This document shows positions 1 to 27,780 of a DNA stretch of 27,780 nucleotides, piece after piece. Position 1 is the stretch's first letter. Every line of letters begins with the position of its first letter. A program made the position numbers and the translations under genes. The DNA is from a virus (taxonomy: Duplodnaviria; Caudoviricetes): positions 1 through 27,780 of the IMG/VR virus record IMGVR_UViG_3300044267_004781. The stretch is one strand, 5' to 3'. The notes under the pieces were generated by a model that had not been told where the DNA came from, made no database searches, and saw nothing but the letters and a program-made list of their open reading frames with translations.

Positions 1-80
1 AGGAGAGAAAGAAAGAGAGTGGGGCCACGTTGTTTTATAATATATATTCTATGATTTATATGGCATACCCTCCTATGCCT
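1..80 (-). other. Candidate cos/packaging-initiation region downstream of the HNH gene
   Basis: Non-coding, with GC-rich patches in an AT-rich genome (minus strand GGAGGGTATGCC ... ACGTGGCCCCACTCTCTTTC) and a 6-bp inverted repeat GGCATA/TATGCC at 62-79. Position after an HNH gene matches HK97-like cos phages. Confidence 0.4.
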
Positions 81-100
81 CTTCAAAGAATAAATATTAT

Positions 101-442
101 TTAGTTATTAGTTGTTTTATATTTTTTTTTTCTTCTATTATTTACTTCATTAGCGGTCTTCTTTGCATGACATGATGTACATAGAGACTGTAGGTTAGAC
201 CAATTAATAAAGCTACCACCTTCTGATACAGGTTGTATATGATCCACTACATTAGCATCTTTAATTATATTATTATCTCTACATACCTTACATACAGGAT
301 TGTACCGTATATACTTAGACCTTAATGATCTCCATCTCTTACTGTTATATAGTTTAGCATGCTCTGGATTAGAATAAGATGTATTAGTCTTAACACGTCT
401 TCGTATCCATTTATATTCTGTATGTGTAGGTATATTAGGCAT
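101..442 (-). CDS. HNH endonuclease, terminase-associated (HK97 gp74-like)
   Basis: YNSKRWRSLR..., CxxC, VDHIQP..EGG, NLQSLCTSCH motifs. Confidence 0.9.
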   Translation of the reverse strand: MPNIPTHTEYKWIRRRVKTNTSYSNPEHAKLYNSKRWRSLRSKYIRYNPVCKVCRDNNIIKDANVVDHIQPVSEGGSFINWSNLQSLCTSCHAKKTANEVNNRRKKKYKTTNN

Positions 443-443
443 A

Positions 444-674
444 CTACTTATATTGATCCTTATTACTATTATACATCTCTATCACCATCATCTCAAACAG
501 TTGTGCATTACTTAGGTTTATATCTATATGCTTAAGATCCTTCTTAATATCCTTAAACAATGCCAATACACTGTTCTTAACAGATATGGTTATCTTAGTA
601 CTATATTCAGTATTGTATATATTACCATAAGCCTGTTGCAATAAGTCTTCTCTATCTATATATATCTTAGTCAT
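444..674 (-). CDS. Hypothetical protein (possible small DNA-binding protein)
   Basis: 76-aa ORF abutting the HNH gene. Confidence 0.55.
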   Translation of the reverse strand: MTKIYIDREDLLQQAYGNIYNTEYSTKITISVKNSVLALFKDIKKDLKHIDINLSNAQLFEMMVIEMYNSNKDQYK

Positions 675-690
675 ACATTAATCTTTAAAC

Positions 691-732
691 AACAAAGGCC
701 TATATGCAGCGAACCACAAATAAGCCTCTGTC
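691..732 (-). ncRNA. 19-bp RNA hairpin with UUCG tetraloop (terminator/attenuator or small RNA element)
   Basis: Minus strand GACAGAGGCTTATTTGTGG-TTCG-CTGCATATAGGCCTTTGTT: 18 of 19 positions pair, including 5 G-U wobbles that work only on this strand. Confidence 0.6.
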
Positions 733-764
733 AACAACAACAAAAAACCTTAAGAAAGGAATTA

Positions 765-772
765 CAAATATA
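765..772 (-). promoter_or_regulatory. Bacteroidota primary-sigma -7 promoter box (TATATTTG)
   Basis: Matches the TAnnTTTG consensus, intergenic, upstream of the hairpin and the HNH/packaging genes. Confidence 0.6.
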
Positions 773-788
773 CTAATTAAATAATTCA

Positions 789-965
789 TTATACTATGTC
801 CTTTAAGATCTTTATACATATTTTTTTCAATAATTGCTTTTCTTCATTAGTTAGGTCTGTATTTAACTCTTCTATATAATTAACATTTTCACTACTATTA
901 TATATCAAATCTGTATAATTAGTTGAATTAATTGAGCTATTACATTTACATTTCTTATATTTCAT
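789..965 (-). CDS. Small hypothetical protein (58 aa, below ORF-track cutoff)
   Basis: Hand translation MKYKKCKCNSSINST...KQLLKKICIKILKDIV; start overlaps the end of the upstream gene. Confidence 0.5.
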   Translation of the reverse strand: MKYKKCKCNSSINSTNYTDLIYNSSENVNYIEELNTDLTNEEKQLLKKICIKILKDIV

Positions 966-1224
966 TCTCTAATTTTTTTATCAATTTTCTAAGATGCTCT
1001 ATTTTACATAATTTATTAAATTCTTTGCTATTTTCAGCTCTTATATGGCATGATCTACAAAGAGCCATAAGGTTCTCAATAAAATCTTTAGTTTTACTGC
1101 CCCCAGAACCTCTAGGCTCAATGTGATGTATATCTACCGCTCTTTGAGTACACATTTCACAAGGAATAAAGTCATCCATGATATAGTCAAAATAAGTCAT
1201 ATATATTTTAGTGTGAATTTTCAT
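955..1224 (-). CDS. HNH-family nuclease (NinG-like position)
   Basis: CEMC, VDIHHIEPRGSGG, NLMALCRSCH; ATGA overlap with the replication gene. Confidence 0.85.
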   Translation of the reverse strand: MKIHTKIYMTYFDYIMDDFIPCEMCTQRAVDIHHIEPRGSGGSKTKDFIENLMALCRSCHIRAENSKEFNKLCKIEHLRKLIKKLENEI

Positions 1225-2018
1225 TTTTTAGTCCAAGTAGGCTCTCCATTATAACTATGTTTTTGTTCATATCCTAATGACATCAAATGTTGTCTATATT
1301 CTCTTTGTTTTGTTTGATCTTGAGCTATTCTACTAGCATAAGCTTTGTCATAATAATCTGGCATAGTATTTTTACTATTTGAAAATTTAGAATTATTATT
1401 AGCCCATCTTTGTAGTCTTTTTTTAAGATCCCAAGTTTTTTCTAATTCCCATTTCATTTTTGTATTACTTGGATTAGTTTCAGACCAATACTCAAAAAAT
1501 TCTTTATTAATATTATTAAATTCATTATAGGATAAAACGGATTTTTCAAAATCCGCAATTCTTATTTCTATATTCTTATTAGAATTCTTATTATTATTAT
1601 TATCCTTATTCTTATTCTTATTATTACTAGTATACTCTATATTTAGTGTATCTACACAGTATACATACGATATAAGATCTTTATTTTTAACTAATTCAAA
1701 ATCCTTTTCAATACATTTTTTTACAGTAGGAGAATTACTATAATTATACTTTAAAAAGTTTATTATAGCGATCTCATTTGTCTTTTTGCTATATTTTATC
1801 TTATTAATACCCTCAAAGTGCGTTAGAAGTGATAAAACCGCGTTCTGATCATATCCTGTTTCATAAGCTATTTGTCTTATACTAATTTCATAAATACCGC
1901 ATTGTAACACCTTAGGATTAGTTAATAAATATATATAGAAATATTTTTGTTCAGGTGTTAGATCTAATACTAATGGATCATTCCAAAAGCTTGTATGTAA
2001 TTGTCTAAATTTTGCCAT
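1221..2018 (-). CDS. Phage replication initiator / replisome organizer
   Basis: N-terminal FRQLHTSFWNDP..LTPEQKYFYIYLLTNP..CGIYEIS helix-turn-helix region, Asn/Lys-rich linker, C-terminal FFEYWSE...TWDLKKRLQRW domain. Confidence 0.75.
   Translation of the reverse strand: MAKFRQLHTSFWNDPLVLDLTPEQKYFYIYLLTNPKVLQCGIYEISIRQIAYETGYDQNAVLSLLTHFEGINKIKYSKKTNEIAIINFLKYNYSNSPTVKKCIEKDFELVKNKDLISYVYCVDTLNIEYTSNNKNKNKDNNNNKNSNKNIEIRIADFEKSVLSYNEFNNINKEFFEYWSETNPSNTKMKWELEKTWDLKKRLQRWANNNSKFSNSKNTMPDYYDKAYASRIAQDQTKQREYRQHLMSLGYEQKHSYNGEPTWTKK
1573..1626. repeat. AT-rich AATAAG/AATAAT tandem repeats inside the initiator gene (candidate origin)
   Basis: Encodes NNKNKNKDNNNNKNSNKN; origins often lie inside phage initiator genes. 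Confidence 0.4.
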
Positions 2019-2030
2019 TGTTGTTTATTT

Positions 2031-2369
2031 TTAAAAAGGTACATCATTATTGTTTTCTTCATTGTCTTTATATAATTCTAAAGGATCTTGAGGTATTACT
2101 TCTTTTGCCATTAAAGTATTAAAAAATCTATCTTTCCATTCATTTGATTTTATATAAAAATGAACAGTAACGAATCTATCTTGTTTTATATTACCTTCTA
2201 ACAAATCTACCGCTGCATTTCCAAAAATTTCAAATTGATATTTATTTTTAAAATCTGTCGCTTCTTCAATTGTGAATAATAATTTTTTAGCATTTTCTCC
2301 ATCTTTCAATTCTATTGTTTCAATTCTTTTATTTAGAATTTGACCTCTTTTTTTATATAATTCAGACAT
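2031..2369 (-). CDS. Single-stranded DNA-binding protein, DUF3127-like
   Basis: OB-fold-like pattern (VTVHFYIKSNEWKDRFFNTL) and acidic SSB tail ending DVPF. Confidence 0.75.
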   Translation of the reverse strand: MSELYKKRGQILNKRIETIELKDGENAKKLLFTIEEATDFKNKYQFEIFGNAAVDLLEGNIKQDRFVTVHFYIKSNEWKDRFFNTLMAKEVIPQDPLELYKDNEENNNDVPF

Positions 2370-2790
2370 AAGTTTTTCTTTTTAATTTTTCTAATTGATA
2401 TTTTAATTGACAATTTTCATTTAAGATCTGTTCATACTTAATTTCATTATCGTAATCATACTTAGTTTTAGTAATACTATAAGCAAGATCTAATTCAGTA
2501 TGTGACCAATTTTCAAATTGTGTTTTTGTATTTTGATATAATTTAGTATAATGATTAATAACTTCATATTCTTGTTTATGATGTTTTAAATATTTCTTAA
2601 TATAATCTTGATCTTTGTCAAATAATTCTGATATTTCAAATAATGATATTTTATAACTATCTTTTAAATAAGTATATACCATAGCTTTACAATCTACAAC
2701 TCTAGTATATTTATATTCTCTATAAAATTCATTAAATTTGATCTTGTTATAATGACAAGCAATACGTATTAATCTTTCTACTGATTTCAT
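2362..2790 (-). CDS. Putative helix-turn-helix protein (DnaA C-terminal-like) with C-terminal coiled coil
   Basis: RVVDCKAMVYTYLKD...SLFEISELFDKD pattern. Confidence 0.45.
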   Translation of the reverse strand: MKSVERLIRIACHYNKIKFNEFYREYKYTRVVDCKAMVYTYLKDSYKISLFEISELFDKDQDYIKKYLKHHKQEYEVINHYTKLYQNTKTQFENWSHTELDLAYSITKTKYDYDNEIKYEQILNENCQLKYQLEKLKRKTYV

Positions 2791-3086
2791 TTTTTTAAGA
2801 TATTATCAGGACCATATACATACAAATTATATTCGTCCGAATCTTTCTCGAAATAATCAATCACTTTAAAATCACGCTCATCTCTATATAATTCCAATAC
2901 TAAATTCATTAATTGATCTTTAGATCCTTTGAAATTAATTTGACCGTAACCAAATTCTATATCACTAAATTCTCTACCTGTATTGCTATCTTCAACTCTT
3001 ACGTTTCGATAACCCTTTCCAAATATAACCCAATTACGAATTGTTTTGTTTTCGTCAATAGGGTATCTTTTGCTTATTGATTCCAT
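2787..3086 (-). CDS. Hypothetical protein
   Basis: Start reassigned to the ATG at 3086 (MESISKRYP...), just after the upstream stop, rather than 3137. Confidence 0.65.
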   Translation of the reverse strand: MESISKRYPIDENKTIRNWVIFGKGYRNVRVEDSNTGREFSDIEFGYGQINFKGSKDQLMNLVLELYRDERDFKVIDYFEKDSDEYNLYVYGPDNILKK

Positions 3087-3090
3087 GTTG

Positions 3091-3504
3091 TTATTTTTTC
3101 TTAAATTCTTCTGCCTCATCTTCTGAATGCATTCCATGAAGATCAGCCATTTTAATTATCAAACGAGCCAATGCTCTTTTCTCTGCCATAGCTATAGGGT
3201 ATTTTTGAGTATTATTCTCAGGAGAACATTCACCAAATGTTTCCATAACTTTTTGAGGCACTTTAGTTTTTGTATTTGGATCTAATCCCATTATAACACC
3301 TCTAGCCATTATTACAACATTTTTATGGTTGTCAGATAAACTTTCTACTTTATATTGGACAGATACATTTAACTTATTTTGAATTTTTTCTATTCCACAT
3401 CTTTTTATAATTGGTTTTTCAACCGCTCCAAATTTTAACATATAAATATCATCCTTTTCTAGATCATATTCTTTATATATATCTTTTAACTTATCTCTAT
3501 TCAT
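3091..3504 (-). CDS. Putative single-strand annealing/recombination protein
   Basis: ETFGE...YPIAMAEKRALAR...SEDEAEEF resembles Rad52/Sak/ERF-type C-terminal motifs; lies near the SSB. Confidence 0.5.
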   Translation of the reverse strand: MNRDKLKDIYKEYDLEKDDIYMLKFGAVEKPIIKRCGIEKIQNKLNVSVQYKVESLSDNHKNVVIMARGVIMGLDPNTKTKVPQKVMETFGECSPENNTQKYPIAMAEKRALARLIIKMADLHGMHSEDEAEEFKKK

Positions 3505-3808
3505 TGTATTTTTCTTTTAATTGATTAAATTTTTCAGTTTGTTGATTTGATAAAATTTGAGATACTAATAAAAAATCTTCATTTGGGACAACGTTTTCTT
3601 GTCCTTCTTTTATTACTAGATCTATATATTCAACAACAATAGCTTTATAACAATCATCTAATTCTTTCGCACTATATGATTCTAATTTTTCTTTATTAAC
3701 TCCTAATGAGTGTAATAAGACTCTTCTATCAAAAAGATCTTTTACTTGAAATTTTGATAATAATATTTTTACAGCTATGTTTTTATCAGTGTTAGATATT
3801 TCTTTCAT
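3497..3808 (-). CDS. Hypothetical protein
   Basis: 103-aa ORF overlapping both neighbours. Confidence 0.6.
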   Translation of the reverse strand: MKEISNTDKNIAVKILLSKFQVKDLFDRRVLLHSLGVNKEKLESYSAKELDDCYKAIVVEYIDLVIKEGQENVVPNEDFLLVSQILSNQQTEKFNQLKEKYNE

Positions 3809-4124
3809 TTAGTTTATTATTTATTAATAATTCTATTTCTTTCCAATTATTCTTGTAATGATAAAATAGTATACGGTAACAAAAATCCGTGCTATAAAAA
3901 TAACATACATTACGCTTAAACATTTTTTTGATTCCTTCAATACCTTTTTTATCATATACATTAATTATCTTTTGATCCGTTATAGTTTGAGTTGCTCTAG
4001 TTGATTTTACTTCTAATAATAATCTAAGAGCATCATTTCTATTTTTATCACGATCATTATCTGCTTCAATATCGTATAGATCTAGCAAATAATATAATTC
4101 GTCTTCAAAATCTTTATATTCCAT
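3792..4124 (-). CDS. Hypothetical protein
   Basis: ORF with likely ATG start at 4124 (MEYKDF...). Confidence 0.6.
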   Translation of the reverse strand: MEYKDFEDELYYLLDLYDIEADNDRDKNRNDALRLLLEVKSTRATQTITDQKIINVYDKKGIEGIKKMFKRNVCYFYSTDFCYRILFYHYKNNWKEIELLINNKLNERNI

Positions 4125-4130
4125 TGCATA

Positions 4131-4138
4131 CAAAAGTA
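4131..4138 (-). promoter_or_regulatory. Possible -7 promoter box (TACTTTTG)
   Basis: TAnnTTTG match 6 nt before an ATG; could instead be the U-tail of a weak hairpin at about 4142-4161. Confidence 0.35.
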
Positions 4139-4164
4139 AACAATAGAATCTGAATCCTACTATG

Positions 4165-4242
4165 CTAAACGTTGAAAATCAATGTTACTAAAAATCTACC
4201 TATCATATAGGTTGCACATAAGTATAATATTAATTTTGCCAT
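4165..4242 (-). CDS. 25-aa hydrophobic peptide
   Basis: MAKLILYLCATYMIGRFLVTLIFNV; A-rich leader and an upstream promoter match. Confidence 0.5.
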   Translation of the reverse strand: MAKLILYLCATYMIGRFLVTLIFNV

Positions 4243-4262
4243 CTTAATTTTTTTTGTTTGAT

Positions 4263-4292
4263 CAAAACTATTATTAATAATTCTAATACAAA
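4263..4292 (-). promoter_or_regulatory. Bacteroidota promoter (-33 TTTG, 18-nt spacer, -7 TAGTTTTG)
   Basis: TTTG at 4292-4289 and TAGTTTTG at 4270-4263, intergenic. Confidence 0.55.
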
Positions 4293-4327
4293 AATTTTTA
4301 GTTAGTTACTTATTAACAATCAATTGT

Positions 4328-4624
4328 TTATTCCTTTACGAAAGTACCGTTTTTCATAGTACCCTTTCTATCTGATATTTCTTCAATTGCATGAGTTACG
4401 CAATCCTCGATTCTAAGATCACAAAGATGAGCTAAATTAGTTAATACTACTACGCAATCTCCAATTGCATCTATAGTTTCTAATTTGTTATTTGTCAAAA
4501 TTGCTTTTGCTAATTCGCCAACCTCTTCTTGAAGTTTTAAGGTTTGAGTTTTAGGATCTCCTTTTTTGTAGATTCCTCTTTCTTCTGCCCATTCTCTTAT
4601 TTGTGTATATTTAAAGTATTCCAT
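4328..4624 (-). CDS. MazG-like nucleotide pyrophosphohydrolase
   Basis: KLQEEVGELAKA...IDAIGD...DRKG...NGTFVKE all-alpha NTP-PPase motifs. Confidence 0.9.
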   Translation of the reverse strand: MEYFKYTQIREWAEERGIYKKGDPKTQTLKLQEEVGELAKAILTNNKLETIDAIGDCVVVLTNLAHLCDLRIEDCVTHAIEEISDRKGTMKNGTFVKE

Positions 4625-4626
4625 AG

Positions 4627-4749
4627 TTATTGTTTTTTATCGTTTTTTAATTCAGTTAATATATTATCTAAGACCTTATTTAGCTTAGGTAATTCTCTTA
4701 TTATTGTTTCTAATGCTTGCATCTCTGCTTTGCTTATATAGTCTCTCAT
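4627..4749 (-). CDS. Small hypothetical protein (40 aa)
   Basis: MRDYISKAEMQALETIIRELPKLNKVLDNILTELKNDKKQ; ATGA-coupled to the upstream gene and fills the gap. Confidence 0.55.
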   Translation of the reverse strand: MRDYISKAEMQALETIIRELPKLNKVLDNILTELKNDKKQ

Positions 4750-5384
4750 ATTTTTCTATTTAAAAAGTTATTATATATATGTAAATTATTTGCAAAATGA
4801 TAATACTTACCTAATTCAACATCTAATTCATGAGATACTAATATCATTAATTTAGAAAAACAATACTGATCATTGCAAAATCCATACCAAAGATCATTAG
4901 ATCTCATCATTACATTCATATTTAATTTATTATCATATATATAAAAATTAATAGCATAAGTACAAGGAGTATCATTCTCCCAATTATACCTATCCTTTCC
5001 ATTGTATATACTAATTGATGCCCTTCTACTTTTAGGATTCTTTTTTAATTCATCAATAACATATTCTAATTGATTATTCTCTTGCCAATGACATCCATAA
5101 TTAGAATTAACATTTCCTTTCTCATCCATACATTTATACCATATCTTCGCATGTTTAGCTATCTCTTTAGCAGAACTATTTCCTGATTCATACCATCTCC
5201 ATTCTAGTTCAGCATAATCTTGTTTCCATTTTCTAGCTTTATTAGTTATAATATTATTACTCGGTTGATCTATTAAAAAACCAACATTGAATAAAGCTTT
5301 TGTATTATCAAAATCTACTCCAGCATTATTAATCATATTATACCAAAACTCGAAAGCTGTATTAGCGTCTATAAAATTTCTCAT
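4746..5384 (-). CDS. Thymidylate synthase-superfamily enzyme, dCMP hydroxymethylase-like
   Basis: NSNYG, SRRA, DTPCT (catalytic Cys), MRSNDLWYGFCND (Asp at the substrate-specificity position), NLHIY; only 212 aa. Confidence 0.85.
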   Translation of the reverse strand: MRNFIDANTAFEFWYNMINNAGVDFDNTKALFNVGFLIDQPSNNIITNKARKWKQDYAELEWRWYESGNSSAKEIAKHAKIWYKCMDEKGNVNSNYGCHWQENNQLEYVIDELKKNPKSRRASISIYNGKDRYNWENDTPCTYAINFYIYDNKLNMNVMMRSNDLWYGFCNDQYCFSKLMILVSHELDVELGKYYHFANNLHIYNNFLNRKI

Positions 5385-6274
5385 ATCACTACTCTTTTAA
5401 AATCTTTAAAATCACCCCAATCTCTATATGAATCAACATCCTCCCATTTTAATGTTGGTTTAGGAGCATCACCCGCTACATTAAAGAACCAATCTCCTTC
5501 TCTTCCATATTTCATCATATAGTGATAACCTTTAGAATCATAAGAAGGTTCACAATTAAATTCTTTTGGCACATAATCAGATACACTTTCAAATCTTTTG
5601 TGATATGAATGAAACATAGCACGTCCCAATTCTCCTTGTTGTATATTTCTAGCAACAGCAACATTATGAAACTTAGTATTAGGCAAAGCTATTTGAAGTG
5701 ATCTAGATAATACACCTGTAGAAATTACACACCACATTCTTTTAGGATGTTCCTTGTCTTTAAAATAATCATAAATAGATCTTACAGCTCCAGCAACAAC
5801 GTATTCATGTTGAAGTCCTAATGGTATAAAAAAAGCACCTTCTTGTTCTGCATATCTCTTTGCTATTTGATTAGCATTTGGCATCGCTGCTATCCTTAAG
5901 AATAATGGTTTTGCTCCATATTCTATACATAGTCTTTGATGATCTGATGATTTCTTAGATGCTGGCATTACTAACGTCAAATTCTTATTATACATCTGAC
6001 ATAAATAAGATAAACTAATACCCGCAAAACCTCGACGTGGTTGAACGTAAACTATTTCCTTATAGTTATTAAGTTTTGTCATTAAAAACTCACCAAACCT
6101 AGCCTTAGCACCTACTGGGTTAGATTGAGACTCATCTATTATATTAAAGCCATTACATTTAATAATTTTAAACGGTTTGAATGAACTTTTAAAATCTTTA
6201 GTTAGATCTAAATAATAATGTAGACCTTTATTATCTTTAATCTCATTTGGATTAGTTGTCTTATTTACATACAT
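5381..6274 (-). CDS. PLP-dependent enzyme, fold type II (cysteine synthase/ACC deaminase-like)
   Basis: NPVGAKAR (Schiff-base Lys), GFAGISLS, LVMP, YGAK, ISTGVL phosphate loop, EPSYDSKG. Confidence 0.8.
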   Translation of the reverse strand: MYVNKTTNPNEIKDNKGLHYYLDLTKDFKSSFKPFKIIKCNGFNIIDESQSNPVGAKARFGEFLMTKLNNYKEIVYVQPRRGFAGISLSYLCQMYNKNLTLVMPASKKSSDHQRLCIEYGAKPLFLRIAAMPNANQIAKRYAEQEGAFFIPLGLQHEYVVAGAVRSIYDYFKDKEHPKRMWCVISTGVLSRSLQIALPNTKFHNVAVARNIQQGELGRAMFHSYHKRFESVSDYVPKEFNCEPSYDSKGYHYMMKYGREGDWFFNVAGDAPKPTLKWEDVDSYRDWGDFKDFKRVVI

Positions 6275-8406
6275 GATACGAATTCTTTATATTTATTAAT
6301 ACCCCATTTTTGTTTCAATATACAATTATTCTCCATGATCTTTCCATTGTTTTTTTCTATATGATATTTAGATTGGTATTCTTTAAAATATCTAATAATA
6401 TCACAAAGCCTAGAATCTTCTACAGAATAAGGATTAGAATCATACCTATCAGCTAAAAATTGAATACAAGCACTTTCAAATTCTAATCTAGAACATTTAC
6501 CAACTTTTTTGAATATAAGATCTATACATTTTTTCGCATTAGTTCCTGCATATATCATTGAATTAGGATCTATGTACTTAGGATAGTATTCTGCTATATC
6601 CGCCATTGTTGCTGATAAAACAAAATTCTGTTTTTTAAATCCTTTTTGCTGTAAATATTTATTCATGTGATCGACGCATTCAATTATTGTTCTATCTTGA
6701 CCTTCCCATCTTATGAATTCATATAATTCACCAACTAAATCAAGACTCTCTTCTAATATGAATCTTTTTAAGTGTCCTCCTTTTTGATTTTCATAACTAA
6801 ATTGAGGTAACAAATAACCTTTATTATCTGTAAAAGGTTTATCAATTATTTGCAATTCTTTATACCAATCCTCCCAATTATAATTTCCATTTTTAATTAA
6901 ATCAACTAACCAAAAGTTTCCAAATCCATGTGTTCCGAAAGGTTTGTTATTAGTTTTAGGTTTGTAATTAATACCAGATCCACATAATCTAAATAGATAG
7001 AATAATAAAATCATTTCAAAATCACTTTTCATTGGATCAACTTTAACGAAGTATTTTCCATTTCCTTTTGGATCATCATCTCCTTTGAAGATAGCCTCTA
7101 AGAAGCTACTAAACGCAGCGTATCGTCGATCTAACATGTCATATATAGGTACATTAAATATAAGTGGATCATCTACTTTTTGAGCTAAACTATATATCTT
7201 CTCTTTGTCATAATAATGTTTTTGCATTAGTAAACTTTTTTCATGATACTCATCAATAGCCTCTAATACATCTTCATTAATTTCAAATACATTAAATACA
7301 TGACTACAATCATCTTGAGGTATTGGATTGAATTGAATAGGATAGTCGACTGAATCTTGATCGCTATATTTTCTATGATCAGGTATATTTATATTTTGTT
7401 GAACTTTAACACTTAGACCTCTTGAAATAAAATCATACATATAACTATGAGGAGCTAAATGAACACTAGATCCTGATTCCATGTTTTTAAAATCTAATCT
7501 GACTAAAGATCCACCAAGATTCCAATTTAAAATATTAATATTTTTTTTCAATATAAGTTGTTCTTGTAAATATAAATTAAATTGAACTACGCATTGAATT
7601 CTTTCTTCTCTAGTACCCCAAAATGGTTGGCCTTTATGATAACCTGTTTTTGGTATTTTTCTCGACTCATCTTCTATAGGTAATAGTTCAACGATCTCGA
7701 TTTCTTCTACCATTTTTCTTTTAATTAAATACTCGCACCCCCTAATATAAGAATCAACTAACTCTATAATAGCAATAGATCTATTTTCGTCATTAAAATA
7801 TAACCTACACAAATGATGCCTAACATCAATGTTTCCAAAATATAATCTCAACTTTTTTATTGGCTTTTTAAAATGTTCTAAATAGCTATATATTCCTTTA
7901 ACTAAAACACCATGCAATGTTTGTCCATCGTGTCTATCTATCACATATCTATCTTCAAATACAGATATAGCATGACTATCACCAAGCACAACGTTTTCAG
8001 GATCTAAAATATAAGGAGTTGGATTAATTTTTTTCGGCAAAGAATTTCTAGTAAATTTCAAATCAAACTTAAGATCGATATTTCTTTTCTCAACTAGATC
8101 CAGATAATTAGGTGCTTCATTTCCGTAAAAATATAAACTACCATCAAAATCATATAACTTATTTAATCTCAAAACTAATTTATCACTAACACCTCCAAAT
8201 AAATTCCAAACACCAGGCCTAAAATTAACACCCTCAGTGATATATAATATTTGATACCTATTCCAATCATCTTTCTCTGTTAAAAGATCTACCGTAGTTT
8301 CGTATTTAATTTCTAGTTGTGATCTTAATGTATAAGTCCAACCAGCATTGTGAGAAGTTTCTCTTTTTGAAGGATTCTGTAGTATCCCAATAATTCCTAT
8401 TTTCAT
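6265..8406 (-). CDS. Two-domain fusion: N-terminal SGNH/GDSL-like domain plus C-terminal helical putative DNA-base transferase (aGPT-PPlase-like)
   Basis: N-terminal GDSH, GNID and SVH motifs in SGNH block order; low-complexity linker; C-terminal IYDMLDRRYAAFS, LFRLCGSG, HGFGN, ADIAEYYP.YIDP, EDSRLCD; lies within a nucleotide-modification operon. Confidence 0.6.
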   Translation of the reverse strand: MKIGIIGILQNPSKRETSHNAGWTYTLRSQLEIKYETTVDLLTEKDDWNRYQILYITEGVNFRPGVWNLFGGVSDKLVLRLNKLYDFDGSLYFYGNEAPNYLDLVEKRNIDLKFDLKFTRNSLPKKINPTPYILDPENVVLGDSHAISVFEDRYVIDRHDGQTLHGVLVKGIYSYLEHFKKPIKKLRLYFGNIDVRHHLCRLYFNDENRSIAIIELVDSYIRGCEYLIKRKMVEEIEIVELLPIEDESRKIPKTGYHKGQPFWGTREERIQCVVQFNLYLQEQLILKKNINILNWNLGGSLVRLDFKNMESGSSVHLAPHSYMYDFISRGLSVKVQQNINIPDHRKYSDQDSVDYPIQFNPIPQDDCSHVFNVFEINEDVLEAIDEYHEKSLLMQKHYYDKEKIYSLAQKVDDPLIFNVPIYDMLDRRYAAFSSFLEAIFKGDDDPKGNGKYFVKVDPMKSDFEMILLFYLFRLCGSGINYKPKTNNKPFGTHGFGNFWLVDLIKNGNYNWEDWYKELQIIDKPFTDNKGYLLPQFSYENQKGGHLKRFILEESLDLVGELYEFIRWEGQDRTIIECVDHMNKYLQQKGFKKQNFVLSATMADIAEYYPKYIDPNSMIYAGTNAKKCIDLIFKKVGKCSRLEFESACIQFLADRYDSNPYSVEDSRLCDIIRYFKEYQSKYHIEKNNGKIMENNCILKQKWGINKYKEFVSCM

Positions 8407-8582
8407 AACGTTTTTTGTTTTTGTTTTTTTATTTTTTCCTGATTATATTTTTTCATATTACTTAAGAAGCTATCAGGCTTTAAGCTATCTAAAATAAAAT
8501 TCCCTTTGCAGACGAAACATCCGTCTATTTCTATGAGTGACATCCTTTGACACCTCAAACAAAATCTAAATTTTTGACTCAT
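8403..8582 (-). CDS. Small zinc-ribbon protein (59 aa, below ORF-track cutoff)
   Basis: MSQKFRFCLRCQRMSLIEIDGCFVCKG...; two CxxC motifs; ATGA overlaps at both ends. Confidence 0.7.
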   Translation of the reverse strand: MSQKFRFCLRCQRMSLIEIDGCFVCKGNFILDSLKPDSFLSNMKKYNQEKIKKQKQKTL

Positions 8583-8860
8583 TTCTTTTGATCTTTATAA
8601 TTGTTAATGTAATCATCTAACGCACCGATGTATGCAACCGCATCTAAGAGGTTATCTTTTTTATAATGATACGAATGTCTAGATAGTTTCAAAGCTACCA
8701 TACAAGCGTAAATATCCTCAGCAGTTAGATCTTTTCCTGTCATACCTTGAGCTATCTTCGCTGCTCTTTCCATACCAGCAGAAAACGGCCCATAAGATCT
8801 TTGTTTCTCTTCAGCTCTTTCATGAATTATTTCATGAGCCTCTTTTAATATATTTTTCAT
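8579..8860 (-). CDS. DUF6378-like helical protein (nucleotide-metabolism associated)
   Basis: ILKEAHEII..R...YG..., MVALKLSR, DNLLDAVAY. Confidence 0.8.
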   Translation of the reverse strand: MKNILKEAHEIIHERAEEKQRSYGPFSAGMERAAKIAQGMTGKDLTAEDIYACMVALKLSRHSYHYKKDNLLDAVAYIGALDDYINNYKDQKK

Positions 8861-9117
8861 ACGTGTCTCTTTCCTAAAAATCTAAAATTAGAAGTACCAT
8901 CTATATAGTTCTTCCCGTTAATTGTTTTAGTCCTTAAATTTTCAAATACATTTTGCTCTTGTAAATAAGGTATGAATCTCTTTGACAAATAATGAGTATC
9001 AAATACATCTAGCATATAGATCTTATTGTCAGGTACAGATCTCCATTGTGTTCGAATATAAGTGCCACCATATATTGATGGTCTTGGCTTATTTATCTTA
9101 ATCAAAATTGCTTTCAT
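8857..9117 (-). CDS. Hypothetical protein
   Basis: 86-aa ORF, first gene of the coupled operon. Confidence 0.65.
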   Translation of the reverse strand: MKAILIKINKPRPSIYGGTYIRTQWRSVPDNKIYMLDVFDTHYLSKRFIPYLQEQNVFENLRTKTINGKNYIDGTSNFRFLGKRHV

Positions 9118-9208
9118 AATATTAATGTTGTTTTAAAAATCTCCACTTGCGCCCATGATTCACTACTTTAATAAGTGATGCTCGACTTATAGTTTTGATC
9201 TTGTTATT

Positions 9209-9236
9209 AAAAAAAGGGAGGACCTAGATCCTCCCC
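9209..9236 (-). terminator. Rho-independent terminator
   Basis: GGGAGGAT-CTAG-GTCCTCCC followed by T7. Confidence 0.85.
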
Positions 9237-9253
9237 ATGAAAAAAAAAATAAA

Positions 9254-9916
9254 CTATGCTACAATAAAAGATTTGTAAAACTTATTGAAAATCGTCATCT
9301 TTGCTTTCTTACTAATAGTTTTTTTGCAAAGTTTTTCTCCTAAATATTTACCAAATTCCGATTTGTATTTATTAGCGTAGAACTCAGCGAAACATATCGC
9401 AGCATCTTGATCCCATTCGAAATTAGGATTGTTTAAAGCTTCAACATGTTCCATTGTTCTTAAGTAATCCTCATCCGTGAATTGTTCAAGATCAATCTTT
9501 GAAAATTCCTCCTCTTCAGCTTTATTATAATTTGCTATTCTAACTCCCATGTCATTCTTAAGAATAAATGATCCAGGAATTTCTTTTAATTCATCAGCTA
9601 ATTCTTGTTGAGCCATTCTAGTTATTTCAGCACTTGCTCCTCCGATGTTAAAATCATAATGGATCTCATCATCTAACTTTGTGTACTCTTTCCAGTCATA
9701 TACTGTAAATACATATCCTTCTGAAGTTTCGAATTTGAATTCTAAATTGACCTTATCTTTGCCTGTATTAGAATAGCCATAATGATAACTTCCGTCATCG
9801 ATAGTACCTTGTCTTTTATCTAATTTAAAAAATACTTGCAATAATTGTTTAGGAGTACATCTGATAGTATACCCGTGATAACTTGTTCCTGATATAGATT
9901 TGTTTGATAATTTCAT
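9254..9916 (-). CDS. Hypothetical early protein
   Basis: 220-aa ORF between a promoter-like region and a terminator; GTSYHG...FTVYDWK...FNIGG N-terminal domain. Confidence 0.75.
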   Translation of the reverse strand: MKLSNKSISGTSYHGYTIRCTPKQLLQVFFKLDKRQGTIDDGSYHYGYSNTGKDKVNLEFKFETSEGYVFTVYDWKEYTKLDDEIHYDFNIGGASAEITRMAQQELADELKEIPGSFILKNDMGVRIANYNKAEEEEFSKIDLEQFTDEDYLRTMEHVEALNNPNFEWDQDAAICFAEFYANKYKSEFGKYLGEKLCKKTISKKAKMTIFNKFYKSFIVA

Positions 9917-9960
9917 AATTTCTAAGATTTTTTGTTAAAATTAATTGTTGTTTGTTGATG

Positions 9961-9968
9961 CTAATATA
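9961..9968 (-). promoter_or_regulatory. Probable early promoter -7 box variant (TATATTAG)
   Basis: One mismatch to TAnnTTTG, in the intergenic gap between the late and early modules. Confidence 0.4.
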
Positions 9969-10041
9969 CAAAAATCTGGATACGTGGTACATTTTTTTTA
10001 AAAAAATTGCACTTTTTTTTTCGCCCCATCATATAAGTATA

Positions 10042-10791
10042 TTATTTATATACATATTTAGATCCTAAATCCATAGGAATAAATAGCCCACATCGTCCAT
10101 TATCTAATACCACACCACATCCAAGTGTAGGCCTTCTTGGATAGTTTCTACCATAAGCAAACGCGTATGCATCTATGTCTATACCACAACCTACATTAAG
10201 ACCGAAGATTAGATTATTCTTAGACGCTATATAATTGACTCCACCGAACGAATGTGTATGTCCTATAATAGTAGATTGCTGATTCAATATCGCGCGTTTA
10301 ATCGCGGCTTGTTGACCACTAGTTCCTGTTCCATGAGTAAATATACAATCATTGATTGTCCATTCTAATTCCCATTTCCATCCTTTAGGCGCTTCCCATA
10401 TTTCTTCGTATGTTCTTAAGAATCTTTTTGGTATACCCGCTGTTTGAGCTTGACGAAAAGGAAGAGCGGAATGATTACCCACACAAACCTTAACTTCAGG
10501 GAATGCTCTATACCATTTCTGTAATTCTTTTAATGCTAATTCCGCTTCGGATTCTGGAGCATGTGCTTCTGGTGGTTTTTCATGATAACTCAACGCAGCA
10601 TTATCACATTCGTCTCCGATATGGATCACAGTACTGCATCTATATTTCTCTTGAACTGATCTGCAAAAATCTAAATATTTAGGGTGATTAAAAGGGATAT
10701 GTGTGTCACCAATGACAAGAATGTTTGGTCTATTTCTAAACTCTTTAATAAGATCATATTCATTTTTTGTTAGTCTCGGTCTATATTCCAA
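10042..10791 (-). CDS. Calcineurin-like metallophosphoesterase
   Basis: GDTH, HIGD, GNH, THG and GHTH motifs. Confidence 0.9.
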   Translation of the reverse strand: MEYRPRLTKNEYDLIKEFRNRPNILVIGDTHIPFNHPKYLDFCRSVQEKYRCSTVIHIGDECDNAALSYHEKPPEAHAPESEAELALKELQKWYRAFPEVKVCVGNHSALPFRQAQTAGIPKRFLRTYEEIWEAPKGWKWELEWTINDCIFTHGTGTSGQQAAIKRAILNQQSTIIGHTHSFGGVNYIASKNNLIFGLNVGCGIDIDAYAFAYGRNYPRRPTLGCGVVLDNGRCGLFIPMDLGSKYVYK

Positions 10792-10792
10792 A

Positions 10793-11167
10793 TTATTTTT
10801 TTATTTTTTCGATACTTCTACCTCCAAAATAGGCTCCTACTACAGATATTAATACTAATTGAAGAAGATCCACCCATGAATCCTTGACATTAAATTCAAT
10901 AAAACCAGCATCTATAAATACAAGTGCCATTGTAGATGATATTAAAAAAGCTAATGTCAAAGGTCTAATGTTTTTACTAAGCCATGAATCACTACCCATA
11001 TCAGCTTTCCATCTTTCTGTTATATTCTTTTGAAGCTCAACCTCAGATTCTAATAACATTTTTTTCATTGCGTTTTTCAATGCTATCTTCTCTTCTTTAG
11101 TTGTAACTACATCATCTATTATTTGACTAGCATCACCAACTAAAGATTTCAACAATCCTTTTATCAT
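10793..11167 (-). CDS. Holin (3-TM / GTA-holin-like)
   Basis: RWKADM.SDSWLSKNIRP, hydrophobic helices, GAYFGGRS.EK. Confidence 0.85.
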   Translation of the reverse strand: MIKGLLKSLVGDASQIIDDVVTTKEEKIALKNAMKKMLLESEVELQKNITERWKADMGSDSWLSKNIRPLTLAFLISSTMALVFIDAGFIEFNVKDSWVDLLQLVLISVVGAYFGGRSIEKIKK

Positions 11168-11349
11168 ATTAATTCAAATCCAAAATTTAATATCATTAAT
11201 CTAAACCTTGCACAACTTCCTTTTTTGTTATCACATTTCCAGCAAGGACAAAGCATTAATTCAAACACTGTCAACGTGCTTATTCTCAATGCTAATTCGT
11301 ATCTATCTTTCTTGTTACCTGATCTCCAGGAATTTACCCAATTTATCAT
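11164..11349 (-). CDS. Small hypothetical protein in the lysis cassette
   Basis: 61 aa with 4 Cys, between endolysin and holin, coupled to the holin. Confidence 0.65.
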   Translation of the reverse strand: MINWVNSWRSGNKKDRYELALRISTLTVFELMLCPCWKCDNKKGSCARFRLMILNFGFELI

Positions 11350-11352
11350 ATT

Positions 11353-11820
11353 TTAAATCTTTTTTGTTATACTATTTTTATATTTAGTTTTACCATTTAC
11401 GTTTTTATAAGCCTCTAGTAATTGCTTTCTATTGTTATCTTTGTTATAAGAAATATGAATCCAACTATAATCAAACTCATTAATCATCTGATCAAAATCT
11501 AGATCCATTTCTAATACTGTATCAAAGATTAATTTATTATCTGATTTTCCATCGATAATTATATTAAGATCTACTGCTTGTCCTTTGCAATGTTGTGATC
11601 TTGAAGAACCACCGATTGCTTTATTTAATTCAACAGAACGATAGCCAGAATTAATTCTAATTGGTCCTAGTCTATTTCTAAGAGGTTGTAGAATTTTCAT
11701 AACTATAATCTGTAGATTTCTCACCACATCTTTGCTAGGATCATTTTCAATACCCAGTCTCAAAGCAGTATTGCTTTTTGTCATTTCATGTAAAGTGAAA
11801 TTTTTAGATAATCGCATCAT
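11353..11820 (-). CDS. Endolysin, peptidase M15A family
   Basis: LSKNFTL.E, INSGYRS..LN..IGGS..SQH.KGQAVD, WIHISY. Confidence 0.92.
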   Translation of the reverse strand: MMRLSKNFTLHEMTKSNTALRLGIENDPSKDVVRNLQIIVMKILQPLRNRLGPIRINSGYRSVELNKAIGGSSRSQHCKGQAVDLNIIIDGKSDNKLIFDTVLEMDLDFDQMINEFDYSWIHISYNKDNNRKQLLEAYKNVNGKTKYKNSITKKI

Positions 11821-12146
11821 TCGAATTTAGCTAAATATATTTTGTTAATATGTGATTGGATTTCTTTTTTAGTTACATCTAATTCCATCATTATATTAGC
11901 CTCAAACCTAACTACTTCAATATCATTATCTAATACAATAATAGTGGGTACTGCGAATATATTATATTTCTCCTGCAACTCAGGACTATCACATATAACT
12001 ACATTCGATTTCTCACAATCTTTAAGAGTAGTAATATCATAATCGTTATCAACATTCCAATCACTATTAAAATGTATTACACTAACTTGAGAATAACAAG
12101 CTAAACATAGTACACTACTTATTATTAATGTTATATAATTTCTCAT
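11817..12146 (-). CDS. Secreted thioredoxin-fold protein lacking CxxC
   Basis: Signal peptide ending ..CYSQ; HFNSDWN in place of F.A.WC..C; PELQEKYNIFAVPTIIVL....EVVRF cis-Pro motif. Confidence 0.7.
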   Translation of the reverse strand: MRNYITLIISSVLCLACYSQVSVIHFNSDWNVDNDYDITTLKDCEKSNVVICDSPELQEKYNIFAVPTIIVLDNDIEVVRFEANIMMELDVTKKEIQSHINKIYLAKFE

Positions 12147-12411
12147 CTAATTTATCGATTTTAGTTTCTATTTTATTCAATTGAGTTTGTTGATTTTCTA
12201 ATTGAGTTCCATTATTTAAAATTGTCTGACGTATCAACTGATCTTTTAGTTCAAATTCCTTTTCTGATATTGGCATCTTAGGAAGAGTTTTTGCTATTTC
12301 AACTTCTGCCATCAAAGTAAAATATGTTGCCGACAAAGATATTACAAAACCAACTATCATTATAATAGTTTTGAGATCTAATGTGAATTCTGACTTTTCG
12401 TTTATTTTCAT
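12115..12411 (-). CDS. Single-TM membrane protein with C-terminal coiled coil
   Basis: TM segment IIMIVGFVISLSATYFTL; heptads LNKIETKIDKLDEKL. Confidence 0.7.
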   Translation of the reverse strand: MKINEKSEFTLDLKTIIMIVGFVISLSATYFTLMAEVEIAKTLPKMPISEKEFELKDQLIRQTILNNGTQLENQQTQLNKIETKIDKLDEKLYNINNK

Positions 12412-12908
12412 TTTAATCTATATTTAATTTGTCCATTTACTATATAAATTCCTTTTGGCTCTTTGATCTCGTGACCTAATATATTATAGATCTTATTGTT
12501 AGTTGTAGATTTTAATAATATTTCTTGAAGAGCAGTATCACATGGGATTCCAGAATCGCAATCAATATATTCTGTGATTATAACATCTATAAATTCTGTG
12601 ACAGTGATCGTGTCATATATATTTTCATACACATAAATAGTATCACAAGGTTCAGGACCATAAGATCCACAATCCTCTAATGTTGTAGGAATAGCTTCAT
12701 TTTCATCAGAACCATCCACACAGTCCAACCAGCCATCGTTAAGGTAATAAAGATCAGGGCCATTAGGCACGCAACCATTAGGACTATACTGAGTCCAATT
12801 AGATTCATCATCGCCACAATAAAAACCATTTTGTTCCACACATAATTCACAATTCGTTTGACTAAAAGCATAGCTAGATATAAATAATATAAATAATAAT
12901 TTTTTCAT
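12408..12908 (-). CDS. Secreted protein with LDL-receptor class A-like motif and T9SS-type C-terminal sorting signal
   Basis: Signal peptide MKKLLFILFISSYAFSQ; FYC...GCV...NDGWLDCVDGSDE; C-terminus IYNILGHEIKEPKGIYIVNGQIKYRLK. Confidence 0.7.
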   Translation of the reverse strand: MKKLLFILFISSYAFSQTNCELCVEQNGFYCGDDESNWTQYSPNGCVPNGPDLYYLNDGWLDCVDGSDENEAIPTTLEDCGSYGPEPCDTIYVYENIYDTITVTEFIDVIITEYIDCDSGIPCDTALQEILLKSTTNNKIYNILGHEIKEPKGIYIVNGQIKYRLK

Positions 12909-12909
12909 T

Positions 12910-13929
12910 TTAAAACATTAAATAGTTAAAACCAAATTTGCACTCATATACTGGTATATTCCAATATCGTTGGTGTGTTCCTTCTACAAAGATTCCAAAA
13001 TGTTTGTTGACTCTAATTCCTAGAATGAGACCAGAATCCCAATCTAATTGTTCTAGATCTTCTCCATATTCAAAAGAATAATCATCTAGTCCATAATGAT
13101 ACGGCATAACGTTAGCCCAAAAATGCATCCAATAGTTATCATGATAATTATAATAAGCTAATCCTACAACACCACTGATTTCATTTTGATCTCCAATTTT
13201 ATTCAATTCCCTTTCATTAAAAGATGCAACAGCGTCTCCAAAATAGTGCTTATAAAACTCATCATTTGAAGTTGCTATCAATTCACCTTCATTGAACCAA
13301 TGCCATGATCCATTTACAAACTCAGTACTATAACCGAATTCGCCTGCTAACTGTGAAAATGATTGTTCCCCTGGCGTCCAAAAATCTTCTATTGGATTCA
13401 CTCCATAAACAGGATGTCTTCTAAAGCAAACTCCAAATGTTAGATCCCATTTGCCCTTATTAATTCTATATCTAGTGTCTATAGAATTATACATTAGATT
13501 AACTCTTTGATTGTCCTTATGTTGAACTTTAGTCACACATCTAGATCCTAAATAACGCAGCCAAAAATTCTTCTCAGTAAACTTGTCACCTCTATTTCTT
13601 ATAAAAGAATAGTTAGCTAAATACTCCCATCCCATAGCATTTCCAATTGTTACATTATCTGCTACAGCTTTCTCAGTTCCATAGTACCATGTTTTTACTT
13701 TATACTCATAATCAAAACGAGCAATCTTTCTTACTCCAAATGTTAAATTATAATCGTAGTCATTTATTTGAGTTATATCTTCATAACCCTTGTCAATAGC
13801 CATATAGTTTTCTCTTTCCATCATACTAGTATTCATACTCATAGAAGTATAGAATGTTGAGTATTTTAAAAAGTCAATTTGACTATAACATTGTGCTGTG
13901 ATAAATAATAATATTAATATATATTTCAT
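12910..13929 (-). CDS. Putative outer-membrane beta-barrel protein
   Basis: Signal peptide, many amphipathic aromatic beta-strands, C-terminal YECKFGFNYLMF ending in Phe. Confidence 0.65.
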   Translation of the reverse strand: MKYILILLFITAQCYSQIDFLKYSTFYTSMSMNTSMMERENYMAIDKGYEDITQINDYDYNLTFGVRKIARFDYEYKVKTWYYGTEKAVADNVTIGNAMGWEYLANYSFIRNRGDKFTEKNFWLRYLGSRCVTKVQHKDNQRVNLMYNSIDTRYRINKGKWDLTFGVCFRRHPVYGVNPIEDFWTPGEQSFSQLAGEFGYSTEFVNGSWHWFNEGELIATSNDEFYKHYFGDAVASFNERELNKIGDQNEISGVVGLAYYNYHDNYWMHFWANVMPYHYGLDDYSFEYGEDLEQLDWDSGLILGIRVNKHFGIFVEGTHQRYWNIPVYECKFGFNYLMF

Positions 13930-13936
13930 AATTTTT

Positions 13937-14209
13937 TTATTTCTTTTTTTCCTCTTTATTTATTTTATCTATTTCTTGTACAACATTATCAATTCTGCCA
14001 TCCTGTTCAATACCTGTGAACCTTCTAAGCTCATCAATATCCTGTTGCATTAATTCTATTTGATACACTAACGCAGCTAAATGAGGATGGTCATCTGACA
14101 TTATTGAGATGTCAGCTAATAATCCTTCATCATATTTTTCTTCTAATTTTCCAACATCTCTTTCGTTGAGATTATGTATTATTCCTGATTTTTTTTTACC
14201 TAGTGCCAT
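13937..14209 (-). CDS. Hypothetical coiled-coil protein
   Basis: 90 aa; LAALVYQIELMQQDIDELRR. Confidence 0.65.
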   Translation of the reverse strand: MALGKKKSGIIHNLNERDVGKLEEKYDEGLLADISIMSDDHPHLAALVYQIELMQQDIDELRRFTGIEQDGRIDNVVQEIDKINKEEKKK

Positions 14210-14219
14210 AATTTTTAAT

Positions 14220-15356
14220 TTAATATCCTGTACGAGGATCTTTGTCGTAACTATATTGCATTAATCCAGCTATATCTCCATACAAATAGACGTTAGATTT
14301 GTTTGTACTCCTAATGAAACAAGCTATCCCAGTACCTTTAGGCAATGATCCAAAATTAGATAGCCCACCAAAGTCTACTCTATAGGGCCTATAATATCTT
14401 TCGCCACTAGTATAAGTATCATCTAATTGATTTGTTTCTAAAGCAATTTCATGTTGAGTCGGAATACCTGTTAACCCATCACCACTACCGGTTGTTATTG
14501 CATAAAACTTGAATTCTAAATCCGCATCACCACCGCCACTAACAGAAATATAAAAAGTTGCCTGACCACCAAGGAATTGTTCGCTTGGCAATAGTGTAGG
14601 TGCTTGATCGCTGGCAACAGTATGAGATATACTTCTATAAGTATTTGTATTATTAGTGAATGCGGGTGATGATCCGTTTCCATAATTAGTATAATAATTT
14701 CCAGCACAATACCAATAATTTTGAGTGAAAATTCTACATAAATATGTTGAAGATCCTGTAGCAAATTGAAAATCATATCTACCTCCAAGAACTGCTTTTT
14801 TTGCGATGCTTTTGTAGTCAGGTACGATAAAAGAACCTGGCCTAAAATTATAACCCCCCTGAATAAAATTAAAAGAAGATATATCAATAGATGTGTCTCG
14901 TGAATCCATTGTATTAGCGCATTGTAATTTTACAGATTGATATGTAAAAGGATCATATATATAAAAAAATTGGTATTTTACCAACAAATAAGTTCCTTCT
15001 AGAGTTCCTCTATCAGTTATAGGTATTGACGTCTGTGCTCCACGAGGTATTTTTCTAGATGTTCTAGCAATAGCATTATCCAAAAGCCAAAGATAAAAAG
15101 GATTACTCATTCCAGGTGAGTATTTAAGGACTCCACCTTTTCGATCACTTAAGTTTGTTGTATTAGATCCACCTATATGCAAATTAAAACCAGTCCCTCT
15201 AGTTGGATTATAATAAGTATTATTTTTTAATGTTGTATTTTCTAATCTTTGAAGCCAATGTAGAATCTTAGGTGGTATAGCAGAAGATTGATTAGATGGC
15301 CTCTTATTATACTTCTTGTGTAAATCTATATTTTTTCCGTAAGGTCTTTTAGCCAT
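14220..15356 (-). CDS. Putative tail-tip/receptor-binding structural protein
   Basis: Beta-rich 378-aa ORF overlapping the end of the large tail protein. Confidence 0.55.
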   Translation of the reverse strand: MAKRPYGKNIDLHKKYNKRPSNQSSAIPPKILHWLQRLENTTLKNNTYYNPTRGTGFNLHIGGSNTTNLSDRKGGVLKYSPGMSNPFYLWLLDNAIARTSRKIPRGAQTSIPITDRGTLEGTYLLVKYQFFYIYDPFTYQSVKLQCANTMDSRDTSIDISSFNFIQGGYNFRPGSFIVPDYKSIAKKAVLGGRYDFQFATGSSTYLCRIFTQNYWYCAGNYYTNYGNGSSPAFTNNTNTYRSISHTVASDQAPTLLPSEQFLGGQATFYISVSGGGDADLEFKFYAITTGSGDGLTGIPTQHEIALETNQLDDTYTSGERYYRPYRVDFGGLSNFGSLPKGTGIACFIRSTNKSNVYLYGDIAGLMQYSYDKDPRTGY

Positions 15357-18198
15357 TTGTAGAATATGTTTTATCGATTAATCCTGATCGCTGAAAAGTT
15401 ACACAATCCTCTAATGTCATTTTTATTTCTCCAGTGCCAGCTGTAAATTTAAAACCTGTAACAACATAACCAGTTGGATCACCAGCGGCATTGTCTTTCC
15501 ATTTTCCAGTATTCCAGTAATACACTGCTGAAGCTAGTTTCTGTTGTATTTCCGTATTAAACGTGCTATCCATAAAAGTTAATTCCAATCCTCTTTTTAT
15601 CATAGCGTAATGAGCCAAAGCCGTTTTAGCTCTAACCTTATGCAATAAACCTTCATTAGAACTTGAAGAAATATCGAACCTAGTTCTCCATTTTAATGTA
15701 TCTGAATCTTCTTCAGCCATACCATACTCATCCGCAGCTTCATATATTCTGAATTGACCAGGATATGTTCCACCAAATCCAGCGTTACCAGTATTACTAA
15801 CGGCAAAAGGATCTTCAGGAGGATTATCACCTATAATAATTTCAGGTTCTTGAACCATTTCTTCTGATGGTGATCCATTAGTGTTTTCATACCAAGCTAT
15901 AGTAGTATCGAAACTATCGATACCAGCAGAAACACCTGTAATATTTATTCTTAAATCATTTAACTCATAATCCCATTGTATACCTCTCTCTCTACACAAC
16001 CAACCATTATTAGTACTAGAACTAGTTTCTTGACCACCAACATCCCAACTTTTAGCAGTTACTTTCCAATAATCAGAACTATCAGGCTCTGTATTACATT
16101 GATCGATTCCCATTATCCCAATTAATTGAACTCCATATATATAATTAGTTCCATAATTTTGATCGTTTAAAGGACGTGAAATAGGTATAGGAGCTGATTC
16201 AATATAAAAAGGGAAGCTAGCAACGTAATCACTAACTACTATGTCCCACCAACCGCTATCCCAGTTTCCAGCAGTACCGTTTCCATTAAGTGCTTGTATA
16301 AACGGATGGTGAAATATAGGACTGAAATATGCAAATCTATTGTCACCAGCTTGTTGCGTCCAAGGATCGGGAGATGTTGAACTCCACCAATATGGATCAT
16401 GATAACCTATGTCTGTTCCCCATAAAGCTACTCCATCATCATCATAATAAATAGTTGGATTGGGATTATTAGGATTATTATTATTATATATCAATCCGTA
16501 CCAACTACCATCGTAACCATACACACCTCTTTCTCCAGTTTGTGCATAATTCCAATTCTCATTAGAACTTGCTCTCCATAAACCAGAGATAGGCTCATCC
16601 CAATAATTATAAGGTGCACTTCCACATAATATACCAAACCTTCTATCACCCATCCACCAAGTTCCTGAAGAATAATAATCACCCTCCTGATCTACGATAG
16701 GACCATCTGGATCTTTCCATATTGTTTGTACTCTCAATGCTAACCTAGGCATAGAGTAACTAGAATCTTGAATTCCATATACATTGTTTCCCCATGCGTC
16801 TTGCCATGTCATAGGACCAGCAGCGTTATAATACTGACCAGCTGAATCATAACCAATAGATCCACCAGAAGCAACAAATCCATGATTTTTAGGATGTATA
16901 GTTACATTCCCTGTAACAACTATTTTTTGACCACATGTTCTCTGAGCATAAGATCCTGGCCAGCCGACAGGAGGTTGTTCAGATATTTTACTTAAAGGAT
17001 AGTAATCATAAGAATCATTATCATCCATCATGTATGCATAATTAACAAGTGAACTGAATTCACATACACCACTTGCACCAGCTGACATTTCAGCCTCTTG
17101 CCACGCTGTTTGCATTGATCCAGGACCTATATTCATTCCCAAAAATTCTTTATGGTTATATATAGATTTGTAAGATAATAATGGAGGTATGAATTTTTCT
17201 TTTGCTCCTGCTATTACTGTTTCTGGATTCGCTATTAAAAATGACACACCATCATATTCAACAGCCTCGTCTGTAGTTAAAGTTTTTTCATGAATAAATA
17301 CATATCGACTAGTTAAAGAAATACCGCCATTATCACTTGATGAATGATTAAGTAATGGAGCTTGTAGAAACCAAGTGCAGTTAGATGTATACCACCAATC
17401 ACTACCTCCAACATCATCTCTTAAAGGAGTCATCATAATACGAAGTTGAAACGCTGATAAAATTTGCTCTAATATCTTATACCAACTCCAATATACTCCG
17501 TCTTTGTCTTTAAATACCCAGCTAGGAATTTTAACACAAGCCAAAGGATCATGATCTAAATCATCCCTCCAAGACGAACTAGTTATATTTCCCATAGCTT
17601 TATTATAATAGAAAGGCATGTGACACAAGAAACCTCTTGTATCATCATCACCTGTTGACCAAAAAGGGAAGTTATCAGAACTACTAGTAATCTCCATTAA
17701 CGCAGCTTTGATATAATACAAAGCTGATCTAGTTCCTGTTTTATCATCAGGGAATTTTTTATATTTTAATTGTGTTAATCCATCAACCGCTTTAATCTTT
17801 ATAAAATTATGAGGTGATCTATCTGCTAGAGTACTTAAGTCACCTAGTATAACACCTATCCAATATCTTCTAAAATCAGTTCCATCATGTCTTCTTAATT
17901 CTAAACACAATTCTCCTTCATTATCATTAGCTACTGCTAATAGATCTTCTACGATTTCCTCCTGATCAGTATTACCATCTTCTATTACAAAAGTAAATTC
18001 AGCAGACGAGGTTTTTATAGGAGCTAACATAGTGTCCTCATCACCATCCATTGTTAGCGTAAACCCCGATGCTCTACAATTAAATTCTATTGGTGAGCCT
18101 GGTGGTGTACCAGATTTTTTATGAATAAGCATTTCCCATCGTGATGGTGATTCATCATGTTGAGAATAAAATTCGCATTTGTATTTTATATATGACAT
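15349..18198 (-). CDS. Large tail-tip/baseplate hub protein
   Basis: 949 aa immediately downstream of the tape measure gene; W/Y/G/D-rich central region. Confidence 0.7.
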   Translation of the reverse strand: MSYIKYKCEFYSQHDESPSRWEMLIHKKSGTPPGSPIEFNCRASGFTLTMDGDEDTMLAPIKTSSAEFTFVIEDGNTDQEEIVEDLLAVANDNEGELCLELRRHDGTDFRRYWIGVILGDLSTLADRSPHNFIKIKAVDGLTQLKYKKFPDDKTGTRSALYYIKAALMEITSSSDNFPFWSTGDDDTRGFLCHMPFYYNKAMGNITSSSWRDDLDHDPLACVKIPSWVFKDKDGVYWSWYKILEQILSAFQLRIMMTPLRDDVGGSDWWYTSNCTWFLQAPLLNHSSSDNGGISLTSRYVFIHEKTLTTDEAVEYDGVSFLIANPETVIAGAKEKFIPPLLSYKSIYNHKEFLGMNIGPGSMQTAWQEAEMSAGASGVCEFSSLVNYAYMMDDNDSYDYYPLSKISEQPPVGWPGSYAQRTCGQKIVVTGNVTIHPKNHGFVASGGSIGYDSAGQYYNAAGPMTWQDAWGNNVYGIQDSSYSMPRLALRVQTIWKDPDGPIVDQEGDYYSSGTWWMGDRRFGILCGSAPYNYWDEPISGLWRASSNENWNYAQTGERGVYGYDGSWYGLIYNNNNPNNPNPTIYYDDDGVALWGTDIGYHDPYWWSSTSPDPWTQQAGDNRFAYFSPIFHHPFIQALNGNGTAGNWDSGWWDIVVSDYVASFPFYIESAPIPISRPLNDQNYGTNYIYGVQLIGIMGIDQCNTEPDSSDYWKVTAKSWDVGGQETSSSTNNGWLCRERGIQWDYELNDLRINITGVSAGIDSFDTTIAWYENTNGSPSEEMVQEPEIIIGDNPPEDPFAVSNTGNAGFGGTYPGQFRIYEAADEYGMAEEDSDTLKWRTRFDISSSSNEGLLHKVRAKTALAHYAMIKRGLELTFMDSTFNTEIQQKLASAVYYWNTGKWKDNAAGDPTGYVVTGFKFTAGTGEIKMTLEDCVTFQRSGLIDKTYSTNG

Positions 18199-18201
18199 AT
18201 A

Positions 18202-20628
18202 TTAAAAATTAGTAACAGATCCGCCTACTCGATCTTGTTCGTTTGTACTTCTATCAGTGCTTAATAAAATATCAGATCCTGAGATACTTCCATGTAACCT
18301 CCCTGTACCACCCCTACCACCGATCATTCCTTTTAATTTATCTAATGGTGCTATTACCTCTGGATTAATATTTGAAGTTCCAGATCCTTCACCGACCATT
18401 GCTAGAGTAGGTCCAGTAACTAAACCACCTTCAGCAAATGGAGGAATAACAGCGTTGAATATACCTCCAACAACAACACCCGCTGTTGCCGCGGCTATAG
18501 CATTTAATGGGAATGGCAATCCTTTAAAAGCAGATGCCGCCCAAGATGCCGTTCCTTCCGCTATCTTAGTTTTTATTATTTCCCTAGCTTGCGATTTTAC
18601 AGTATCTACCATAGCTCCCATACCTCCCTCTTGACTATTAGCCATCGCGTCAAAAGCTGACATTGTTGCAGACTCTAATTCTTGTATTTTTTCAGTCGCT
18701 TTAGTAGTATCAGCATCAACATCAACAACTAAACCTCCTCCTTCTTCTCCTTCTCCTCCTTCTTCTCCTTCTCCCATGTTCACTCCTGTAACATTTGCTA
18801 TAGCATCAACTTCTCCAATATCTATATTTTCTTCTCCTCCAGTACCTAGTAGATCTCCTAGAAAAGTACCCTCTCCAGCTATATTATCTAATACTCCAGT
18901 AACTTGAGAACTAACATCACTAACAAAAGCATCGACATCTCCAACAGTAACCAATTCAACTGGCTCTTTGTTTTCAATGTTATCCATCATCTTGTCAAAA
19001 CGGTCACTAGTATCAGTGGCAAAATCTTCAATGTTACCCTTCATATCCTCTATCATGTTATTAAAGGAGTCTGTAGGATTTCTGAAGTTAATTACATCAA
19101 GTATAATATTTCCTAGTCCTTGAAACAAACTAACCATGTTAGCGATACCCGTTTTAAAATAATTCCATACAGTATTAAAAGCAAAACCGATCGCCTCTAC
19201 GGCCACCTTAATAGCTTGATTTTCATTGTATAATGTGATAAACCAATTGATAACATCAACTAATACAACTTTTACTTTGTCCCAGTTTTTAATCATCAAT
19301 CCTATAACTGCTACTATACCAGCTATAATCGCTCCAACAGGATTCATCGCTCTCATCGCTGTAGCAAAAGCTATAGCCGCACCTCTCGCTAAACGTATTG
19401 CTTTAACTGTGAATTGAAATAATTTAACTATCTTCGCTATAATAATTAAAGTTGGTCCTAACGCTATTAAAGCTAATCCTAATTTAACTATCTTCGCTCT
19501 ACTCTCTTCGCTCATAGCTGAGAATTTCCCAGCCATAGTACTAAATGCATTCGCTATATTAGTGGCAACAGGCATTAATGATTCACCTAGTTTGACACCA
19601 GCAACCTGTAGATTAGTTAGAGCTTGTTTGAATTTAAACTCTGCTGTGTTAGCTGTTTCAGTAAAACCATCATTAACAAATCCCTGTGCCCCTTCCATTT
19701 CACCTAATATGTTAGTGTAGTTTTCTGTTTGACTACCTAAGACACCTAAAACCCCCTTAAGGGCTTGAGACTTGCTGAAAAAGCTAGCCATAGCAACATC
19801 ATTGTCCCCGAACTGAGTTTGTAAATGTTGAAGAGTTTTCATTAAACCCTGTTCACCTAGCATTTTTGTAACATCCTCAGCGGACATTCCTATGGCCTCT
19901 AAAGCTTTAGCTTGTTGAGCGGTTGGTTCAGACTTTAATTTTGCGAAAGTCATCATAACAGCCGACAAACCATTTGTTGCAGCTGTTGCATCCCCTGTTG
20001 TTCTTGTGTATGTTGAGATCATAGCGCCAACTTCTTCGAAGCTAACACCTAAACTAGAAGCTAATCCAAGTTGTCTTCCTAAGACAGAGGCTAACTCTGA
20101 TGATTCGAACATACCTGTTTGAACCATCTTTCCAAATATATCTAACGCATCAGAAGCCGACATGACTTCAGCACCATAAGCGTTTTGAGCAGCGGCGGCG
20201 ACTTTAGCGAGATCTTTTTGTTCCCCTAATCCCATCGCTGTTCCTTTAGCAACCTGTTCTAAGGCTGCCATCGCATCTGTAGCATCTAAACCAGCAGATG
20301 TTAAAAAGAATAAACCGTCAGCTAGATCTCTAGGTGCAGTAGCAGTTGGTCCTGCTAACTCTAATACTTTGTTTTTTAAATTTTCAACCTCATTAGCTGG
20401 GAGACCAACTAATGTTGTGATTTTTGTCATTGAAGCTTCGAAGTCAGAAGCTAGTTTCACACTAGCCGCTCCTAACCCTATTAAAGGCATGCTCAAGTTT
20501 CTACTTAAGCTAGATCCTGCACTTGATAATTGCTTACTGAATCTACCAAGTTTAGTTTCTACCCTCTTTAATCCTGAGGTGAATGCTTTAGAATTTAATC
20601 TCAGAAATACTGATAAATCTTTACCCAT
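18202..20628 (-). CDS. Tail tape measure protein (TP901-like core)
   Basis: 808 aa, Ala/Gly-rich helical, DFEASMTKI core, hydrophobic segment, periodic Trp/Phe, C-terminal FAEGGLVTGPTLAMVGE...PEVIAPLDKL. Confidence 0.95.
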   Translation of the reverse strand: MGKDLSVFLRLNSKAFTSGLKRVETKLGRFSKQLSSAGSSLSRNLSMPLIGLGAASVKLASDFEASMTKITTLVGLPANEVENLKNKVLELAGPTATAPRDLADGLFFLTSAGLDATDAMAALEQVAKGTAMGLGEQKDLAKVAAAAQNAYGAEVMSASDALDIFGKMVQTGMFESSELASVLGRQLGLASSLGVSFEEVGAMISTYTRTTGDATAATNGLSAVMMTFAKLKSEPTAQQAKALEAIGMSAEDVTKMLGEQGLMKTLQHLQTQFGDNDVAMASFFSKSQALKGVLGVLGSQTENYTNILGEMEGAQGFVNDGFTETANTAEFKFKQALTNLQVAGVKLGESLMPVATNIANAFSTMAGKFSAMSEESRAKIVKLGLALIALGPTLIIIAKIVKLFQFTVKAIRLARGAAIAFATAMRAMNPVGAIIAGIVAVIGLMIKNWDKVKVVLVDVINWFITLYNENQAIKVAVEAIGFAFNTVWNYFKTGIANMVSLFQGLGNIILDVINFRNPTDSFNNMIEDMKGNIEDFATDTSDRFDKMMDNIENKEPVELVTVGDVDAFVSDVSSQVTGVLDNIAGEGTFLGDLLGTGGEENIDIGEVDAIANVTGVNMGEGEEGGEGEEGGGLVVDVDADTTKATEKIQELESATMSAFDAMANSQEGGMGAMVDTVKSQAREIIKTKIAEGTASWAASAFKGLPFPLNAIAAATAGVVVGGIFNAVIPPFAEGGLVTGPTLAMVGEGSGTSNINPEVIAPLDKLKGMIGGRGGTGRLHGSISGSDILLSTDRSTNEQDRVGGSVTNF

Positions 20629-20980
20629 TTTCTTTTCTTGCTTTAGCTATTAAATACTCTGCTCTTGACCTACCTGCCTCGATTTTCTTTTGACTTGTTT
20701 TTTCCCATGGGAATTTTATTAAGTCATGTAATTTTATTTGTTGATTTCTCTTCCTATCTTTATTAATCAAAGATACGGTTTGAAACCTTAATCGAGTCCA
20801 GTGCTCTTGTTGTAGTTGTTCTAATAACTCTTTTTTACCTTCTAACTTTAATTGCAAAAGCCTAGGAGTATAATCTAAAAATTCTTCTAAAGAGAGATCT
20901 AAATATCCAATACCAATTTTAGTAGCATGTTCTAAAGTTAGAGACTCAGGTTCTACTTCTTCTTCTGAGTCTCCTTCTTC
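20621..20980 (-). CDS. Tail assembly chaperone, -1 frameshift extension (gpT-like portion)
   Basis: The -1 frame is open from the slippery site (EEGDSEEEVEPESLTLEHATKIGIGYLDLSLEEFLDYTPRLLQLKLEG...) into the 20621..20857 ORF, which itself has only a TTG start. Confidence 0.85.
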   Translation of the reverse strand, partial: EEGDSEEEVEPESLTLEHATKIGIGYLDLSLEEFLDYTPRLLQLKLEGKKELLEQLQQEHWTRLRFQTVSLINKDRKRNQQIKLHDLIKFPWEKTSQKKIEAGRSRAEYLIAKARKENG

Positions 20981-20986
20981 TTTTTT
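20941..20986 (-). promoter_or_regulatory. Programmed -1 ribosomal frameshift signal
   Basis: In-frame A AAA AAG heptamer (20986-20980), 6-nt spacer, 9-bp stem GAGACTCAG/CTGAGTCTC. Confidence 0.85.
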
Positions 20987-21297
20987 TCGCCACCAACTTT
21001 AGCCATTGATTCGGTAAATATTTCCATTATTTCTGTTATAATTTCTATACCTTCGTCATCTACCCAATCAGCAACATCGTTGACATTGAAGTCAAATTTT
21101 GTTTTCTCTTTTCTTGCTCCATGTTTTAATCCACAAAATACCAAAGATATTGTTGAAGATAAACTCATGTTGTTCCCTAATTTAGATAAGTCATTTAATC
21201 CATAACCTGTTAGATCACACCACTCTGCTAAAGCGGCGAATCCAAAATGAATTGGTCTAACTCCACCACCGATAGGGACTTTTTTTACATTAATCAT
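20953..21297 (-). CDS. Tail assembly chaperone (gpG-like)
   Basis: 114 aa between the tail tube and tape measure genes; RPIHFGFAAL..., ends GGEKKKK. Confidence 0.85.
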   Translation of the reverse strand: MINVKKVPIGGGVRPIHFGFAALAEWCDLTGYGLNDLSKLGNNMSLSSTISLVFCGLKHGARKEKTKFDFNVNDVADWVDDEGIEIITEIMEIFTESMAKVGGEKKKKETQKKK

Positions 21298-21321
21298 ATC
21301 AAAATAATTTTATAATTATTT

Positions 21322-21329
21322 CAAATATA
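21322..21329 (-). promoter_or_regulatory. -7 promoter box (TATATTTG) upstream of the chaperone gene
   Basis: TAnnTTTG match, intergenic. Confidence 0.5.
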
Positions 21330-21351
21330 AAAAGAATTATTACAACTACTA

Positions 21352-21801
21352 CTATGCATTCGCCATTGTTAACGCACCTGATCCTTGAATAGAAATACTA
21401 TATGTACTCCATTCAGCTACAGAACCGCTAACAGACAACGAAGTTATAAATCCATACCCTGTCCATTTCTGAACTGCTGTTTGACCAGTAGCAGTATGAA
21501 ATTTAACCGCAATTTTATACCCGTTTTTCATAGCAGTGAATATAGTACTTGGTCTAACCGTTTCTGTACCAACACTACCATCAGTATAAAATGCATCACA
21601 GTCTATAGTCCATGAATTAACTCCACTAATAAAGGCCTTATGCCCTTGACTATCCTTATTTGTTATATCGATCGTTTCTTGATTAACATTGAATGTACAA
21701 GAAGTTGAACCTCCTATCACTTCTACATCAGTTAAACTAGGTGTTGAAGTATCATCAATTGATAAAATAAGATCAGATCCTGAAATTGTTTTTACAGCCA
21801 T
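21352..21801 (-). CDS. Major tail tube protein, paralog 2 (TP901-1-like)
   Basis: ISGSDL, STSCT, IDITNKDS, SWTIDCD, GYGFITSLS, YSISIQGSGAL. Confidence 0.88.
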   Translation of the reverse strand: MAVKTISGSDLILSIDDTSTPSLTDVEVIGGSTSCTFNVNQETIDITNKDSQGHKAFISGVNSWTIDCDAFYTDGSVGTETVRPSTIFTAMKNGYKIAVKFHTATGQTAVQKWTGYGFITSLSVSGSVAEWSTYSISIQGSGALTMANA

Positions 21802-21836
21802 CTTTTTTTAACTTTAATTTATTATTTATTTATTTA

Positions 21837-22292
21837 TTACCCTTGCGCTAATGCTCCTGTTCCTTGTATACTTACTGTATATGTACCAGCATCCTCAGTG
21901 CCACCAGAAGCGCTTATAGAAGTTATGTAACCATTACCACTATATGTTGCTGAAGATCCCTGAAATTCTACTGCAACGTATCTAGGATATTGAACAACGC
22001 CATTTTGTGAAGGTTCACTATCACCATACATAGCTGGGAATAAAGTTTGCATATCATCAGTTCCATCCTCATTATAGAAAACGTCAGCGTCCATTGTCCA
22101 TGAAGAACTTAAACCATGAAATTCTTTTCTATCGCCTGATTGTTTGTCTGTTACTTCTCCTGTATCAACAGTTATCGAGACGGTACAACTTGTAGCCGCA
22201 GCAATAGCCGTTAAAGTACCTGTTGAAGGAGTTTCAGAGTCGCCTGGATTAACTTTTAGAACCATATCAGTTCCATTTATAATTGTAGCCAT
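21837..22292 (-). CDS. Major tail tube protein, paralog 1 (TP901-1-like)
   Basis: INGTDM, ATSCT, EVTDKQS, SWTMDAD, GNGYITSIS, YTVSIQGTGAL. Confidence 0.88.
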   Translation of the reverse strand: MATIINGTDMVLKVNPGDSETPSTGTLTAIAAATSCTVSITVDTGEVTDKQSGDRKEFHGLSSSWTMDADVFYNEDGTDDMQTLFPAMYGDSEPSQNGVVQYPRYVAVEFQGSSATYSGNGYITSISASGGTEDAGTYTVSIQGTGALAQG

Positions 22293-22294
22293 CT

Positions 22295-22516
22295 TTAATT
22301 ACTTTTTTTATTAATACTATTTTTATTATCATCTTCCTTTACTTTTGTTTTTGGTGTTTCTTTTTTGATCGAAGGGGATAACATATTATACTCATCATCT
22401 ATAAAACCCTTTTCAACCATTTCAGTATATCTTTTAAGATCCATAGGACCACATTTAGATCCTAACTCTCTCTTGCCTTTAGCTTTTTTAAGCGTTGCGT
22501 AAAACCATTTTTTCAT
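22295..22516 (-). CDS. Small basic hypothetical protein
   Basis: 73 aa filling the gap in the tail operon. Confidence 0.6.
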   Translation of the reverse strand: MKKWFYATLKKAKGKRELGSKCGPMDLKRYTEMVEKGFIDDEYNMLSPSIKKETPKTKVKEDDNKNSINKKSN

Positions 22517-22522
22517 ATCATT

Positions 22523-23908
22523 TTATTTTAATAATTTATACTTATTCAATATATAATTTTTTGCTTGATTATATATTATCCCTCCAGGAGAGAATGGCGT
22601 GATAGCGTTATCGTTAGCATCTGATCTTTTCTCAGTAGCTACGAATCCCATAGTTTCGTAAATATCAAAACCCGCGCTAAAAGCACCACCATATTTTCCT
22701 ATATTTCCCCATCCAATTCCTCCACTTATTGAATCTGTTGTTCCAGAGATCATACTATTCTCTATTTGTCCCGTAGTTTTATTTGGATTGTAATCAGAGT
22801 TAAAGTACTCATACCATCCTCTTCCAGTATATGCCCCTCCAATTTTACTAGGAATACCTCCAAAGCTAAGTGCTAAAAAATGAACGTCAGCATCCCAGTA
22901 TTTTGTTGAATCTGTTTCAGATAAAAGTGTATTTGATGCACTAATATCTGTAAAATCATCATTGAAATTTACTTCTATTTTTATATCAGATCCTATCTTA
23001 GAATGTGATACTAATATTTGTTTAGCGTTACCATTTTCAGGAGTACCATTTAGATAGTTATAATCTTCTGTACCTGTTGGCTTATATACAATAATAAACA
23101 ATCCGCCGTATGGTATTTCAAATTGACCAGAACCATATCCTGTTGGATCTTCAATTCCTAAAATATCATCATCGCCAAAAGTAATTTTAGCAGGGAGAGT
23201 GGGAGTAGCATGATTCCAAATTGGTCTATAATCAAAAGCAGGATTATTTCCATAAGCTGATTCCCACTTACCACCCCAAACAGTTGGAGTAGCTCCATCA
23301 AAAGCTAATGTTGGTCGTATAACTCTATTATATACCCAAGCAACAGTGTTACCACTTGACAATGGTGGAGAATTCCAGTACGTGCCTAAATATTTTAGTC
23401 CAAAATCTAAGTGAAAAAATAATGGAGTAGTAGTTTTATCATCATAACACAATCTCAAAATATCATCATACCAAAGGACGTTATATGTATCTATTTTACT
23501 ATACAATAATAGGTCTTCGTCATAATAATCTTCTGATCTATCAAAAATTATTTTATCAAAATCTATATTATCAATAATGTTGTGAGTATAGCCATCATTA
23601 TCTGGATAAGAAGGTAAACCATCTTGACCAGTAGACTGGCTATCAGTGAAACTATCTAATAGATCTCTAACCTTTTCTGACAACAAATTAACCTGATCAT
23701 AACTTTCTCCTTTTATTTTTAAACTAAGAGATGTTTTTCTTTGGTTAGGGAATTGATCTTTTGACTTTTCAAAAGTAGTAAAACAAGAATATATTATACG
23801 AGGATAATCTGTTCCAGGATCTTGAGGGTTAATCACAGGATAAACCCCACCAGCAGATAACTCTGATATATTGTCCGTTAATAATTTATATACAAACTTT
23901 CCGATCAT
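22523..23908 (-). CDS. Tail terminator/completion-like (DUF3168-like) domain fused to a LamG/ConA-like domain, paralog 2
   Basis: MIGKFVYKLL...VYPVINPQ...YPRIIY...SYDQV..LSEKVRDLL; about 300-aa beta-rich extension ending YILNKY. Confidence 0.65.
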   Translation of the reverse strand: MIGKFVYKLLTDNISELSAGGVYPVINPQDPGTDYPRIIYSCFTTFEKSKDQFPNQRKTSLSLKIKGESYDQVNLLSEKVRDLLDSFTDSQSTGQDGLPSYPDNDGYTHNIIDNIDFDKIIFDRSEDYYDEDLLLYSKIDTYNVLWYDDILRLCYDDKTTTPLFFHLDFGLKYLGTYWNSPPLSSGNTVAWVYNRVIRPTLAFDGATPTVWGGKWESAYGNNPAFDYRPIWNHATPTLPAKITFGDDDILGIEDPTGYGSGQFEIPYGGLFIIVYKPTGTEDYNYLNGTPENGNAKQILVSHSKIGSDIKIEVNFNDDFTDISASNTLLSETDSTKYWDADVHFLALSFGGIPSKIGGAYTGRGWYEYFNSDYNPNKTTGQIENSMISGTTDSISGGIGWGNIGKYGGAFSAGFDIYETMGFVATEKRSDANDNAITPFSPGGIIYNQAKNYILNKYKLLK

Positions 23909-25482
23909 TAGTTACTAGTTTTTTTCCACCAACCATACTTCCCTATTATCTCCTTTTTGATTTTCATATACTTGTTGCTACCAAATTCTAAATACTCAGG
24001 CCAAACAACCATGTCGTACAAATTCATCGCTGCGTTAGGATTAATAGGATCTATCCACCCTCCTGCCTCTGGATCATAATTAGAAACATCAGTATGTATA
24101 GTAGAGAAATTGAAAAAATACTCTGCCCAATCAGACAAGTAAGACGCATCTGAATAACCATAGTAAATATTATTGTCAGCGCCATCATCTGTAAAATCAC
24201 TACTAGCAACAAAATCAAATTTACCCTCTACTTTAGTATTATCATCAGGTTTTCTTCTAAATGATACTGCTATGAAAAATGGTTTTGTCAATGTTAAAGT
24301 TGGATTAATACCTAGAAAAGGCCATGATATTATAGTTCCTGAAGTAAAATTCAACCCTCTATCTTTCCCATCTTCTTGAAGTCCTATTCCACCGAAATTC
24401 ATTTTTAGTACAGCTCCTCCACTAACAGAAACACAACCCGCATAAATCATTCCAGATGGATAAGTACCACTAGCAGTATCACCATATAAAATAGCTGATT
24501 CTTTTGAAGATGTTATAGAGTCTGGTATGTCCATAACAAAAAAAGCTGTTCCTTCTTTATATTTTCTATCACGTCTTTCTGTTAACTGTAATGATCGTAA
24601 ATACTTGCTTGTACCGAACTCTAAATAATTAGATCCAATTGTATAAGGTAAATCTACTATTGATTTTTTGATATTAGGTCTATTTGTATTGGATGGATTT
24701 GATACTGTTCCTGAATCATCATACCATATATCATACATACCATTTGAACTAGTATCACTAACATTATTAGTTTCAGCACAACACGATGGTGAGTATAAAT
24801 AATTAACTCCTTGATCCATAGCTACAGGTTGTGTATATAATGGATCATCAGTAGAATTAATGTTAGTAGCCATTAAATTTAGATCATGAATATTTAAAGA
24901 TATATCGGCTCCCCATGTTGAAAAATCATCCTTAGTAGATAGAGTAAAATTCAATATATTCCTATACTCATATAAATCATCGTTATAAGTTTCTAAACAG
25001 TTTTCAAAATTCATAGCTATTACCTGTATTCCTCCAAAGTATTGTATTAATCCTGTTGAAGGAGGACAATACTCTCCCCATATTTTGTGCCCAGCAGATG
25101 ACTTAATACCTGTTCCATAAAAAATATCAGTAACGGAATTTATAGGATTTTTATATCTAGACAATAGATCTATAATTAAAGAACTTATTCTAGTGACCGT
25201 AGAATAGCTAGAATCAACAACATCTATTGTTATATCATAATTATTTCTTGGTGATCTGGTATAGCCTTTTATGTCTGATGGATCATTTTTTTCAACAGTA
25301 TAAATTATATAAGGACTAGGATCTGGTAAATTAGTTCCGTATGTTCCAACTGTTTGAGGTTTTATATTAGGATATATTCTACCAGCTACTTCCTTATTTA
25401 TTCTATAAGCAGCGTTATCTGGATCTGTAGAATAATAAGTTGGCGCACCTGTTAATAATGAATATATAAATTTCCCTACCAT
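23908..25482 (-). CDS. Tail terminator/completion-like (DUF3168-like) domain fused to a LamG/ConA-like domain, paralog 1
   Basis: MVGKFIYSLL...RIYPNIKPQ...PYIIY...SYSTV..ISSLIIDLL; about 330-aa beta-rich extension ending IIGKYG. Confidence 0.65.
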   Translation of the reverse strand: MVGKFIYSLLTGAPTYYSTDPDNAAYRINKEVAGRIYPNIKPQTVGTYGTNLPDPSPYIIYTVEKNDPSDIKGYTRSPRNNYDITIDVVDSSYSTVTRISSLIIDLLSRYKNPINSVTDIFYGTGIKSSAGHKIWGEYCPPSTGLIQYFGGIQVIAMNFENCLETYNDDLYEYRNILNFTLSTKDDFSTWGADISLNIHDLNLMATNINSTDDPLYTQPVAMDQGVNYLYSPSCCAETNNVSDTSSNGMYDIWYDDSGTVSNPSNTNRPNIKKSIVDLPYTIGSNYLEFGTSKYLRSLQLTERRDRKYKEGTAFFVMDIPDSITSSKESAILYGDTASGTYPSGMIYAGCVSVSGGAVLKMNFGGIGLQEDGKDRGLNFTSGTIISWPFLGINPTLTLTKPFFIAVSFRRKPDDNTKVEGKFDFVASSDFTDDGADNNIYYGYSDASYLSDWAEYFFNFSTIHTDVSNYDPEAGGWIDPINPNAAMNLYDMVVWPEYLEFGSNKYMKIKKEIIGKYGWWKKTSN

Positions 25483-25970
25483 AATCCGTCAAGTAATCTC
25501 TTGCAATTTTCTTTTAATAAATTAACTGTACTTTGTCCCATAACCATTATAGCATCAGCTATGAAACCAGTTGATTTTTTAGTACTCTTTCCTCCTCTAA
25601 CAGGGTGAGTATCATGAGCAAAATGAACATACCACCCATCGTTAGCTATTGTTTTTGAATTCTTTCCAAACCTAGCACCAACTAATACTCCTCCATATTG
25701 TTTCCATCGCGCTATAGATCTTTTCAAAGCACCAGGCTTATATCCCTTCCAGTGTATTTTATCACCTATATATCTAGGATCTGTATTCACAGGTGCTGTT
25801 TGTTTTATATACTGAGCCATTGGCTTAGCAGCGTCGAATGCTAAAGCTTGCATCTTCTTACTACTACCAAACACATCTCTAATTTTATCTAAAGATCTGA
25901 TGAGTTCGTCTCTATCTTTTTTAGATAGCTCTACTCTTACTGCTTCTCCGTATGATCCTGTTTGTTTCAT
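25476..25970 (-). CDS. HK97 gp10-like neck/tail component
   Basis: AAKPM....K..AP...PGALKRSI...DGWYVHF; gene position. Confidence 0.8.
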   Translation of the reverse strand: MKQTGSYGEAVRVELSKKDRDELIRSLDKIRDVFGSSKKMQALAFDAAKPMAQYIKQTAPVNTDPRYIGDKIHWKGYKPGALKRSIARWKQYGGVLVGARFGKNSKTIANDGWYVHFAHDTHPVRGGKSTKKSTGFIADAIMVMGQSTVNLLKENCKRLLDGLW

Positions 25971-26344
25971 TATCTAATATTATCGTTTCTATAACATCTT
26001 ATGATTACTCCTTTTCCTCTTCCTAAAGATTCCATACTACTTATATTCCAATATCTAGTCTCATAAAGAACACAGAACTTTTCTTCTGGTGATATAGAAG
26101 CATTATCCATTTTATACATAAAATCTGATCGCACTAAAAAATTAATTTTACTACGAGCAATTATAGTATCGTCCATAACTTTCTCAACACCTTTTGTTCC
26201 TGTTGTAATAAGTTTAGCCCAAACATATTTTATTAATGACTTAGTTTTAGTGATCTCACCATAGTCATTCTGAGTACTAGTATATTCGAATATACCAATA
26301 TACTCATCTAATTCTCCAGCTGATAATATTTCATTTTTAGCCAT
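25970..26344 (-). CDS. Head closure/head-tail adaptor (SPP1 gp16-like)
   Basis: AGELDEYI...QNDYGE...VWAK...FLVR...WNISS...GR. Confidence 0.85.
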   Translation of the reverse strand: MAKNEILSAGELDEYIGIFEYTSTQNDYGEITKTKSLIKYVWAKLITTGTKGVEKVMDDTIIARSKINFLVRSDFMYKMDNASISPEEKFCVLYETRYWNISSMESLGRGKGVIIRCYRNDNIR

Positions 26345-27024
26345 TAGTATAATTGTATTTTATATGGATCTAACATGTACTCAGATGCTTTAGGCAAACG
26401 AGAAACGCTATCCTCTCTTTTCTCATACAAATGTCCTACTATTAATAGTATAGCTTGCTTGATAGCTGATGGTACTTTACTAGCTCCAACCGCTCCTGTA
26501 CCATAACCAGAGTGATACCTTACTTCAACAGCGTCTGCTCTACTCGCTAGATCGGGTAAACCTTGTCCATCTACTATTTCCACAAATCCCTTTTGATTTG
26601 CAAATTTCATTACATTATAATTTGTGTCAGACCATGTTTGCTGTGTGTTTGAAGTATCATAGTATTTAATATGCTCAACTGAATACAGTGGTGCTCTAGT
26701 TAATAATAACTGGTATAATCCAGTCCATTTACTAAAATACCCTCCATACTTTAAATTCACAGGACTTTTTAAGGTATTAGTCCAAAAACCTTTTATCTCT
26801 TCTGCGTTGCTAACATAAGTATCATCCCAACTTTCTAAATATAAATTATAGGCATGATTAATGAAATGTCCGCCCACATAATTCTCTGCCATCTCTGTCG
26901 CCGCAGCAACTAAACTAGCGATATAAGTATCTTCACCAGTATGAGTTACTCTCAACTGTGACTTTGCTTCTGCTGTTGATACAACCGTTTGGGTTGGATT
27001 GTCATATAATTCTAATCGTGCCAT
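26344..27024 (-). CDS. Head-tail connector (HK97 gp6-like)
   Basis: VSTAEAKSQLRV...EDTYI..L..AA...AENY; VPSAIKQAILLIVGHLYEKRE...LDPYK. Confidence 0.9.
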   Translation of the reverse strand: MARLELYDNPTQTVVSTAEAKSQLRVTHTGEDTYIASLVAAATEMAENYVGGHFINHAYNLYLESWDDTYVSNAEEIKGFWTNTLKSPVNLKYGGYFSKWTGLYQLLLTRAPLYSVEHIKYYDTSNTQQTWSDTNYNVMKFANQKGFVEIVDGQGLPDLASRADAVEVRYHSGYGTGAVGASKVPSAIKQAILLIVGHLYEKREDSVSRLPKASEYMLDPYKIQLY

Positions 27025-27035
27025 AAGTTAAAGTT

Positions 27036-27069
27036 AAAAAAAAAGGAGAGGACTTGATCCTCCCCTTTT
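27036..27069 (-). terminator. Rho-independent terminator after the capsid gene
   Basis: GGGGAGGAT-CAA-GTCCTCTCC followed by T9. Confidence 0.85.
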
Positions 27070-27092
27070 CAAATTAATTACTATTCTAATTA

Positions 27093-27780
27093 TTAAAATG
27101 TAATTCCCTCTATTGTAGCGAATGAATCAGCTCTTCGGAATGCAGTATCCCAATAAGAGTTGATAACAATTCTAATAGCGCCAGAAGCAGCTTGTGTATA
27201 AGGATCAACTAATACATCTAGAGCAGTTCCGAATTGACCAATAACTAAATCATCCCATCTACCAAATACAACACCAGACTCAGTGTTAGTATTATAAGTA
27301 TCAGCGATATTATTAGTGCAATAAGCTGGATGACCGATAATTGTATTATCCATCTTCCACAGTGCACTAGCAGCGTAGTCAGTACCATCAACAACATCAC
27401 CGGCAATTTGCTTAAGTTTAGCTCTTCCTTTTGCAGAAGTGATAAACGCTAGTCGACCGAAATCAGCATTGTGCTCAGCAACCTCTCTTTCTAGCGTGAT
27501 CATCTTAGCTAATGTAGCCGCACCAGAAGCAGCAGTTCCTGTAGCAGCGTCAAATACACCTTGAGGAATTGCACCAGTACCATCAGCAGCGCCTAACGCA
27601 GCACCTTCAACTTGAGCAGCGATTGCTCGCATCATGTCATCACGTACAGCTCTTTCAACTGAATCATTAGTTTGAATTAATAACATTTTTGATAGATCCA
27701 TATAAGAAGCTAAACGCTCTGGAGATAACGAAGGACCACCAATAGCAGTACCCGCTTCAGCAGCGGCATCGTTTTCACCT
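27093..27780 (-). CDS. Major capsid protein, HK97 fold (5'-truncated by the window edge)
   Basis: Frame stays open upstream of 27701 (GENDAAAEAG...LSPERLASYMDLSK); FGRWDDLVIGQFG.LDVLVDPYT...D...RR..SF. Confidence 0.93.
   Translation of the reverse strand, partial: GENDAAAEAGTAIGGPSLSPERLASYMDLSKMLLIQTNDSVERAVRDDMMRAIAAQVEGAALGAADGTGAIPQGVFDAATGTAASGAATLAKMITLEREVAEHNADFGRLAFITSAKGRAKLKQIAGDVVDGTDYAASALWKMDNTIIGHPAYCTNNIADTYNTNTESGVVFGRWDDLVIGQFGTALDVLVDPYTQAASGAIRIVINSYWDTAFRRADSFATIEGITF

Follow-up and report, generated by a model that had tools for sequence, protein, structure and literature searches.

Why would a phage place four genes for exported or membrane proteins next to the genes with which it bursts its host? 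We asked this of a window of 27,780 nucleotides from a virus of the Caudoviricetes (IMGVR_UViG_3300044267_004781). Positions 11817-13929 hold four tightly packed open reading frames on the minus strand, upstream of a peptidase M15 endolysin and a holin (Table 1). From the barrel gene onwards, the four are separated by a gap of 1 nt, an overlap of 4 nt, and an overlap of 32 nt, and the last of them, the thioredoxin-like gene, overlaps the endolysin gene by 4 nt (ATGA). The first-pass annotation had described a packed group whose products are all exported or membrane proteins, with the thioredoxin-like gene coupled to the endolysin, and we agree: the reading frames are confirmed, three of the products have predicted signal peptides, and the fourth, which we call the rod, has a transmembrane helix. 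There is neither room nor a signal for a promoter or terminator of the set's own; the promoter scan covered sites of the sigma-70 type and found 22, as compared to 30±5.6 in shuffled sequence. (A 247-nt contig from a single metatranscriptome covers the rod gene at a depth of 2.2, which is too thin to be evidence of expression.)

Table 1. Features of the locus, with positions in the window.
Feature	Positions	Strand	Details
Holin	10793..11167	-	PHROG 3427, E 4e-29; PF11351 (GTA-type), E 7e-5, just below cut-off
61-aa cationic Cys-containing protein, between endolysin and holin	11164..11349	-	conserved family
Peptidase M15 endolysin	11353..11820	-	PF08291, E 3e-18; PHROG 894, E 1e-39
Exported redox-inactive thioredoxin-fold protein, 109 aa (predicted)	11817..12146	-	W-N-x-x-N replaces W-C-x-x-C; cis-Pro position kept
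Single-TM coiled-coil inner-membrane protein (rod), 98 aa (predicted)	12115..12411	-	short N-terminal tail, TM ~16-34, periplasmic helical rod
Optional T9SS-type cargo, 166 aa (predicted)	12408..12908	-	signal peptide, Cys-rich head 17-80 with half LDLa calcium motif, D-T-[IVL] stalk, short CTD
Cargo short C-terminal export tail, residues 124-166 (predicted)	12408..12539	-	helix + three strands; YxxxG, GxYI, GxxK motifs
Outer-membrane beta-barrel, 339 aa (predicted)	12910..13929	-	signal peptide 1-16, 12 predicted strands, outer loop 173-247, C-terminal GFNYLMF
Barrel residues 69-99, long conserved loop after motif G-x-R-K-I-A-R-F	13633..13725	-	conservation; pLDDT <50 at 71-90

The set directly follows the tail genes, and the rod of the window has a weak match to PHROG 16215, "virion structural protein" (E = 0.001), so these might be ordinary virion proteins that close the tail operon. 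We give this idea almost no credence: virion proteins would not be expected to carry three cleavable signal peptides and a transmembrane helix, and the set is common to phages with different structural gene sets.

To call export signals, we used our own heuristic (a hydrophobic stretch, then a small residue and Gln), which found signals in 118 of 121 barrels, 100 of 101 cargos, and 98 of 102 thioredoxin-like proteins, but in none of 37 lysins or 51 holins. The AlphaFold2 model of the barrel (pLDDT 77, pTM 0.72) has 12 long amphipathic strands, as read by eye from the DSSP string, and a fold search with this model returned outer-membrane barrels. The protein also combines a signal peptide and an even number of amphipathic strands with a C-terminal aromatic signal. 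So the signal peptides and the barrel fold that the first-pass annotation had expected are both predicted, the former by the heuristic and the latter by the model and its fold matches. The barrel has no match in Pfam, PHROG, or NCBIfam, and no single named family stood out from the fold search (PorV was absent among the 50 matches listed). By strand count, the loop at residues 69-99 is probably periplasmic. Its mean conservation (0.54) equals that of the strands and exceeds that of the outer loops L1 (0.34) and L5 (0.39), and we regard it as a putative docking site for a partner in the periplasm, or a plug of the lumen. Across the same 35 loci, the barrel is more conserved (61%) than the lysin (58%) or the holin (42%), and it is strongly conserved among phages with different gene sets.

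Could the barrel be an uptake channel? Its best Foldseek match is NanC (E = 1.4e-4, TM 0.34, identity 8%), and strand alternation places six conserved basic residues facing inwards (R67, R125, K134, R153, R155, and R170), as might suit a NanC/KdgM-like channel for an anionic nutrient, with the thioredoxin fold as a periplasmic binding protein; also, one chromosome carries the barrel alone. But the fold matches are generic: against NanC/KdgM, OMPLA, LpxR, PorV, and Lom, the best TM was 0.34, with a Z of 10.6, an rmsd of 5.7 over 209 residues, tied rows, and identities of 7-11%. Furthermore, the barrel is coupled to lysins, we saw no gene for transport or metabolism that accompanies it, and it is seldom found in cells (in 3 of the 401 genomes of Flavobacteriales that we searched). 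We consider auxiliary uptake to be very unlikely.

The rod is the most widespread member of the set. All 104 rod proteins have one transmembrane helix, with more Lys and Arg before it than after it (judged by hydropathy only), and a C-terminal periplasmic part of 55-85 amino acids, so the rod appears to be a type II inner-membrane protein with a periplasmic helical domain. In searches of 72 rod proteins against PHROG and Pfam, none matched a T, RI, or holin family; the best match to a lysis class was PHROG 10340 (E = 0.005), for 1 of the 72. We had considered the absence of Cys from the rod (0 of 104) as an argument about spanins and dropped it, as 169 of 526 i-spanins also have no Cys. The thioredoxin-like protein has profile matches to solved thioredoxins down to E = 7e-13 and retains the Trp and cis-Pro positions, yet all 102 of these proteins have NxxN and none has CxxC. 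Judging from the sequences, two Asn residues that never vary suggest a surface for binding rather than redox activity. We saw no longer, fused thioredoxin forms among 8,000 candidates, which is weak evidence. The single-TM coiled-coil protein and the secreted thioredoxin fold of the first-pass annotation are thus both borne out.

Which of these genes belong together? The conserved unit is a three-gene core (rod, thioredoxin fold, and barrel) plus an optional cargo. The barrel is accompanied by the other two core genes in 70 of 73 loci (63 of 66 in the reverse search), and the rod and the thioredoxin fold are adjacent in 123 of 125 loci, so the synteny that was proposed as a check does hold in relatives. 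The distance matrices of these two proteins agree best (rho = 0.73, n = 101), an agreement that linkage alone could produce. Among 68 loci that were anchored on a holin or lysin and had room for the set, 49 had none of the core genes, 4 had only the rod, 6 had the rod and the thioredoxin fold, and 9 had all three; the barrel alone or the thioredoxin fold alone was never seen in these loci. Similarly, none of four CheckV-complete genomes with the rod or the pair has a barrel; the complete genomes with the pair and no barrel are L346 and L381. Of five barrel contigs with no thioredoxin fold nearby, three carry it in another part of the contig, and completeness is 19-25% for the remaining two. 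The dependence is nested: first the rod, then the rod with the thioredoxin fold, then both with the barrel, and then the optional cargo.

The rod family is very common in marine metagenomes (7,996 of 8,000 candidates scored), and the barrel pattern was confirmed in at least 584 stretches. Barrel contigs span 27-160 kb. Nevertheless, none of 50,697 annotated phage records matched the set, and we found no named family, isolate, or paper about it in the literature that we covered, which mostly excludes subscription journals. Among Flavobacteriaceae chromosomes, two genomes have the trio and a third has the barrel alone. The two chromosomal copies of the trio have a dS of 0.3-1.3, as compared to 0.09 for the flank, and in each case the contig stops at the thioredoxin gene. 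Their dN/dS is about 0.3, like that of the host flank gene, but given their higher dS, this ratio may reflect selection in phages. In a quick tree of barrels, a chromosomal barrel groups with that of a phage contig (L165 with L162; SH-aLRT 99), with long branches, and we did not use this tree to infer the direction of transfer.

The core is tied to lysis genes. In 72 distinct barrel loci, a lysin-type gene lies within 2.5 kb of the barrel in 65 (within 100 nt in 38), although 18 of the 65 calls depend on DUF5675, which we take to be a lysin and for which we found no solved relative. Four lysin families are represented among these genes, and the other 7 loci have no visible lysin. In the reverse search, 41 of 48 sets had a lysin-type gene nearby. 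Because the loci are related, these counts are not independent. A separate holin is also present, on the opposite strand in 8 of the 46 loci where we saw one. The 61-amino-acid protein between endolysin and holin has 34 distinct relatives in 44 loci and no family match in Pfam, PHROG, or NCBIfam. Several small unrelated genes occupy this same region across lineages, and non-lytic morons such as lambda bor likewise cluster by lysis genes.

Given the linkage to lysins, the set might be a non-canonical spanin, in which the rod is the i-spanin, the barrel takes the place of the lipoprotein o-spanin as the anchor in the outer membrane, and the thioredoxin fold bridges them, so that the membranes are fused or ruptured after the endolysin has acted. 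The overlap of the rod and thioredoxin genes does resemble that of Rz and Rz1. Also, as the first-pass annotation remarked, no canonical lipoprotein o-spanin is evident. The window has no candidate gene for a lipoprotein, unless one counts the thioredoxin-like signal, whose Cys is not conserved, and a hydrophobic reading frame that is off-frame, and a strict lipobox occurs in just 2 of 102 thioredoxin-like proteins, 5 of 122 barrels, and no cargo or rod. Of 84 loci with two or more core genes, one has a predicted free lipoprotein close to its lysin, as compared to 7 of 24 cassettes without the core (8 of 24 with a looser rule). This count excluded core genes and nested reading frames; the latter were scanned separately, and no embedded Rz1-type frame was found in the genes for the rod (104), the thioredoxin-like protein (102), the cargo (101), or the barrel (121). 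(The scan's only 9 matches start inside rod genes, and the 6 listed are the overlapping thioredoxin-like genes.) In two loci (L334 and L369), a match to the rod family lies near a lipoprotein gene.

On the other hand, a lipoprotein near the lysin is also missing from 16-17 of the 24 cassettes without the core, and we saw none in the lysis cassette of the cultured Nonlabens phage P12024L, so such phages burst cells without the set. (Several of the 24 seem to have other hosts.) A strict substitute for a spanin is further weakened by the complete genomes that have the rod or the pair but no barrel, including L346, which has no lipoprotein near its lysin, and by the intact chromosomal copies. The periplasmic part of the rod seems short for a spanin, and an invariant lumen and an outer loop of 75 residues are more than an anchor requires. 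On balance, we doubt that the set is a spanin.

The remaining gene is less constant. The first-pass annotation called its product a T9SS-tagged LDLa protein; the T9SS part stands, in the form of a short C-terminal domain (CTD), while the LDLa part is reduced to half a module. The cargo of the window has no Pfam match. Of 69 relatives, 42 match PF00057 at E ≤ 0.1 (best 4e-4), and the calcium motif D-x-x-x-D-C-x-D-x-x-D-E is present, with D58, D62, C63, D68, and E69 invariant in all 69. The head aligns to modules of LRP1 and VLDLR (E = 0.005-0.02) across the C-terminal half only. A full LDLa module has a six-cysteine pattern; here, Asn57 replaces the Cys before DG. Foldseek gave only weak LDLa rows (E ≥ 1.4) and no match to a CTD. 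None of the 69 cargos has the canonical long CTD (TIGR04183 or PF18962), and hhalign of the tail to three long CTDs gave a probability of 7%. Instead, motifs B, D, and E of short CTDs are found in 101, 91, and 93 of 101 cargos (motif D is GxY in 72 of the 101), 42-45 amino acids follow the last Cys, the model has strands at 140-142, 153-157, and 160-164, and many relatives have a T/GI-like cleavage site.

The cargo also looks borrowed from the host. Host proteins encoded by marine Flavobacteriales with small genomes carry the same tail (four genomes, E = 1e-18 to 1e-21), and of these four, all have SprA, three have PorU, and three have PorV; the host is assigned here by tail similarity only. 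The motif of O-glycoproteins in Bacteroidota, D(S/T)(A/I/L/M/T/V) in exported proteins (PMC10897501), occurs 6.1 times per cargo, as compared to 0.88 times after shuffling. All 101 cargos exceed their shuffled counterparts, and the number follows length (r = 0.94), so that the short stalk in the window has only 3 motifs. The barrel, the rod, and the thioredoxin fold have no excess of this motif. Although 63 of 73 barrel-anchored loci have the LDLa cargo, that figure is biased by the anchor, and the search anchored on the thioredoxin fold corrects it to 19 of 66, with any CTD cargo in 37 of 66. The slot by the barrel holds differing cargos, three of which pass TIGR04183. The four-part span from inner membrane to surface that the first-pass annotation imagined is therefore not required.

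Another possibility, which also strikes us as fairly unlikely, is that the set alters the cell surface and has nothing to do with lysis. The barrel and the cargo would mask or bind host receptors and so keep out superinfecting phages, as Lom does, or change adhesion or grazing; the rod and the thioredoxin fold would be assembly or anchoring factors; and the place beside the lysis genes would merely ensure late expression. A cargo needs an intact envelope if it is to be secreted and glycosylated, its tail is the host's own, variable cargos occupy the slot, the trio or the barrel has been kept in three chromosomes, and there is a precedent in Lom, which is cited as blocking LamB (bioRxiv 2026.10.24.761521). 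This would account for the cargo, which many loci lack, but not for the tie of the core to four lysin families, nor for the rods that occur alone beside a holin or lysin. A receptor-specific blocker would not be expected to be so conserved across phages with different gene sets, and the set has no apparent promoter or terminator of its own. Finally, the chromosomal copies have diverged further than the DNA beside them and lie at the ends of contigs, so they need not reflect selection in the cell.

Our preferred reading, to which we would give somewhat less than an even chance, is that the set is an accessory envelope relay that regulates lysis in marine Bacteroidota phages, built like T and RI of phage T4 and extended to the outer membrane. 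The two hypotheses of the first-pass annotation, outer-membrane disruption and surface remodelling, each seem less likely to us. The rod would be an auxiliary holin-type or holin-controlling protein in the inner membrane, and the exported, redox-dead thioredoxin fold would bind its periplasmic helix, as the T4 antiholin RI binds the holin T. The barrel would dock this pair via the conserved periplasmic loop, and its lumen, where conserved Arg, His, and Trp residues line the wall, would pass or sense a cue from outside, so that lysis is delayed or released depending on outside conditions or a second infection. The cargo would be a separate add-on: the host's T9SS would export it, host glycosylation would decorate its stalk, and it would coat the infected cell before lysis. 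A regulator would be harmless in a chromosome, which fits the chromosomal copies of the trio. Several observations count against this relay: our family searches with the rod brought up neither T nor RI nor a holin family; a separate holin is already present; some loci have no visible lysin and other lysin calls depend on DUF5675; and morons and unrelated small genes are also found near lysis genes. A more specific version is rather less probable: the barrel would read a second phage, calcium, or an anionic solute and pass the signal via the thioredoxin fold to the rod, which sets the time of lysis, while T9SS and O-glycosylation are borrowed from the host to coat the cell.

More broadly, the trio, which many uncultured marine phages of Flavobacteria have beside their lysis genes, often with a putatively glycosylated, host-derived surface protein, may help the phage to choose the moment of bursting or to complete it. 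Under either of the lysis readings, the set would be an undescribed component of lysis in Bacteroidota phages. If the relay is real, it would be the first control of lysis that has its sensor in the outer membrane, and it would occur in a group that is among the commonest of uncultured marine phages; if the set instead alters the surface, then phages exploit the host's T9SS and protein glycosylation. The nested dependence of the genes lends itself to a small, ordered series of experiments, and a candidate for the host lineage, the small-genome marine Flavobacteriales, follows from the match of the tail.

How does the set compare with known systems? Like T of phage T4, as outlined in PMC11413866, the rod has a short cytoplasmic tail, one transmembrane helix, and a periplasmic domain, and like RI, its partner is small, periplasmic, tied to lysis, and made with a cleavable signal peptide. 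Unlike T and RI, there is a separate holin and an added outer-membrane barrel, the partner has a thioredoxin fold, and we found no sequence similarity. The two-component spanins Rz/Rz1 of lambda and PseT.3/PseT.2 of T4, as presented in PMC6139136, share a type II helical protein in the lysis cassette and an overlapping, exported downstream gene. They differ in that our set has no lipoprotein, a predicted integral barrel as its outer-membrane part (dispensable in some complete genomes), and a soluble third protein; the main text of that paper never mentions Bacteroidetes, Flavobacterium, or Cellulophaga. Phage genes for exported beta-barrels are also known from lambda Lom and from huge phages, with 1,603 such barrels (bioRxiv 2026.10.24.761521, whose main text never mentions thioredoxin or T9SS), but Lom has 8 strands, while our barrel has 12 and fixed companions in the inner membrane and periplasm. 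Compared to the thioredoxin family, our protein has NxxN rather than CxxC, is exported, and has its own C-terminal motif. The cargo's tail is of similar length to the short T9SS CTDs described for Prevotella intermedia (PMC11969387), where 43-55 amino acids follow the last Cys, and it shares their motifs B, D, and E, the T/GI-like cleavage site, and three modelled strands; unlike them, it is phage-encoded and marine flavobacterial, with a preceding helix and Cys pair, and its secretion is predicted. Finally, Cryophage, as reported in PMC7468147, also has genes with T9SS tails and variable passengers. Those are enzymes with canonical CTDs in variable islands, whereas the cargo here has a short CTD and a stalk of glycosylation motifs, and its gene lies next to the barrel and the lysis genes.

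The real genes of the 27,780-base window, a virus record, all lie on the minus strand, running from an HK97-type capsid, neck, tail tube and tape measure through the envelope genes to an M15 endolysin, a 61-aa gene, a holin, a metallophosphoesterase and the replication genes. The four envelope ORFs that the first-pass annotation had placed at 11817-13929 are indeed there, tightly packed: after a gap of 1 nt, neighboring ORFs overlap by 4, 32 and 4 nt, and the final overlap couples the thioredoxin-fold gene to the endolysin, as had been claimed. Between the packed ORFs there is no space for a promoter of the set's own, and the set reads as a portion of the late operon. Elsewhere, one group of genes resembles phage thymidine hypermodification clusters, and two long proteins near the tail-tube paralogues have similar, tail-completion-like N-termini. 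The window's sequence was detected in 17 run rows from 15 studies, with at least half of its words in 8; one of these may be where it came from.

Positions of the features discussed, in the window and in loci compared with it (L-numbers)
Feature	Record	Positions	Strand	Remark
Barrel, 339 aa	window	12910-13929	-	
Cargo, 166 aa	window	12408-12908	-	
Rod, 98 aa	window	12115-12411	-	
Thioredoxin fold, 109 aa	window	11817-12146	-	
Cationic, Cys-containing protein, 61 aa	window	11164-11349	-	between endolysin and holin
Thymidylate-synthase homologue	window	4746-5384	-	family match
PLP-dependent enzyme	window	5381-6274	-	family match
Group of these two, a 713-aa PHROG 13881/17781 protein and DUF6378	window	4746-8860	-	
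Two tandem PF06199 tail-tube paralogues and two long proteins	window	21352-22292 and 22523-25482	-	
Two-TM protein	L113	7630-7854		
Second rod gene	L148	9811-10137		PHROG 20984
Second small exported protein	L154	10764-11183		
Flavobacteriales-bin copies (trio or lone barrel)	L165; L166; L168	7953-9847; 1957-3724; 1366-2580		

The barrel has no match in Pfam, PHROG or NCBIfam. Of 958 candidates, 270 proved to be relatives at E ≤ 0.001, and the 50% level gave 315. The outer-membrane beta-barrel fold that had been predicted is borne out by an AlphaFold2 model (120 sequences; pLDDT 77, pTM 0.72), which would have 12 membrane strands and a 75-residue outer loop, and by fold matches, which are outer-membrane barrels of no clear family (NanC, E 1.4e-4, TM 0.34; CymA, Z 10.6, rmsd 5.7). 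One viral model resembles the barrel at TM 0.73. Judging from the secondary-structure string rather than from coordinates, strand alternation would turn the conserved residues R67, E102, R125, K134, R153, R155, R170, H172, W267, H269, E316 and N335 towards the lumen, and the strand count would make a 31-residue loop after strand 2, which is as conserved as the strands, periplasmic. In distant barrels (P0124-P0146) the large outer loop contains D-x-N/D-x-N/D-G repeats, which resemble calcium-binding motifs; the window's barrel lacks them.

The rod is a single-TM protein, as had been noted: one TM helix and a C-terminal part of 55-85 aa are present in 104 of 104 sequences. Family scans found no named family for it, and its relatives at the 90% level number at least 7,996. 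Its neighbor is a thioredoxin relative (profile search, E down to 7e-13) with N-x-x-N at the active-site position in 102 of 102 sequences and CxxC in 0 of 102. Without CxxC no dithiol chemistry is possible, and from these motifs it seems more likely that the protein binds something than that it has a redox role. The two genes adjoin in 123 of 125 loci. In some phages (L148, L346 and L350), a second, related single-TM rod gene sits immediately before the M15 lysin.

Our barrel-anchored set comprised 120 distinct barrels from 155 loci. Among the 73 with 5 kb downstream, 70 had the rod and thioredoxin fold, and 63 had the LDLa cargo. A reverse search, anchored on the thioredoxin fold, corrects the latter count: of the 66 loci that had 5 kb upstream (without dereplication), 66 had the rod, 63 the barrel, 19 the LDLa cargo, and 37 any CTD cargo. 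So the expected four-gene synteny stands for the three core genes but not for the LDLa cargo. Twelve loci among those with the most similar thioredoxin fold have the cargo-free order barrel, rod, thioredoxin fold, M15 lysin, and the trio is found in phages with differing flanking gene sets, including GroEL-bearing phages. If loci are anchored on the holin or lysin, then 49 of the 68 with room have no core gene, 4 have only the rod, 6 have the rod and thioredoxin fold, and 9 have all three. Five of the records with the rod or the pair, four of them complete, lack the barrel throughout, according to a profile that did find barrels in Flavobacteriales genomes. Five barrel contigs have no thioredoxin fold close by, but three of them carry it elsewhere. 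On these counts the dependence is nested, starting at the inner membrane and extending outward. Also, a two-TM protein of 70-74 aa (40 distinct, from 51 loci within L001-L155) often lies within or beside the trio; it has no family match and is missing from the window.

In the cargo, a disordered linker joins a folded, Cys-rich head (residues 17-80) to a tail that has one helix and three strands. It had been described as a T9SS-tagged LDLa protein; the tag holds, as a short tail, while of an LDLa module the head has just the half that binds calcium. The linker, whose length differs between cargos, consists of D-T-[IVL] units, at 6.1 per cargo vs. 0.88 in shuffled sequences; the number exceeds chance in 101 of 101 cargos and correlates with length (r = 0.94). 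These units match the Bacteroidota O-glycosylation motif (PMC10897501), though the linker might be a purely structural repeat. Canonical CTD models matched 0 of 69 tails, and hhalign gave a probability of 7%. The tail does agree in length, in motifs and in its three strands with the short CTDs described in PMC11969387, which are reported there for P. intermedia only. Our tail profile matched 9 of 151 Flavobacteriales genomes, four of them at 1e-18 to 1e-21. In those four (G046, G082, G102 and G144; loci L174-L177), host proteins with unrelated N-termini, encoded amid housekeeping genes, share the glycosylation-motif stalk, Cys pair and short CTD, and the genomes encode SprA (4/4), PorU (3/4) and PorV (3/4). 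Taken together, the tail features, the host proteins and these components make the reading of the cargo as a T9SS substrate well supported. In distant loci, the gene adjoining the barrel or trio encodes a different cargo, and 3 of the 10 tested passed TIGR04183. By this T9SS reading, the probable hosts are marine Flavobacteriales with small genomes.

When 185,579 genomes were scanned for the pattern, 12 loci emerged, most of which resemble phage contigs in taxonomically discordant bins. In the Flavobacteriales, 3 of 401 genomes searched matched. The trio adjoins host genes, with an endonuclease gene beside it, in two Flavobacteriaceae bins, in one of them on a contig of housekeeping genes; a third genome has the barrel alone, amid housekeeping genes. 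Both trio contigs stop at the thioredoxin gene, and the trio has diverged more than its flank, so at most this suggests that selection retains the trio in the cell. Such copies, and a cargo that almost certainly acts at the cell surface before lysis, would suit a trio devoted to non-lytic surface conversion. We rate this live reading below lysis regulation: in 65 of 72 distinct loci with room, the barrel has a lysin-type gene no more than 2.5 kb away (7 have none; two chromosomal loci are excluded). These are M15 (31), DUF5675 (18), a putative lysin, PHROG 3000/33083 (14), or other (2).

Another possibility is that the trio substitutes for a spanin. In line with the first-pass annotation, we saw no lipoprotein spanin in the window, either as a separate gene or embedded within another. 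By a heuristic, a lipoprotein lies near the lysin in 1 of the 84 cassettes that have two or more core genes vs. 7-8 of the 24 core-free ones, in rows that are related and from hosts that differ. Most core-free cassettes lack a lipoprotein as well, including that of the cultured Nonlabens phage P12024L, which has the same lysin-holin-phosphoesterase order as the window. We regard a spanin substitute as a live reading, about as likely as surface conversion and less likely than regulation. Some cultured flavobacterial phages have unimolecular spanins in their annotation (PMC8776804). The 61-aa protein (34 distinct relatives, 44 loci) is a candidate outer-membrane disruptor on its own; one contig of a related phage skips its gene. 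In a distant relative (L154), the lysin is followed by a second small exported protein that is beta-barrel-like by eye and has no match in family scans.

Phage barrels (bioRxiv 2026.10.24.761521) and phage T9SS cargos (PMC7468147) are already in print, and our barrel family may be among those in the supplementary list of the former. Our literature searches found no description of the set of rod, NxxN thioredoxin and barrel, and there was no match to it among 50,697 phage records. The nested dependence and the barrel-free complete genomes shift our reading towards regulation, and we tentatively favor an accessory lysis regulator, which would account for both the barrel-free phages and the harmless chromosomal copies. 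The rod and exported thioredoxin fold are arranged like T4 T and RI, as described in PMC11413866, and the barrel, with its conserved predicted lumen and periplasmic loop, would be an outward extension of that pair.
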